A DNA stretch of 60,097 nucleotides from Acidobacteriota bacterium (GCA_050747825.1 JBOGJG010000330.1:1-60097); one strand, 5' to 3'; counted from the stretch's first letter, positions 1 to 60,097 are shown. The notes: generated by a model from the sequence alone, not told the origin. Numbers and translations: made by a program.

Positions 1-2
1 AT

Positions 3-320
3 CGACCCTTCGAAGAGCGGCGGCATGAACTCGCTGCCAATCACGAACAGCAACGGGACCGTGAGCGGGACCACGGCAAAATTGATGAGCAGCGCCGTCC
101 ACTTCCAGCGCAGCGCCAGACGGATGACGGGGTCGTACAGCCACGCGAAGAACCGCGACACGGGGTTCTGCGACTCGGGCTTGAGCCGTTGCCCGCGGAT
201 GAAGATCGTCATCAGCTCCGGCACCAGCGTGATCGAGAGCAACGACGCGAACAGCATCGCCGAGGTCTTCGTGAAGGCGAGAGGACGGAACATCCGTCCC
301 TCCTGCGCCTCGAGGAGGAA
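3..320 (-). pseudogene. cusA: Internal fragment of a CusA/CzcA-family heavy-metal efflux RND permease; runs off the left window edge and is 5'-truncated at ~320
   Basis: Manual minus-strand translation gives FLLEAQEGRMFRPLAFTKTSAMLFASLLSITLVPELMTIFIRG...NPVSRFFAWLYDPVIRLALRW...GSEFMPPLFEGS, a hallmark CusA segment. Upstream of 320 the frame is non-homologous and hits a TAG at 438-440. Not in the ORF track. Confidence 0.85.
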
Positions 321-447
321 CTGGAATACGACCGAGGGAATTTCACTGTATCCGGTAACGCTCTCGTTTGCGAAAAAGGTCGGGCAGCTGATGACCGAAC
401 TGCCTGAGAACTGCTCGCCGAATCCGTCGTACCGGTTCTACATGTAG
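319..447 (+). pseudogene. C-terminal 42 aa of a prokaryotic Argonaute (PIWI domain tail), 5'-truncated
   Basis: The tail of ORF 25..447 reads NWNTTEGISLYPVTLSFAKKVGQLMTELPENCSPNPSYRFYM*. This matches the conserved pAgo C-terminus (TK-x-NWN...PVTL-x-FA-x-KVG...Y-x-FY[MI]*). The ORF upstream of 319 is only the antisense of cusA. Confidence 0.75.
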
Positions 448-562
448 ACGTGCTTGGTCACGGCCGAGCTACAATCGAGCACGGGCATGCCGTAGGGGGC
501 AGCTGGCGTGTGCGGCTGGGTTTGGGTTCATGCCGCCAAGCGCCAAAGCTGCAGATAATGGC

Positions 563-583
563 GGTTGCGGGCCCCCGCAACCA
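563..583 (+). mobile_element. Putative att site: 14-nt copy of the tRNA-fMet 3' end (GGCCCCCGCAACCA, 570-583) within a palindrome
   Basis: 570-583 equals the 3' end including CCA of bacterial initiator tRNA (as in E. coli metZ). 563-570 GGTTGCGG is the perfect inverted repeat of 575-582. No full tRNA is present, and a terminator follows. Confidence 0.6.
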
Positions 584-598
584 AATTCCAATTCCTGG

Positions 599-618
599 GC
601 CGCGAAAGCGGCTTTTTT
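599..618 (+). terminator. Rho-independent terminator
   Basis: GCCGC-GAAA-GCGGC hairpin followed by TTTTTT. Confidence 0.8.
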
Positions 619-680
619 ATTGCCCTCCCTGTGTTTTTACTCACATGTTGCGTGTCGACTGGCTGTTAAATTGTGCAGTT

Positions 681-1007
681 GTACAATCCCACAACTTCCA
701 CAATGAGGTCATTGACCTGCATACCGCATGTGGAGGTGGGATCGCGATACTGGTCGGCGATTTTGCCGGCGGTGTAGTCACCGACAACCTGGTATACGCA
801 ATCGAGCTCACTGATACGCGGGCCGACGGCGCGCTCGATCCGGTCATCTTCAATAACATGGTGGGATTCAATGATCTGCGCGGAACCGAAAACCAGATCC
901 TTCTGACTCCGTCCAATCTGGACGAGGTAAACAACATTTCCCGAAACCTTGGCGAGAATCGAGGGCACGGATCACATCCGTCGATCTTCGGCCCGGGGGG
1001 TCATTAA
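681..1007 (+). pseudogene. Orphan C-terminal fragment of a probable secreted/parallel beta-helix protein
   Basis: Protein-like stretch HNFHNEVIDLHTACGGGIAILVGDFAGGVVTDNLV...FNDLRGTENQILLTPSNLDEVNNISRNLGENRGHGSHPSIFGPGGH* with high GC at third positions. It has no credible start, because the ORF's 5' part runs through the att site and terminator. The family call is by resemblance only. Confidence 0.4.
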
Positions 1008-1202
1008 GAGCAGCTTCCCCCGTATTCATCAATTGAACTGGCTCTCTGCCGGGGCAAAGAGTACCAGCACGGTCAATAGAATTCATCATGCATTCGATCC
1101 ACACGTCTTCACTAACTCTTGCAATAGAAGATCCGGTACTGAATACTAGAGTCAAATCTGAAAATTGTTTCACAATCGGAAATCCTGAAAGGGGAGGTTT
1201 CT

Positions 1203-4200
1203 ATGCACAAAAACGGCTTCCTGGCATTGCCGGCAATATTTCTGCTGGGCCTGCTGCCTGTCCTGGCGCAGGTGGAAACGGCAAATATCACGGGTACTGT
1301 AAGAGATTCGACGGGCGCCGTGATCCCTGGGGTGGACATCACCGTCACGCACGTGCAAACCAATCAGGAGGCGAGAGCGGTCACGGGCGAAGCCGGACGC
1401 TACGTCTCACCTCCTCTGCGTCCTGGCGACTACACCGTTGCCGCCGAATTGCCGGGCTTCAAGCGCATCGTGCGCAGCGGGATCAGGTTGCAGGTCCAGC
1501 AGACGGCGGTAATCGACTTTGTCCTTGAAGTTGGTGAGATGACCGAGCAGGTCGAAGTGGTAGCCGACGCTGCTCTGTTGAACACGACCGACGCCTCGCG
1601 CGGCGAAGTCATCGACAATCAGAAGATCGTAGAGCTTCCCCTCAATACCCGCGATTACCTGCAGCTTGCGCTGCTCACCGCCGGCAGCAATGTTCCGCCT
1701 CCAGGTTCCCGTTTTGGCGGCTTCAGCTCCAGCGGCATGCGCGTCAGCCACAATAACTACCTTCTGGACGGCATGGACAACAACAGCAACCAGCACGCGG
1801 CCCAGAGTCGCACCGGGGAGGTGATCTCCCCTTCCATCGATGCGATCCGGGAGTTTAAGGTTCTGACCACCAACTATTCGGCTGAATACGGGCGCAACGT
1901 GGGCGGGGTGGTTAATGTGGTCATGAAGTCGGGCACCAACGAATTTCACGGCGGCATCTATGAATTCCTGCGCAATGACGTGCTCGATGCCCGCAATTTC
2001 TTCGACGATCCCGATGAGCCGATCCCGCCCTACAGACGAAATCAGTTTGGTGGCACTCTGGGCGGCCCCGTTTTCCAGGACAAAACTTTTTTCTTTTTCG
2101 ACTATGAAGGCACGCGGCTGCGGCAGTCCCGGACCGTGCTTTCAACTATACCTACGGAGGCGGAAAGAAAAGGTGACTTTTCTCAATCTATCTTCAACCG
2201 GACGCCGGTGGAAATCTTTGATCCTGCAACTTACGATCCACCGACCAAAACGCGCCAGCCTTTTCCAAACAACATTATTCCGGAGAATCGGCTGGACCCG
2301 GCAGCTCTGCAAGTCGCTTCCTTTTATCCTCTGCCCAACCGACCCGGGGATATCAACAATTTTCTGTCTAACCCGTTGAACCAGGAAAATACGGATAAAT
2401 TCGATGTTCGAATCGACCATTCTTTTGGAGCTTCCGATACCCTGTTTGGGCGCTTCAGCTTTTTAAATTATGAGCAATTGCCTGAGGGAAATCTGCCCAC
2501 GGCTGAATTTCCACGCGGGACGGACGCGATCGACGCCGAAAATCAGGCGCGATCCTTTGTTCTTTCCTACAGCCACATCTTTTCTCCAACTCTTTTCATC
2601 ACTTCAAAACTGGGTTACAACCGCCTGCTGACCGAACGGACCTCTCCGATTGAGGAAGACCTCAATCAGCGAATCGGGCTAACGGGCACGCCTCAGATTC
2701 CCGGACTGGCAAGTTTTGGAATATCCGGCTTTCGGGGGCTCGGTTTCGCCAACACGCCTCATCTGGCGGATTCGCAGACTCGCCAGATCGTAAACGACTT
2801 GACCTGGGTGAAGGGCAAGCATTCCCTGAAGACCGGCATCAATTTCTTCTTTATCCAGGCGCCTCACACTCAGGTTTACCAGTCCCACGGCGTGTTTTCC
2901 TTTAACGGCAATTTCACTCGGCAGACTTCTCCTTTCAGCGGAGGACATCCGCTAGCTGACATGCTGCTGGGTATCCCGGCCACTACCCAGTTGGCCACGA
3001 TCGCGCGGGGTAACCAGCGCCGGCGCCTGTATCACGGCTACATCCAGGATGAAATCAAGGCCACTGCTAACCTGACCCTCAGTATGGGAGTGCGCTATGA
3101 GTACATCGGCCCGTGGTTTGAAAAATACAATCACTACTCCAATTTCGATATCGATACCGATCCGGTAAATCCACGCCTGCTGCTGGCGACAGACGGTGGC
3201 ATCAGCGAACGCTCGACTCTGGATCCCGACTACAACAACTTCGCGCCGCGGCTGGGGATTGCCTACAGGCTTGCGGAGAGGACCGTAATCCGCAGCGGCT
3301 ATGGCATCTACTATGGAGGTGTCACGCATATCGGTGACCGTTACCTGCACGCCAGCCCGCCCTTTTTCTTTCAGGCCAGAATCACGACCGACAGCATCCA
3401 GCCGACGGTAGTTCTGGCTGATGGAGTGCCGCCCCTGACCGATTTCGTCTCGAACCTTCAAACCATCTCCCAGGACCGGCGCAACCGCAATCCCTATTCG
3501 CAGCACTGGAATCTCACGATTCAGCACGAGCTGCGCAATGATCTGATGTTCGAGGTCGCCTACGCCGCAACCAAGGGGGCCAAGCTCATACGACGCTTTG
3601 ACACGAACGCTCCCGATCCAGGGCCAGGCAATATCAACAGGCGCCGACCGGTGACTCAGCTGGAGGTTCCCGGCCTGGATTACATTGTGACCCCTCTAGC
3701 CGATACTTTTCGACGGGAGTGGAGCGCCAATTCCAATTACCACTCCATGCAGACGAAGATCGAAAAGCGCTTCTCGGCAGGCCTTAGCTTTCTCGGCTCC
3801 TATACTTGGTCCAAGACGATCAGCGACTCTCGTGGGGGCGCCGATGCCGGTGGTACTGCACCGGTAGGAGTTCAAGATCGAAAAAATCTGCGGGCGGAGA
3901 GGTCGGTGGCTGATGAGCACATCCCTCACCGGTTTGTATTCACTGCCAATTACGATCTCCCTTTGGGCCGGGGAAGAGCGTTTATGTCTGGCGCGCACCC
4001 GGTATTAAACGCCATTTTTGGAGGCTGGGCGATTGCCGGGATCACGACATTTCAATCAGGAAGGCCTGAAAACATAGAAGTGACAAGGGATCCGGCCAAC
4101 AATGGCGGGTCGGCTCCCGATCGGCCCAACCGGCTCTCTGATCCGGAACTGCCCGGCCATGAAAGAACCCTGGACCGCTGGTTTGATACGGAAGCGTTCG

Positions 4201-4463
4201 TGGCCAACGACCCCTTTACTTTCGGCAACAGTTCCCGTAACCCTATTCAGATTCCCGACTTTCGGAACGTCGATTTGGCGGTTTACAAGTTGTTCAGACC
4301 GACGGAGGGGACGGCAGTCCAGTTCCGGGCGGAATTCTTCAATGCCACGAATAGGCCACATTTCGGCTCACCCGGCTCCACTGTGGGTACCGGGCAGTTC
4401 GGAGTGATCAGCAGCGCCGGCGCCGCACGCATTATTCAGTTCGGCTTGAAGATCAATTTTTAA
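1203..4463 (+). CDS. TonB-dependent receptor (N-terminal carboxypeptidase-regulatory-like domain, Oar-type barrel)
   Basis: Signal peptide, GTVRDSTGAVIPG domain, SAEYGRNVGG, NNFAPRLGIAY, C-terminal RIIQFGLKINF. RBS GGAGG at ~1193. Confidence 0.95.
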   Translation: MHKNGFLALPAIFLLGLLPVLAQVETANITGTVRDSTGAVIPGVDITVTHVQTNQEARAVTGEAGRYVSPPLRPGDYTVAAELPGFKRIVRSGIRLQVQQTAVIDFVLEVGEMTEQVEVVADAALLNTTDASRGEVIDNQKIVELPLNTRDYLQLALLTAGSNVPPPGSRFGGFSSSGMRVSHNNYLLDGMDNNSNQHAAQSRTGEVISPSIDAIREFKVLTTNYSAEYGRNVGGVVNVVMKSGTNEFHGGIYEFLRNDVLDARNFFDDPDEPIPPYRRNQFGGTLGGPVFQDKTFFFFDYEGTRLRQSRTVLSTIPTEAERKGDFSQSIFNRTPVEIFDPATYDPPTKTRQPFPNNIIPENRLDPAALQVASFYPLPNRPGDINNFLSNPLNQENTDKFDVRIDHSFGASDTLFGRFSFLNYEQLPEGNLPTAEFPRGTDAIDAENQARSFVLSYSHIFSPTLFITSKLGYNRLLTERTSPIEEDLNQRIGLTGTPQIPGLASFGISGFRGLGFANTPHLADSQTRQIVNDLTWVKGKHSLKTGINFFFIQAPHTQVYQSHGVFSFNGNFTRQTSPFSGGHPLADMLLGIPATTQLATIARGNQRRRLYHGYIQDEIKATANLTLSMGVRYEYIGPWFEKYNHYSNFDIDTDPVNPRLLLATDGGISERSTLDPDYNNFAPRLGIAYRLAERTVIRSGYGIYYGGVTHIGDRYLHASPPFFFQARITTDSIQPTVVLADGVPPLTDFVSNLQTISQDRRNRNPYSQHWNLTIQHELRNDLMFEVAYAATKGAKLIRRFDTNAPDPGPGNINRRRPVTQLEVPGLDYIVTPLADTFRREWSANSNYHSMQTKIEKRFSAGLSFLGSYTWSKTISDSRGGADAGGTAPVGVQDRKNLRAERSVADEHIPHRFVFTANYDLPLGRGRAFMSGAHPVLNAIFGGWAIAGITTFQSGRPENIEVTRDPANNGGSAPDRPNRLSDPELPGHERTLDRWFDTEAFVANDPFTFGNSSRNPIQIPDFRNVDLAVYKLFRPTEGTAVQFRAEFFNATNRPHFGSPGSTVGTGQFGVISSAGAARIIQFGLKINF

Positions 4464-4634
4464 GCTGATCTGCTCCACTTTGGACTGGGCAAGGGCACCC
4501 TCGTGAAGGAGATTGAGGTCACCTGGCCGAGCGGGACCGTTCAGCGGCTGGGCAATGTCCGGGCGGACCAGCTCATCCCGATGCGGGAACCAGAGGAAAA
4601 ACTCGAGCGGCCTAAATTGATCGACCAGATTTGA
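4464..4634 (+). pseudogene. ASPIC/UnbV domain C-terminal remnant (CRTAC1-family gene relic)
   Basis: Manual translation: ADLLHFGLGKGTLVKEIEVTWPSGTVQRLGNVRADQLIPMREPEEKLERPKLIDQI*. LHFGLG...IEVxWPSG...VxADQ is the ASPIC/UnbV signature. No start codon or RBS. Confidence 0.8.
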
Positions 4635-4648
4635 AAAGTTCGCTCCTA

Positions 4649-5434
4649 TCAACGAGCCGTCCAGCCCCCATCGACGCTCAGCAGGCTTCCGGTGACATAG
4701 CTGGAGGCGTCGCTGGCCAAAAAGATTGCCGCTCCCTGGATCTCTTCCAGCCGACCCCAGCGACCCAGGGCCGTAGCGCCGGTGATGAACTTGCGCACCT
4801 CTTCGCTACCTACAATGGGTTCATTCAGAGGAGTCAGAAAGGGGCCGGGGCAGATGGCATTGCAGGTGACCCCGTGAGGGGCGACCTCCAGCGCCAGCAC
4901 CTTTGTCAATTGCGCGACGGCCCCCTTACTGGCCGCGTAGGCAGAGCGCCCGGCCAGCCCAATGACTGCAAGAGCGCTGGCAATGTTGATGATGCGCCCA
5001 TAGCCGGCACTTGTCATGTGAGGGATGACGGCACGACAGCACAACCAGACACCATCCACATTGATCTGCTGGACCTGCCGAAATTCTTCATAGCTCAGCT
5101 CGTTTATGAGACCGCGGATGTTGATGCCGGCATTGTTGATCAGGATGTCGATCTTCTCAAACTCGGAGATCGCCCGATCGACCATGGCATCGACGTCTTC
5201 CGGCCGGCTGACATCGCTTTTCACTCCCACCGCCTGCCGGCCATATGTTTGGGCGATTTCCGCGGCCACGCTCTGGGCTTCCTGGGCATGGCGGCTGGTC
5301 ACCATTACGTCAGCGCCTGCGGAGGCCAGGCCTTCCGCCATGGCCCTGCCCAGTCCTTTGGTCGCCCCGGTGACGATGGCACTGCGTCCGGTGAGGTCGA
5401 AAAGTTCAATTCCGTGGCGCATTTCTTTAGGCAT
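4649..5434 (-). CDS. SDR family oxidoreductase (FabG/gluconate-5-dehydrogenase-like)
   Basis: TGATKGLG, NNAG, YAASKGA, PGPFLT motifs. Confidence 0.92.
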   Translation of the reverse strand: MPKEMRHGIELFDLTGRSAIVTGATKGLGRAMAEGLASAGADVMVTSRHAQEAQSVAAEIAQTYGRQAVGVKSDVSRPEDVDAMVDRAISEFEKIDILINNAGINIRGLINELSYEEFRQVQQINVDGVWLCCRAVIPHMTSAGYGRIINIASALAVIGLAGRSAYAASKGAVAQLTKVLALEVAPHGVTCNAICPGPFLTPLNEPIVGSEEVRKFITGATALGRWGRLEEIQGAAIFLASDASSYVTGSLLSVDGGWTAR

Positions 5435-5444
5435 TTCAGGGCCA

Positions 5445-5486
5445 ACGAATCACACCAATAGCACGAATCACACCAATAGCACGAAT
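5445..5486. repeat. 18-bp tandem repeat ACGAATCACACCAATAGC x2.3
   Basis: Direct inspection: 5445-5462, 5463-5480, partial 5481-5486. Confidence 0.85.
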
Positions 5487-5579
5487 GATTAAGGTTTTAA
5501 ACCCAATACAAAGAGCGCCTGGCCCGAGACCGGAACACTGATCGGTACGGCCCGCTTGATCTGGCGGTGAATCAGATTC

Positions 5580-7892
5580 CTAAAAAATATTGAACTCGCG
5601 GGTGAATTTGATGTAGAGGGCCCGGTTCAGGGGTTCTCCTCCCAGGATGCGGCGCTGGAAGCCGTAGTCGATTCTTTCCAGGTCCTGCGCTTCGTTGTAA
5701 ACAATATACAGGCCGGTGCCGGCGGCATTTAACCACCCGAAGCGGACGTTCGTGGACCAGTTGTCAGCGGCGTCGTTGTACTGGATCAGCGACTGCACAA
5801 AAATGCGGGGAGTAAATGAGTAATTGATGCGACTGGCTACACGGTTGGTGCGGAAGTCCCCGCCAAACTCGCCGTTTGGCCCTTCGACCGGAAAGCTCGC
5901 GTCATTATGCGTGTAACTGACAGACGTGAGCAGTTGCGAGCCGCCTCGCCAGTTCAATCCCAGAGCGTAGTTTCGAATGTTGCCGCTGTAGAAGCCTCCC
6001 GCATCCAGACCGACATCAAATGAGAAGGGGGCGCTCAGGTCCGAGTTGAACCTCCAGGCGATTTCCGCATTGCGATACGATCCAGGCGGGATAAAAACAT
6101 TCGGGAAAATCTCAAAGGGCTCCCGAAAGCCTTCCAGGGTGACGTTCACGGCGGGACTGAAGCGCGAACCGTTGTCCCACTCGACATGGGAATCCATGTG
6201 AATTCTCTCACTCTCCTTGAACCCGTCCAGCGAATAAAAAACATCGTAGGTCAAATGAGGACGAAGCTCCCGAAGCCATTGGATGGACTGGGGCCGAATA
6301 TAGGTAAAAGCCCCGGTCTCAATGTTCCTGTAGGCATTTCTTCGCAGGAAGCCCACCTCGGGATTGAAATTCTCGCCCACCTCCTTGTAGCCCAGCCAAA
6401 AGCGCCGCGTCCCGGTGGTGTACTCCCCATTTATACCAAAGGCATGGTCGCTCCCCTGGTAGGCGTCGTGTCCCTCTTCTTCATGAAAGGTGGACGTTTT
6501 CGCCAGGTATCCCGTGGCTAGAAAGGACTCCCCGATGCCCAGGCGTCCATCCACCCCGAAGGTGCGGTTATAGTCCTGCGAGCCGGCAGCGCTGGTGTTC
6601 TCCTTGTTCACCACAATGCCGCCGAGTTGGCTGCGCCGCCCAAAGTCCCGGCTGACTCGCCCCACGGTGAAATGGTTGGCGGGCGCAACACAGAGATCTG
6701 TTGAAGAGCAGTCCCCCAGGGAATCCGCCTGCATGCTGAGAAATCCGATGTTCCAGCGCTCGATCTTTCCGGTGAGACGACTTCCTCCCAGAATCGGCAC
6801 GATGGCTTCGTCGTCGGAGATTCCGATCCTGCGGCTGAAGAACAGCTCGACTTCCTGCGAGCTTCCGACCGCAAAAAGACCTGCGTTTTCAAGGAAAAAG
6901 GGGCGTTTTTCCGGGAAGAACAAATTGAAGCGGGTCAAGTTGATCTGCTGCTCATCCACTTCGACCTGGGCGAAGTCGGTATTGTAGGTCAGGTCGAGCG
7001 TCAGGCTGGGGGTGAGGCTGTACTTCATGTCGAATCCGCCGTCACCCAGATAGGTCGCATCTCCTTGCGGGTCTCCCTCGTAGTCGCGCCGGGCAGAGCC
7101 GATCACGTAGGGTATGACCTTGAAATTGCGAGGCGGCTGCACCTCGAGTCCATGGAGTTCACCGGCGTAGGTCAGACGGTAGAGGTCCCATTGGCGGGGG
7201 ACAGGTGACCAGTAATCCTGCTCGTTCTTGCGACGGATATTACGGGCAAAGTTAACACCCCAGACCTGAGTGTCACTCTCGCGGAAGCGCAGCGTGCTGA
7301 AGGGGATTTTAAACTCCGCCATCCAGCCCTCGTTATTGGTATGAGTGGCGACCTGCCAGTTTCCGTCCCAGTTCTTGTTGACGCCTCCACCGGAACCTCG
7401 CTGGGTCCTCCGGCTGCCGGCCGGTCCCGGGCCGCCTCCGCCTCCGCTGCCCTCCTTGGAGATCTGGGCGTCAAACTCGAGGCCGGAGGGATTGGTCCCG
7501 AAGACGAACCCGCTTTGCCTGTCCAGGAAGGTGTCGAAGACCATCCAGAAGGCGTCGGTATTCACGAGATCAGCGTCGCGCTCGCTTTCAGAAACGAGAA
7601 TGCCGGAGGGATCGCTGTCGTAACATGCCACACCGACATAGAGGTTCTCAGTGTCGTAAAGCAAAGTAACTTCGGTCCGTTCAGTCGCCGGCTTTCCCTC
7701 GAGGGGCTCGTTCTGCACGAAATCGGAAAGAGGCGAGCCCAACTGCCAGACCGGGTCATCAAGGAGACCGTCGATGGTTGGACCTTCTTCCACTTTCATG
7801 GCCTGCGCCTGGCGTCTCGCTCCGTTATCCTGGGCGAAAACACCAGGGGACAGCAGCAGGAAGAGCAGAGTAGCTGATACCTTAACTTGCAA
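5580..7892 (-). CDS. DUF5916 protein (N-terminal CBM9-like domain plus predicted outer-membrane barrel)
   Basis: Signal peptide; P-x-IDG-x-LDD-x-VW, F-x-Q-x-EP, TYNTDFAQVEVD, NLTRFNLFFPEKRPFFLE, LFFSRRIG; ends in F. Confidence 0.85.
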   Translation of the reverse strand: MQVKVSATLLFLLLSPGVFAQDNGARRQAQAMKVEEGPTIDGLLDDPVWQLGSPLSDFVQNEPLEGKPATERTEVTLLYDTENLYVGVACYDSDPSGILVSESERDADLVNTDAFWMVFDTFLDRQSGFVFGTNPSGLEFDAQISKEGSGGGGGPGPAGSRRTQRGSGGGVNKNWDGNWQVATHTNNEGWMAEFKIPFSTLRFRESDTQVWGVNFARNIRRKNEQDYWSPVPRQWDLYRLTYAGELHGLEVQPPRNFKVIPYVIGSARRDYEGDPQGDATYLGDGGFDMKYSLTPSLTLDLTYNTDFAQVEVDEQQINLTRFNLFFPEKRPFFLENAGLFAVGSSQEVELFFSRRIGISDDEAIVPILGGSRLTGKIERWNIGFLSMQADSLGDCSSTDLCVAPANHFTVGRVSRDFGRRSQLGGIVVNKENTSAAGSQDYNRTFGVDGRLGIGESFLATGYLAKTSTFHEEEGHDAYQGSDHAFGINGEYTTGTRRFWLGYKEVGENFNPEVGFLRRNAYRNIETGAFTYIRPQSIQWLRELRPHLTYDVFYSLDGFKESERIHMDSHVEWDNGSRFSPAVNVTLEGFREPFEIFPNVFIPPGSYRNAEIAWRFNSDLSAPFSFDVGLDAGGFYSGNIRNYALGLNWRGGSQLLTSVSYTHNDASFPVEGPNGEFGGDFRTNRVASRINYSFTPRIFVQSLIQYNDAADNWSTNVRFGWLNAAGTGLYIVYNEAQDLERIDYGFQRRILGGEPLNRALYIKFTREFNIF

Positions 7893-7922
7893 TCGGCGAA
7901 GTCTTCCTTCTAAAGCGCGAAC

Positions 7923-8603
7923 CTATAACTGGGGCGTGAAACCGAGCACGATGTCGAAATTCGTCGCAAGCTCGCCGATCCGCGAATTCTGCACGGGCGC
8001 AAAGTCTGACATGACGGCGGCCCGGGCTTTGGGATCACGGATGGCGCGGAATATAGAATCCTGCTCGTTCTCCGGTTCACCTTTAACATAAAGCTGGGTT
8101 GTGAACTGTTCATTCCCTTTGACCCGGACGGCAAAATGGATGTGCGGCGTACGCTGGGTGTTTCCGGCCCTGTAGGGCACCGGCTTGATGGTCCGAAAGT
8201 AGTATCCGCCGTTAGACCCGGTCAGAAAGCGGCCGAATCCCTGGAAATTTGCATCCAGCTTCTCCCGGCTGGAACTTCCCGTGTGGAGGTAAACTCCCCG
8301 GCTGTCCACTTGCCAGATCTCGACCACCGCATTGCGGACCGGCTCACCTCGCGCATCCAGAATCCGCCCGCTGAGATGCGTAATCTCTCCCACCGCAGCG
8401 TCCAGCGCATCGTTGATGATCAGCAGGTCATTGTCCGTGTCCAGTGGCATGCGATCAGGGTAAAAAGGCCCTTCGGTCTGACGCGGAGTACGAACAAGCT
8501 CCTGGGCGAAAAGGCCAGGCACACTCAATGCGCCTACTCCGGCGGCCATGCCTTTCAAAAAATGTCGACGAGTCCGAAGCGAGTCGATTCTCCTCATTTC
8601 CAC
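7923..8603 (-). CDS. Tat-exported intradiol ring-cleavage dioxygenase (protocatechuate 3,4-dioxygenase family)
   Basis: RRHFLKG Tat motif; TEGPFYPD, VEIWQ, GxY, TIKPVPY, RTPHIHF (Tyr/Tyr/His/His iron ligands). Confidence 0.88.
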   Translation of the reverse strand: MEMRRIDSLRTRRHFLKGMAAGVGALSVPGLFAQELVRTPRQTEGPFYPDRMPLDTDNDLLIINDALDAAVGEITHLSGRILDARGEPVRNAVVEIWQVDSRGVYLHTGSSSREKLDANFQGFGRFLTGSNGGYYFRTIKPVPYRAGNTQRTPHIHFAVRVKGNEQFTTQLYVKGEPENEQDSIFRAIRDPKARAAVMSDFAPVQNSRIGELATNFDIVLGFTPQL

Positions 8604-8659
8604 ACCTCCATTGATGCGAAACTTTATCTCAGTACGAAATTAGAACGCAAGCCCGGAGG

Positions 8660-8688
8660 TTGACATTGTTCTGACGATGGTATAGCTT
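8660..8688 (+). promoter_or_regulatory. Sigma70-like promoter for the riboswitch/btu operon
   Basis: TTGACA (8660-8665), 17 bp, TAGCTT (8683-8688), ~20 bp upstream of riboswitch P1. Confidence 0.6.
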
Positions 8689-8710
8689 TTCATTGTTGTT
8701 TCATTGTCGC

Positions 8711-8878
8711 GGTTAAGGCGCGAGAAAAGGGGAAGCGGGTGAAAGGCCCGCACGGTCGCGCCACTGTGAACGGTGAGCAGATTTCAACGGGCGGAAAGAC
8801 CGCCGGTCACTCCCGATTGCCGGGGGGAAGGCCTTGAAAGATGCGCTTGAGCCGTAAGTCAGGAAACCTGCCTTAACC
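8711..8878 (+). ncRNA. Cobalamin (AdoCbl) riboswitch
   Basis: P1 GGTTAAGG/CCTTAACC; conserved AAAAGGGGAAGCGGGTGAAAGGCCCG, GCCACTG, GGGAAG and AGTCAGGAAACCTGCC; directly upstream of a BtuB-like gene. Confidence 0.93.
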
Positions 8879-8967
8879 ACTGTTTCACAACTCTTCGCGT
8901 CAAGGAGGTTGGGATTTGCTTGTTTCACTCCCTCACTCATTTGACGCCCATTGTCGAAAGGGGCGTT

Positions 8968-11163
8968 ATGTGCAACTTTTTTCTCCCACTGATAGGGACT
9001 GTGCTGATCTCATTCGGCCTGGTGTTCCCACAAACGATCTCAGGGCGGGTAGCCGACTCTCAGGCCAATCCAATTCCTTCGGTGCGTCTTTCCCTGCTGG
9101 AAAACGGCCGGTATGTCGCCACTCAGGTGACCGATGAACACGGCGGCTATTCCTTCGAAGGGCTCAAGCCGGGAAACTACGTTCTTTCCATCAGGCAACT
9201 CGGGTTTCGGCAGGAGCAGATAGAGCTGCGGCTGCCGGCCGGGGAGACTCTCGGCCACGACGTCGTCCTCGAACTGGACTCGCTGAAGGAGCATGTGGTC
9301 GTCACTGCCACTCGTACGGAATCAGCGGCCAGCCTGCTGGGCAGCAGCATCTCAGTTATAAGCTCGCAGGAAATTGAAGCTCAGAATGCGGCAACCGTCG
9401 CAGAGGTGCTGCGCAATGTACCCGGGATGAACATCGTGCAGGTCGGGGGGACAGGCTCGATCAGCTCACTGTTCCTGCGGGGAGGCGAGTCGGATTACAC
9501 GAAGGTGTTTTTGGATGGGATCCCCCTGAACCAGCCCGGGGGGGCGATCGATCTGTCCAACCTTTCGACGGCCAACATCGAGCGGATCGAGATTGTCCGC
9601 GGACCGCAAAGCGCCCTGTACGGCTCGGATGCCATCAGCGGAGTTATTCAGATTTTCACAAAAAGAGGCGAGGGGGGCGGAACGACTCCGAGGACCGACC
9701 TTTTCCTGGAAGGAGGCAGCTATGACTGGGGCCGTGCGGGATTTTCCCTTAGCGGAGACCTGGGGGGGCTCTGGTACAGCACGGCCGTCCAGCACGTTAG
9801 CACCAGCAATGAGGTCGCTAATGATTACTTCCGCAATAACACCTACAGTCTCAATCTCGGAGTCAGGACTTCCGAAAATTCAGCCCTGACGTTTACAGGC
9901 CGCGCGGAACGCGGCCGGCAGGGTGTCCCGGGGGCGGTGGCTTTTGGACCGCCCGACCTGGAGGAATTCGGCCGAAAGCGGGATTTTGCCGTGGGACTTC
10001 AATGGGATCACCGGGTTTCGGATTCTTGGCAACACAAGCTGTCCTACTCACAAAGTTATCTGAACCAGCTTTCCGCCGACCCCATCGATTCCGGCTCATT
10101 CATCCCGCGATTCGGCAACAGGCAGGCGCCATTTCCGGTCTTTGATTTCGTGTTTTTCTCCCTCAACTCGAGCAGGCGCCATAATGTGAATTATCAAAGC
10201 GACTTCTTCCTTGCCGATCACTTACTTTCGCTGGGCCTCGAAGTCGAAGAGGAGCGCGGCGCCGTCAGCACCACTCGCGTGGATCGCACAAATACAGGCG
10301 TTTACCTCCAGGACCAGGTCATGGCCACGTCTCGACTCGCGATTACCGGCGGCATCCGCCTGGAAAATAATGAGAGCTTCGGTTTTGCCGCAATTCCTCG
10401 AGTTTCGGTGGCTTACCTCGCCAGAGATCCCGGCGCTCAAAGCTCCTTGGGAATGACCAGGGCGAAGCTCAACTTCGGCCTGGGTGTGAAAGAACCCACG
10501 TTTGTGGAATCTTTCAGCCCGAATTTCTTCTTTCAGGGAAATCCGGACCTTAAACCGGAGCGGACGACCAGTGTCGAGGCCGGTCTTGAGCAGGAGCTGG
10601 CGCAAAACCGCATCGTGCTTGAAGCGAATGCCTTTTATAATGTCTTCGAAGATCAGATTGCGTTTCGGGTGGTAGATCCAGAGACGTTTGAGGCATCCTT
10701 CTTCAACATAGCCAGGAGTCAAGCCTGGGGAATCGAGCAGATCCTGACATTCAGGATGGCGAACGATCTGAGGGCATCGGCCGGCTACACCTACCTGAAC
10801 ACGCGCGTCTTGAGGAGCGCCTCGCCGGGGGATCCGCAGTTCAGCGAGGGAGCCAGGCTGCTGCGCCGGCCAACTCACTCAGGCTTTCTGGGTTTGACCT
10901 GGAGATCCGGAAACTGGTCTTTGAATAGCAATGCTACTCTGATCGGCAACCGGGCCGACAGTGATTTTCACCACGGCCTGGCATTGACAGAGGCCGAGCC
11001 TTACGCAAAGTGGGATATGACGGCGAGCTACCGCATCCGTCCAGCCCTGGAACTCTACGCGACGGTCGAGAACCTGCTGGACCAGGATTACTTCGAGGCT
11101 CTGGGCTTCCCGGCACTGGGCGCCACCGTCCGGTCTGGGCTCAGAGTGCATTATGGAGAATAG
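8968..11163 (+). CDS. btuB: TonB-dependent cobalamin receptor with N-terminal CarboxypepD domain
   Basis: VVVTATRTE, LFLRGGESDYTKV, IERIEIVRGPQSALYGSDAISGVI, ENLLDQDY. ATG 8968 is preferred over track start 8920 because of the RBS/sequestering hairpin. Under a B12 riboswitch. Confidence 0.88.
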   Translation: MCNFFLPLIGTVLISFGLVFPQTISGRVADSQANPIPSVRLSLLENGRYVATQVTDEHGGYSFEGLKPGNYVLSIRQLGFRQEQIELRLPAGETLGHDVVLELDSLKEHVVVTATRTESAASLLGSSISVISSQEIEAQNAATVAEVLRNVPGMNIVQVGGTGSISSLFLRGGESDYTKVFLDGIPLNQPGGAIDLSNLSTANIERIEIVRGPQSALYGSDAISGVIQIFTKRGEGGGTTPRTDLFLEGGSYDWGRAGFSLSGDLGGLWYSTAVQHVSTSNEVANDYFRNNTYSLNLGVRTSENSALTFTGRAERGRQGVPGAVAFGPPDLEEFGRKRDFAVGLQWDHRVSDSWQHKLSYSQSYLNQLSADPIDSGSFIPRFGNRQAPFPVFDFVFFSLNSSRRHNVNYQSDFFLADHLLSLGLEVEEERGAVSTTRVDRTNTGVYLQDQVMATSRLAITGGIRLENNESFGFAAIPRVSVAYLARDPGAQSSLGMTRAKLNFGLGVKEPTFVESFSPNFFFQGNPDLKPERTTSVEAGLEQELAQNRIVLEANAFYNVFEDQIAFRVVDPETFEASFFNIARSQAWGIEQILTFRMANDLRASAGYTYLNTRVLRSASPGDPQFSEGARLLRRPTHSGFLGLTWRSGNWSLNSNATLIGNRADSDFHHGLALTEAEPYAKWDMTASYRIRPALELYATVENLLDQDYFEALGFPALGATVRSGLRVHYGE

Positions 11164-12190
11164 AGCCAGCGGGCCAGCGATGATGGGGCCGCTCCCCGGG
11201 CGCCCTCCGGGTGGTCGCGGTTCGGATGCAATCGCAGTATCGGACGCGGTCGCAGTCACTGATGCCACCCAACCGAGCCGCAACTGTAAAGGAGCGGCCA
11301 TTGCCGGGATTGCGGCGCTTTTTCTAATCCAGCTCGCCAGTCTTATGCCTGGGTTTGCCCAAGGTCTGGCGAGCTTTCCCCACACCGTCACCGGCAGCGA
11401 CGGCAGTTCGGTAATTCTTCACCGCTCGCCCGAGCGAATGATCGTTTTCGACTCCGGGGGCATCGAGATTCTGTTTGCCATCGGTGAGGCAGACCGAGTC
11501 GTGGGCACCCACGAATTCGCCTCTTTCCCTCCGCAGGCCAACCAGATCCAGAGAGTCGGGAATTCATATGCCATCGACTTTGAAAAAGTCGTATCACTCA
11601 AGCCCGACCTCGTTTTCCTGTTCTTCGACCGGTTCGTCCCCGAGTTGAGAAGACTTGGCGTGCCCGTGCTCTACCTGGAGCCTCCGCGCACGCTGGCCGG
11701 GGTCCCGGAAAGAATCAGAACTTGGGGAAGGATTGTGGACAGAGCGCAGGCAGCCGAAAATGTAGCCCGTGAATTCGAGGCGGAGCTCAGAGGCATTGAG
11801 CAGACACTGGCGGGCATCAGACGCGGCCCCCGCATCTTCCACGATGCCGCTCCCGGGTTGTGGACCTTAGGGACAGACTCTCTGGCCAGCGACATCTACC
11901 GGCTCCTCAAGGCCGAGAACGTTTTCGCAGATCTTTCAAGCGCCCATCAGGTCAGTCCGGAGGCCCTGGTCGCCAGGAATCCCGAGGTGATCATCAGCGC
12001 CCATCTCTCAGGGCCGGAGTTTTTCAAGACGCACCCTGCTTTCCAGGCGCTGAGAGCGGTGAAACAGAGCCGAGTTTTTGTCGTAGACGCGGGGCTGATC
12101 AGCGTCAGTGGTCCCAGGCTGATACAAGGTGTAAGGCAAATAGCACAGGCTCTATACCCGCATCTTTTTCCACGAGCGGAGACGGATTGA
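11153..12190 (+). CDS. btuF: ABC transporter substrate-binding protein, BtuF-like (start uncertain)
   Basis: EILFAIG...VG...F-x-x-FPP...VG...D-x-EKVVSLKPDLV; VSPEAL-x-ARNPEVI; GPRL. Confidence 0.8.
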   Translation: MENRASGPAMMGPLPGRPPGGRGSDAIAVSDAVAVTDATQPSRNCKGAAIAGIAALFLIQLASLMPGFAQGLASFPHTVTGSDGSSVILHRSPERMIVFDSGGIEILFAIGEADRVVGTHEFASFPPQANQIQRVGNSYAIDFEKVVSLKPDLVFLFFDRFVPELRRLGVPVLYLEPPRTLAGVPERIRTWGRIVDRAQAAENVAREFEAELRGIEQTLAGIRRGPRIFHDAAPGLWTLGTDSLASDIYRLLKAENVFADLSSAHQVSPEALVARNPEVIISAHLSGPEFFKTHPAFQALRAVKQSRVFVVDAGLISVSGPRLIQGVRQIAQALYPHLFPRAETD

Positions 12191-13221
12191 AAACAGGGAA
12201 AAACCTCTGGCTATACTGCTTGATGGGATTGGCGGCAGTGGCGTTGGCCGGCGCCGCCAGCGCCGCAGCCGGCAGCGTCCATATTCCATTTTCGAGCGTC
12301 CTGGGCATCGCAGTCAGCCGGCTGCCTTTCTTTGATGCCCCCGGCACCCCGGAAGACTGGAATACCATCCTGTGGGAAATCCGCTTTCCAAGGATTGTGC
12401 TGGCGGGCCTGGTAGGAGCCGCGCTGGCTGTGGCGGGAGCCACTTACCAGGGCCTGTTCCGGAATTCGCTGGCAGACCCCTATCTGCTGGGTGTGGCTTC
12501 CGGCGCGGGCCTGGGGGCGACAATCGTGCTCACCACGGGCGCACCCATTTACCTCTATGGGTTCAGTCTCGTGCCCCTGGCCAGTTTCGCCGGCAGCCTT
12601 TTAGCGGTTTCAGCCGCCTACATCACGGCGGGCCGAAGAGCCGGGCCCCCTTCCCGTACCAGCCTGATTCTGGCAGGCGTGGTGGTGGGTTCGCTGGCCA
12701 GTGCGTTGACCAGTCTGCTGCTAATGCGCTCCGAGCCCGATCTAAGACCCGTCCTGGCTTGGCTCCTGGGCGGGTTTACGGGCGCTCACTGGGATTACGT
12801 GACGCTTACGCTTCCGTATTTGATTCCAGGCATGCTGGCCCTTTTAGCCTATGGACGGACTCTCAACGTCCTGCAGTTAAACGAGGACGAAGCCCAGCAA
12901 CTGGGGATTGACGTGCGTAAAACGCGGCTCATCCTCGTGGGACTGGCCTCGCTGGTCACAGCGGTGGCTGTTTCGGTCAGCGGACTCATCGGATTCGTCG
13001 GCCTGATTGCGCCTCATGCCGTACGGCTACTGTGGGGACAGGATTACAGGCTGGTCCTTCCCCTTTCCATGCTGGCCGGGGCAGCCTTCCTGATCGTGGC
13101 GGATCTGGCGGCCCGAACGATGCTGGGCGCCATTGAACTGCCTGTAGGAATGGTAACCGCATTTTGCGGCGCCCCCTTTTTTCTCTATCTATTGCGCCGC
13201 GTGGGGAGGGATGCGCAATGA
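12187..13221 (+). CDS. btuC: FecCD/BtuC-family ABC permease
   Basis: WEIRFPRIVLAGLVGAALA, QGLFRNSLADPYLLGVASGA, GLIGFVGLIAPH, ELPVG. TTG start overlaps the btuF stop (TTGA). Confidence 0.9.
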   Translation: MKTGKNLWLYCLMGLAAVALAGAASAAAGSVHIPFSSVLGIAVSRLPFFDAPGTPEDWNTILWEIRFPRIVLAGLVGAALAVAGATYQGLFRNSLADPYLLGVASGAGLGATIVLTTGAPIYLYGFSLVPLASFAGSLLAVSAAYITAGRRAGPPSRTSLILAGVVVGSLASALTSLLLMRSEPDLRPVLAWLLGGFTGAHWDYVTLTLPYLIPGMLALLAYGRTLNVLQLNEDEAQQLGIDVRKTRLILVGLASLVTAVAVSVSGLIGFVGLIAPHAVRLLWGQDYRLVLPLSMLAGAAFLIVADLAARTMLGAIELPVGMVTAFCGAPFFLYLLRRVGRDAQ

Positions 13222-14081
13222 AGCCGATGCCCATCCTTAAAGCCGAAACGATCTGCTTTTCCTACGGATCACAAGCGGTCTTAAAAAATATCAATCTGGA
13301 AGTCACCAAAGGCGAAATGCTGGGCATTATCGGCCCAAACGGGGCAGGAAAGACGACTCTGCTGAAAGTTCTGGCGGGCATTTTGAAGCCGGCGGCGGGC
13401 TCGGTTTACCTGGACAGCACCGACATCCAGGCGCTGCCCCTGCGGGAACGCGCCCGAAAAATCGCCATGGTTTCCCAGCAGCCTGCCCTTCCCTTTGGCT
13501 TTACGGCCCTGGAGATCGTCACGATGGGTCGCAACCCTCATCTGGGGCTGCTCGAGTGGGAGGGTCCCAAGGATCTCGAATTGGCCCGCGAGGCAATGGA
13601 GGTCACGGGAACCATCGAGTTTACCGCCAGGTCAATCACTTCGTTGTCCGGAGGGGAGAGGCAGAGGGTCTTCATCGCCCGGGCCCTGGCCCAGCAGGCT
13701 CCGCTGCTCTTCCTGGATGAACCAACTGCCCATCTGGATCTCAACCGCCAGTCCGAGATCATGGACCTGATCGCTCACATTCAGAGAGAGAAGCAGGTGT
13801 CGGTCGTCGCCTCGATGCACGACCTCACTTTAGCCGGACAATACTGCGATCGCATCACCGCCCTGGTTGATGGGCAAATCAGCGCGCAGGGTGCTGCCCA
13901 CGATGTCCTTACAACAGAAGTATTGTCCCGTGCTTTTGGCGCTTCCGTGTTCGTGATCAAGCATCCTTTCGCCAACACGCCCGTGGTACTCACGGGAGGA
14001 CCCCCAGGGCTTGGAACCACAGGACTAACTGCTATGGCTGACAAGAGGCGGGAAAGAAAAGATTTAATCATCGGAGACTGA
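13218..14081 (+). CDS. btuD: ABC transporter ATP-binding protein (BtuD/FecE)
   Basis: GPNGAGKT, LSGGERQR, LDEPTAHLD; ATGA overlap with the permease. Confidence 0.9.
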   Translation: MKPMPILKAETICFSYGSQAVLKNINLEVTKGEMLGIIGPNGAGKTTLLKVLAGILKPAAGSVYLDSTDIQALPLRERARKIAMVSQQPALPFGFTALEIVTMGRNPHLGLLEWEGPKDLELAREAMEVTGTIEFTARSITSLSGGERQRVFIARALAQQAPLLFLDEPTAHLDLNRQSEIMDLIAHIQREKQVSVVASMHDLTLAGQYCDRITALVDGQISAQGAAHDVLTTEVLSRAFGASVFVIKHPFANTPVVLTGGPPGLGTTGLTAMADKRRERKDLIIGD

Positions 14082-14085
14082 GATT

Positions 14086-15447
14086 TTGCGCGCAATTGTC
14101 ATTGCCGGAACTCACAGCGGGGTAGGGAAGACCACGGTGGCGACGGGGATCATGGCCGCCCTGTCCAGGCGCGGCTACAAAGTTCAGCCATTTAAAGCCG
14201 GGCCTGATTACATCGATCCTTCCTACCACACCCGGGCCTGCGGCCTTCCCTCACGGAATCTGGACACTTGGCTTTTGAAGGAGCCGGTAGTCAGGGAGCT
14301 GTTTCACCGGGCTATGGCCGGAAAGGAAATCGCCGTCATCGAGGGGGTCATGGGCCTTTACGATGGAGCCTGCGGCGAAAATGAATCAGGCAGTACGGCT
14401 TATCTGGCCAAACTCCTCCGGATCCCGGTCATCCTGGTGCTGGACGCCTGGGCCGCCAGCCGCAGCGTGGGGGCTTTCGCGCTCGGGTTTAAGAATTTCG
14501 ACCCTGAGGTCCAGCTGGCAGGAGTCATTCTCAATGGCATCGGAGGACCGACACATCTGGATCTCATCCGGCCTGCGCTGGCGAAGTGCGAGATTCCCCT
14601 TCTCGGTTATCTCCCCAGAAACAGCGATCTCGCCATCCCCGAGCGCCACCTTGGACTGGTGCCGACAGAGGAAGGGACGACTGAAGCCGGCCTGTTCGAC
14701 CGGCTGGCGGCCCAGGCACAGGAAAGTATCGAGCTGGACAAAGTCGAGGCTATTGCCACTGGGGTAACTACCCCGGCAGGAGATGACACAATCTTCCCTC
14801 CCGAGGCCGTCAGTCCCCGGACGGCCATTGCTGTCGCCCAGGATCAGGCCTTCAATTTTTATTATCCCGACTCGCTCGATTTACTAAAAGCCTGGGGGGC
14901 TGAGCTGGCCCCCTTTAGTCCCCTGTCTGACAAGCAACTGCCCCGGCGCATCGGCGGCGTTTACATCGGCGGCGGGTTTCCGGAATTTTTCGCGGCCGAG
15001 CTCTCGGAGAACCGGAGCATGCTGCAGTCCCTGCGCCGTGCCGCGCAACGGGGACTCCCGATCTACGCCGAGTGCGGCGGGCTGATGTACCTGGGAGAGA
15101 CTCTGGATGACCTGGAGGGCACTGTCAGGACCATGGCCCGGATCATTCCCGTGCATTCTTCCATGAGAGAGAGCCGTTTGACACTGGGCTACCGCACGAT
15201 GAAAACGCTCAATGACGGGCCTCTCATGCGGTCGGGAGAGACCGTAAGGGGACATGAATTTCATCTCTCGAGCCTCAAGAAAGTAAGTGAAAAGGCGGTT
15301 CCCGCTTACGAGGTATTGGGGCAGGGGCGGCAGGAAGGTATCCGGGTCAAAAACGTCCTGGCCTCTTACATCCATGTTCACCTGGCGAGCCGGAAAGATC
15401 TTGCTCCCAGATTTGTCGATCTGTGCTCGCAGGCGGGAGGAAGCTGA
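14086..15447 (+). CDS. cbiA: Cobyrinate a,c-diamide synthase
   Basis: HSGVGKTT, FKAGPDYIDP, EGVMGLYDG, ERHLGLV, AFNFYY, GGGFPE, YAECGGLMYL, GHEFH, ASY-x-H-x-H. Confidence 0.95.
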   Translation: MRAIVIAGTHSGVGKTTVATGIMAALSRRGYKVQPFKAGPDYIDPSYHTRACGLPSRNLDTWLLKEPVVRELFHRAMAGKEIAVIEGVMGLYDGACGENESGSTAYLAKLLRIPVILVLDAWAASRSVGAFALGFKNFDPEVQLAGVILNGIGGPTHLDLIRPALAKCEIPLLGYLPRNSDLAIPERHLGLVPTEEGTTEAGLFDRLAAQAQESIELDKVEAIATGVTTPAGDDTIFPPEAVSPRTAIAVAQDQAFNFYYPDSLDLLKAWGAELAPFSPLSDKQLPRRIGGVYIGGGFPEFFAAELSENRSMLQSLRRAAQRGLPIYAECGGLMYLGETLDDLEGTVRTMARIIPVHSSMRESRLTLGYRTMKTLNDGPLMRSGETVRGHEFHLSSLKKVSEKAVPAYEVLGQGRQEGIRVKNVLASYIHVHLASRKDLAPRFVDLCSQAGGS

Positions 15448-15448
15448 A

Positions 15449-16966
15449 GTGCCTGCCAAGACACTGATGGTGCAAGGGACGGCGTCTTCTGTGGGCAAGA
15501 GTGTTCTGGTAGCCGCACTGTGCCGCATCTTTAGACAGGACGGCTGCAACGTCGCACCCTTCAAGGCCCAGAACATGTCGCTGAACTCCTGCGTCACTCC
15601 GGATGGAGGGGAGATCGGCCGAGCCCAGGTCGTTCAGGCCGAAGCCGCCTGCGTCCAACCCACCGTTGACATGAATCCCATTCTGTTGAAGCCGGAGGCC
15701 GACGATCGATCCCAGGTAGTAGTGCACGGCAAGCCCCTGCAAAGCCTGTCAGCTAAAAGCTACTTTTCATTGAAAGAAGCGCTGTGGGGGGCCGTAACCT
15801 CCTCCCTTGACCGGCTGCGAGAGGACTTCGACCTGGTCGTCATCGAGGGCGCGGGGAGTCCCGCCGAAGTCAACCTGAAGGACAAGGACCTGGTCAACAT
15901 GAAGGTGGCCTCGTATTGTCAGGCTCCGGTTCTTCTGGTGGGGGATATCGACCGCGGGGGTGTCTTCGCCTCTCTGATTGGAACGCTGGAGCTGCTTGAT
16001 GCTCACGAGCGCGACTTGATTCAAGGCTTCCTCATCAACAAGTTCCGGGGCGACATCAGCCTGCTGGAGCCCGGCCTGGAATGGCTCGAGGAACGAACAG
16101 GCATTCCGGTGGCAGGAGTGATTCCCTATTTCAAAGACATCTATATTGCGGAAGAGGATTCGATGTCTTTGGAGCGGCGAAACGGTATGAGCCGCAAGAC
16201 CACCTTCCTGCTTGACATCGCCGTCATCGCGCTACGCCACATCTCGAACTTCGACGACTTTGATCCTCTGGCCCAGGAGGAATCAGTCCGCCTGCGCTAC
16301 GTCGAATCGGCTGATGATCTGGGAAATCCGGACCTGATTATTCTCCCCGGATCAAAGAGTACGATTGCCGATCTGAATCATCTGCATAACTCTGGTATGG
16401 CGGCTGAAATTCTGACGCTGACAGGCTCCGGTACACCTGTAATCGGCATCTGCGGTGGATTTCAAATGCTGGGAGACTCCATTTACGATCCCGAACAGGT
16501 CGAGAGCCGACAGCAAACTTGCGCCGGCCTGGGACTCCTGCCTCTCAGCACCACCTTTGGCGCTGATAAATCTACCCATCTGGTGAAAGGGGAAGTGTTG
16601 CTGGGAAAAGGCCTGCTCAGAGGCGCTCAGGGGCTGTCGCTCAGCGGGTATGAGATTCATATGGGGCGGACGGACCTCCCGGAGGCTTTTGCTCCCTTTA
16701 GAATCAATCAGCGTTCCAGGGACGCCTGCTCCAGCCTGGACGGATGCCTGAGCGCAGAAGGAAACATCCTGGGCACTTATGTTCATGGGATCTTCAGCAA
16801 CACTCGCCTGCGCCGGGCGCTGCTGGCGGAACTGGGCAGGCGAAAGCCGGTGGATCTCCCGCCCCCCGGCCAGGTCATCTCCAAAGAAGAGGAATACGAC
16901 AAACTGGCGGAGCTCGTCCGTCAAGCCCTTGATATGAAGCTTATTTACAAGCGGATTGGATTATGA
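15449..16966 (+). CDS. cbiP: Cobyric acid synthase
   Basis: MVQGTASSVGKS, PFKAQNMS, EIGRAQ, MNPILLKP, EGAGSPAEVNL, ISNFDDFDPL, GICGGFQMLG, GYEIHMG, GTYVHGIF. GTG start at 15449. Confidence 0.95.
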   Translation: MPAKTLMVQGTASSVGKSVLVAALCRIFRQDGCNVAPFKAQNMSLNSCVTPDGGEIGRAQVVQAEAACVQPTVDMNPILLKPEADDRSQVVVHGKPLQSLSAKSYFSLKEALWGAVTSSLDRLREDFDLVVIEGAGSPAEVNLKDKDLVNMKVASYCQAPVLLVGDIDRGGVFASLIGTLELLDAHERDLIQGFLINKFRGDISLLEPGLEWLEERTGIPVAGVIPYFKDIYIAEEDSMSLERRNGMSRKTTFLLDIAVIALRHISNFDDFDPLAQEESVRLRYVESADDLGNPDLIILPGSKSTIADLNHLHNSGMAAEILTLTGSGTPVIGICGGFQMLGDSIYDPEQVESRQQTCAGLGLLPLSTTFGADKSTHLVKGEVLLGKGLLRGAQGLSLSGYEIHMGRTDLPEAFAPFRINQRSRDACSSLDGCLSAEGNILGTYVHGIFSNTRLRRALLAELGRRKPVDLPPPGQVISKEEEYDKLAELVRQALDMKLIYKRIGL

Positions 16967-17883
16967 CTGAAAACACAGAAACACTTCGAATCGTTTCACT
17001 CTGCCCGAGCGCCACGGAAACGGCTTATGCGCTGGGCCTTGGCCCCAGCATTGTCGGAGTAAGCCACCAGTGTGATTTCCCGCCGGAAGTATCGGGGCTG
17101 CCCAGGCTGACCAGATCTTTCGTAGAGGATCTGGGAGACAGCGCTCTCATCCATCAGGTCATCGCTTCCAACAAAGAGAGGTGGGGCACGATCTACGATG
17201 TTGATGAGGAACTCCTTGCGCAACTCAGGCCCGAGATCATTCTAACGCAGGAGGTCTGCAAAGTCTGCGCTTACCCCGCCGATGCAGCCCTCGAAGTCGC
17301 AGGCAGGCGACTCAACCGCTGCCTGGCTCTCCCCTTTCGAGCTGACCGCGTCCAGGACATTCTGAACAGCATTCGTGAGCTGGGGGAAGCAGCGGGAGTA
17401 CCCGAGAGGAGCAGGCAACTTGTAAGCGAGATCTCCGAGACACGGGCATCAATTCGAGCGGTCACGTCAAAGCTGCCACGGAAGAAATCGTTCATGATGG
17501 AATGGATCGATCCAGTGCGGAATTCCGGGCACTGGATCCCCGAGTTGATGGAAGCGGCAGGGGGCGATGAACGGCTGGCCAACCGGGATGGCCAGACCGA
17601 GGTGTCGTGGGAAGATGTAGCGGCTTTTGGTCCGGAGGTGATCCTGATCTCGCCTTGCGGATTTGATTTCGAACGGGCCCTGGAGGAAATCCATAAATTC
17701 CGTCAGCGAGCCGGCTGGCAGGATGTCCCGGCAGTGAGAAGGGGCCAGGTTTTTCTGGGCAACGGCAAAATCATTACCAGATACACCCCCAGAATCCCGG
17801 CTGTCCTCAGGGCCATGGCCCATATGATTCACCCCGAGCATTTTCCCTCGTTCGCCGACCCGGAGATCATCCGCAAGCTATAA
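16963..17883 (+). CDS. Second BtuF-like (cobalamin-binding family) ABC substrate-binding protein
   Basis: RIVSLCPSATE...LGL...VGVSHQCDFP, L-x-PEIILTQEVC-x-VCA, EWIDP...GHWIPE, PEVILISPCGF. No signal peptide is apparent. Confidence 0.8.
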   Translation: MTENTETLRIVSLCPSATETAYALGLGPSIVGVSHQCDFPPEVSGLPRLTRSFVEDLGDSALIHQVIASNKERWGTIYDVDEELLAQLRPEIILTQEVCKVCAYPADAALEVAGRRLNRCLALPFRADRVQDILNSIRELGEAAGVPERSRQLVSEISETRASIRAVTSKLPRKKSFMMEWIDPVRNSGHWIPELMEAAGGDERLANRDGQTEVSWEDVAAFGPEVILISPCGFDFERALEEIHKFRQRAGWQDVPAVRRGQVFLGNGKIITRYTPRIPAVLRAMAHMIHPEHFPSFADPEIIRKL

Positions 17884-17917
17884 GAGCGCCCACAAAACGT
17901 GCATAATGGCCGCTCCT

Positions 17918-17978
17918 TAAAAAACGGCTGGGCGACGTGGATGACGAAATGAAGCGATTTCTGGGCAGCGCCCTTGGG
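17918..17978. repeat. 61-bp inverted duplication of DUF72 internal sequence (partner 18501-18561)
   Basis: 17918-17978 is the reverse complement of 18501-18561 with one mismatch (60/61). Confidence 0.95.
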
Positions 17979-18053
17979 CTTCCTCCGTTTGCGGGAGCTT
18001 TCCTTGATATGCTCGTACTGACGTTCGTCTTTTTTAGTCCAAGCTCTCGGCAT
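17979..18053 (-). pseudogene. Truncated small conserved protein (MPRAWTKKDERQYEHIKESSRKRR...)
   Basis: RBS AAGGAG before ATG and a recognisable ERQYEHIK-x-S small-protein family N-terminus. After 25 codons the frame enters the inverted duplication. Confidence 0.6.
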
Positions 18054-18101
18054 ACTATCTCCTTGCGCCTGTTTACAAGCAATTCCTGTCCCGGCCGCTG
18101 C

Positions 18102-18791
18102 TCAGGCGAGACCTATCTCTTCTTGCAGTTGCCTGGCCAGGAGGGGCGCCCGATCTTCATGCTTGAAATAGACGAACACATCGCCCGGCCGTGAGGAAAT
18201 CCATTGGGCCCAGTTCCGCATCTCATCCGGCGTGTAATCCTCCTTGCGCAGGCGCATGTAAACAAAGGGAGCCGTGATCTCCCTCACGGCGGGCTTTTCC
18301 AGGGTCTCGACAATGGCCTGAGCGGCCCCATGCCGGCGCAGGGTGCTTAAGACTTCCTCGCACTGCCAGGAGTCATGGCGGAACTCCACAGCCAGGCGGA
18401 CCTGGCTCGAATAAGCCTCCAGAAAGCTGGACAGGACGGAGACGTCCTTGCGAAAGTAAGGAGGAAGCTGGACCAGAATCACGGCCAGTCTGGAATCCAA
18501 CCCAAGGGCGCTGCCCAGAAATCGCTTCATTTCGTCATCCACGTCGCGCAGCCGTTTTTTATGGGTGATCTGCTGGTTTAGCTTAAGCGTAAAGCGAAAC
18601 TCGTCAGGTACCTGCGACGCCCAGTCCCGCACCGAAGCTTCTGAAGGAATTCGGTAGAAAGTGTAGTTGATCTCGGTGGTCGTGAAATGGCGGGCGTAGT
18701 AGGAGAGATACTCTTTTGGGGAAAGCTTTTCGGGATAAAAAAACCCCTTCCATTCAGAGTAGGAGAAGCCGGAAGTTCCAATGTAGATCAT
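18102..18791 (-). CDS. DUF72 family protein
   Basis: IYIGTSGFSYSEWKGFFYP, TEINYTFYRIP, QLPPYF, VEFRHDSW, YMRLRK, VYFKHED. Start moved to ATG 18791 (RBS AAAGGA). Confidence 0.92.
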   Translation of the reverse strand: MIYIGTSGFSYSEWKGFFYPEKLSPKEYLSYYARHFTTTEINYTFYRIPSEASVRDWASQVPDEFRFTLKLNQQITHKKRLRDVDDEMKRFLGSALGLDSRLAVILVQLPPYFRKDVSVLSSFLEAYSSQVRLAVEFRHDSWQCEEVLSTLRRHGAAQAIVETLEKPAVREITAPFVYMRLRKEDYTPDEMRNWAQWISSRPGDVFVYFKHEDRAPLLARQLQEEIGLA

Positions 18792-18830
18792 ATCCTTTAA
18801 TGTTAATGGAATTGCCGGCAAGGAGGAAAA

Positions 18831-19373
18831 ATGTTCCCGTTTCAGCGATCTGGTATGATGGCCGCTCAAGGCATGTCAAGTTATGGATCAGGGCTTCTTT
18901 GGGGAAAGCCATCCGAGCCAGAAGTGGTGCTTTACACGGACGGAGCTTGCAGCGGCAATCCGGGACCCGGAGGATGGGCGTTTATCCTCAAACATCCGGC
19001 TTCAGGCAAAGTTCTGGAGTGCAGTGGAGCCGATCCGCTGACCACCAACAACAAAATGGAGCTTCAGGCGCTCATTGAGGGCCTCAAGAAGCTGAAGCAG
19101 CCGGCCTGCGTGCACGTAGTGACTGATAGTTCCTACGTTCAGAAAGGCATCACAGAGTGGATTGCCGGCTGGAAGCGACGCGGCTGGAAGCGCAAGACAA
19201 GCAACGGCTATGAGCCGGTGAAGAACGTCGAACTGTGGACGGAGCTGGACGAGTTAGTGGACAAGCAACGGCAGATCTCTTTCGAGCTGGTCAAGGGACA
19301 TGTCGGGCATCCGGAAAACGAGCGCTGCGATGAGTTGGCGGTACAGGCTTACAAGGAACTGATGAGCCGCTGA
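18831..19373 (+). CDS. rnhA: Ribonuclease HI (start may be a few codons downstream)
   Basis: YTDGACSGNPGPGGW, TTNNKMEL, TDS-x-YV, PVKNVELW, KGH-x-GHPENERCDELA. Confidence 0.95.
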   Translation: MFPFQRSGMMAAQGMSSYGSGLLWGKPSEPEVVLYTDGACSGNPGPGGWAFILKHPASGKVLECSGADPLTTNNKMELQALIEGLKKLKQPACVHVVTDSSYVQKGITEWIAGWKRRGWKRKTSNGYEPVKNVELWTELDELVDKQRQISFELVKGHVGHPENERCDELAVQAYKELMSR

Positions 19374-19427
19374 GCCGCGGGCCGCGAAAGGGCGCCACAA
19401 AATATCCCGAAAAGGCACGCAAACCGG

Positions 19428-20648
19428 CTAGAGGTTAATCTGAAAGCGCATTTGAAAAATGTTGGCGGCACCGAGGCCGTCTCGATCGGAAGAAACGTAG
19501 TTCCACATGATTCGGGCGTTGGGATTCAGATACCAGTTCAGGCCCAGAGTAAAGTCGTCGAGTTTTCCTCCCATAATGGTTTCATCGGTCAGATCCAGGT
19601 GAGAATAGCGCACCGCAAGTTCCCAGGCGCCGGAATTTCCCGACCCGGAGAGAAAGTTGGAACGGGGCCTGACACTCCCAAATGCGCCGCTCGAGTTGCT
19701 GTAGCTGCGGTGCTCGCCTGTGAGAACTAAGCTGCCCTGAATGTAGTAAGCGTTGAAAGAGTCCCCCGTGCCAGCCGGCCTGTCGAGGACGACGTGGAAA
19801 TACTCACCCTGAACAGAAGCGGGTCCGAAGAGCAGGGCCGCCTCAGCAGCAATGCGGTCGTCGGACTCGGCCGGCAGCGATTCCGTATCGACGAATCTGG
19901 GTGACAGGTGCACTTCCGGCCTCTGGCGAAAACGTACCAGGTTGTCGCCGGGACTGCGATGGCTGTAGGCAAACCCCAGATGAAGGAGCCGTTGACCGGA
20001 GCCGTCAGTCCAGGGGAGTCCGGTCAACCGACCTGTCAGGTTGAAGTCCCCATCCCCGACTGCTGTGCCGCTATCATCTGTGTCGCGAAACGTTCCCAGA
20101 GCCCAGGTCATCCGTCGATCAAAGGCCGTATTGCGGGCCATGATGCCCGTATTGCGGCTGGGAGCAAAGACATTTCCCAGAGATCTTTCCATAAAAGTAA
20201 TGTTATTTGAGCTGGTCACTTCTTCGAGGCTGAAAGGCTCCTTGAAATGACCGGCCTGAACCCGGCCCACTCCGGGAAGACCCTGCAGGCCGGCATAGAC
20301 GTCTTTTAAAGCCACCTCGCCGTTGGCGAAATCAAGCTGGATATTAAAGACAACGTGCTCATGAATCTCGCCCCCAAAGTTAAGGCGGAGACGCCGGAAT
20401 TCGGTTCCGTTCTCAAGAGGACCCACCACTGCTTCCAATTCGTCGTCGCCCGAGATGAAGACCCAATCATTGTGAATGCGGCCTCCCAACTCCAAATGGA
20501 AGTTGCCGTCGGCGGTCTCGAACTGGAGGCCCTCGTCCCAATAAACATGAAAAGCCTTATCCTGTTCCTCCTGTGCTTGAACCTGAAGGGATAGCGAAAA
20601 AAGTACGAAAATCGTAAGTGCAAGGGATACGACTGTCTTGATCTTCAT
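19428..20648 (-). CDS. Phosphate-selective porin OprO/OprP family
   Basis: Signal peptide; FRRLRL, KDVY, GHFKEPFSLEEVTSSNNITFMERS, YIQGSLVLTGEHRSY, GAWELAVRYS-x-LDL, TLGLNWYLN, MRFQINL. Confidence 0.9.
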   Translation of the reverse strand: MKIKTVVSLALTIFVLFSLSLQVQAQEEQDKAFHVYWDEGLQFETADGNFHLELGGRIHNDWVFISGDDELEAVVGPLENGTEFRRLRLNFGGEIHEHVVFNIQLDFANGEVALKDVYAGLQGLPGVGRVQAGHFKEPFSLEEVTSSNNITFMERSLGNVFAPSRNTGIMARNTAFDRRMTWALGTFRDTDDSGTAVGDGDFNLTGRLTGLPWTDGSGQRLLHLGFAYSHRSPGDNLVRFRQRPEVHLSPRFVDTESLPAESDDRIAAEAALLFGPASVQGEYFHVVLDRPAGTGDSFNAYYIQGSLVLTGEHRSYSNSSGAFGSVRPRSNFLSGSGNSGAWELAVRYSHLDLTDETIMGGKLDDFTLGLNWYLNPNARIMWNYVSSDRDGLGAANIFQMRFQINL

Positions 20649-20649
20649 A

Positions 20650-20678
20650 TGTCACAATCTTTACACAGAATTGACACG
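20650..20678. promoter_or_regulatory. Pho-box-like triple 11-bp-spaced direct repeat
   Basis: TGTCACA (20650), TTACACA (20661), TGACACG (20672), immediately upstream of the porin start. Confidence 0.5.
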
Positions 20679-20741
20679 ATGTAGTGACAGCCTCGTCACA
20701 CGATTGCTAACTCAGCCTTGCACAGCGCCGGGGAGCGGCCA

Positions 20742-23393
20742 CTATTGGGCAGAAATCAACAGCGCCCAGGGGAGGGTGGTGAAAAGGTTGGCGAGGGGGA
20801 GGACCAGACCGCCGTTTTCCGTGACTACCGGAATCGCTTCGCCGGTCAAGGCTTGGCGCAATTCACGCGGAGCATCTGGGGCCAGGATCAGACGCGTGTC
20901 CGCCCAGGTGTCCAGACCCAGAGGGAAGCGGCCGGGCCGGCTCAGGTGAGTGAAAAAACGAGGGACGGCCAGGAGGAAACACTCATTGTCGATGCGGCGC
21001 ATGAAGGCGCACACATTGTAAGCTCGATCTCCGATCACTTCGAGCGGCTCATAGCTCCCCTCCTGAAAGAGCCGCTTCCTCGCGTTGCGCAGCTCCAAGG
21101 CCTTGTACGTAAAGAACAGCTTGATCCTGCCGTCCTGCCACGAGCTCAGCAGTTCCGAGGTGAGGCCAGGCCGGTCGCGGCCTTCGTCATTCTTCAATCG
21201 AGCCAGCAGGCGCCTGCGGGTGTCGAAATCCACTGGCCGGCGGTTGTCAGGATCGACCAGGCTAAAGCTCCATAGCTCAGTGCCCTGATAGAAGTCCGGA
21301 ACTCCAGGGGAACAGACCTTCAGTAGAAGCTGAGACAGCGAGTTCAGAGCTCCATAAAAGGCAATCTGCTGCTGAAAGTGGAGGAAGTCTTCCATAAAAG
21401 GGCCGGAGGCTGAAAAGAGGAACTCTACGAAGCCCTGAAGAGTCCGCTCATGCGCCGCGTGAGGCCGGCTCCAGCGGGTATTTACCTTGGCCTCGCGGGC
21501 GGCTTTGATCAGGTATTCTTTGAGCCGATCTTTAAAGTCAGGCCGCTCCGCTTCAGCCAGGGGCCAGGCGCCGACCAGGCTCTGGTAGATCAAGATCTCC
21601 TCATTGGGCTCCGGAATCGGCCGGCCATCCACCAACTGCATCCCGGAGCGGTTCCACTCGCTCCAGCGCTGGAGACGTTCTTCCCAGGCCTGCGGCAACT
21701 CGCTCAAGACATTGATTCGCGCCCGGACGTCCTCACTGCGCTTCGTATCATGCGTGGAGGTGGCATTGAGCGTACAGGGCCAATACTGGAGTCGATGGCT
21801 GTTGAAATCATGAAATTTCTCTAGTGAAATGGCGCCCGCTTCCGGATCAGCTCCAACTTCGTTAATTGAGATCAGACGGTTATCCACGTAAAAGGCGGTA
21901 TCCTCCACACCTTTGGCCGTTACAGGGCTCGCGAACTTCTGCCATTGCATGACGAATTGCAGCCAGTCCCGCCGTTGCTCCGGGGCTCCAGTGTCCAGCA
22001 ACAAGACGCGCCGCAGAAAGGTGAAGACCGGCACGCCAATCGAGGGATTCCTGCGCCTGGCCTCCCCTAAGGCACGCTCAATTCTTGAACGGTCGCGCAC
22101 CGAGACCTCGCAGGCTCGCGTGTAGCTACGGTAGACACTCAGACAGGCAGTCACTTCCACCAGAGAGCGATCCAGGTCTTTTACGGGGAGGTCGCGCCCG
22201 TGACGGTCGTGATCGGCCAGACGTTTCAGATGCAGGCCCAAAGTGCGGATTTCGCCTGCGAAAAGCTTCTGGATGACTTCCTTTTTCTTGTGATAGACGA
22301 CGTCCGGGCGGCTGGTTTTCAGGCCGGTAAAGCGCATGTAAAGGGAATTCAGGACCGCCAGACCCTGTGGCTCGACGAAGATGCCGTTGAGCAGGTTGAG
22401 ATGGTCGTAGCCGGTGGTGCCACAGACCGGCCAGTCGGCGGGCAGGTCTTCGTCGCCCGCGAGGACTTTTTCGACGAGGACGTAGAGGGGCCGCTCCCTG
22501 ACGGTCGCGGCTTGAATGGATTCCGGCGAACCGATGGGTTCCGGCGAACCGATGAGTTCCAGTAAGCGTGTACAGATGGACTCCTGCAAGCGCATGAGGT
22601 AACCGGCAGGGTCGGTCAGTCCGTCAATATGGTCGATGCGCAGGCCCGTGATTTTCCCTTCTTCGATCAGGCGAAAAACCAACGCATGGACATCCTCGAA
22701 GGCTTGCGGGTTTTCAACCGAAACCGCGATCAAGTCGCTGATATTGAAGAAGCGGCGATAGTTCAGCTCTTCCCGGGCTTTGCGCCAGTAGGCCAGCCGA
22801 TAGGGCTGCATTTCCAGAAGCTGATGCAGCCGTTCCAGGTCCATCGGTCCCTCTTCTATAAATGGATGCGAGGACGGCGCCAGCGGAAGCCTGAGCCGGT
22901 GGTAGTGAAGGAAGTGTGTCTCCTCTTCGGATGTGACGCGCAAATTGCCGCTCTCCAGTGCCTGCCCATAGGGCTCTCCCAGAACAGGGAGCATGACACG
23001 ATTTTGAAAACTGTTGCAGGCGGGATTCCAATCAATATCAAAATAAGAGGCATATCTGGATTCGGGGCCGTACTGGAGGACATCCGTCCACCAGGGGTTT
23101 TCGGTATCCAGTGCCATGTGGTTGGGAACGATGTCCAGCAGCAGTCCCATTCCCCGGCTCCTTAGCTCCTGCGCCAGAGCGTCGAAGTCCCGCTCGGAGC
23201 CGAGTTGGGGATTGAGGCGAGAGAAATCTATGACATCGTAGCCGTGGGTGCTCTGCGCGCGAGCCTTAAAGAGAGGCGAGGCGTAAAGATCGGAGATTCC
23301 CAGGCCATGAAGATAGGGGACGAGTGATCGAGCATCCTGAAAACGAAAGGATGAGTTGAACTGCAGCCGGTAGGTTGCGGCTGGGACTCGCAT
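20742..23393 (-). CDS. treY: Malto-oligosyltrehalose synthase
   Basis: PAATYRLQFN, YASP, THGYDV, LDIVPNHM, NYRRFF, GLRIDHIDGL, EKVL, TSTHDTKRSEDVRAR, PGVPDFYQGTE. Confidence 0.97.
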   Translation of the reverse strand: MRVPAATYRLQFNSSFRFQDARSLVPYLHGLGISDLYASPLFKARAQSTHGYDVIDFSRLNPQLGSERDFDALAQELRSRGMGLLLDIVPNHMALDTENPWWTDVLQYGPESRYASYFDIDWNPACNSFQNRVMLPVLGEPYGQALESGNLRVTSEEETHFLHYHRLRLPLAPSSHPFIEEGPMDLERLHQLLEMQPYRLAYWRKAREELNYRRFFNISDLIAVSVENPQAFEDVHALVFRLIEEGKITGLRIDHIDGLTDPAGYLMRLQESICTRLLELIGSPEPIGSPESIQAATVRERPLYVLVEKVLAGDEDLPADWPVCGTTGYDHLNLLNGIFVEPQGLAVLNSLYMRFTGLKTSRPDVVYHKKKEVIQKLFAGEIRTLGLHLKRLADHDRHGRDLPVKDLDRSLVEVTACLSVYRSYTRACEVSVRDRSRIERALGEARRRNPSIGVPVFTFLRRVLLLDTGAPEQRRDWLQFVMQWQKFASPVTAKGVEDTAFYVDNRLISINEVGADPEAGAISLEKFHDFNSHRLQYWPCTLNATSTHDTKRSEDVRARINVLSELPQAWEERLQRWSEWNRSGMQLVDGRPIPEPNEEILIYQSLVGAWPLAEAERPDFKDRLKEYLIKAAREAKVNTRWSRPHAAHERTLQGFVEFLFSASGPFMEDFLHFQQQIAFYGALNSLSQLLLKVCSPGVPDFYQGTELWSFSLVDPDNRRPVDFDTRRRLLARLKNDEGRDRPGLTSELLSSWQDGRIKLFFTYKALELRNARKRLFQEGSYEPLEVIGDRAYNVCAFMRRIDNECFLLAVPRFFTHLSRPGRFPLGLDTWADTRLILAPDAPRELRQALTGEAIPVVTENGGLVLPLANLFTTLPWALLISAQ

Positions 23394-25835
23394 TTACGCC
23401 TCCTGGGCGACCGGAATGGCAATAGCCAGTTGATCCCCCAGGGAGACAAAATGCCCGATCCATTTCTGCGCCTGAGGGTCACCAGACTCCGCCTTTTCCC
23501 GGATTCGAAAGTACACCCCATTCAGCATGTTCCAGTAAAGATTTTGCGGCTGGCGCAGATTGACCTCGAAGGGCAGAGAGCGGGCAATCTTTGCCGTTGC
23601 TTCAACTTTCTGAAGGAGAGTCAGGTTCTCCGGATGGGCGGACAGAGCCGTCGCCAGGTTTTCCAGGCTGCCGCGCAGGACGAACTCCAGCCCGGCGGCG
23701 TCCAGATCCAGCCTTTCCTCCCGGGCCTCCTCGAGCAGTGCGTGCACCCTTTTCAGATCAAAATCTTCCTCATGAAAAGCCAGCTTTAGATCTCTGTTCA
23801 GGACGAATTCTCCCGGAAGCCTGAAGGCCTGCGGCAATGGAATATTGAGGTCTCCCATGAGCCGTATCATGAAAGAGTACTGGTTGTGAATCCTGCGGTA
23901 TTCGTTTTCCAACTCGGCCAGGTTGGATTCCATGATCTTGTCCACGATCTTGCGCTGCTCATCGCGGAAGAGAGACTTCAGAGAATAAGTGGAGGTCCCG
24001 AAGTGCTTGTCCAGAGCGCGGATCGTCCCGGTCAAATCAGCCTTCTTGAAGGGAGTGATGATCTCGCGGCTCATGGCCTGATATGCCTCTTTCTCCTTCG
24101 TGAGGCGGACCGCTCCGTGCAGATTGCCCTCGGCAAAGTAGAGGGCGCCGAAGCCCAGCCGCCCCGATTCGCGCGTGATTTCCGAAGTAATTAGGGCTCG
24201 CGCCACAATCAGCCTGGCTTTGCCGGACTCCTCCTCCTGAAAATCCTCGCGATCCACTGCGTAGCAGTAGATCCGATTTCGTTTTGAGTGGGGCTCGAAG
24301 AGTGAAGTGACGGCGAAGTGCGCGGCAACCCTGTTCAGGTCTACGAAGGCGGGCTTGACGAGTTTGTCATAGATGCGCCGTCCATTTTCGTGCTCGACAA
24401 GGTTGCTTTCGGCCGCTTCAAGCCTCTGCAGAAAGGGTTCTTCCAACTCCGTCTGGAACAACTCCTGCCCGAGCTGAACCGCGCGGCCCGCATACTGGAT
24501 GACCTGAACGGTTTCGATCCCCGACAGCTCATCAAAGAACCAGCCGCAGCTCGTGTACATCAGCATGGCATGGCGCTGCATTTCGAGCAGCTTCAGCACG
24601 GTAATCTTCTCCTCGTCCCCGAGCGGACGGCTGGCGTACTGACTCAGGAAGCCGTTGAGGTTTCCATCCGACCGATTGAGGATGACCCGGATGAAGCCGT
24701 CCCGGGCGGCCCATGGGACGTGAAAAAACTCAGCCGCCTTCTGCTCGTAAAGGGGCGCCAGGGTTTCCCGCAGCCAGTCCAGTGCGGCGCGCAAGGGCCC
24801 TCGCCACTCCTGGTTCCATTCCGGATGCGCCCCGGTATTGCAGCCACAGTTCTCCATCCATCGGCCCAAGCCGTGAGCGCAGCTCCAGGCTGTGTTCTCG
24901 AGGATCTGGACCTCGTGAGTGGGCGGGTGTTTTTCCAGGAACTCAGCGTAGTTGGTGATCTCGACGATTCTTTTGGAGTCGATGTACTGCAGCGCATAGG
25001 CCAGTGCCATATCACCAAAGCGATGATGATGGCCGTAAGTTTCCCCGTCAGTTGCAATATGAAGCAGTTGGGGCCATTCCCTTTCCTCATTGAAGCCGCT
25101 GCTCAGGCGGTGTGCGAAATGCTCTCCGCTGCCAAGCAGGCGCTCGAAGGCCACTGCCTGAGAAATCGGTCCGTTGTAAAAAAACAGCGTGATGCTGCGC
25201 CCTGACGGCAGCGCCTGCTGATAGGCCATCGTGGGATCGATCTCACCGCCTGTGACGCCTTCCCATCTCTTGCCGCCTTTCCTGCGCACCTTGGCGGCCT
25301 GGTAAGGTGAGAGGATGGTGAATTGAATTCCGTGCTCGGCCATCAGATCCAGCGTTTCAAGATCGACAGCCGTTTCGGGAAGCCACATGCCCTCGGGCTT
25401 GCGCTGAAAGCGCTGCTCGAAATCGCGGATTCCCCAGATAATCTGCGTCTCCTTGTCCCGGCGATTGGCCAGGGGCATGATCATATGATTATAGGCTTGC
25501 GCCAGAGCTGACCCGTGTCCGGAGAACCTTTTCAGGCTCTCCCGATCGGCTTCCAGAATTCGCTCGTAGACATCAGGCGCGTTGGCCTGAAACCAGCTCA
25601 GGACGGTGGGTCCAAAATTGAAGCTGATCCTCGAATAGTTGTTGACGATATCCGTGATATAGCCCTTGCCGTTAACGATGCGGGAAGCCGCATTCGGCGC
25701 ATAACACTCCGCCGTGATTCGTTCGTTCCAGTCGTGGTAGGGATAAGCGGAATCCTGCTGCTCAATGGCCTCCAGCCAGGGGTTCTCCCTCGGCGGCTGG
25801 TAGAAATGTCCGTGGATGCAGATATAACGTTTCAT
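23394..25835 (-). CDS. Glycoside hydrolase family 57 / DUF3536 protein
   Basis: IHGHFYQPPRENPW, SFNFGPT, YNHMIMPL, GMWLPETAVD, ATDGETYGHH, WSCAHG, MYTSCGWFFD. Confidence 0.92.
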   Translation of the reverse strand: MKRYICIHGHFYQPPRENPWLEAIEQQDSAYPYHDWNERITAECYAPNAASRIVNGKGYITDIVNNYSRISFNFGPTVLSWFQANAPDVYERILEADRESLKRFSGHGSALAQAYNHMIMPLANRRDKETQIIWGIRDFEQRFQRKPEGMWLPETAVDLETLDLMAEHGIQFTILSPYQAAKVRRKGGKRWEGVTGGEIDPTMAYQQALPSGRSITLFFYNGPISQAVAFERLLGSGEHFAHRLSSGFNEEREWPQLLHIATDGETYGHHHRFGDMALAYALQYIDSKRIVEITNYAEFLEKHPPTHEVQILENTAWSCAHGLGRWMENCGCNTGAHPEWNQEWRGPLRAALDWLRETLAPLYEQKAAEFFHVPWAARDGFIRVILNRSDGNLNGFLSQYASRPLGDEEKITVLKLLEMQRHAMLMYTSCGWFFDELSGIETVQVIQYAGRAVQLGQELFQTELEEPFLQRLEAAESNLVEHENGRRIYDKLVKPAFVDLNRVAAHFAVTSLFEPHSKRNRIYCYAVDREDFQEEESGKARLIVARALITSEITRESGRLGFGALYFAEGNLHGAVRLTKEKEAYQAMSREIITPFKKADLTGTIRALDKHFGTSTYSLKSLFRDEQRKIVDKIMESNLAELENEYRRIHNQYSFMIRLMGDLNIPLPQAFRLPGEFVLNRDLKLAFHEEDFDLKRVHALLEEAREERLDLDAAGLEFVLRGSLENLATALSAHPENLTLLQKVEATAKIARSLPFEVNLRQPQNLYWNMLNGVYFRIREKAESGDPQAQKWIGHFVSLGDQLAIAIPVAQEA

Positions 25836-27688
25836 AGGTTAAAAGTCAAAGGGTCCCTCCTCCCCTTCGAAAATAGCACAAAGGAATGCGCGTTCATTTC
25901 CAGCATGGCCTCACCACTTGAATCGAACTTCGCGGAAAGCCCGCTGCCCGGGCCATTCCACTGCTCCTCCGAGCTGTCCAACATTTTCTCCCAGCGGCCT
26001 TCCGAAAAGGGGAGCTCAACGGAGACCCGGCATTCCCCGAAGTTAAAAACGAGAACTGCCTCGTGTCCTCCAGTCCAGCGCCGCAAGAAGAGGGTCTTCT
26101 GCTCTTCACGAGCGATCACCTCCAGATCATCCTTGCTCAAATTTAGCAGCGCCGGGTGCTCTCTGCGAAGCCGTATAAGAGCCTTGTAGAAGCTGAGCAG
26201 CACGCGAAAAGGCGCCTCCTCGTACAAACGATGGTTGAGCTGCGCGCTTGAGAAGGTGGCCTCATCCTGAGGATCCGGCGGCTCCCCCGGCCACTGGAAA
26301 GAGGCGAACTCCTCCCAGCGGCCCTTCCGGACCGCTTCCTGTAACCCGGGGTCAGAGTGGCTGACAAAATAAGGAAAGGGCGCGGGCTCTCCGTATTCCT
26401 CTCCCATAAACAGCAGCGGCAGGAAAGGGGACAGGATGACGGCTGCAGCCACCAGTTTCTGTCCTTCAAAGGAGAGCATCTTGCTCAGCCGCTCTCCCAG
26501 CCTGCGGTTGCCGACCTGATCATGGTTCTGGGCAAAGACGACTAATTTCCGGGCCGGTATCTCCCGGGAGCTATTCCCATGCCGACGTTTTCGAAAGGAG
26601 GAATATTGGCCCGAGTAAACGTAGCCTTCCTGTAAAGCTTTGGCAAACTGTGAGAGTTCGCCGAAATCCTCATAATAGCCCGTTTTTTCGGGAAGCATCA
26701 GCGTCCGAAGGGAGTGATGAAAGTCGTCATTCCACTGGGCATCGAACTCCCACCCTCCCCGATCACGAGAGTGCACCACTTTCGAATCATTTAGAGCGCT
26801 CTCGGCGATGAGATGGATCTGACGGCCCAACCGTGCAGACTCCGCCTTTACGGCCGCCGTCAGCTCTGCCAGGAACGGCTGAGCTGAAAAATCCCGGATT
26901 GAATGGACGGCATCCAGCCGCAGGCCGTCGATATGGAATTCACGAATCCAGTAGAGCGCATTTTCAAGAAAGAAGCGGCGGACTTCATCACTGTGGGCGC
27001 GGTCGAAGTTAATGGCCTCACCCCAGGGCGTCCTGTATTGATCGGTGAAGTAATATCCGAAATTGGCCAGATAATTTCCCTCAGGGCCGAAGTGGTTGTA
27101 AACCACATCCAGAATCACGGCCCGGCCCACCCTGTGGCAGGCATTCACGAGCTGACGCAATTCGTCGGGTCCGCCGTAGGAATTCTGGACGGCAAAAGGG
27201 TAGACGCCGTCATATCCCCAGTTGCGCTTTCCCGGAAATTGAGCGATCGGCATCAGCTCAACGGCCGTGATCCCGAGGTCCAACAGGTAATTTAAATAGG
27301 GAAGAATGGCAGTAAAAGTTCCCTGAGCAGTGAACGTGCCGACGTGAATCTCATAAAGAATGTAATCCTGCAGCGGCACGCCCTTCCATTCAGTGTCGGT
27401 CCATGAAAATTCCGTATGCATGACCTGAGAAGGGCCGTGTACTCCGCGGGGCTGAAAGCGGGAAGCCGGGTCGGGGAATTCGCTCTCCTCGTTGAGCCTG
27501 TAAATGTAAAGAGCGCCTGGCTCGACGTCCTGGGCGACAACCTGGAAATAGCCTTTTTCGGCCCCCTGCATCGGGATAAGCCGGTCTTCGGGTTCGAGAA
27601 TGTGCACATCGACTTGCCGCGCCTTGGGCGCCCACACACAAAACTCGGTTCGCCCTTCTCCCAGATAGGAGGCGCTAAGTCTGCTCAC
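25832..27688 (-). CDS. treZ: Malto-oligosyltrehalose trehalohydrolase
   Basis: [62 protein letters not shown]. Confidence 0.97.
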
Positions 27689-29627
27689 GTTGGCTCTTCA
27701 GAAACACGATGCCCAGAGGCGGCAGCGTCAGGTGCAGCGAATAGGGCCTGCCGTGGACAGCAAACGGAGCGGCCTCCACTCCGCCCATGTTTCCCTGGCC
27801 GCTGCCCCCGTAATCTCTGGCATCGCTGTTCAGGATCTCGTGCCAGAAGCCTCCCCGTGGAACTCCCAAGCGGTAGTTGTGGCGAGGCACCGGTGTAAAG
27901 TTGCCGGCCACGGCGACCAGATCTCCCGTGGACGGGCTCTTGCGGAGAAAGGTCAAGACGCTCTGCTGGGAATCGTTGGCGTCGATCCATTCAAAGCTGT
28001 CGGACGTGAATTCTAGATCATGAAGGCCCGGCTCCCTTCTGTAAGCCCGATTCAATTGCTCCACCCATTTCTGCACCCCCGAGTGAAGCGGGTAGTCCAG
28101 AAGGTGCCATTCCAGACTGCCGTCGTGCTGCCATTCCGTCCACTGGCCGATCTCGCCACCCATAAAGAGCAGCTTCTTGGCCGGCTGGGCATACATGTAA
28201 CCGAACAGAAGCCTCAGATTGGCGAACTTTTGCCAGTAATCGCCGGGCATTTTGCCCAGCAGCGAGCCTTTTCCGTGGACCACTTCATCGTGGGAGAGGG
28301 GCAAAGCAAAGTTTTCGGTAAACGCATAAAGCATGCGGAAGGTCAGGTCATTGTGGTGAAACTTCCGATGGACTGGCTCTTTGGACATGTATCTGAGCGT
28401 GTCATGCATCCAGCCCATGTCCCATTTCATGCCGAAGCCGAGTCCTCCAACATAAGTCGGCCGGGCAACCATGGGCCAGGCTGTGGATTCCTCCGCGATG
28501 GTTTGAACGTCGGGATAATTCTTATAGACCTCCTCGTTAAAGCGGCGCAGGAAATAGATGGCCTCCAGGTTTTCCCGCCCGCCGTGGCGGTTGGGCACCC
28601 ACTCTCCCGGCTTGCGGGAATAGTCGCGGTAAAGCATGGAAGCCACAGCGTCCACGCGAATACCGTCGATATGATACTTATCGAGCCAGAAAAGGGCGCT
28701 GCTCAGGAGAAAATTCCGAACCTCATTTCTCCCGTAGTTGAAAATGTAGCTGTTCCAGTCCGGGTGGTAGCCTTCCTGAAGATTGCCGTGCTCGTAGAGG
28801 TGGGTGCCGTCAAAGTACCCAAGTCCATGCTCGTCGGTGGGGAAATGAGATGGGACCCAGTCCAGGATGACCCCAATCTCGTGCTGATGAAGATAGTCCA
28901 CCAAGTACATCAGATCCTGCGGGGTCCCGAAGCGGCTGGTGGGCGCGAAAAAGCCGGTGGTCTGATATCCCCACGATCCGTAAAAGGGGTGCTCGGTCAG
29001 GGGCATGAATTCAATATGCGTAAACCCCAATCGATTGACGTATTCCGCCAGGCGCGGAGCCAGCTCGCGATAGGAGAGCCAGCGGTCTCCATGCTCCGGG
29101 ACCCGCATCCACGAGCCCAGATGGACTTCGTAGATGGACATCGGGGCGTCAAGCGTGTTGTGGCGACTGCGTGAATTCATCCAGACATCATCGTTCCACT
29201 CATAGTCCAGTTCCCATACCACAGACCCGGTTTTGGGCGGGGTTTCGGTGTGAAAGGCGTATGGGTCGGCTTTATCCACCTGATAACCGCCAAAACGGGA
29301 GACGATGTGATACTTGTAAATTGCCCCGGGCTTCAGGTCCGGAATAAAGCCCTCCCAGATACCCGACTCAGAACCCTCCAGCGAATGTTTCTTCTTGTTC
29401 CATTGATTGAAATCGCCGATGACGAACACGGCTGCGGCGTCGGGCGCCCAGACGGCGAAGTGCGTTCCCGACAATTTGCCGCCGCGCCGCTCGGAAGAAC
29501 GCGGCTGGGAATCGATGTACTGCGCTCCCAGTTTCTTATAGAGCCGGAAATGGTTCCCTTCATTGAAAAGGTAACGGTCGTCATCAGTGATCAAACGAAC
29601 ATCGGTCCTAGTGCTTTTTTGTGCCAT
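27675..29627 (-). CDS. glgB: 1,4-alpha-glucan branching enzyme
   Basis: [71 protein letters not shown]. Confidence 0.97.
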
Positions 29628-29637
29628 GTCTATAACT

Positions 29638-32600
29638 TCACACTCTCTGCCGAACCAGTTGCAGAATACCGACCAGCGGGATGCTCACCCAGTCAGGACG
29701 GTTATTAAGCTCGTAGCCCAGCTCGTAAATCGCTTTTTCCAGAAGGTGCACGTCCAGAAGCACTCTTAGCTCCTCCCGGCTTTCAGGCAGGAAAGGGGCG
29801 CTGCCCGCCCTGTAAAGATAGGCCTTCAAGAAAACTACAGATACCCAGTGATGCCAGAGGCGGGCCCATTGCTCCAACGAATGGAAGCCTTCCGAAGTAA
29901 TCCACCCGGCGGACTGGTGGGCGAAGAGGGAGGAATAAGCGGCATAGTGGAACGAGCGGAGCATGCCCGCGACATCCCTTAAGGCGGACCTCTTGAGCCT
30001 GCGCTCCGAAAACGGGCGAGCCGGCTCTCCCTCGAAATCGATGATGACGAAATCCTTCCCGGTATGCAGGACCTGGCCAAGGTGGTAATCACCGTGGCAG
30101 CGGATGCGCATGGCCGTGAGCTTGCGGGCCAGCAGCGAGCCAAAAATTCTTGTTGCCTCGTCCCTGAGGTCGAGCACCTCCTGTACGTTAGTTGCAATCA
30201 ACTCCGGCAGGTGTCTCTGCCTGCGCCGGAGCACTTGGTAGTTCTGCGCCACCAGCGTGCGCAGTGACTGATAATAAGATCTCTGAGTCATGGCGGTGAA
30301 CGGCTCGGGAGCGAAATCGGGATTCTCCGGGTCTGAGGAGAGCGCCAGATGAAGTTCGGCAGTACGCTCCCCGAGCAAGCGGGCGGATTCTATGTAAGTC
30401 CCGAGGATCTCGAAGACGTCGGCCGGCACCTGTTCCTCAGCCAGATCCAGGACCGGCAGATCCGGCGCACGGTATTCGTCGAATCGGTCAAGCCGTGACA
30501 GGGCCCGTTCCATATAGCGACTCAGGTTATCCAGCGTATAGCGCCAGGCATCTCCTTCGTTCTGAACGTATGCCTGAAGCACGCCGAGTATCATGCGCTG
30601 GCCACTCCGGGAGCGATATTCCAGTCCTCCGACAACAGCCGGACTCTGGCTGAATCCTTTTTCGGTCAGAAAACGTCCGATCTCGAGCTCCGGGTTCTCG
30701 CCTTCCTCCAGGCGCCGGAATATTTTGAGAATCAGCCGCCCTCCGTATACGACTGAGGTGTTGCTTTGCTCGGCTCTTGAATAGGATGGCTCCAGGTTCT
30801 GCTCTCTACCGCCCCTTACCCGGTTGAAGGCTTGGGTGGGCCAGATCGTGAGATCCCCCTCTCTTCCTTTGAAGCGGCGACGGGCGGCGACAGCGTCCAG
30901 CAGCGCCTTGCAAAGTTCTTTATCGAAAAGCGCATCGTAAAGCAGGGCGTCCTCGTCTCTCTCTCGAGTTCTCACTTTGATGTCGGAAACCACCGCATAA
31001 GGAAAGGCGTGTTGGATGTGATGCGCCTTGTCGCCGCTGTCAAAGGTGAGAGGAAGGACATAAGTCTCAGGGTCCCCTTCAAAGTATTCGATCTTCACCA
31101 GTGTGACGTAGGCTGTTTTCGCGTTGCTCTCTACGGGCAAGGCTTCGACAATCTGCGCGGAGCGGAGACCACGCGCCTTTCCGCCAAACCAGCGGCGCGG
31201 CGCAATATAATCCGCAAGAATCTCCTCCAGGGCGGCTTTGGACTTGCCTTGAAAAAGCTGGTCGATGCCGGCCGTAAGGACCAGTTCGGGGCCTCGGGTC
31301 GAAATCTTCACTGGGTCTTCTACGCGTTCAGCCTTCAGTACAAACCAGTAGAAGGCGTGCGGCCCAAGAGTGGCCAGATAAGGCAGTCCTCCAATACGTG
31401 GGAAAGCGTTGCGGCTAAAAACCTCGACCGGCACCATGCCCTGAAATTCGGACAGGTCCAGCTCAACATACTGGGCAAAGCGGGAAAGATTAGCCAGCAC
31501 CAGAATCGTCTGCTTCTCAAAAGAGCGGGTGTAGGTCAATACCTTCCGATTTTCAGGGTGAAGGAATTTCAGGTCGCCCCGGCTGAAGGCCTTCAGGCGC
31601 TTTCGCAAAGCAATGATCCGCTTCATCCACCAGAGCAGGGAATGGGCGTTATTGGCCTGGGCCTCCACATTAATGGCTTGGTGGTGATACTCGGGATCAA
31701 TGATCGTGGGGAGATAGAGCCTCTGCGGGTTTCCTCTCGAAAAACCGGCATTTCTATCGGCGCTCCACTGCATGGGCGTGCGTACCCCATCACGGTCGCC
31801 CAGGTAGATATTGTCTCCCATACCGATCTCGTCTCCGTAATAAATCACGGGCGTGCCGGGCAGAGAGAAGAGCAGCCCGTTCATTAGTTCGATCTTTCTC
31901 CGATTATTCCCCAGCAGCGGAGACAGGCGCCGGCGGATGCCGAGGTTGATGCGTGCCTGCGGATCGTAGGCGTAGACGCGGTACATGTAGTCGCGCTCTT
32001 CGTCCGTAACCATCTCCAGGGTCAGTTCGTCATGATTGCGCAGGAAGAGCGCCCACTGGCAGGTATCCGGGATTTCGGGCGTTTGCTCGAGGATGTCGAT
32101 TACCGGAAAGCGATCCTCGGTCCGGATGGCCATGAAAAGTCTGGGCATCAGGGGGAAATGGAAAGACATGTGGCATTCATCCCCGGCTCCAAAGTAAGCC
32201 ACCGCGTCTTCGGGCCACTGATTGGCCTCGGCCAGCAGCATGCGATTGTCGAATTTCGTGTCGAAGTGGGCCCTTAGTTCTTTTAAGAAGCTATGAGTCT
32301 CAGGTAGGTTTTCGCAGGTCGTGCCCTCGCGCTCAAATAGATAGGGAATAGCGTCCAGGCGTAGCCCATCGACTCCCATCCCCAGCCAGAAGTTCATGAT
32401 TCGAAGCACCGCCCGGCGGACTTGGGCGCTGTCAAAGTTCAGGTCAGGCTGATGCGAGTAAAAGCGATGCCAGTAATAAGCCCTGGCCATCGGATCCCAG
32501 GCCCAATTGGAGGACTCGAAATCTTTGAAGATGATCCGCGTGTCTTTGTAGCGATTGGGAGTATCGCTCCACACGTAAAAATCACGCCATCGGCTCCCCG

Positions 32601-32958
32601 GCCGGGCCCGGCGAGCCCTTTGAAACCAGGCATGCTGGTCTGAAGTGTGATTGATGACCAGCTCTGTAATGACTTTCAAATCCCTCTGGTGGGCAGCCCT
32701 GAGTAACGCCTTGAAGTCGCGAAGCGTTCCATAGGCGGGATTAATTCTGGAGTAGTCGGCAATGTCGTAGCCATCGTCCTTTAATGGCGAGGGGTAAAAC
32801 GGGAGCAGCCAGAGCGCCGTCACTCCCAGATCCTGCAGGTAGTCGAGCTTTTCCGCCAGCCCCTTGAAATCGCCGACTCCATCTCCGTCGCTGTCCCGGA
32901 AGGACCGCACGTGCAACTCGTAAATAATCGCGTCCTTATACCAGAGTGCCTCGGCCAT
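29638..32958 (-). CDS. treS: Trehalose synthase (maltose alpha-D-glucosyltransferase) fused to maltokinase
   Basis: [39 protein letters not shown]; C-terminal [34 protein letters not shown]. Confidence 0.97.
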
Positions 32959-32977
32959 TCTTCCTCGCTACATCTCG

Positions 32978-34963
32978 CTACATGAAGTATTCAAAATCGT
33001 GCTCAGTCCGGACTCGTCTGCGAACTCTCAGGATGTGGGCCGGCACGATCCTCGGGTCCAGCTCAACATAGTTGCGTTTTCCCTGCCACAGATAGCGGGC
33101 TCCCGTCAGCAGGTCGTGCGCCTGGAAAGAGAGATCCGGATCGAGCCCAAAACTTTCCAAGGGAATCTCGATCCATCCCGACTGGGTGTGGTAGGGGTCC
33201 AGATTGACCACCATCACTATCAAATTGGATTCATCGTCGCTCTGCTTGCTGTAGCAGATCAACTGCTCGTTATCGACAGCATGAAACCGCAGGCTTCGGT
33301 CGGATTGCAGTGCACGGTTTTCGCGCCGGATGCGATTGACTGTCGAGATCAGCTCCTTCAAGCTGTCCGGCCCATAAAGGTCCCAGTGGCGGACCTGGTA
33401 CTTCTCGGAATTCAGGTAGTCCTCGCTCCCCCAGTCACGGGCCTGATTCTCGAGCAACTCGAAGGCGGGACCGTAAATGCCGTAGCTGGCGCCCAGCGTG
33501 GCTGCCAGGATCAGCCTGATCATGAAGGCGGGGCGCCCCCCCGTTTGCAGGTACTGGGTCAGGATGTCCGGGGTATTCGGCCACAAATTGGGCCGGAAAT
33601 AGTCTCGGACTTCGGTTTGAGTCAGCTCCGTAAAATACTGCGTCAACTCCCATTTCGTGTTGCGCCAGGCAAAGTAAGTATAAGACTGGCTAAATCCCAG
33701 TTTGGCCAGGCGGTACATAACCTTGGGGCGGGTAAATGCCTCAGAGAGAAAAATAATCTCCGGGTTCTCCTTTTTGATCTCCCCGATCAACCACTCCCAG
33801 AAGGGAAAGGGCTTGGTGTGGGGATTGTCCACTCGAAAGATATGGACACCCTGCTGGATCCAGAAATCGACGACACTTTTCAATTCTTCCCAGAGTTCCT
33901 GCCACGCGTCAGACTCGAAGTCGAAGGGGTAAATATCCTGATACTTCTTCGGCGGATTTTCAGCGTACTGGATGGATCCGTCCGGCCGCCGGCGAAACCA
34001 CTCGGGGTGCGCCTGGACATAAGGATGGTCCGGCGCGCACTGATAAGCCAGGTCCAAGGCTACTTCCAGACCGTAATCTCGAGCCTTCTTGATCAGGCTC
34101 TTGAAATCCTTGAGCGTACCGAGTTCCGGGTGGATACTCTTATGCCCGCCTTCCCTGGCGCCGATGGCCCAGGGACTTCCGGGATCTTCCGGCTGAGCCT
34201 CCATGGCGTTATTTTTTCCTTTGCGGTTGACGCGACCAATCGGGTGGATGGGGGGAAGGTAGAGGACATCAAATCCCAGTTCGGCGATATAAGGGAGCCA
34301 CTTCTCGCAGTCTTTCAAAGTGCCCTGCCGGTCGGGATCTGAAGAGGTGGAGAGGGGGAACAGCTCATACCAAGAGCTGAAACGCGCCCTCTCGCGCTCG
34401 ACTATGACTGCCAGCTCCCTCTTGTATGCCGTGCTATTCGAGCAGGGCGAATGGCGGGACATGAGAGCGGCCAGCCTGTCGCTCAGCAGAAGCGCAGATT
34501 GCGCCTGGCTGTTCGCCGCCGACCCGGCCTCACGCAGTAGAGACTTTAGCAGGCTTGCGGCTTTGCCGGAACGCTGACCGGCGGCCTCCTTGACCAGCGC
34601 CAGGCCGGCCTGAAGGTCAACCGTCACGTCCTGTCCGGCCTCCAGCTTTTTCCTCGTGTCTCGTCTCCAGGATTCAAAGCGATCCACCCAGGCTTGAAGC
34701 GTATAAAGGTAACGGCCCATCTCGCTGACCAGAAAACGGCCCTGCCAGCGGTCGTTGACCATCATCTCCAGCGGCGCTTCCATCCAGTCAGGGTCGGATT
34801 GGCGGCGGAACAGGAGCACGCCTGAGATTAAATCGTGGCTGTCGGTGAAAATATCGGCCTCGACAATGACTTCCTCGCCCACCGTCCGCTTGATCGGAAA
34901 ACGGCCACAATCGATCTCCGGACTGACACGCTCGATTATGACTCTTCGTTTTCCTTCTGCCAT
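32978..34963 (-). CDS. glgE: Alpha-1,4-glucan:maltose-1-phosphate maltosyltransferase
   Basis: RARFSSWYELFP, LPPIHPIG, KGKNNA, GSPWAIG, YAENPPKKYQDIYP, FRVDNPHTKP, FWPNTPDIL-like. Confidence 0.97.
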   Translation of the reverse strand: MAEGKRRVIIERVSPEIDCGRFPIKRTVGEEVIVEADIFTDSHDLISGVLLFRRQSDPDWMEAPLEMMVNDRWQGRFLVSEMGRYLYTLQAWVDRFESWRRDTRKKLEAGQDVTVDLQAGLALVKEAAGQRSGKAASLLKSLLREAGSAANSQAQSALLLSDRLAALMSRHSPCSNSTAYKRELAVIVERERARFSSWYELFPLSTSSDPDRQGTLKDCEKWLPYIAELGFDVLYLPPIHPIGRVNRKGKNNAMEAQPEDPGSPWAIGAREGGHKSIHPELGTLKDFKSLIKKARDYGLEVALDLAYQCAPDHPYVQAHPEWFRRRPDGSIQYAENPPKKYQDIYPFDFESDAWQELWEELKSVVDFWIQQGVHIFRVDNPHTKPFPFWEWLIGEIKKENPEIIFLSEAFTRPKVMYRLAKLGFSQSYTYFAWRNTKWELTQYFTELTQTEVRDYFRPNLWPNTPDILTQYLQTGGRPAFMIRLILAATLGASYGIYGPAFELLENQARDWGSEDYLNSEKYQVRHWDLYGPDSLKELISTVNRIRRENRALQSDRSLRFHAVDNEQLICYSKQSDDESNLIVMVVNLDPYHTQSGWIEIPLESFGLDPDLSFQAHDLLTGARYLWQGKRNYVELDPRIVPAHILRVRRRVRTEHDFEYFM

Positions 34964-34979
34964 CGGGCTCCTGAGTTAG

Positions 34980-35020
34980 CCACGGATTTCATGGTTCTGC
35001 GTTATCCCTGAAATCCGTGG
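34980..35020. repeat. Intergenic 12-bp inverted repeat CCACGGATTTCA/TGAAATCCGTGG (REP-like hairpin)
   Basis: Perfect arms at 34980-34991 and 35009-35020 with a 17-nt loop, between gabD and glgE. Confidence 0.75.
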
Positions 35021-35032
35021 TATTAGTCTCGC

Positions 35033-36418
35033 TCACTTCGCCACCACGACTGTCTGGATGTTGACGAACTCGCGGATGCCGTACTCGGACAGCTCCCGGC
35101 CATAGCCCGAGTTCTTGACGCCTCCGAAGGGCAGCCGGGGGTCGGAAGCCGTCATGCCGTTGATGAAGACCTGTCCTGCTTCGATTTGGCCGGCCAGCTT
35201 GCGCGCCCGCTCCAGGTCGGCAGTCCAGAGGTTTGAGCCCAGCCCGTAAGGCGAATCGTTGGCCAGCCGGATCGCCTCTGCTGCATCGCCGGCCCGGATC
35301 ATGGCGGCTACCGGACCGAAGATCTCTTCAACGGCAGCCACGTTATCCGGGCTCACATCGGTCAAGACCGTCGGCTCAAAGAAGAACCCGCGGCCGGGTC
35401 TTTTTTCGCCGCCGATGATTATTCGGGCGCCTTGTCCTTTCGAACGCCCCACCTGCTCTTGCAGCGAATCTCTAAGATCAGCCCGGGCCAGCGGGCCTAT
35501 AAAAGTGGAAGGGTCTGTCGGATCTCCTACCTTAAGGTTCCGGACCTCCTCGACGAATCGCTCCTGAAAATCTTCAAAGACTTCGGCCGTGATGATGAAG
35601 CGCTTGGCTGCGATGCAGCTCTGGCCCGCGTTCTGGAAGCGGGCCCGAACGCCCGTCTTTGCAGCGGCTTCCAGATCGGCATCCTCTAACACGATAAACG
35701 GATCGGAGCCACCCAGCTCCAGTACCGACTTCTTTATAGACTCTCCGGCACGCGACCCTACTTCCCTGCCTGCACGGTCGCTCCCGGTCAGGGTAACCGC
35801 CGCGATCCGGGAATCCTCAATCAGGGCACCGGCAGCCGAGGATGAGATTAGCAGGGACTGGAAAACGCCTCTGGGAAATCCGCTTTGGGTGAAAATCTCC
35901 TGTATGGCCAGAGCGCACTGCGGCACGTTTGAGGCGTGCTTCAGAATGGCCGTATTGCCTGCCATCAGGGCTGGGGCGGCGAAGCGGATCACCTGCCAGA
36001 GAGGGAAGTTCCAGGGCATGATGGCCAGCACCGTTCCTAAAGGCGTGAACTGGACATAGCTTTCCCGGTCATCCACCTGCCGCTGCTCAGGAGTCAAAAA
36101 CTTTTCCGCATGCTCGGCGTAGTACTCGCAGTTCAAGGCGCACTTCTCGACTTCAGCCTCGGCCTGAGTAATGGGCTTCCCCATCTCAGAGGTGATCAGT
36201 CCCGCCAGTTTCCCCTTGTTCCGGCGCAGGTAAGCGGCAGCCTTTTTAAAAAGATCGGCCCGCTCGCTAAACGACCTCCCCCTCCACTGGCGAAAGGCTC
36301 GGCTGGCCTGATTGAGACCCTCTTCAACCTCCTCAGGCCTGGACTGCTCGAAAGCTCCAAGGACTTCCTCAGTTGCCGGATTGACTGATTGGCACACCTG
36401 ATTCTTAATATTGACCAT
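35033..36418 (-). CDS. gabD: NAD(P)-dependent succinate-semialdehyde dehydrogenase
   Basis: IMPWNFP, LKHASNVP, TLTGS, LELGGSDPFIV, RFQNAGQSCIAAKR, EEIFGP, PFGGVK-x-SGYGRE. Start set at ATG 36418. Confidence 0.9.
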   Translation of the reverse strand: MVNIKNQVCQSVNPATEEVLGAFEQSRPEEVEEGLNQASRAFRQWRGRSFSERADLFKKAAAYLRRNKGKLAGLITSEMGKPITQAEAEVEKCALNCEYYAEHAEKFLTPEQRQVDDRESYVQFTPLGTVLAIMPWNFPLWQVIRFAAPALMAGNTAILKHASNVPQCALAIQEIFTQSGFPRGVFQSLLISSSAAGALIEDSRIAAVTLTGSDRAGREVGSRAGESIKKSVLELGGSDPFIVLEDADLEAAAKTGVRARFQNAGQSCIAAKRFIITAEVFEDFQERFVEEVRNLKVGDPTDPSTFIGPLARADLRDSLQEQVGRSKGQGARIIIGGEKRPGRGFFFEPTVLTDVSPDNVAAVEEIFGPVAAMIRAGDAAEAIRLANDSPYGLGSNLWTADLERARKLAGQIEAGQVFINGMTASDPRLPFGGVKNSGYGRELSEYGIREFVNIQTVVVAK

Positions 36419-36460
36419 ATTCCTACTGACCTCCTTTTGATGCCCGCCACCCGCCACCCG

Positions 36461-37084
36461 TCATCCGCCACTTGTGATGAACCCGCCCTCTATAACGATT
36501 TCCGAAAGCGGCTTCCTTCCCGAAGGTTTCTCCCCGACCTGCTTCTCCTCAGGCAAATCCTCTCTGCGGCCCGGCCTGCCGACAGCTGCCATCGCCTCCA
36601 CCTGATAATCATCGGGGATGCCCAGCGCCTGGCGAGCTTTGTCGTAGTCAAAGCCTTGCATTCCGTGAGCCACCAGCCCTTTTATGGACGCCTGCAGAGC
36701 CAGATTTCCCCAGGCGGCGCCGGCATCGAAGGAGTGGGTACGCGAAGGTTTGCCGTTGCGGTCAAAGGTCGTCTTCGAAATGATCACAATCAGCGCCGCG
36801 GCATTTTTCGCCCAGCTCTTGTTGCCCTGGCCCAGGAGGTCAAAAAATGTCTGCCACTCCGGGCTGTTCCTTCTGGCATAGAGAAACCTCCAGGGTTGGT
36901 TGTTGAAGGATGAGGGTGCCCATCGGGCCGCTTCAAACAGGCCCATTAACTCCTCCCGGGCCATCTCCTCTCCTGACATTGCCCTCGGTGACCAACGGTT
37001 GACAAATACCGGATTGACATCGAACTCCGGTTTCCTGAACTGGCTGACATCAATTTCCATAGTTGTGCTCACAGTCGTACCCAT
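36461..37084 (-). CDS. Nitroreductase family protein
   Basis: RWSPRAMS, AARWAPSSFNNQPWRF, FDAGAAW, AH-x-M-x-GFD, RKPL. Confidence 0.92.
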   Translation of the reverse strand: MGTTVSTTMEIDVSQFRKPEFDVNPVFVNRWSPRAMSGEEMAREELMGLFEAARWAPSSFNNQPWRFLYARRNSPEWQTFFDLLGQGNKSWAKNAAALIVIISKTTFDRNGKPSRTHSFDAGAAWGNLALQASIKGLVAHGMQGFDYDKARQALGIPDDYQVEAMAAVGRPGRREDLPEEKQVGEKPSGRKPLSEIVIEGGFITSGG

Positions 37085-37180
37085 TTCAACTCACTGATTT
37101 AAAAGTATTTAACAACCCGGTAAATATCTTACCAGAGGGAGTCCCGACTCGGAAGGCTTAAGCTGGTACTCAGTCGCAAA

Positions 37181-37210
37181 GCTTGCCGCTGCCATCAGCC
37201 GGCGGCAAGC
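37181..37210 (-). terminator. Strong hairpin, possible minus-strand terminator
   Basis: GCTTGCCGC/GCGGCAAGC perfect 9-bp stem, but only a 3-T tail on the minus strand. Confidence 0.35.
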
Positions 37211-37233
37211 CCAGGCCGGACATTTTGCCTAAG

Positions 37234-37605
37234 TCAGTATTTATTTCCAACAGACCTTATCTTTAAATATGCTGACAGGACGCCCGCCCAAGTCGAAACG
37301 ATCGCTCTTCGGTTAAAGACTGGTGGCTGCTCAATTGCAACATGGCCATGGAGCGGACCAGCAGTCCCAATGTTGCCCGGCGTCGGGTCGGTACCATCGG
37401 GGTCAACGTAATTGACAGGATCATTGAGAACGTAGGAGTAGCGGTTCAGGCGCTGAGGGTCGTAGATGTCGGCGGGAACGGGATCAACGGAGAGCCAGCG
37501 GGCGCCGAAGTAGTCGTTGCCGGTCTCGTCGTCGCGTTTTTGGCCGCGTGTCCTTGCCGTAGCCCACCGAGAAAATCTCCCGGTGCATGATAGCTGAAAT
37601 TCCAA
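37234..37605 (-). pseudogene. Degenerate RHS repeat-associated core remnant
   Basis: GQKRDDETGNDYFGAR-WLSVDP...DPQRLNRYSYVLNDPVNYVDPDG. The usual YYDPxxGRF segment is missing and there is no YD-repeat body. Confidence 0.85.
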
Positions 37606-37673
37606 CGTCCGGGTGCTGAGTGTCCCACTAACTGAAGGTGATTTGGTCCAGTTTTCCCACGCTGTCTAGTGCG

Positions 37674-38366
37674 CTACCAGCCTCGGCCGCTCATTCGCTG
37701 CAGGATGACGGAGCTGTACCAGTCCATGCGGGAGGGGGTGCGGGTGCGGGGAGAGGGAATGCAGGCGGCGAGGCGGGCAGACTGCTGCCGCCCCAGGCGG
37801 GAAGCGGGAATACGGTAATAGTGCTGCGAGGCTGCTTGTGCGCCGTAAATGCCCCGCCCCCATTCGATTACGTTGAGGTACAACTCCAGGATGCGCTCCT
37901 TAGAAAGCACAAGTTCCATGACCGGAGCGATCGTAAACTCGACTGCTTTTCTGAAGACATTTCGGTGGGTGGTCAGAAAAAGGTTCTTGGTGAGCTGCTG
38001 GGTGATCGTGGAAGCGCCCCTTCCCAGTCGGCCATCGCTCTGATTCTGCTCCAGGACCTTCTCGAGCTCTTCAAAGTCGATTCCATTGTGCTCATAAAAG
38101 CGGCCGTCTTCGGCGGCGACAACGGCACGCTGAAGATGCCGGGAAATCCGTGAGAGGGGCACAAAGTCGCAGCGCTTGTCATAGTCATTGTCCCAGTCAA
38201 AAAACGATTCGACGCGGCGTTGCACCTGAACGGTGGTGGCGACCGGGTTAAAGAACTTCAAATAGATCAAACCTAGGAGCATCAGAGCATAATAGCCGGC
38301 GACCAGACAGATACCCCAGAGCAGCACCGGACGCAGCCAACGGCGAGCCAAACGAGATTTGTCCAT
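37674..38366 (-). CDS. mtgA: Monofunctional biosynthetic peptidoglycan transglycosylase
   Basis: AVVAAEDGRFYEHNGID, GASTITQQLTKNLFL, SKERILELYLNVIEWG-x-GIYG. Start set at ATG 38366. Confidence 0.93.
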   Translation of the reverse strand: MDKSRLARRWLRPVLLWGICLVAGYYALMLLGLIYLKFFNPVATTVQVQRRVESFFDWDNDYDKRCDFVPLSRISRHLQRAVVAAEDGRFYEHNGIDFEELEKVLEQNQSDGRLGRGASTITQQLTKNLFLTTHRNVFRKAVEFTIAPVMELVLSKERILELYLNVIEWGRGIYGAQAASQHYYRIPASRLGRQQSARLAACIPSPRTRTPSRMDWYSSVILQRMSGRGW

Positions 38367-38736
38367 GAGGTCACCGCTCAATGTAATCGGCCGCAACCGG
38401 CTTGTCAAAAGGGCCGGGCTCCATCGTTTTTAACAAGTGAAAGGCGCTTGGATATACTCGATTTAAGAGTTCTTCAGTTCCTTGGCTCCTCAGCCCTTTG
38501 GCGCTCCAGGTCTTGGTCTTTACGGTTTTGGGTGACACGCACCAAATAGCGACGGAAAACCGCGATAATACTGCGTCGAGGGTCCGGTCTGGCCCGAAAT
38601 TGGGATTCTTCGCACACCAGATCTTTAATTCTAATTTGCCGAGCGCAACGAAGTCCTTTTCGTGCCAGACTGAGCGAGCCACCCAGTCGTGACGCGCCTT
38701 TCAGGTGCAGTTACGTGCGTGTCACCAATTAGCTGG

Positions 38737-39252
38737 CTACTTCCGGGTGGCCAAGTCGTAGACCAGACCGGCGACTCCGCCGGAGAGGGCTCCGACTGCG
38801 GCACCTTTTTTGCCACCGGCGACGGCGCCGATTGCGGCTCCAGCGCCGGCGCTAGCGCCGACGATGAGAACTTCCCGCTCCCAGGAACGGCCCTGCTTCT
38901 CGCGCGCGTCCGCAGAGGCGGTGTTGTTCTCCACATAACGGGTCCGATAGACAGGCCGCTCGACGACGCGCTCAAGGACAGCGGGACGCGCTGCCGGCTG
39001 AGCATACTGCTGAGCCGCCGGGTACTGCTGATAGCCTCCCGGATAGACCCCGCTTTGAGGCACAACGAGATAAGCCGACTGTCCATTTGGAAGAGTGACG
39101 GGAACAAGACTCTGTCCGGGCGCAATCATCTGGCCGTTGATCAAACCGGGGTGCTCCTCAAGCCAGGAAGCCTCGCTATCCTGATGAGATGCCCAAACCC
39201 ATACAGCTAACAGTGCAATGACTCCCAACATGAAGATCTGTTTTGTATTCAT
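38737..39252 (-). CDS. Hypothetical exported protein with C-terminal glycine zipper
   Basis: N-terminal hydrophobic segment, Q/P/Y-rich linker, RSW...IVGASAGAGAAIGAVAGGKKGAAVGALSGGVAGLVYD. RBS GAAAGGAG. Confidence 0.8.
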   Translation of the reverse strand: MNTKQIFMLGVIALLAVWVWASHQDSEASWLEEHPGLINGQMIAPGQSLVPVTLPNGQSAYLVVPQSGVYPGGYQQYPAAQQYAQPAARPAVLERVVERPVYRTRYVENNTASADAREKQGRSWEREVLIVGASAGAGAAIGAVAGGKKGAAVGALSGGVAGLVYDLATRK

Positions 39253-39324
39253 TGCTGAACTCCTTTCAATGCTGAGTATTTGGATTGATGGCCTGGCCTA
39301 AAGTTTCAGTACAATAGGGCACCT

Positions 39325-40065
39325 ATGCTGCTTCTGCTCATTCTGCTCTTCAGTATTTTAGGCAATGTTGGAACCATCGCGCTGGCCGGGCTCTTTCTGC
39401 TCTTTCCCCAAAAAAGGCGCTTGAGCGCTCTTCCCCTGTTTGTCAGTTATGCCACGGGCGCCCTGCTGGCCGCCGCTTTCCTGGGACTGATCCCGGAAGC
39501 CCAGGAGCGGCTGCCTTCATCCACAGTCATGGCGACGATCCTTTTAGGCATTATTTTGTTTTTTGTTCTGGAGAAGCTCGTGCTCTGGCGCCATTGCCAC
39601 ACACAGCATTGCGACGTCCATGGACAGGGCGGCTTGCTGATTCTAATCGGGGACGGCTTTCACAACTTCGTAGATGGAGTCATTATCGCTTCCGCCTTTC
39701 TGACCTCGATTCCCCTTGGTATCTCCACGGCGGTAGCTGTGATCGTGCACGAGATTCCACAGGAGGTCAGCGATTTTGCCATTCTGCTGCAGAGCGGCTA
39801 TTCGCGGGCGCAGGCCATCCTCTTCAACCTGATTTCGGGCCTGGCGGCCGTTGCCGGCGCCCTCCTGGCTTACTGGTTTTTGATGGAGCTGGAATGGGCG
39901 CTGCCTTACGTCATGAGCCTGGCCGCCGCCAGCTTCGTCTATATCGCCACGGCCGACCTGGTTCCCAACCTTCACCGCTACACCGACCTGAAGCAGAGTG
40001 TGGGCCAACTCGTGCTGATGCTCGGTGGCATAGCTACAATCGCCCTCATCCGAGCAACGCACTAG
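39325..40065 (+). CDS. ZIP family divalent metal transporter
   Basis: HCHTQHCDVH loop, GDGFHNFVDG, HEIPQEVSDF, YIATADLVP. Confidence 0.93.
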   Translation: MLLLLILLFSILGNVGTIALAGLFLLFPQKRRLSALPLFVSYATGALLAAAFLGLIPEAQERLPSSTVMATILLGIILFFVLEKLVLWRHCHTQHCDVHGQGGLLILIGDGFHNFVDGVIIASAFLTSIPLGISTAVAVIVHEIPQEVSDFAILLQSGYSRAQAILFNLISGLAAVAGALLAYWFLMELEWALPYVMSLAAASFVYIATADLVPNLHRYTDLKQSVGQLVLMLGGIATIALIRATH

Positions 40066-40885
40066 CCACGCCGAGGCTGATAATTCCAATGAATGCGCCC
40101 ACCAGAAGATCGAGCAGATAGTGGTAGCGGCCATAGATGGAGCCGAGCCACATGCCGGTCACGACAATGGAAGCGGGAATGCCGCCGTAAGCGCCCCAAA
40201 TCCACCAGCACCACACCAGGAAGACCATCGCAGTCGAGCTATGGGCGCTGGGCATGGCTCCGCCTTTCAGGGCCACTCCGCCATACATGATCCAGTTGAT
40301 CAGACCGGTAAACAAATACCCTCGAGGCACTTGCTCCTGCGGGTGAAGCAAGCCCCGGTCCACCAGGGCCCAGCGGGGACCCCAGACCGGGATTAGAGAA
40401 AACATCGTGTAGGCAATGGCATATCCAAGCAGGATGGCAAATGTCATTTTTTCAAAATCGCCGAAGCGTTGCCGCAGGTACAGGTAAATGCCCAGGACCG
40501 GGGTGTAAAGATAGTAAGTGAAATAGAGGAAATTGAGCAGCTCCGTCAGCGCCTTTCCTCCCTGGCGAGCCCAGTCAAGGCTGGGCTGGCCAAAGTATTT
40601 GGCTTCGAAACGGATCAGAGCTGAATCAAGCGTGAATCCCGCTGGGTGGATGGCGTATAAGGTCTGGCGAGACCAAAGATAGGCCCACCAGAAGAAGAGG
40701 ACGGGCGCCCAGAGCCGCACCGATCTTGGCCCCATGCTCCATACAATCAAGAAGAAGATGATCAGCAGCGTATTTATGGTCAAAATGTAGGGTGCGTTTC
40801 GAATTCGGTTCCTGCCGATGAGGGCCAGCAGTGAATGGCTGATCAGGTAAGCGATGGCAAGCAGGTTGGTCAACCAGAACAGCAT
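40046..40885 (-). CDS. PAP2/AUR1-like membrane phosphatase or phosphotransferase (start uncertain)
   Basis: Multiple TM helices; PV-x-GPR, AMPSAH, S-x-x-YGRYHY-x-x-D-x-x-x-G. Confidence 0.8.
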   Translation of the reverse strand: MLFWLTNLLAIAYLISHSLLALIGRNRIRNAPYILTINTLLIIFFLIVWSMGPRSVRLWAPVLFFWWAYLWSRQTLYAIHPAGFTLDSALIRFEAKYFGQPSLDWARQGGKALTELLNFLYFTYYLYTPVLGIYLYLRQRFGDFEKMTFAILLGYAIAYTMFSLIPVWGPRWALVDRGLLHPQEQVPRGYLFTGLINWIMYGGVALKGGAMPSAHSSTAMVFLVWCWWIWGAYGGIPASIVVTGMWLGSIYGRYHYLLDLLVGAFIGIISLGVASALLG

Positions 40886-40972
40886 AAAACATGTTGGCGC
40901 GACCGGAAAGGGTGGTAAATTATATGATTCCAGCAGTTCATGGGCGGGGCTTCTGGCCAACGAATCACAGGA

Positions 40973-41482
40973 ATGAAAAGCAGTACGAGGCATAAAGAGC
41001 TTGCGGCAAAAGGGGGCGCGGTGGCGGTGGCACTCGTAACGGTCAGCGACTCACGCACACCTGAGACAGACCAGAACGCCCGGTATTTGCGCTCGCAGCT
41101 CACCGAGGGAGGCCATCGGGTGGTCGATTACCGCCTCATCCGGGATGAGCCCAGCCAGGTAGCTGAAGCGCTCGAGGAACTGGCTCAGGGTGAGGCCCAG
41201 ATTATTCTTTTCAATGGCGGCACAGGCATTTCCCGCCGCGATACCACCTATGACGTGCTGAGGAGCAAGCTGGAAAAGACGCTGCCCGGTTTCGGAGAAT
41301 TGTTCCGCATGCTCAGTTATCAGCAAGTGGGCGCCGCCGCTATGTTTTCGCGCGCCACAGCAGGCGTTTACAAGAGCCGCGTCATCGTCTCCACTCCGGG
41401 TTCTCCCGCCGCCGTAAAGCTGGCCTGGGAAAAGCTCATCGCGCCCGAATTGCAGCATCTGGCCTGGGAAGTGAACCGATAA
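40973..41482 (+). CDS. moaB: Molybdenum cofactor biosynthesis protein MoaB/MogA
   Basis: TVSDSRT-x-[29 protein letters not shown]-x-x-SRA-x-AG, PGSP-x-AV-x-LA. Confidence 0.92.
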
Positions 41483-41493
41483 CGGGGCTATCA

Positions 41494-41835
41494 TTGAGTA
41501 TGACGATATTTACAAAAATCATTAAAAGGGAAATCCCTGCGGATATTGTCTACGAGGATGACCATTGCCTGGCTTTCAGAGATATCAACCCTCAGGCTCC
41601 GGTTCACATATTGCTGATCCCCAAGCGGGAAATTGCCTCTTTGTCCCAACTTCAGGAAGCTGATGCCACTTTGATGGGACATTTGCTGATGAAGGCTTCC
41701 GAAATCGCCCGCGGGGAGGGCCTCGCCTCAGGCTATCGACTTGTGATCAACGCCGGGACGGATGCCGGGCAGACGGTCGATCATGTCCACTTCCACATTC
41801 TGGGCGGACGTAAAATGACCTGGCCGCCGGGATGA
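41494..41835 (+). CDS. hinT: Histidine triad nucleotide-binding protein
   Basis: IFTKII-x-REIP, DINPQAPVH, N-x-G-x-x-AGQTV-x-HVHFHILGG. Confidence 0.95.
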   Translation: MSMTIFTKIIKREIPADIVYEDDHCLAFRDINPQAPVHILLIPKREIASLSQLQEADATLMGHLLMKASEIARGEGLASGYRLVINAGTDAGQTVDHVHFHILGGRKMTWPPG

Positions 41836-41842
41836 TCCCTGT

Positions 41843-42220
41843 TTAAACTTTTCGGATTTCCAGTTTGAGAAAGAGGTCCAGGAATTCGGAAAGTGTGGGG
41901 GAGAGGTCCGGACGTTCCATTAAGATCCCGTCCAGCTTGCGGTAGGGCTCAGGCGTCCTTTCACGCATTGCCACCTGTTCTTCGCCTTCCTGGTCCGGGT
42001 AAAAATGCGCCTGGCCCTTACCTGTGATAAGCCAGTCGAGCGAAATACTTTCCTTGAGAAAGAGCGAGACGAGGAAGCTAAAGGAGGGTTGCGCTTTCCC
42101 ATTTTCGAGATCGGAGATATAGCCTTGCGAGGTTTCATGGAGTTCTGCAAACTCCTGCTGCCTGCGCCGGCCGCGGAGTTGACGGATTCGAAGACCCACC
42201 TCTCCCAGGGGATATCGCAT
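41843..42220 (-). CDS. XRE/Cro-CI helix-turn-helix transcriptional regulator
   Basis: GLRIRQLRG...QQEFAE...SQGYISDLENGKAQPS...SLDWLITGKG. Start set at ATG 42220. Confidence 0.85.
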   Translation of the reverse strand: MRYPLGEVGLRIRQLRGRRRQQEFAELHETSQGYISDLENGKAQPSFSFLVSLFLKESISLDWLITGKGQAHFYPDQEGEEQVAMRERTPEPYRKLDGILMERPDLSPTLSEFLDLFLKLEIRKV

Positions 42221-42322
42221 TAACGATATACCTGTTGCCGCTTTATCGTCGTCATGATATAAATGCTTCACCTTCAAGCCTTTAAGGTGATTTTTATAAC
42301 AGATTTTCTCTGGGAGACAAAC

Positions 42323-42694
42323 ATGGCGGCCTTGCGCATCCTCATCGTTGAAGACGACCCTGCAGTCAACCGGCTCTTGTGCCGGTTCTTTGCGACGAGA
42401 GAACACGATTGCGTCTCGGCCTTTGATGCCTTTGAGGCGCTGGAAATCCTGGAAAACCAGACCTTTGACTTACTGGTCAGCGACTACAACCTCCCGAAGA
42501 TGAATGGACTCGATCTGGTAAAACATATGGAACGCAGCAGATGTCACGAAGTAGTCCTTATTTCCGGCGATCCTTCTACTCTCGATGCCGAAGAGATTGA
42601 TGACCTTCAAATCCATTTTCTAGCCAAGCCGATCGACTTCGGCGCCATCGAAACACTCCTGAAGAAAAGGCAGGTCCAGGGCCGAGCCAAGTAA
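42323..42694 (+). CDS. Single-domain response regulator (receiver)
   Basis: ILIVEDD, FDLLVSDYNLPKMNGLDL, ISG, LAKP. RBS GGGAGA before ATG 42323. Confidence 0.9.
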   Translation: MAALRILIVEDDPAVNRLLCRFFATREHDCVSAFDAFEALEILENQTFDLLVSDYNLPKMNGLDLVKHMERSRCHEVVLISGDPSTLDAEEIDDLQIHFLAKPIDFGAIETLLKKRQVQGRAK

Positions 42695-42763
42695 CGCCTT
42701 GAAACATTACTGGTTACCCACTATGATGGACTTGAGATCACATCCCAATCTAAGGAGGAGCTT

Positions 42764-42925
42764 ATGGCAGAAGGAAATGGTGGAAGCAGTACAGCCATTG
42801 TAGCTATCGTCGTCATTGTTATCCTGGCTTTGTTCGTTTTTTTCTTCTTCTTCCGGGACGGAGCAGATCAGGATCTAGACATTGACATCAATACTCCCGC
42901 CGAAGAAGTGGCCCCGTCGCAGTAA
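42764..42925 (+). CDS. Unannotated 53-aa single-pass membrane protein
   Basis: RBS AAGGAGG, then MAEGNGGSSTAIVAIVVIVILALFVFFFFFRDGADQDLDIDINTPAEEVAPSQ*. Below the ORF-track cutoff. Confidence 0.75.
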   Translation: MAEGNGGSSTAIVAIVVIVILALFVFFFFFRDGADQDLDIDINTPAEEVAPSQ

Positions 42926-43091
42926 TCGACGGGGAAAGCTTTCCTCTTCAGGGAAAATCTTACCGGGTGGGGAAAAGGCCTGAGACCTGAGGCTCAAGGT
43001 TTGTCTTTCCTTGTCTTTCCTCAGGCCGAGCCTTTTTAGTGGCACACCAATTGCTGAGTGGTTCACGCTAAAACCGACAAAGGAGTTTTAC

Positions 43092-44063
43092 ATGAACTAC
43101 CCAGGCGCAAAGGAAGAGCCTCGTTGGGCAATTGTGCTTTCCGGAGGGGAAGGTAAGCGCATGCAGTCCCTGACGCAACGCTGGCTGGGGAATAACCGGC
43201 CCAAACAGTACTGCACCTTCGTGGGCAGTCGCTCCATGCTGGAGCACACCATCGACCGGGCCGGGAGCATTGTCCCACCCGATCGGATTGTGACCGTAAT
43301 CGGCAACGGACACAGGACTTATATAGATCGTAATTTTAATTCCAAGGGCCGGATCATCGAGCAGCCGCAATCACGCGACACGCTGCCTGGTGTTCTGTTG
43401 CCGGCCAGCCATATATCCAGCACCGATCCCTCGGCCACTCTGCTGATTTTCCCGTCCGACCACTTTATCTATCCAGAAGAGAAGTTTCTGGAATATGCGG
43501 CGCAGGCGGCCTCGCTGGCTGAGCGCTTGAACAATCAAATTGTTTTGCTGGCTACCGTCCCGGAATATCCGGAGCCTGAATATGGCTGGATTGAGCCAGG
43601 GGATCTTATTTCCGCCGCATTTGGCAAACCGGCCAGGGCGGTGCGGAGGTTTCATGAGAAACCTTCCAAAGTGGCGGCCAGGAGATTTTATAGTCGCTGC
43701 TGGTTGTGCAACACGATGGTGATGGCCGTCAAGCTGCATACGCTCTGGTCAGTCGCTCAGAAATTTTTCCCGGAGCTGATCAGGCGCTTCGAGTTGATCC
43801 GTGACACGCTCAACTCAATGCGGCAAATCGAGGAGGCCCAGTATCAGACACCGGTTCTGACGCGTCTTTACCAGAATATGCCCTCGGTCAACATCTCTCA
43901 TGACCTGTTGATGAAAATTCCCGAGAGAATCGTAACGCTCCGCATGGAGGGGGTTCACTGGAATGACTGGGGCCAGCCGTCCCGGGTCGTGGAAAGTCTG
44001 GCTCGCATCGGCAAACGTCCGGCATTCCCACTCGATTACGCGGATGAACCGGTGTATGCGTGA
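43092..44063 (+). CDS. Sugar-phosphate nucleotidyltransferase (mannose-1-phosphate guanylyltransferase-like)
   Basis: AIVLSGGEGKRM, RPKQY, EQP-x-SRDT-x-PG, FPSDH, EYGWIEPG, F-x-EKP, W-x-DWG. RBS AAGGAG before ATG 43092. Confidence 0.8.
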   Translation: MNYPGAKEEPRWAIVLSGGEGKRMQSLTQRWLGNNRPKQYCTFVGSRSMLEHTIDRAGSIVPPDRIVTVIGNGHRTYIDRNFNSKGRIIEQPQSRDTLPGVLLPASHISSTDPSATLLIFPSDHFIYPEEKFLEYAAQAASLAERLNNQIVLLATVPEYPEPEYGWIEPGDLISAAFGKPARAVRRFHEKPSKVAARRFYSRCWLCNTMVMAVKLHTLWSVAQKFFPELIRRFELIRDTLNSMRQIEEAQYQTPVLTRLYQNMPSVNISHDLLMKIPERIVTLRMEGVHWNDWGQPSRVVESLARIGKRPAFPLDYADEPVYA

Positions 44064-44077
44064 GGATGGGATCGGAG

Positions 44078-46921
44078 TCAGAGGAATTTCGCCAGCTTTC
44101 CGAGTCCTTTCTCGATCTGGCCGTTGATGTGAACGCGCAGGACCCGCCGTCCCTTCTTTTGCAGGGCGGCGAAATCTCCCAGAGCCTGCGCTTCCTGAAG
44201 GATTCCAAAATCGTAACTCTCCCCGGGTATTGGCAGTTCTCCGGCAGGGTCTGCGGTAAGGATCACGAATATGCCGTTGCCAGATCCCCCCTTATAGAGC
44301 TGTCCCGTAGAGTGTAGATAACGCGGACCGTACCCGAGCATGGTCGCTACATTCAAACGATCACGCAGTTTCTTGCGCAAGGATTGCAAGGCGCGCTCCC
44401 GCGCCGGAGTGGCCTGAAAGTAGGGAAGCAGCGCAATGTAGTCTGGCGGCCTCGCTGCTCCGACAAATGAGCTCAGCAGGTCGGCCGGCCGATCCTTCTT
44501 ATTCTTTTTGCCCGCGCCTGAACCGCCCCCGTAAACAGCCAACTCGCCGTCTCGGATCAAAAGGAATCCATTCACCAGCTCTCCGGTCTTCTTCCATTCA
44601 GAAATGAGTTGTCGCGTATTCTCCTTGCTTTCTGACACATTTGGCTCGTCGAATGGATTGACCTTCATAGTTGACGCGGCCACAGCGGTAGCCAGCTCCC
44701 AGCGGTAGAACTCTTCTCCCAGGCCGATCTTCTCATCCAAGTCGATCCGCACAACGGGGTGCCCCTCCTTCTCCAGAGCCTCAACCTTCCTGTCCAGTGC
44801 CTGGTTGTCAGCCCCTCTCAGGCGCATATAAACGAAAACGCGGTCGGAGGCGTAGACGCCGGGCTTTCCAGCCGACTCATCGACGATCGGCACCAGACCC
44901 ACGCCCTGCTTGCCCGTGCTTTCCGCCAGCAGTTGCTCAACCCAAACTCCGAATGCCGAGATGGGCTCTGAAAGAAAGAACGTTATTTTGTCCCGCCCGC
45001 GAAAATGCAGAAGCGCCAGCAAGACACCCAACTCAATACCAGGGTTCACGCTGGCCGGGACTTCCTTGCCGTAAGTGGCCTTAAACTGCAGGGCCCGGTC
45101 GAGCAGCGCTCGAACATCCATTCCAAGCAGGGCCATGGGCACAAGGCCAAAATAAGACAGGGCAGAGTAGCGCCCGCCGATATCCTCCGGATTCAAAAAG
45201 CAGGCGCGGAAGCCTTTCCGGGAAGCCTCTTTGGCTAATGATGACTCAGGGTCGGTGATGGCCACGAAGTGGGCGCCCTTGTTCTTGGAGTCCAGCCGAT
45301 CGTAGAAGTAGCTGTAAAAACTCGAGGTTTCAGTGGTTGTGCCCGACTTGCTGGCGACAATAAAAAGTGTGTTCCGAGGCTGAATTTGGGACTCTACTGC
45401 GCGTACCGCGTCCGGCGCCGTGTTGTCCAGGACGATCAGCGCAGGCCAGCCCCGCGCCGACCCAAACGTCTCTCTGCAGACTTCCGGACAAAGACTGCTG
45501 CCGCCCATCCCAAGGAGCACGACATGCTCAAACTTCCCCTTTTTGACGTCCCGGGCAAAACGCTCAATCTCGTCCAGTTTTCCTAAGAAGTCTTCCAGAC
45601 TATCCAGCCAACCCAGGCGATTTCGAATGCTCTCGGGCCGAAAAGGATCGGATTTCCAGAGCGTGGCATCCCTGGCAAAAAGCCGTTTCGAAAACTGGCG
45701 ATCGTCAAGCGATTTCAGCGCGGTTTGGAGCAGGGATGACATGGCGCCATCCACCGCCACTTGCTGGCCATTGAGTTTCTTGCCCAGGATCTCGGCTCTT
45801 TTTCTGGTTAAGGTGCTTATCAACTGATCAAAGGGATCGATGAACTTCTGGATGCCCTCACTCTGAAGCTGAACGGTCACCTGATCGAGATCGACACCGA
45901 CGCTGGCCAGCTCAGCCATCACTTTTCGGGCTTCGCTGACACCCTGCTCGATGGTCCCTTTTTCCACAACGCCATGATCGGCGAAAGCCTCGATCGTCTC
46001 ATCGGGCAGCGTGTTGACGGTATGAGGGCCTATGAGGGGCTCGACATAGCGGACATCATCGTAAAGCGGGTCTTTAGTACTGGTGCTGGCCCAAAGCAGG
46101 CGCTGCACTCGCGCGCCTTTTTCTTCCAGGGTCTGCCAGCGCTTTCCTCTGAAGAGCTTCTTGAAGCTCTGATAGGCCAGCTTGGCGTTGGCAATGGCCA
46201 CAGTTCCCAGTAGTTCTTCGGCTCGGGGACCCTTACCGCCGCCGCCCCGGACCTCAGGACGGATGCGATGGCCGAGAAGCTGATCCACCAGAACATCGAT
46301 GCGACTCAGGAAAAAGCTGGCTACGGAGGCGATCTTCTCGATCGATTTTCCCTCTTCCAGGCGCCGCTGCAACGCTTTAATGTAGGCCGCGGCCACGGCC
46401 TCGTAGCTCTCGATCGAAAAAAGAAGGGTGATATTAATGTTCACGCCTTCATAGAGCATCTGCTCGATGGCCGGCACTCCGGCCGGCGTGCCCGGGATCT
46501 TGATGAAAAGATTGGGGCGGTTCACCGCCTTAGCCAGGCGGCGCGCTTCCTCAATCGTCCCTTGGGTGTCGTGAGCCAGATATGGAGAGACTTCGAGGCT
46601 GACAAAGCCGTCCAAACCGTCCGAATCCTTATAGACCGAATGCATGATATCGCAGGCGTCCTGGACGTCCTTGACCACCAGGCGCTCGTAAATCTGGCCG
46701 ACCGGCGTCTTTTGCGCCACCAGTTGTTTGATCTGCTCGTCGTAGTCGTGGCTCTTAGAGATCGCTTTGTTGAAAATGGCGGGATTGGACGTAATGCCGC
46801 GCAGGCCCTCTTTTTTGGCTCGCTTCCGCAACTCGCCATTTACGATCATCCCTCTCGTCAGATTGTCGAGCCAATAGCTCTGTCCGTGCTCGATAAGTTG
46901 CAAAAGGGAACTCATGATCAC
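44078..46921 (-). CDS. Bifunctional transaldolase/phosphoglucose isomerase
   Basis: GQSYWLDNL, GITSNPAIF, VSLEVSP, FIKIPGT, ASFFLSRID, LLWASTSTK; then LLGMGGSSL, ASKSGTT-x-ET, IGGRYSALS, EQLLAESTGK, NPFDEPNV, GYGPRYLHSTGQ. Confidence 0.95.
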   Translation of the reverse strand: MIMSSLLQLIEHGQSYWLDNLTRGMIVNGELRKRAKKEGLRGITSNPAIFNKAISKSHDYDEQIKQLVAQKTPVGQIYERLVVKDVQDACDIMHSVYKDSDGLDGFVSLEVSPYLAHDTQGTIEEARRLAKAVNRPNLFIKIPGTPAGVPAIEQMLYEGVNINITLLFSIESYEAVAAAYIKALQRRLEEGKSIEKIASVASFFLSRIDVLVDQLLGHRIRPEVRGGGGKGPRAEELLGTVAIANAKLAYQSFKKLFRGKRWQTLEEKGARVQRLLWASTSTKDPLYDDVRYVEPLIGPHTVNTLPDETIEAFADHGVVEKGTIEQGVSEARKVMAELASVGVDLDQVTVQLQSEGIQKFIDPFDQLISTLTRKRAEILGKKLNGQQVAVDGAMSSLLQTALKSLDDRQFSKRLFARDATLWKSDPFRPESIRNRLGWLDSLEDFLGKLDEIERFARDVKKGKFEHVVLLGMGGSSLCPEVCRETFGSARGWPALIVLDNTAPDAVRAVESQIQPRNTLFIVASKSGTTTETSSFYSYFYDRLDSKNKGAHFVAITDPESSLAKEASRKGFRACFLNPEDIGGRYSALSYFGLVPMALLGMDVRALLDRALQFKATYGKEVPASVNPGIELGVLLALLHFRGRDKITFFLSEPISAFGVWVEQLLAESTGKQGVGLVPIVDESAGKPGVYASDRVFVYMRLRGADNQALDRKVEALEKEGHPVVRIDLDEKIGLGEEFYRWELATAVAASTMKVNPFDEPNVSESKENTRQLISEWKKTGELVNGFLLIRDGELAVYGGGSGAGKKNKKDRPADLLSSFVGAARPPDYIALLPYFQATPARERALQSLRKKLRDRLNVATMLGYGPRYLHSTGQLYKGGSGNGIFVILTADPAGELPIPGESYDFGILQEAQALGDFAALQKKGRRVLRVHINGQIEKGLGKLAKFL

Positions 46922-47385
46922 TCCTTTTTCATCGTTCTGGATTCAATTGCTTCAATCTTCTTCAGGCGCCGCGCAAAGCGCTCCTGGCCTTGAAATCGGG
47001 CTGACAAAAAGGCCTTGACGAGTTCACGGGCCAACTCGACCCCGATGACCCGCTCGCCCAGGCAGAGGACATTTACGTCATCGTGCTCCACGCCCTGGCG
47101 CGCAGAGTAAGTATCATGGCAGACCCCAGCCCGGATGCCGCAAAATTTATTGGCTGCAACGCTGACGCCTACGGCGCTTCCACAAACAAGAATACCGCGA
47201 TCCGCGCGTGCTTCCAACAAAGCCTTGGCCACGGCTTCGGCAAAGTCAGGGTAGTCCGACGGCTCCTGGCAATGAGTTCCCAAATCCAGGGCTTCGCAGC
47301 CTTGTTTCTTCACCTCTGCCACAAGAATGTTCTTTAGTTTGTACCCCGCATGATCGGCCGCCAGAGCTACTCGCATCCGCGCCAT
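46918..47385 (-). CDS. rpiB: Ribose-5-phosphate isomerase B
   Basis: AADHAG, DYPDFA, CGSAVGV, ANK, EHDDVNVLCLG, RFARRL. Confidence 0.95.
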   Translation of the reverse strand: MARMRVALAADHAGYKLKNILVAEVKKQGCEALDLGTHCQEPSDYPDFAEAVAKALLEARADRGILVCGSAVGVSVAANKFCGIRAGVCHDTYSARQGVEHDDVNVLCLGERVIGVELARELVKAFLSARFQGQERFARRLKKIEAIESRTMKKE

Positions 47386-47413
47386 TTTAACGGATTGTTG
47401 CTAAAATCAGGAA

Positions 47414-48403
47414 ATGCTTACTGTGGGCGTTGACCTGGGAGGGACCAAAGTGGCCATTGCGGTGGTGGACTCTTCCGGAAAGGTGCTTTTCTCAGAACGC
47501 ATTGCCACTCGAGACGACCAAGGTCCGGACGTGGTTATCTCGGACCTGGTAGATGGCGTCAGAAACTCATTCGGACAAATTTCTGAGCGGCCCCTGGGTG
47601 TGGGCATCGGCGTCGCCGGACAGGTGGACGATTTATCCGGAGCAGTTCTCTTTGCTCCCAACCTGCAATGGCGGGATGTCCCCTTGAAGGCCGAACTGGA
47701 GGAAGCCCTGGACCTGCCGGTGTTCGTGACCAATGACGTGCGCGCCGCCACCTGGGGAGAGTGGCTGCACGGCGCCGGCCTGGGAGTCGCCGACCTCGTC
47801 TGCGTCTTCGTGGGCACAGGAATCGGAGGCGGCGTAATCAGCGGAGGCCGGATGCTGCACGGCTGCAGCAATACCGCCGGAGAAGTAGGACATATGACAG
47901 TCGTGACCGACGGACGCAAGTGCAGTTGCGGAGGCCGCGGCTGCGTTGAGGCTTATGCCGGAGGCTGGGCTCTGGCGGCCCGGGCCCAAGAGCGTTTGCA
48001 GGATGATCCTGAAATTGGCCGAGCCATCCTGGACCAAGCGGGTGACGCACAGTCAGTCACTGCCGCCACAATAGGCCAGGCGTATCTGGAAGGGGACGAT
48101 CTGGCCAGGCAGATCATCGAAGAAGCTATACGGCACCTGGCGGCCGCCACAGTGACCATTGTCAACGCCTTTAACCCGTGCCGGATCATCCTGGGGGGAG
48201 GGGTAATCCGGGGCATACCGGAAATCGTAGAGGCTGTTGACGAGATCGTTCGCTCCCGGGCCCTCAGTACCGCTTTGACCGGATTGAAGATTGTTCCGTC
48301 CGATCTCCTGGGAAACGCCGGCGCCATCGGCGCCGGCGCCTTCGCAAGACTTTCGGCTACCGGAGAAGTCTCACGCCTTATCCAGGACCATCAGCAGCAA
48401 TAG
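47414..48403 (+). CDS. ROK family sugar kinase (glucokinase-like)
   Basis: GVDLGGTK, NDVRAATWGE, GTGIGGG, AGEVGH, CSCGGRGCVE, LGGGV. Confidence 0.92.
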   Translation: MLTVGVDLGGTKVAIAVVDSSGKVLFSERIATRDDQGPDVVISDLVDGVRNSFGQISERPLGVGIGVAGQVDDLSGAVLFAPNLQWRDVPLKAELEEALDLPVFVTNDVRAATWGEWLHGAGLGVADLVCVFVGTGIGGGVISGGRMLHGCSNTAGEVGHMTVVTDGRKCSCGGRGCVEAYAGGWALAARAQERLQDDPEIGRAILDQAGDAQSVTAATIGQAYLEGDDLARQIIEEAIRHLAAATVTIVNAFNPCRIILGGGVIRGIPEIVEAVDEIVRSRALSTALTGLKIVPSDLLGNAGAIGAGAFARLSATGEVSRLIQDHQQQ

Positions 48404-49306
48404 CAGCGGCAGGTAAATCACGGTGACTTTCAGAAGCTCTCTGGCCGAGGATGAAGTGAGCGGGCGGACCGCTCGAAGCGCAAAGGCCAGGAAGCCGGTT
48501 CCCAGAATCGCGGCGCCCATCAGGTAGACACTGCCAGTTAAAGTCAGGACCCAGGGCAGAATGCTCGAAACAACCAGGGCTATCGAGAGAAAAACGATGC
48601 GCCGGCCGGTCTTTCTTCCCAGCGGATCCACAGCCGGCAGCATGATGAGCCCGGCGCGCTCATACTCAGCCTTGTAGCGCCAGCCGATGGCTAGAAAATG
48701 AGGGAATTGCCAGAAGAACAAAATGGCAAAAAGCGTCAAAGCCTGCAGATTCAACTCACCCCGCAGGGCCGCCCAGCCGATCAGAGGGGGAATAGCTCCC
48801 GGAAAAGCTCCCACGGTCGTGCAAAAAGATGTTTTCTTCTTCAAAGGGGTGTAGAGCAACACGTACAACGCGGCCGTCAAAGCCGCCAGTGTGGCGGCCA
48901 GAACATTTGTGAAAGCCAGCAAATAGAGGACCCCGCCTGTTGCGAGCAGAAGACCGAACCACAGGACGCGATTCGCTTCCAGCCTGCCGGAGGGAAGCGG
49001 CCGGCCAGAGGTGCGCTCCATTTTAGCGTCCGATTCCCGCTCCAGAAATTGATTCAAAACGGCGCTGGCGGCAGCCACGATTGCCGTCCCCAGCAGCACG
49101 TGAAAAAACACAGCCAGATCGATGGTCGCGCTGGAGGCCATATAAAAACCGGCAGCCGTCGTGACCAGTACCAGCCCGGTGATGCGTGGTTTGGTCAGCT
49201 CCAGGTAGGCCTCCAGTCGCTGCAATTGCAGCCCCGGAGGCACTGAGACACCGAGCCGCCTTTGAATCAATCCCTGTGGGTTTGTGGCTCTGTGGCTCAC
49301 ACTCAT
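48371..49306 (-). CDS. ctaB: Protoheme IX farnesyltransferase (heme o synthase); start uncertain
   Basis: LTKPRIT, NQ-x-x-ERESDAKM-x-RT-x-x-RPLPSG, YTPLKK, GA-x-PGAIPPLIGW, WQFPHF. Confidence 0.93.
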   Translation of the reverse strand: MSVSHRATNPQGLIQRRLGVSVPPGLQLQRLEAYLELTKPRITGLVLVTTAAGFYMASSATIDLAVFFHVLLGTAIVAAASAVLNQFLERESDAKMERTSGRPLPSGRLEANRVLWFGLLLATGGVLYLLAFTNVLAATLAALTAALYVLLYTPLKKKTSFCTTVGAFPGAIPPLIGWAALRGELNLQALTLFAILFFWQFPHFLAIGWRYKAEYERAGLIMLPAVDPLGRKTGRRIVFLSIALVVSSILPWVLTLTGSVYLMGAAILGTGFLAFALRAVRPLTSSSARELLKVTVIYLPLLLLLMVLDKA

Positions 49307-49378
49307 AATGGCGTAGTATACAATAGCCGCGTGTCTGTTAGCGGTTCAATTGGTATTAAACTCGGCCCTTTCTACTAT

Positions 49379-49705
49379 ATGCTCACACTTGCCCACAACG
49401 GGTGGATAGCGGCCGATATGGTCCAGTACATCGATGACATCCTAGAGGCCACCGACAAGGAGGTAGCCATCCTGAAGCTCTTGGGTTATACGATGGAAGT
49501 CGGCCAGACACCCCCTTCCCGAAGATCCGACCACTGGGTGGAAGTCGATCTCGAGAACCAGGTGCTGACTACCAATTCCGATCTAATACGAAAAGCTGTG
49601 GATGAAAAGCCTCCCGAACCCGAAGACCCGTACAGCCCCGTCGCCCTGAAACGCGTGCACCGTGTGCTGGATGCATATGACTTTACGGTGAGGTTGGTTT
49701 CTTAG
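49379..49705 (+). CDS. Hypothetical protein (~108 aa)
   Basis: Protein-like composition and codon pattern consistent with neighbours; no recognised motif. Start chosen at ATG 49379. Confidence 0.55.
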   Translation: MLTLAHNGWIAADMVQYIDDILEATDKEVAILKLLGYTMEVGQTPPSRRSDHWVEVDLENQVLTTNSDLIRKAVDEKPPEPEDPYSPVALKRVHRVLDAYDFTVRLVS

Positions 49706-49859
49706 TGTGACTAACAGCCTGTGGTAAAAGTCCTGAGGGGCCGGGGGGGGGGCCGGACTGCTCACAGAGGCTCAAGTGACCGGCCGCCCCCTCGTGGGCT
49801 TTCTCCAGGAAAACGGTAGGGGTCCTGGAACAGGGCTCCATGCTACCAGGCGACTCTGA

Positions 49860-50633
49860 CTATTTCTGGGTCCAGGAGGGGCTTCTTTTCTCCAGGAAGG
49901 CGCTGACTCCTTCTTGAAATTCTTCGCTGGTACGCACCAGGGCGTTAAAGTGAGCGGCCAAGGCCAGAGCTTCATTCAAACTCAGCCCCTGGACCTCATG
50001 TATCAGTCTTTTGGCCTGCGCCATTGCAGCCGGACCACCCCTGGCTAATTCCTGGCCTAATTCCAGAGCCCGGGAAAGGAGTCGATCGGCCGAGACCACT
50101 TCATTGACGAGTCCGAAATCCCGGGCTTCTCGGGCCGTAAATGTCCGCCCGGTCAGCAGTAGTTCACGGGCCCGTTTCTCTCCGCAAGCACGCAGCAGGA
50201 AGACCGCAACCAGGGCTGGGATGAAGCCGATCTTTACCTCGGGGTAGGCAAAGACCGCCTCTTTGGCAGCCACGACCATATCGCAAACAGTCACCAGTCC
50301 ACAGCCGCCTCCCATGGCAGGGCCATTAACAGCGGCGATGACCGGCTTCGGAAACTCGTACAGCCTGCGAAAGAAATTCATGAAGCGCAGACTGGCGGCG
50401 CGGTTTTTCTCCACCGGCTGGGAGGCCGTCTCGCGCAACTCGCCTATGTCGGCGCCGGCCGAAAACGCTTTGCCTTCACCCGTAAGGACAATGGCAGCTA
50501 TATCCTCTCGCCGTTCAACCTCATTCAGGACCTCCTCGAATCGCGCGATCAATTCCATTGAGATGGCATTCCTCACTTCGGGACGGTTCAAAGTAAGTAT
50601 GGCGGAAGGAGGGGTGTAATCGACTTTGATCAA
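49860..50633 (-). CDS. Enoyl-CoA hydratase/isomerase (methylglutaconyl-CoA hydratase-like)
   Basis: LNRPEVRNA, AFSAGAD, PVIAAVNG-x-AMGGGCGL, PEVKIG, EGVSAFLEKR. Coupled to the carboxylase gene. Confidence 0.9.
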   Translation of the reverse strand: MIKVDYTPPSAILTLNRPEVRNAISMELIARFEEVLNEVERREDIAAIVLTGEGKAFSAGADIGELRETASQPVEKNRAASLRFMNFFRRLYEFPKPVIAAVNGPAMGGGCGLVTVCDMVVAAKEAVFAYPEVKIGFIPALVAVFLLRACGEKRARELLLTGRTFTAREARDFGLVNEVVSADRLLSRALELGQELARGGPAAMAQAKRLIHEVQGLSLNEALALAAHFNALVRTSEEFQEGVSAFLEKRSPSWTQK

Positions 50634-52258
50634 ACCTGCAGCACTCCCGTCTTGAACTCCGGAACATCCGGGTTCAATGCAGCAATTTCCAGGGCGAGTT
50701 TCAGAACGTCTCGCGTTTGGTGGGGCTCGATGATTCGATCGACCCAGAGGCGGGCGGCCGCATATCGCGGGTCCAGCTCCTTTCCATATTTCTCGTGAAC
50801 AGCTTCCGCCAAGAGCCGCCGCGCCTCCTCGTCGATCTGCTTCCCCTCTTTCCGAAGCTGCCGGATCCTGAGATCAACCAGCGTCTTGGCAGCCTGATCC
50901 CCTCCCATTACCGCATAGCGGCAGGTAGGCCAGGCAAAAATGAAGCGAGGGTCGTAGGCCTTGCCGCACAGGGCATAATTCCCTGCCCCATAGCTGCCGC
51001 CTAGAATAACCGTAATCTTGGGAACAACGCTGTTAGCCACAGCATTGACCAGCTTCGCCCCTGATTTGATGATTCCCGAGATTTCGGCGTCTTTGCCCAC
51101 CATAAACCCATTGACGTCCTGGAAAAACAGCAGGGGGATGTGATTCTGATTGCAATCCATGACAAAGCGGGCCGCCTTGTCGGCGCTTTCGGTGTAGATG
51201 ACGCCGCCCACTTCAAAAGGCTTTCCGGGGTCTTTGACGTGCGTTTTCTGATTGGCTACCACGCCCACCGACCAGCCCCCCAGCCGGGCGTAGCCGCAAA
51301 GGAGCGTCCGGCCGTATTCTTCCTTATATTCGACGATATCGCCTTCATCGAAAATCGATTCGAAGATACGGCGCACGTCGTATTCCTGTGAAGGATCCAG
51401 CGGCATGTGCTGGTAAATCTCTTCGGGAGGGCGCCGCGGCGGCGCCTCTTCCGTTCTGTCAAAAGGAATGGGGCTGCCTCCTCCTGTCTGCACTGCGAGC
51501 CGGCGAATTTTTCCCAGACAGCTTTCGTCGTCTTCTTCCCGAAAATCAATCGTCCCGCTGAGGGAGGAGTGGAGCTTGGCTCCTCCCAACTCTTCGCTGT
51601 CCAGGTCCTGGCCAATGGCCGCTTTGACCAATGAAGGCCCTGCGATGTAAAGGCCGCTTCCTTCCGTCATGAGGATCTTGTCGCACATGACGGGCAGGTA
51701 GGCTCCTCCCGCCACGCAAGGGCCCATAATGGCTGCAATCTGGGGAATTCCTTGGGCCGATAGCCGGGCATTGTGGCGGAAAATGCGGCCAAAGTCGTCT
51801 TCATCGGGGAAAATTTCGTCCTGCAAGGGGAGAAAGACGCCCGAAGAATCCACCAGGTAAATCAGCGGCAGACGGTTGTCCAGGCAGATCCGCTGCGCCC
51901 TCAGAACCTTCTTGACTGTCATGGGAAAGAATGCGCCGGCTTTGACCGTGGCGTCATTGGCAACGATCATGAAGAGCCTTCCCTCAACTCTGCCCACGCC
52001 AGTGATCACGCAGGCAGCCGGCGCCCCTCCCCACTCTTCGTACATCTCATAGGCCGAAAAGATCCCGATTTCAAAGAATTCGGTTTCGGGATCAATCAGC
52101 CTTTGGATGCGCTCACGTGCCGTGAGGCGTCCTTTTTCGTGTTGTTTGTCTATATTGACCGGTCCGCCGCCGAGTGCTATCTGTCGTTCGGCGGCCCGAA
52201 TCAATCCCAGTAATTCCTCCCATGATCGAGACTGCTCCAGTAGCTTCCCTTCCGGCAT
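50630..52258 (-). CDS. Acyl-CoA carboxylase carboxyltransferase subunit (methylcrotonyl-CoA carboxylase beta-like)
   Basis: KGRLTARERI, ANDATVKAGA, DSSGVFLP, G-x-CVAGGAY, ELGGA-x-x-H, QDVNGFMVG, GSYGAGNY, AVMGG. Confidence 0.93.
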   Translation of the reverse strand: MPEGKLLEQSRSWEELLGLIRAAERQIALGGGPVNIDKQHEKGRLTARERIQRLIDPETEFFEIGIFSAYEMYEEWGGAPAACVITGVGRVEGRLFMIVANDATVKAGAFFPMTVKKVLRAQRICLDNRLPLIYLVDSSGVFLPLQDEIFPDEDDFGRIFRHNARLSAQGIPQIAAIMGPCVAGGAYLPVMCDKILMTEGSGLYIAGPSLVKAAIGQDLDSEELGGAKLHSSLSGTIDFREEDDESCLGKIRRLAVQTGGGSPIPFDRTEEAPPRRPPEEIYQHMPLDPSQEYDVRRIFESIFDEGDIVEYKEEYGRTLLCGYARLGGWSVGVVANQKTHVKDPGKPFEVGGVIYTESADKAARFVMDCNQNHIPLLFFQDVNGFMVGKDAEISGIIKSGAKLVNAVANSVVPKITVILGGSYGAGNYALCGKAYDPRFIFAWPTCRYAVMGGDQAAKTLVDLRIRQLRKEGKQIDEEARRLLAEAVHEKYGKELDPRYAAARLWVDRIIEPHQTRDVLKLALEIAALNPDVPEFKTGVLQV

Positions 52259-52276
52259 CTCCTTACAATAAGTCAG

Positions 52277-52420
52277 CTAGAGGATTAGAACAATCAGCAT
52301 GATCAACAGCAGGAGTCCCAGCAGTCCGCTCGGGAAGTATCCCCAGCCGGTGCTGTAAGGCCAGGCCGGCAGTGCCCCAATCAGCAACAGTACCAAGACA
52401 ATCAACAGAATAGTTTCCAT
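52277..52420 (-). CDS. DUF3309 family small membrane protein
   Basis: METILLIVLVLLLIGALPAWPYS-x-GWGYFPSGLLG. RBS AAAGGAG. Confidence 0.88.
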   Translation of the reverse strand: METILLIVLVLLLIGALPAWPYSTGWGYFPSGLLGLLLLIMLIVLIL

Positions 52421-52512
52421 GATCGTGTACTCCTTTATCCGGAGAATTAGAAAGCAACACCTGTGCCAGTATAGTTGCTTCATCTGTCGTGCTACTATTT
52501 TACCCTTTGAAA

Positions 52513-55179
52513 ATGGTTGATTTTTTCCAGCAGCTTCGCAGCAATCTCGAGAGACTGCCCGAGCACGTGGCGCTTCAAAACATCACGGAGGAGGGTAAGG
52601 AAGCTTTCACCTTCCGAAGGATCGGAGAGGAAGTGTCCAGCATCGCCGTCTTCCTGCAGAGCCGGGGCATCGGTCCGGGCGACCGTGTCGGAATTCTGAT
52701 GGAGAACCATCCCCGATGGGGGATTGCTTTTCTGGCCGCCCAGAGCGCTGGCGCCACGGTCGTCCCGTTTGATGTTCTCCACCACGCGGACACTCTGGCC
52801 CGGCTGGTCCAGCATGCCGAATGCCGCTACCTGATCTCCTCAGCCAAAATGCTGCCTCATCTGGAGGAGGTCCAGGCCCTTCTCCCGAAACGCCTGCCCG
52901 CACTGGTGCCCGGGCACAGCTCACCTGAATATGACAACTGGGAAGCCGTCGTGGAGCGGGGCTCCCGCGAAGGCGTCTTGCCGCTGGTCTCACGCAAAGC
53001 GGACGACCCTCTCGTCGTGATCTATACGAGCGGCACGACTGGAGATCCCAAAGGGGTGATCCTGACCGAGCGGAACGTCTATCGAAATATGGAGGAGCTG
53101 CTGAAGATAGTGGAGGCTTCGCCTAGCGACCATATCCTCTCGGTACTGCCGCTTTATCATGTGCTGGCCCTGATGACCAATTTCATCATCCCCCTTTACG
53201 TGGCCGCCCGCGTCACCTATCTGGATGTGCTCGACGCCCCGCGTATCCTCAAGACCTTTCAGGACGAGGGGGTCAGCATCTTTGTCTGCGTGCCTCAGTT
53301 TTTCTACCTCGTCCATCGGCGCATTTTCCAGGAAATCGACAGCCAGCCTTTTCTCAAAAGATTTCTATTTCGGCGCCTTTACTCGCTATCTCACTTTGCC
53401 AATGAGCGGCTGGGCTGGAATCCAGGCAAGCTCTTTTTTTCGCCCATTCATAAGAAATTCGGCTCTCAATTCCGGGTGTTCGGCGTGGGCGGGGCCCGCT
53501 TCGACCGGGAAGTTGCAGAGTCCTTCCGAAATCTCGGCTTTACCATTATTCAGGCTTACGGCATGACCGAAACGGCAGCGCTGGCCACAGTGACGCCTCC
53601 CTCGGCCGAGGGCCTGGGCTCAGTCGGGCGGCCGCTGCCTCATGTCCAGATCCGAATTCAGGCTCCGGACGATCAGGGCATCGGCGAGGTGCTGATCGCC
53701 GGCGACAACATCATGCAGGGCTATCTCAAGAACCTCCAGGCCACCGATGAGGTCCTTGAAAATGGTTGGCTCCATAGTGGAGATCTGGGTTATCTCGACT
53801 CTGAGGGCTTCCTGCACGTCACGGGGAGAAAGAAGGATGTCATCGTCCTCAGTTCCGGGAAAAATATTTTTCCCGAGGAGGTCGAGCACTTCTATCAGTC
53901 GAATTGCCCGCTGATCAAGGAGATCTGCGTTGTAGGGGTTAAAGACTTCTCTTCCGGCCAGGCGCAGGAAAAACTTCATGCCGTCATCGTGCCCGACTTC
54001 GACCAGCTCAAGGCCCAGCAAGTCGCCAACGCTTTCGATATGATTCGCTATCTGCTGGAGACGCTCTCGCAGCAGCTTCCTGCCTACAAGCGCGTTCGCA
54101 CTTTTGAGATCAGGACTGAGCCGCTTCCGCGCACCACCACCCGTAAGATCAAACGCTTTCAGGTGGAACAGGAGCTTGGGCGAAGGGGACAGGAAGAAGC
54201 TCCCCGATTTAGAGAAGAAAGCGTTCCGGAGAACGAAAATGAGCGGAAGCTATTCGAGCTGATCCGGCAATTTAAAACGCTCCCATTGGTCAACCGTGAC
54301 ATGAATCTGGAGTTGGACGTGGGCCTGGATTCACTCGAGCGCGTGGAGCTCCTGTCCAACCTACAGGAGGCCTTTCGGGTCGAAATCCCGGAAGAGGAAG
54401 CGACGGCGATCTACACCGTCCGTGAACTGATGGAGAGCATTGAAAAGCATCTTTCCGGAGAAGCCCTGGGCGAAAGCGCAGTGCTGCTCTCCTGGGCGGA
54501 TTTGATCAAGCGCCCTCTCACCCAGGAAGAGCAGCAAAGAGTGTCGGAAATCTTCGACTCCCGGGTTTTCAGGCCGATCCTTGTTTACCTGACGGCCAAG
54601 CTGGCATGGGTGCTCTCAAAGGTCTTTTTCAGGCTGAGAGTCCAGGGACAGCAGCACCTTCCGCACAAATACCCCTTTTTGATCTGCCCGAATCACCTCA
54701 GCTTCCTAGACGTGTTTGTGGTGGTGGCAGGGCTGCCCTTCCGGGTGATTCGCCGGATGTTTTTCCTGGGCTATAGTGATTACTTTAGCAGTCCGGGCAT
54801 GGCTTATCTGGGCCGCATTCTGAGGGTAGTCCCGGTGGACGCCGACCGCCATCTGCGCCAGGCTCTTCGTCTGGGAGCCGAGGGAGTTCGCCGAGGCCTG
54901 ATCTTGTGCATCTTCCCGGAAGGAGAGCGCTCAATTGACGGCACGCTCAAGCCCTTCCGCAAAGGACCGGCTATTCTCGCTAATGACTTACAGGCGCCGG
55001 CGGTGCCGGTTGGGATCACCGGCAGCTATGAGGCCTGGCAGCGCGGCTCGAGCAAAATCCGCCTGCACCCCATTCAGGTCCGTTTTGGCCCGGCCGTCGT
55101 TCCCGACGGTTCCAATTCCTACGATTCTTTCAACAAAAGCCTGTTTCAGTCCGTTGCCCAGTTGACGCGGCGGGAGTAA
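52513..55179 (+). CDS. Long-chain acyl-CoA/ACP ligase + acyl carrier domain + 1-acylglycerol-3-phosphate acyltransferase fusion
   Basis: YTSGTTGDPKG, AYGMTET, WLHSGDLG, GRKKDVIV; ACP GLDSL; PlsC NHLSFLD and FPEGERS. Confidence 0.92.
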   Translation: MVDFFQQLRSNLERLPEHVALQNITEEGKEAFTFRRIGEEVSSIAVFLQSRGIGPGDRVGILMENHPRWGIAFLAAQSAGATVVPFDVLHHADTLARLVQHAECRYLISSAKMLPHLEEVQALLPKRLPALVPGHSSPEYDNWEAVVERGSREGVLPLVSRKADDPLVVIYTSGTTGDPKGVILTERNVYRNMEELLKIVEASPSDHILSVLPLYHVLALMTNFIIPLYVAARVTYLDVLDAPRILKTFQDEGVSIFVCVPQFFYLVHRRIFQEIDSQPFLKRFLFRRLYSLSHFANERLGWNPGKLFFSPIHKKFGSQFRVFGVGGARFDREVAESFRNLGFTIIQAYGMTETAALATVTPPSAEGLGSVGRPLPHVQIRIQAPDDQGIGEVLIAGDNIMQGYLKNLQATDEVLENGWLHSGDLGYLDSEGFLHVTGRKKDVIVLSSGKNIFPEEVEHFYQSNCPLIKEICVVGVKDFSSGQAQEKLHAVIVPDFDQLKAQQVANAFDMIRYLLETLSQQLPAYKRVRTFEIRTEPLPRTTTRKIKRFQVEQELGRRGQEEAPRFREESVPENENERKLFELIRQFKTLPLVNRDMNLELDVGLDSLERVELLSNLQEAFRVEIPEEEATAIYTVRELMESIEKHLSGEALGESAVLLSWADLIKRPLTQEEQQRVSEIFDSRVFRPILVYLTAKLAWVLSKVFFRLRVQGQQHLPHKYPFLICPNHLSFLDVFVVVAGLPFRVIRRMFFLGYSDYFSSPGMAYLGRILRVVPVDADRHLRQALRLGAEGVRRGLILCIFPEGERSIDGTLKPFRKGPAILANDLQAPAVPVGITGSYEAWQRGSSKIRLHPIQVRFGPAVVPDGSNSYDSFNKSLFQSVAQLTRRE

Positions 55180-55282
55180 CTCTTTAATCTGGGCCGCCTA
55201 AAGACGGGATGGTGGGCGAGTGTTCTTGAAACCCTGCCCGCCCGGGAGCGTCTGCGCGGGAAATTTTGAGAGGAGGCAGAAC

Positions 55283-55804
55283 ATGGCAAGTTACGCTGGG
55301 CGAATGGTCGGAGCAGCAAGGCTGGATGTGCACACCTTTGAAGAGGTCGAAGCCGACCGGGGTGCAATGGGGCAGGCAATCGGCGTCATCGTTCTGTCCA
55401 GTGTGGCGGCTGCCATTGGAATGACCTCAGGGGACGCCCTAAGCTTCATTATCGGAATTGCCGGAGCGCTGTTGGGTTGGATGCTTTGGGCCTGGCTGAC
55501 CTATTTCGTCGGCACCCGAGTCCTGCCCGAACCGCAAACCCATGCCGACTGGGGTCAGGTGCTTCGCACCACCGGCTTTGCCGCGGCGCCGGGCATTTTG
55601 CGCATCTTTGGAGTCATCCCTGCCGTGGCGGGCATCATTTTTATCGTCACCGGCATCTGGATGCTTATCGCCATGATCATCGCCATTCGGCAAGCGCTTG
55701 ATTACACCAGCAGCTTGCGAGCAGTCGGAGTGGCCGGTATCGGCTGGGTGGTTTATATTGTGGTGGCAACCCTTCTATTTTTCGTCACTGGAGGTGGCCA
55801 ATGA
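55283..55804 (+). CDS. Yip1-family membrane protein
   Basis: RMVGAARLD[10 protein letters not shown]...LR-x-x-GFA-x-APG...AIRQALD. RBS AGGAGG before ATG 55283. Confidence 0.75.
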
Positions 55805-57195
55805 GCAATTCAAAACAATTTTCTCGTCGCGATTTTCTTAAAACTGCTGCGGCTTCGACGGTCACTGCGGCTGCTTCTCCCGTAGTGCTCACAACGAGAG
55901 GGGCAGGTGCCGCTCCCTATGTCCAAGCCAGCGACCGAATCAATCTGGCCACCATTGGGATGGGGATCATCGGCTTCGAAGACACCTCCACCGCCCTGAA
56001 GGTCCCGGGGGTTCAACTCGTGGCGGCGGCAGACTGCTACGACGGGCGCCTGACGCGGACCAGAGAAGTGTATGGGCAGGACGTCTTCACCACCCACGAT
56101 TACCGCGAAGTCCTGGCGCGCTCCGACGTTGACGCCGTCATCATCTCCACTCCCGACCACTGGCATCAGAAAATGGCGATCGCTGCGCTGGAAGCAGGCA
56201 AGGCCGTGTATTGCGAAAAGCCGATGGTCCAGCGCATTGAAGAAGGCGCGGCGGTGATAGAAGCTCAGAAGAGGACCGGCCAGGTGCTCGAGGTCGGCAG
56301 TCAGACCGTCAGCTCGATCGTCACACGGAAGGCCAGGGAGCTTTACGGGTCCGGAGTCATTGGCGATCTGAACATGGTGGATATTCTGATCAGTCGAAAT
56401 TCCGCGCTGGGCGCCTGGCAGTACTCCCTCCCGCCCGACGCTTCGCCCCAGACTATCGAGTGGGATGATTTTCTGGGGGATGCCCCAAAAGTTCCCTTCG
56501 ATGCGGACCGCTTTTTCCGCTGGCGCAAATACTGGGATTACGGGACCGGAGTGGCAGGAGATATGTACGTTCACCGGTTTTCAGCTTTACACTACATCCT
56601 CAATTCCAACGGTCCGACCAAGGCCATGGCTACCGGAGGCATTCGCTATTGGCACGACGGGCGCGAGGTGCCGGACCTGATCCTGGGACTGTATGAGTAC
56701 CCGACAACCGACAGCCATCCGGCGTTTACCCTGGCGCTGGGCGCCAATTTTGAAGATGGCGGCCAGGGCGCAACCTTCCAATTGATCGGAAATGAAGGAA
56801 TTATGACCGTCGGCGACAATGGCTTGAGGGTCTCGCGAAATACCACCGATCATCCCTCACTGCAGGAGCTGGTGGAAGGCTACAATTCAGTGCGCACTTT
56901 TTCTGAAGCCCAGCAGCAGGCATTCATCGAGAAGTACCGGGAGACGCACACCGGAAGTGTCGAGCCGGAAGAAGTGAATCTGGCGGGAAGCAGCGAATTT
57001 CGGGTACCTGAAGGCTACGACAGCCGTGTCGATCACTTCCGGCTCTTCTTCGCGGCGATGCGCGGCGGCCCGGCCGTCGTCGAGGATGCCGTCTTTGGAA
57101 TGCGCGCCGCCGGTCCGGCCGTGCTGGCCAATAAGTGCTACCTGGATGACAAGATCTACGTTTGGGATCCGGATGAGATGGAGCTGAAGAACTGA
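55801..57195 (+). CDS. Tat-exported Gfo/Idh/MocA oxidoreductase
   Basis: [36 protein letters not shown]-x-YWDYG-x-G. Confidence 0.92.
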
Positions 57196-57300
57196 CCCGC
57201 GGACCGCTGACCGCTGACCGCTGACCCGCGGACCGCGGACCGCTGACCATTGACCCGCGGACCGCTGACCATCACGAACCGGTCAGGGGTCAGTCAGTCA
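57191..57300. repeat. Heptamer array (GCTGACC/GCGGACC variants, 11 units) followed by inverted GGTCAG units
   Basis: Units read directly from 57191-57270, then ACCGGT, GGTCAG x2. Lies between convergent genes. Confidence 0.9.
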
Positions 57301-58557
57301 TAGCCCCTCTATCGCATCCAGACAACGGTCGATCTCTTCCGGCGTGTTGTAGTGGACCAGGCCGATGCGCAGCACGCCGCCGCTGGATTCCAAGCCCAGA
57401 CGCTCGGTCACTGAGAGCGCATAGAAGTTGCCGTCCCAAACGAAGATATTTTGCGCGGCCAGAGCTTCCGCCATAGCCCGTGGTTCAATTCCGTCCTTTC
57501 GTATGGAAACGGTGGCCAGCCGGTGGTGAAGTTGATCGGCATCTGTTATGCCGTAAATACGCACTCCCGAGATCGCCTTCAGGCCCGAGACCAATCTTTC
57601 GCACAGGCCTGATTCGTAGGCTCCGATCCTCCGCCAAGCCGCCTTCAGCCGTTGACGGCGAGGCTGGGCCCGTTCCGGTTCGCCGATTTCCGCCAGGTAA
57701 TCGATGGCCGCGGTCACTCCGGCCATGCCCTCGTGATTTTGAGTCCCTGTTTCCCACTTGCAGGGAAGGTGATTGGAAGCGGGGCGCACCTTGTATGCTT
57801 TAAGCCGCTCCAGGTGCTGACGTTTTCCGTACAGGTGGCCCGCGTGCGGACCAAAAACTTTATAGGCGCTGCATGCCAGGAAGTCGCAGCCCAGAGCTTT
57901 CACGTCAATCAAGCCGTGCGGCGCATATTGCACGGCGTCCACGAAGAGATAAGCGCCTGTCTCCCTGGCCCAGGCACTGATGGCAGCCACGTCGTTGATG
58001 CTGCCCGTGCAGTTGCTGGCATACCCCACGGCAATGAGCTTCGTCTGTGCGCCGATCTGCCGCTTCAGGTCAGTCATATCCAGCGTGCAGCTCTCGGGCT
58101 CAATGTCGGCCCATTTGACGACCGCTCCCGTGTCCTCGGCCATTAGAAGCCAGGGCGCCACGTTGGCGTCGTGGTCCAGGCGGGTCACAATGATTTCATC
58201 GTCCGGACCAAACTCCCGGGCCAGAGAACGGCTCAATTGAAAGGTGAGGCTGGTCATGTTGGGCCCGAAGACGATCTCGTCGGCCCCGGCCCCCAGTAAA
58301 TCGGCTACGGCCTGATGGGCCCCATCAATAACCACATCGGTTCGCCGGCTGGTCTCGAAAGCGCCATGAGTGTTCGAATTGCGCCGCGTCAAGTAATCCT
58401 GGATGGCCTCAATCACGTCTCGAGGCGTCTGCGTTCCGCCGGGATTGTCGAAGAAAACCGCCGGGCGCCCGTTGTAATTCTCCTGGAGAGCCGGAAAGCG
58501 AAGGCGGAGCCTCTCAGCATCCAGAAGCATCGGGCTATTCCCGGATGTGGCCATCAC
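57298..58557 (-). CDS. Cysteine desulfurase-like class V PLP enzyme (VC1184-type subfamily)
   Basis: FFDNPGGTQ, FGPNMT, LDHDANV, VDAV-x-YAPH, SAYK-x-FGPH, ETGT, W-x-GNFYA, LRIGLVHYNT. Confidence 0.88.
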   Translation of the reverse strand: MMATSGNSPMLLDAERLRLRFPALQENYNGRPAVFFDNPGGTQTPRDVIEAIQDYLTRRNSNTHGAFETSRRTDVVIDGAHQAVADLLGAGADEIVFGPNMTSLTFQLSRSLAREFGPDDEIIVTRLDHDANVAPWLLMAEDTGAVVKWADIEPESCTLDMTDLKRQIGAQTKLIAVGYASNCTGSINDVAAISAWARETGAYLFVDAVQYAPHGLIDVKALGCDFLACSAYKVFGPHAGHLYGKRQHLERLKAYKVRPASNHLPCKWETGTQNHEGMAGVTAAIDYLAEIGEPERAQPRRQRLKAAWRRIGAYESGLCERLVSGLKAISGVRIYGITDADQLHHRLATVSIRKDGIEPRAMAEALAAQNIFVWDGNFYALSVTERLGLESSGGVLRIGLVHYNTPEEIDRCLDAIEGL

Positions 58558-59794
58558 CGAACACGATCCATTTGTAGGTGGTTAGTTCCTTGAGTCCCAT
58601 GGGACCCCTGGCGTGCAGCCGCTGGGTGCTGATCGCCACTTCCGCGCCCAGCCCGAACTGGCCTCCGTCAGTGAAATAGGTGCTGGCGTTTACGTAAACC
58701 GCCGCCGAATCAACCTCATTCACGAAGCGCATGGCCTGGCTGTAGTCTTCCGTGATAATGACGTCCGAGTGATGGGTGCTGTGCTGAAAGATGTGGTCTA
58801 CGGCCTCTTCAAAGCTGTCTACGACCTTGACCGCCAGGTTCAGTGACAGAAATTCCGTGTCGAAATCTTTCGGCCCGGCAGCAGTGATTCCCGGGCGGGC
58901 GTTCAAGATCGTCTGAGCTCGCGGCTCGCAGCGCAGCGTTACCCCGTCAACCAGAAGCTTTTCCGCAATGCGCGGAAGCAGTCCCTGGGCGACTTCCTTG
59001 TGGATGAGGAGTGTGTCCAGGGCATTGCAAACGCTCGGCTTCTTGACCTTGGCATTATGGACGATGGAAATGGCCTTGGCCGCATCTGCGCTCCGATCGA
59101 CATAAGCGTGGCAGATGCCGATTCCGCCTGTGATCACCGGGATGGTGGCATTCTCCAGGGCAAACTTGTGCAGCGCCGCTCCACCGCGGGGAATGATCAT
59201 GTCGATGTGCTGGCTGCAGGTGAGCATCTCCCTGACCAGCGTCCGGTCGGTGCTTTCGATCAACTGGACGGCCTGGGCAGGAAGCCCCGACTCCTGGCAG
59301 GCCGTACTCACCGCCGCCGCCAGAGCCTGGTTGCTGCGGGCAGCTTCCTTTCCACCGCGTAAAATTGCTGCATTGCCTGATTTCAGGCAGAGCGCGGAGA
59401 TGTCCACGGTGACATTGGGCCGCGATTCGTAGATGACGCCTATAACTCCGATCGGTACCCGGCGCTTGCCGACCTGCAAGCCGTTGGGCAAAGTGCGTGA
59501 ATCAAACGTTTCTCCGACCGGATCAGGCAGAGCCACAATCGAGAGCAGATCCCGGGCAATGTTCCGCAGCCCCTGCTCGCTCAGTCGCAGGCGGTCGAGC
59601 AGAGCTTCGCCGAGTCCCGCCTGTGTCCCGGCCTCGAGGTCGCGAGCGTTTTCCTCAAGGATCTGATCCCTTCGGCTGACAATCGCTTCCGCAATAGCCT
59701 GCAGCGCCTTGTTTTTCGTTCCGGTATCCAGAACTGCCAGACAGCGGGAAGCCCGCCGTGCGCCCTGGCCTTTTTGTTCGAGTTCGTGGGACAT
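58535..59794 (-). CDS. proA: Gamma-glutamyl phosphate reductase
   Basis: LLDRL, VIYESRPNVT, LRGGKEA, IIPRGG, P-x-VCNALDTLL, VYVNAST-x-FTDG, EVAISTQRLHARGPMGL. Confidence 0.96.
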   Translation of the reverse strand: MSHELEQKGQGARRASRCLAVLDTGTKNKALQAIAEAIVSRRDQILEENARDLEAGTQAGLGEALLDRLRLSEQGLRNIARDLLSIVALPDPVGETFDSRTLPNGLQVGKRRVPIGVIGVIYESRPNVTVDISALCLKSGNAAILRGGKEAARSNQALAAAVSTACQESGLPAQAVQLIESTDRTLVREMLTCSQHIDMIIPRGGAALHKFALENATIPVITGGIGICHAYVDRSADAAKAISIVHNAKVKKPSVCNALDTLLIHKEVAQGLLPRIAEKLLVDGVTLRCEPRAQTILNARPGITAAGPKDFDTEFLSLNLAVKVVDSFEEAVDHIFQHSTHHSDVIITEDYSQAMRFVNEVDSAAVYVNASTYFTDGGQFGLGAEVAISTQRLHARGPMGLKELTTYKWIVFGDGHIRE

Positions 59795-59856
59795 CCGTTC
59801 TTTGGTCCTCAATAGGGGGTTAGCTTACCAGAGAACCAAAGGACTAAGGAACTAAT

Positions 59857-59961
59857 ACTGACCGCTGACCGCTGACCGCTGACCACTGACCGCTGACCAC
59901 TGACCCGCTGACCACGGACCCGCTGACCGCTGACCGGTTCGGTCATGGTCAGCCGGTCAGC
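59857..59961. repeat. Heptamer array ((G/A)CTGACC, 11 units) followed by inverted GGTCAGC units
   Basis: Units at 59857-59935, then GGTTC-GGTCAT-GGTCAGC-C-GGTCAGC. Lies between proB and proA. Confidence 0.9.
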
Positions 59962-59989
59962 TCGAGGTGCGGGGAGGGTCCACGGGTGA

Positions 59990-60097
59990 CTAAACAACCA
60001 CCATGTTGTTCCTGTGAACCACGGCGGGCCCGTAGTGGTATCCCAGGATGCGGGCTATTTCATTGGAGTGATGGCCGAGGATCGATTTCAGGTCAGT
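59990..60097 (-). CDS. proB: Glutamate 5-kinase, C-terminal end (partial, runs off window)
   Basis: Manual translation [35 protein letters not shown] resembles the ProB PUA-domain terminus; directly upstream of proA. Confidence 0.85.

Follow-up and report, generated by a model that had tools for sequence, protein, structure and literature searches.

A stretch of 60,097 nucleotides from an Acidobacteriota bacterium (GCA_050747825.1, JBOGJG010000330.1:1-60097; hereafter the window) carries, close to its left end, a short open frame that reads like the tail of a prokaryotic Argonaute (pAgo). Is this tail the last visible piece of a defence system cut off by the assembly, or is it what remains of a system that has been lost? 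A preliminary description of the window favoured the former, proposing a pAgo system, possibly an uncharacterised one, that had integrated at an initiator tRNA gene. We examined the tail, the DNA on either side of it and a set of related loci.

We found that the peptide encoded by the frame (Table 1) matches the PADLOC profile pAgo_I (PDLC02376; E = 1.4e-12) over profile positions 414-455 of 455, and that its best match among PDB sequences by phmmer is 9om4_B, 'Prokaryotic argonaute MID-PIWI family protein' (E = 3.7e-7, residues 429-471 of 471). All eight PDB matches at E <= 10 are short pAgos, each aligned at its own C-terminus. The 42-residue tail thus aligns end to end with the C-termini of pAgo_I and of solved pAgos, and its identification as a pAgo C-terminus is upheld by the pAgo-clade profiles with which it was to be checked. 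The Pfam Piwi family (PF02171), proposed as a further check, has no match to the peptide at E <= 10; this negative is uninformative for the clade, because an intact 498-aa relative is also without a Piwi match at E <= 0.01. As Pfam Piwi misses the clade entirely, even at full length, PADLOC or PDB-based searches are needed to find its members. Pfam and NCBIfam searches of the peptide and neighbouring ORFs returned nothing except ACR_tran, on the minus strand.

Table 1. Features of the left end of the window and of tail-only pAgo relics at other loci.
Sequence	Feature	Position	Strand	Remarks
Window	cusA/czcA-type RND pump pseudogene fragment	1..320	-	~CusA residues 471-575; continues left of window
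Window	cusA/pAgo junction	311..320	.	10 nt CGAGGAGGAA, readable from either parent
Window	Short-pAgo gene remnant	319..447	+	Last 42 codons + TAG, without own start codon; 319-444 (frame +1) encode NWNTTEGISLYPVTLSFAKKVGQLMTELPENCSPNPSYRFYM, stop TAG 445-447
Window	Spacer	448..562	.	115 nt, pAgo stop to first hairpin
Window	Perfect 8-bp GC-rich hairpin	563..582	+	GGTTGCGG-GCCC-CCGCAACC; -15 kcal/mol
Window	14-mer matching initiator tRNA-Met 3' end	570..583	+	GGCCCCCGCAACCA; T-stem GGC, acceptor strand, ACCA
Window	Predicted intrinsic terminator	597..620	+	Stem 597-614 GGGCCGC/GCGGCUU, GAAA loop, T613-618 (U6)
L046	pAgo relic	132-242		L006 residues 458-498 kept
L004	pAgo relic	481-672		L006 residues 435-498 kept
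L045	pAgo relic	9883-10114		L006 residues 423-498 kept, frameshifted
L010	pAgo relic	1794-2040		L006 residues 415-498 kept, frameshifted
L007	pAgo relic	9476-10126		L006 residues 282-498 kept
L039	pAgo relic	1095-1749		L006 residues 282-498 kept

Short pAgos carry a complete MID and PIWI in one ORF of about 450-520 aa. At the window locus, an intact pAgo from an Acidobacteriota MAG (L006) aligns by tblastn through residues 454-498 of 498 only, with 75.6% identity, and about 9% of the gene is left. The segment is a remnant of a member of the short-pAgo family and not a member gene. Nearly all relatives conserve the Arg of an S-R-Y-P motif, where the remnant has Leu, and a conserved internal Met is missing at the junction with the DNA to the left; in these two changes the remnant shows relaxed constraint.

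The class of the lost gene can be named from its relatives. A word-indexed protein search with the peptide yielded three fragments only, of 43-63 aa; back-translated scans of GTDB genomes and JGI metagenomes added 41 further loci, and it was from these DNA-level scans that the intact relatives came. Most related loci have an open gene of ~500 codons ending ...KMNWN..EG..RYP[IV]TLSFAKKVG..M.E....PNPSYRFYM. Relatives 70-83% identical to the tail are ~500-aa MID-PIWI proteins encoded directly after a SIR2-APAZ gene, which in intact relatives is a gene of 837-854 aa. In L006 the pAgo matches pAgo_I with E = 6e-138, its best solved relative being 9om4_B (E = 1e-56), and the partner matches the PADLOC profile Aga_SIR2-PNTD1-PNTD2 (SIR2-APAZ) with E = 4e-163 and the Pfam family SIR2_2. 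The partner is present in four relatives (L003, L005, L006 and L016). Since the intact ~500-aa relatives follow a SIR2-APAZ partner of ~850 aa, the remnant can be assigned, on the evidence of homology, to a SIR2-APAZ / short-pAgo operon (SPARSA-like, PADLOC class I). The class had been described as unreadable from the sequence, and in this respect the earlier account is superseded. Systems of this kind are an already known defence type (for examples, see the accounts in PMC10781750 and PMC11452484). Where the window differs from such systems is that, with so little of the pAgo gene and no partner gene, nothing can function; its clade is set apart by the length of the partner, for which PDB sequences gave no match at E <= 1e-5, and by its invisibility to Pfam Piwi.

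Some features of the relatives deserve mention in their own right. The partner (L006 6103-8667; L003 6152-8665) also matches the PADLOC SIR2-Kinase-APAZ profile, and in L006 only it has a weak HATPase_c_4-like middle region, a sub-threshold Pfam match. The pAgo genes of L003 and L016 are full length but frameshifted. In L003 (Novosphingobium sp. 9U, LR732497.1; 8490-10132) the frameshift lies 54 codons before the end, and the annotation lists the tail by itself, as a 43-aa 'hypothetical protein' (P0003).

What lies to the left of the tail bears on its truncation. The minus strand of window 1-320 encodes ...FLLEAQEGRMFRPLAFTKT...EFMPPLFEGS, which matches Pfam ACR_tran (E = 1.8e-14, profile 450-558) and E. 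coli CusA, the heavy-metal RND efflux pump of CusCBA (PDB 3k07; E = 1.7e-21, query F39-G144 aligned with CusA 471-575). The copy in the window differs from CusA in being a pseudogene with two deletions and a C-terminal YHS domain: ~470 residues are absent at the N-terminus, and from the full call in L001 (492 aa) a further ~110 are missing internally. An ORF is listed at 25-447 on the plus strand; its part upstream of ~320 is an antisense shadow of cusA. CusA homology runs up to the F encoded at 318-320, and blastn homology to 39 related pAgo loci, which is confined to window ~310-450, starts at 310-319 or later at 348-349. At the junction position the relatives read CGAAGATGAA (T-K-M-N). Thus the 3' half of cusA, on the minus strand at the left, stands back to back with the 3' tail of pAgo, on the plus strand at the right. 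In L001, the cusA remnant (7613-9091; window 1-293 and leftwards) has its internal gap between ...RPGMTMEGL and GGENVTQTIEGRERYPVNVRY, ends in the YHS domain and has a GC3 of 0.89.

The preliminary description had taken the gene to be cut off by the end of the assembly. The contig CDIKIH010000118.1 (GCA_975374895.1, 86.9 kb) extends 12.8 kb to the left of the window, so the truncation lies in the DNA and not at an assembly edge; the tail is fused to cusA. When the 23 kb of L001 were searched by tblastn for the upstream gene and partners, as had been proposed, the intact pAgo aligned through the residues of the tail and no other part was found; two SIR2-APAZ proteins, queried for a gene directly upstream as in the operon, found nothing. 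The expectation of an uncharacterised full locus waiting to be recovered is therefore not borne out in these 23 kb, and the view that a remnant is all that is left holds.

We consider it probable, at roughly three chances in four, that 319-447 is the non-functional 3' leftover of a SIR2-APAZ-associated short-pAgo gene whose operon was otherwise lost, that is, a deletion remnant at the edge of an island. The ancestral arrangement is assumed to have been a leftward cusA gene beside a rightward SIR2-APAZ/pAgo operon. A single deletion would then have removed the 5' parts of both together with everything between them, including ~455 pAgo codons and the SIR2-APAZ gene of ~850 codons, and would have joined the pAgo tail to the 3' half of cusA at the stretch of ~10 nt that either parent can supply. 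A single deletion between divergent genes produces exactly the back-to-back geometry observed. The adjacency of the two ancestors is an assumption of this model, as none of the related loci has cusA beside a pAgo operon. No working Argonaute system is present at the locus, nor a hidden or uncharacterised one; gene loss has left an ordinary trace, a coding remnant of 126 nt that belongs to a catalogued type (SIR2-APAZ plus short pAgo) and lies where a decayed copper-resistance island ends, in an Acidobacteriota-like MAG. The locus illustrates, cleanly and on a small scale, how a defence operon disappears and what stays behind.

The deletion model places the tail at an island edge, and the composition of the flanks agrees. 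Genes to the left have a GC content of 63-69% and a GC3 of 0.78-0.89, those to the right 51-60% and 0.62-0.71; the fall in GC takes place across window ~300-700. The cusA fragment has a GC3 of 0.89-0.915, against the 0.62-0.71 of the host genes. The genes on the left are cusA, pieces of an IS66 transposase, Usp, PEMT, a copper P-type ATPase and a VKOR/SPW gene, and those on the right an orphan 100-aa ORF, TonB-dependent receptors, a dehydrogenase and others. Because GC and GC3 step from high on the left to host-like on the right, the reading of the pAgo tail as the right-hand edge of a foreign, decayed, IS66-bearing copper-resistance island is supported, and with it the earlier suggestion that an island ends here. 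Two genes on the left are split: in L001 the copper P-type ATPase (1123-3373) is called as three ORFs (HMBD, E1-E2_ATPase and Hydrolase) and the IS66 transposase (5805-7302) as two (DUF6444 and DDE_Tnp_IS66). These splits may represent either real pseudogenisation or assembly indel errors, and sequencing or assembly indels could account for part of them in place of real decay.

Downstream of the tail, the spacer resembles none of the 43 related pAgo loci at the DNA level, and window 440-1210 has no match to plasmids. The palindrome that follows was found as previously placed, with the 14-mer as its right arm. It is unique in the window, where 0.03 copies would be expected at up to three mismatches, and its 20 nt have no match in viral contigs. 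The U-tailed hairpin reported beyond it is also real: it folds at -11.8 kcal/mol, was called terminator-like and, with a GC-rich stem-loop directly before a U-run, is a predicted intrinsic terminator (597-618) that would act on the plus strand only, there being no T-run after the stem on the minus strand. The region 556-625 folds better than shuffled sequences (z = -2.5). Both hairpins (563-582; 597-614 with U6) may together represent a plus-strand terminator that once ended the pAgo operon or a tRNA gene, and that would now have at most a role in stopping read-through. As no DNA downstream of the pAgo stop is conserved among the 43 related loci, the hairpins are not assignable to the pAgo operon by conservation.

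Three candidates for this segment were rejected. The Rfam family isrK scored 19.5 bits against a gathering score of 50, which reflects only the likeness of a hairpin with a U-tail; a REP-like repeat at 563-582 is excluded by its single copy; and for a pseudo-tRNA at 500-583 the alignment with metV is random beyond the 14-mer and a GGTT forced by the palindrome, with nothing from ARAGORN or Rfam. A little further right, window 668-697 forms a 30-nt imperfect palindrome (AAATTGTGCAG-TTGTACAA-TCCCACAACTT). The Logan contig L002 (SRR27067772, same strain) is 100% identical to the window from 684 rightwards, its position 1 being window 684, inside the TTGTACAA core of this palindrome. As the segment 668-697 occurs only once in the window, the break is not explained by a repeat there; it could reflect variation between strains, or a site of recombination lying ~100 nt rightward of the putative att site.

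How the island might have entered is a separate question, compatible with the deletion model and adding to it a mechanism of entry. It has been proposed that a tRNA-fMet gene received an island with the pAgo system (and, by extension, the copper genes) on it, that 570-583 is the duplicated 3' end of that gene, at the distal att site, and that 597-620 is the tRNA's own terminator. The 14-mer is identical at 14 of 14 positions, ACCA included, to the 3' end of the initiator tRNA gene metV of E. coli, a reference that may differ from the host's tRNA; the claim that it is an initiator tRNA-Met 3' end is in this sense confirmed. Over both strands, 120 kb in all, ~5e-4 exact copies of a 14-mer are expected, and a chance match is unlikely. 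In E. coli, metV ends GGTTCAAATCCGGCCCCCGCAACCA; an AT-rich spacer of 8 nt comes next, then a short hairpin and finally a T-run, and the layout in the window (tRNA end, short AT-rich spacer, U-tailed hairpin) mirrors this end of the metZWV operon. The site also coincides with the compositional boundary, has the polarity expected of a plus-strand tRNA with the island at its left, and finds an echo in one sister relic (L004), where a tRNA-Pro gene is 290 bp away. Pathogenicity islands are known that are flanked by direct repeats of 16-18 bp derived from the 3' ends of tRNAs, and in E. coli CFT073 metV is known as a site that an island occupies. A published att example has repeats of 44 bp (PMC9897764). 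In its short tRNA 3' end copy with CCA, its terminator, its boundary and its polarity, the window thus resembles the att remnants that integrative islands leave in tRNA genes; it differs from them in that the match is of 14 nt only and lies inside a perfect palindrome, and in that the ~69 kb of its contig that were searched hold no intact tRNA partner or integrase. ARAGORN, and Rfam at E <= 10, found no T-loop or other tRNA feature upstream of the 14-mer; no second copy of the 14-mer occurs at up to two mismatches in the window or L009 (together ~69 kb); there is no tRNA in the 60 kb of the window, in L001 or in L009; and the genes called in the 9.3 kb leftward include no integrase family, only the IS66 transposase pieces. 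Against the proposal also stand the absence of a tRNA within 10 kb at 42 of 43 related pAgo loci, the left arm of the palindrome, which a simple att duplication leaves unexplained, the break of the other assembly at 684 and not at 570-583, the lack of any exact match in JGI metagenomes to a 24-mer spanning the tRNA end and its flank, and the fact that the identity is known relative to E. coli metV and not to the host's tRNA-fMet. If the proposal were true, an island-free relative would read tRNA-fMet directly, then AATTCCAATTCCTGGGCCGCGAAAGCGGC / AATTCCAATTCCTGGGCCGCGAAAGCGGCTTTTTT; a relative with a usable empty site did not come to light, as the flanking 100-aa ORF is an orphan, the nearest homologues of the TonB receptor are only ~62% identical, and the two examined share no synteny. 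What stood of the att-site claim is therefore the match, the boundary and the polarity, whereas a T-loop, second copy, tRNA and integrase were missing from the stretches searched. We regard 570-583 as a possible tRNA-derived att remnant and entry of the island at a tRNA-fMet gene as tentative, with the odds somewhat against it: a 14-nt match to a tRNA end at an island edge is suggestive, and an att call requires the partner tRNA.

The same hairpin has been considered as a functional element itself, its likeness to tRNA-fMet being convergent or coincidental; it might serve as the core site of a recombinase, or might form, where a transcript ends, a minihelix that stabilises the RNA or resembles a tRNA acceptor. 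Chance would rarely produce a perfect 8-bp palindrome, the folding excess over shuffles (given above) points the same way, and the 20 nt may be parsed 7-6-7 like the core of a tyrosine recombinase site. Yet the hairpin is single copy, conserved in no related locus and absent from viral contigs, no Rfam family matches it, and the ACC in what would be the CCA end is paired, which it is not in a tRNA; we judge this explanation highly improbable. The deletion model itself has as its main caveat that one MAG contig alone carries the junction; the only other assembly of the strain (SRR27067772) ends at 684, leaving the junction uncovered. The junction at 311-320 might then be an assembly chimera of two fragments that are adjacent in no real genome, as would be suggested by its being carried by one contig only, by the end of an independent Logan contig at 684, and by a head-to-head join of two gene 3' parts, which is the kind of structure that chimeric reads can create. 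However, 10 shared nucleotides are too few to mislead a k-mer assembler; the independent internal deletion in cusA and the broken neighbours fit real decay; and at least six other contigs have pAgo relics that consist of the tail only, among different neighbours. A chimera is thus very unlikely, and even then continuous sequence would connect the pAgo tail with the host TonB-receptor gene 750 bp away, which leaves the remnant standing. The deletion remnant at an island edge remains the reading that we prefer.

The fate of the window's operon is not an isolated case. Relics of pAgo truncated at the 5' end were found in at least seven independent loci (the window, L004, L010, L045, L046, L007 and L039; Table 1), which keep the last 41-217 codons of ~500, five of the seven keeping 84 or fewer; the neighbours of the six relics outside the window differ from each other. 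The search was anchored on the pAgo tail, and relics that keep a 5' part only lie outside its reach. Loss of the SIR2-APAZ/pAgo operon is evidently common. The two closest database matches of the window's tail (P0001 and P0002) are short fragments too, so that for such tails the closest database 'proteins' are themselves fragments; the contig of P0001 is a candidate eighth relic. Tail-only relics may also be something other than random debris, produced by a directional process at the edges of defence islands, an idea that we consider unlikely. Under it, cargo might be replaced or deleted time after time up to a point just within the last gene; or the tail, with its 3' flank, might border a recombination site, for example an att site derived from tRNA-fMet whose palindromic core is unusual.

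Two of these relics have surroundings of some interest. L004, a JGI contig of 991 bp, reads through the C-terminus of SurE, a tRNA-Pro(CGG) gene (135-211), ~270 nt, a 64-codon pAgo tail and a HigB/RelE-like toxin ORF (785-991), and is the only one of the 43 related loci with a tRNA nearby. In L007 (Sphingomonas sp. IC-11), an ORF at 10289-10876 follows the 217-codon pAgo remnant after ~160 nt; judged by its sequence (MLIGYARVSTPEQD...) it looks like a serine recombinase (resolvase/invertase), which, if true, would indicate a transposon context there.

To the right of the tail, the ORF by the terminator (window 666-968, minus strand, 100 aa) has no homologue but itself among 5.8 billion proteins; its codon-position GC pattern is host-like, with low GC2, and it may or may not be a real gene. 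Further right, a cobalamin riboswitch (window 8699-8889, plus strand; Rfam RF00174, 87.6 bits, E = 2.8e-20) immediately precedes the gene of a TonB-dependent receptor (8920-11163), which is followed by Peripla_BP_2, FecCD, ABC_tran and CbiA genes. The riboswitch, receptor, transporter and CbiA genes together look like a cluster for the uptake and salvage of vitamin B12.
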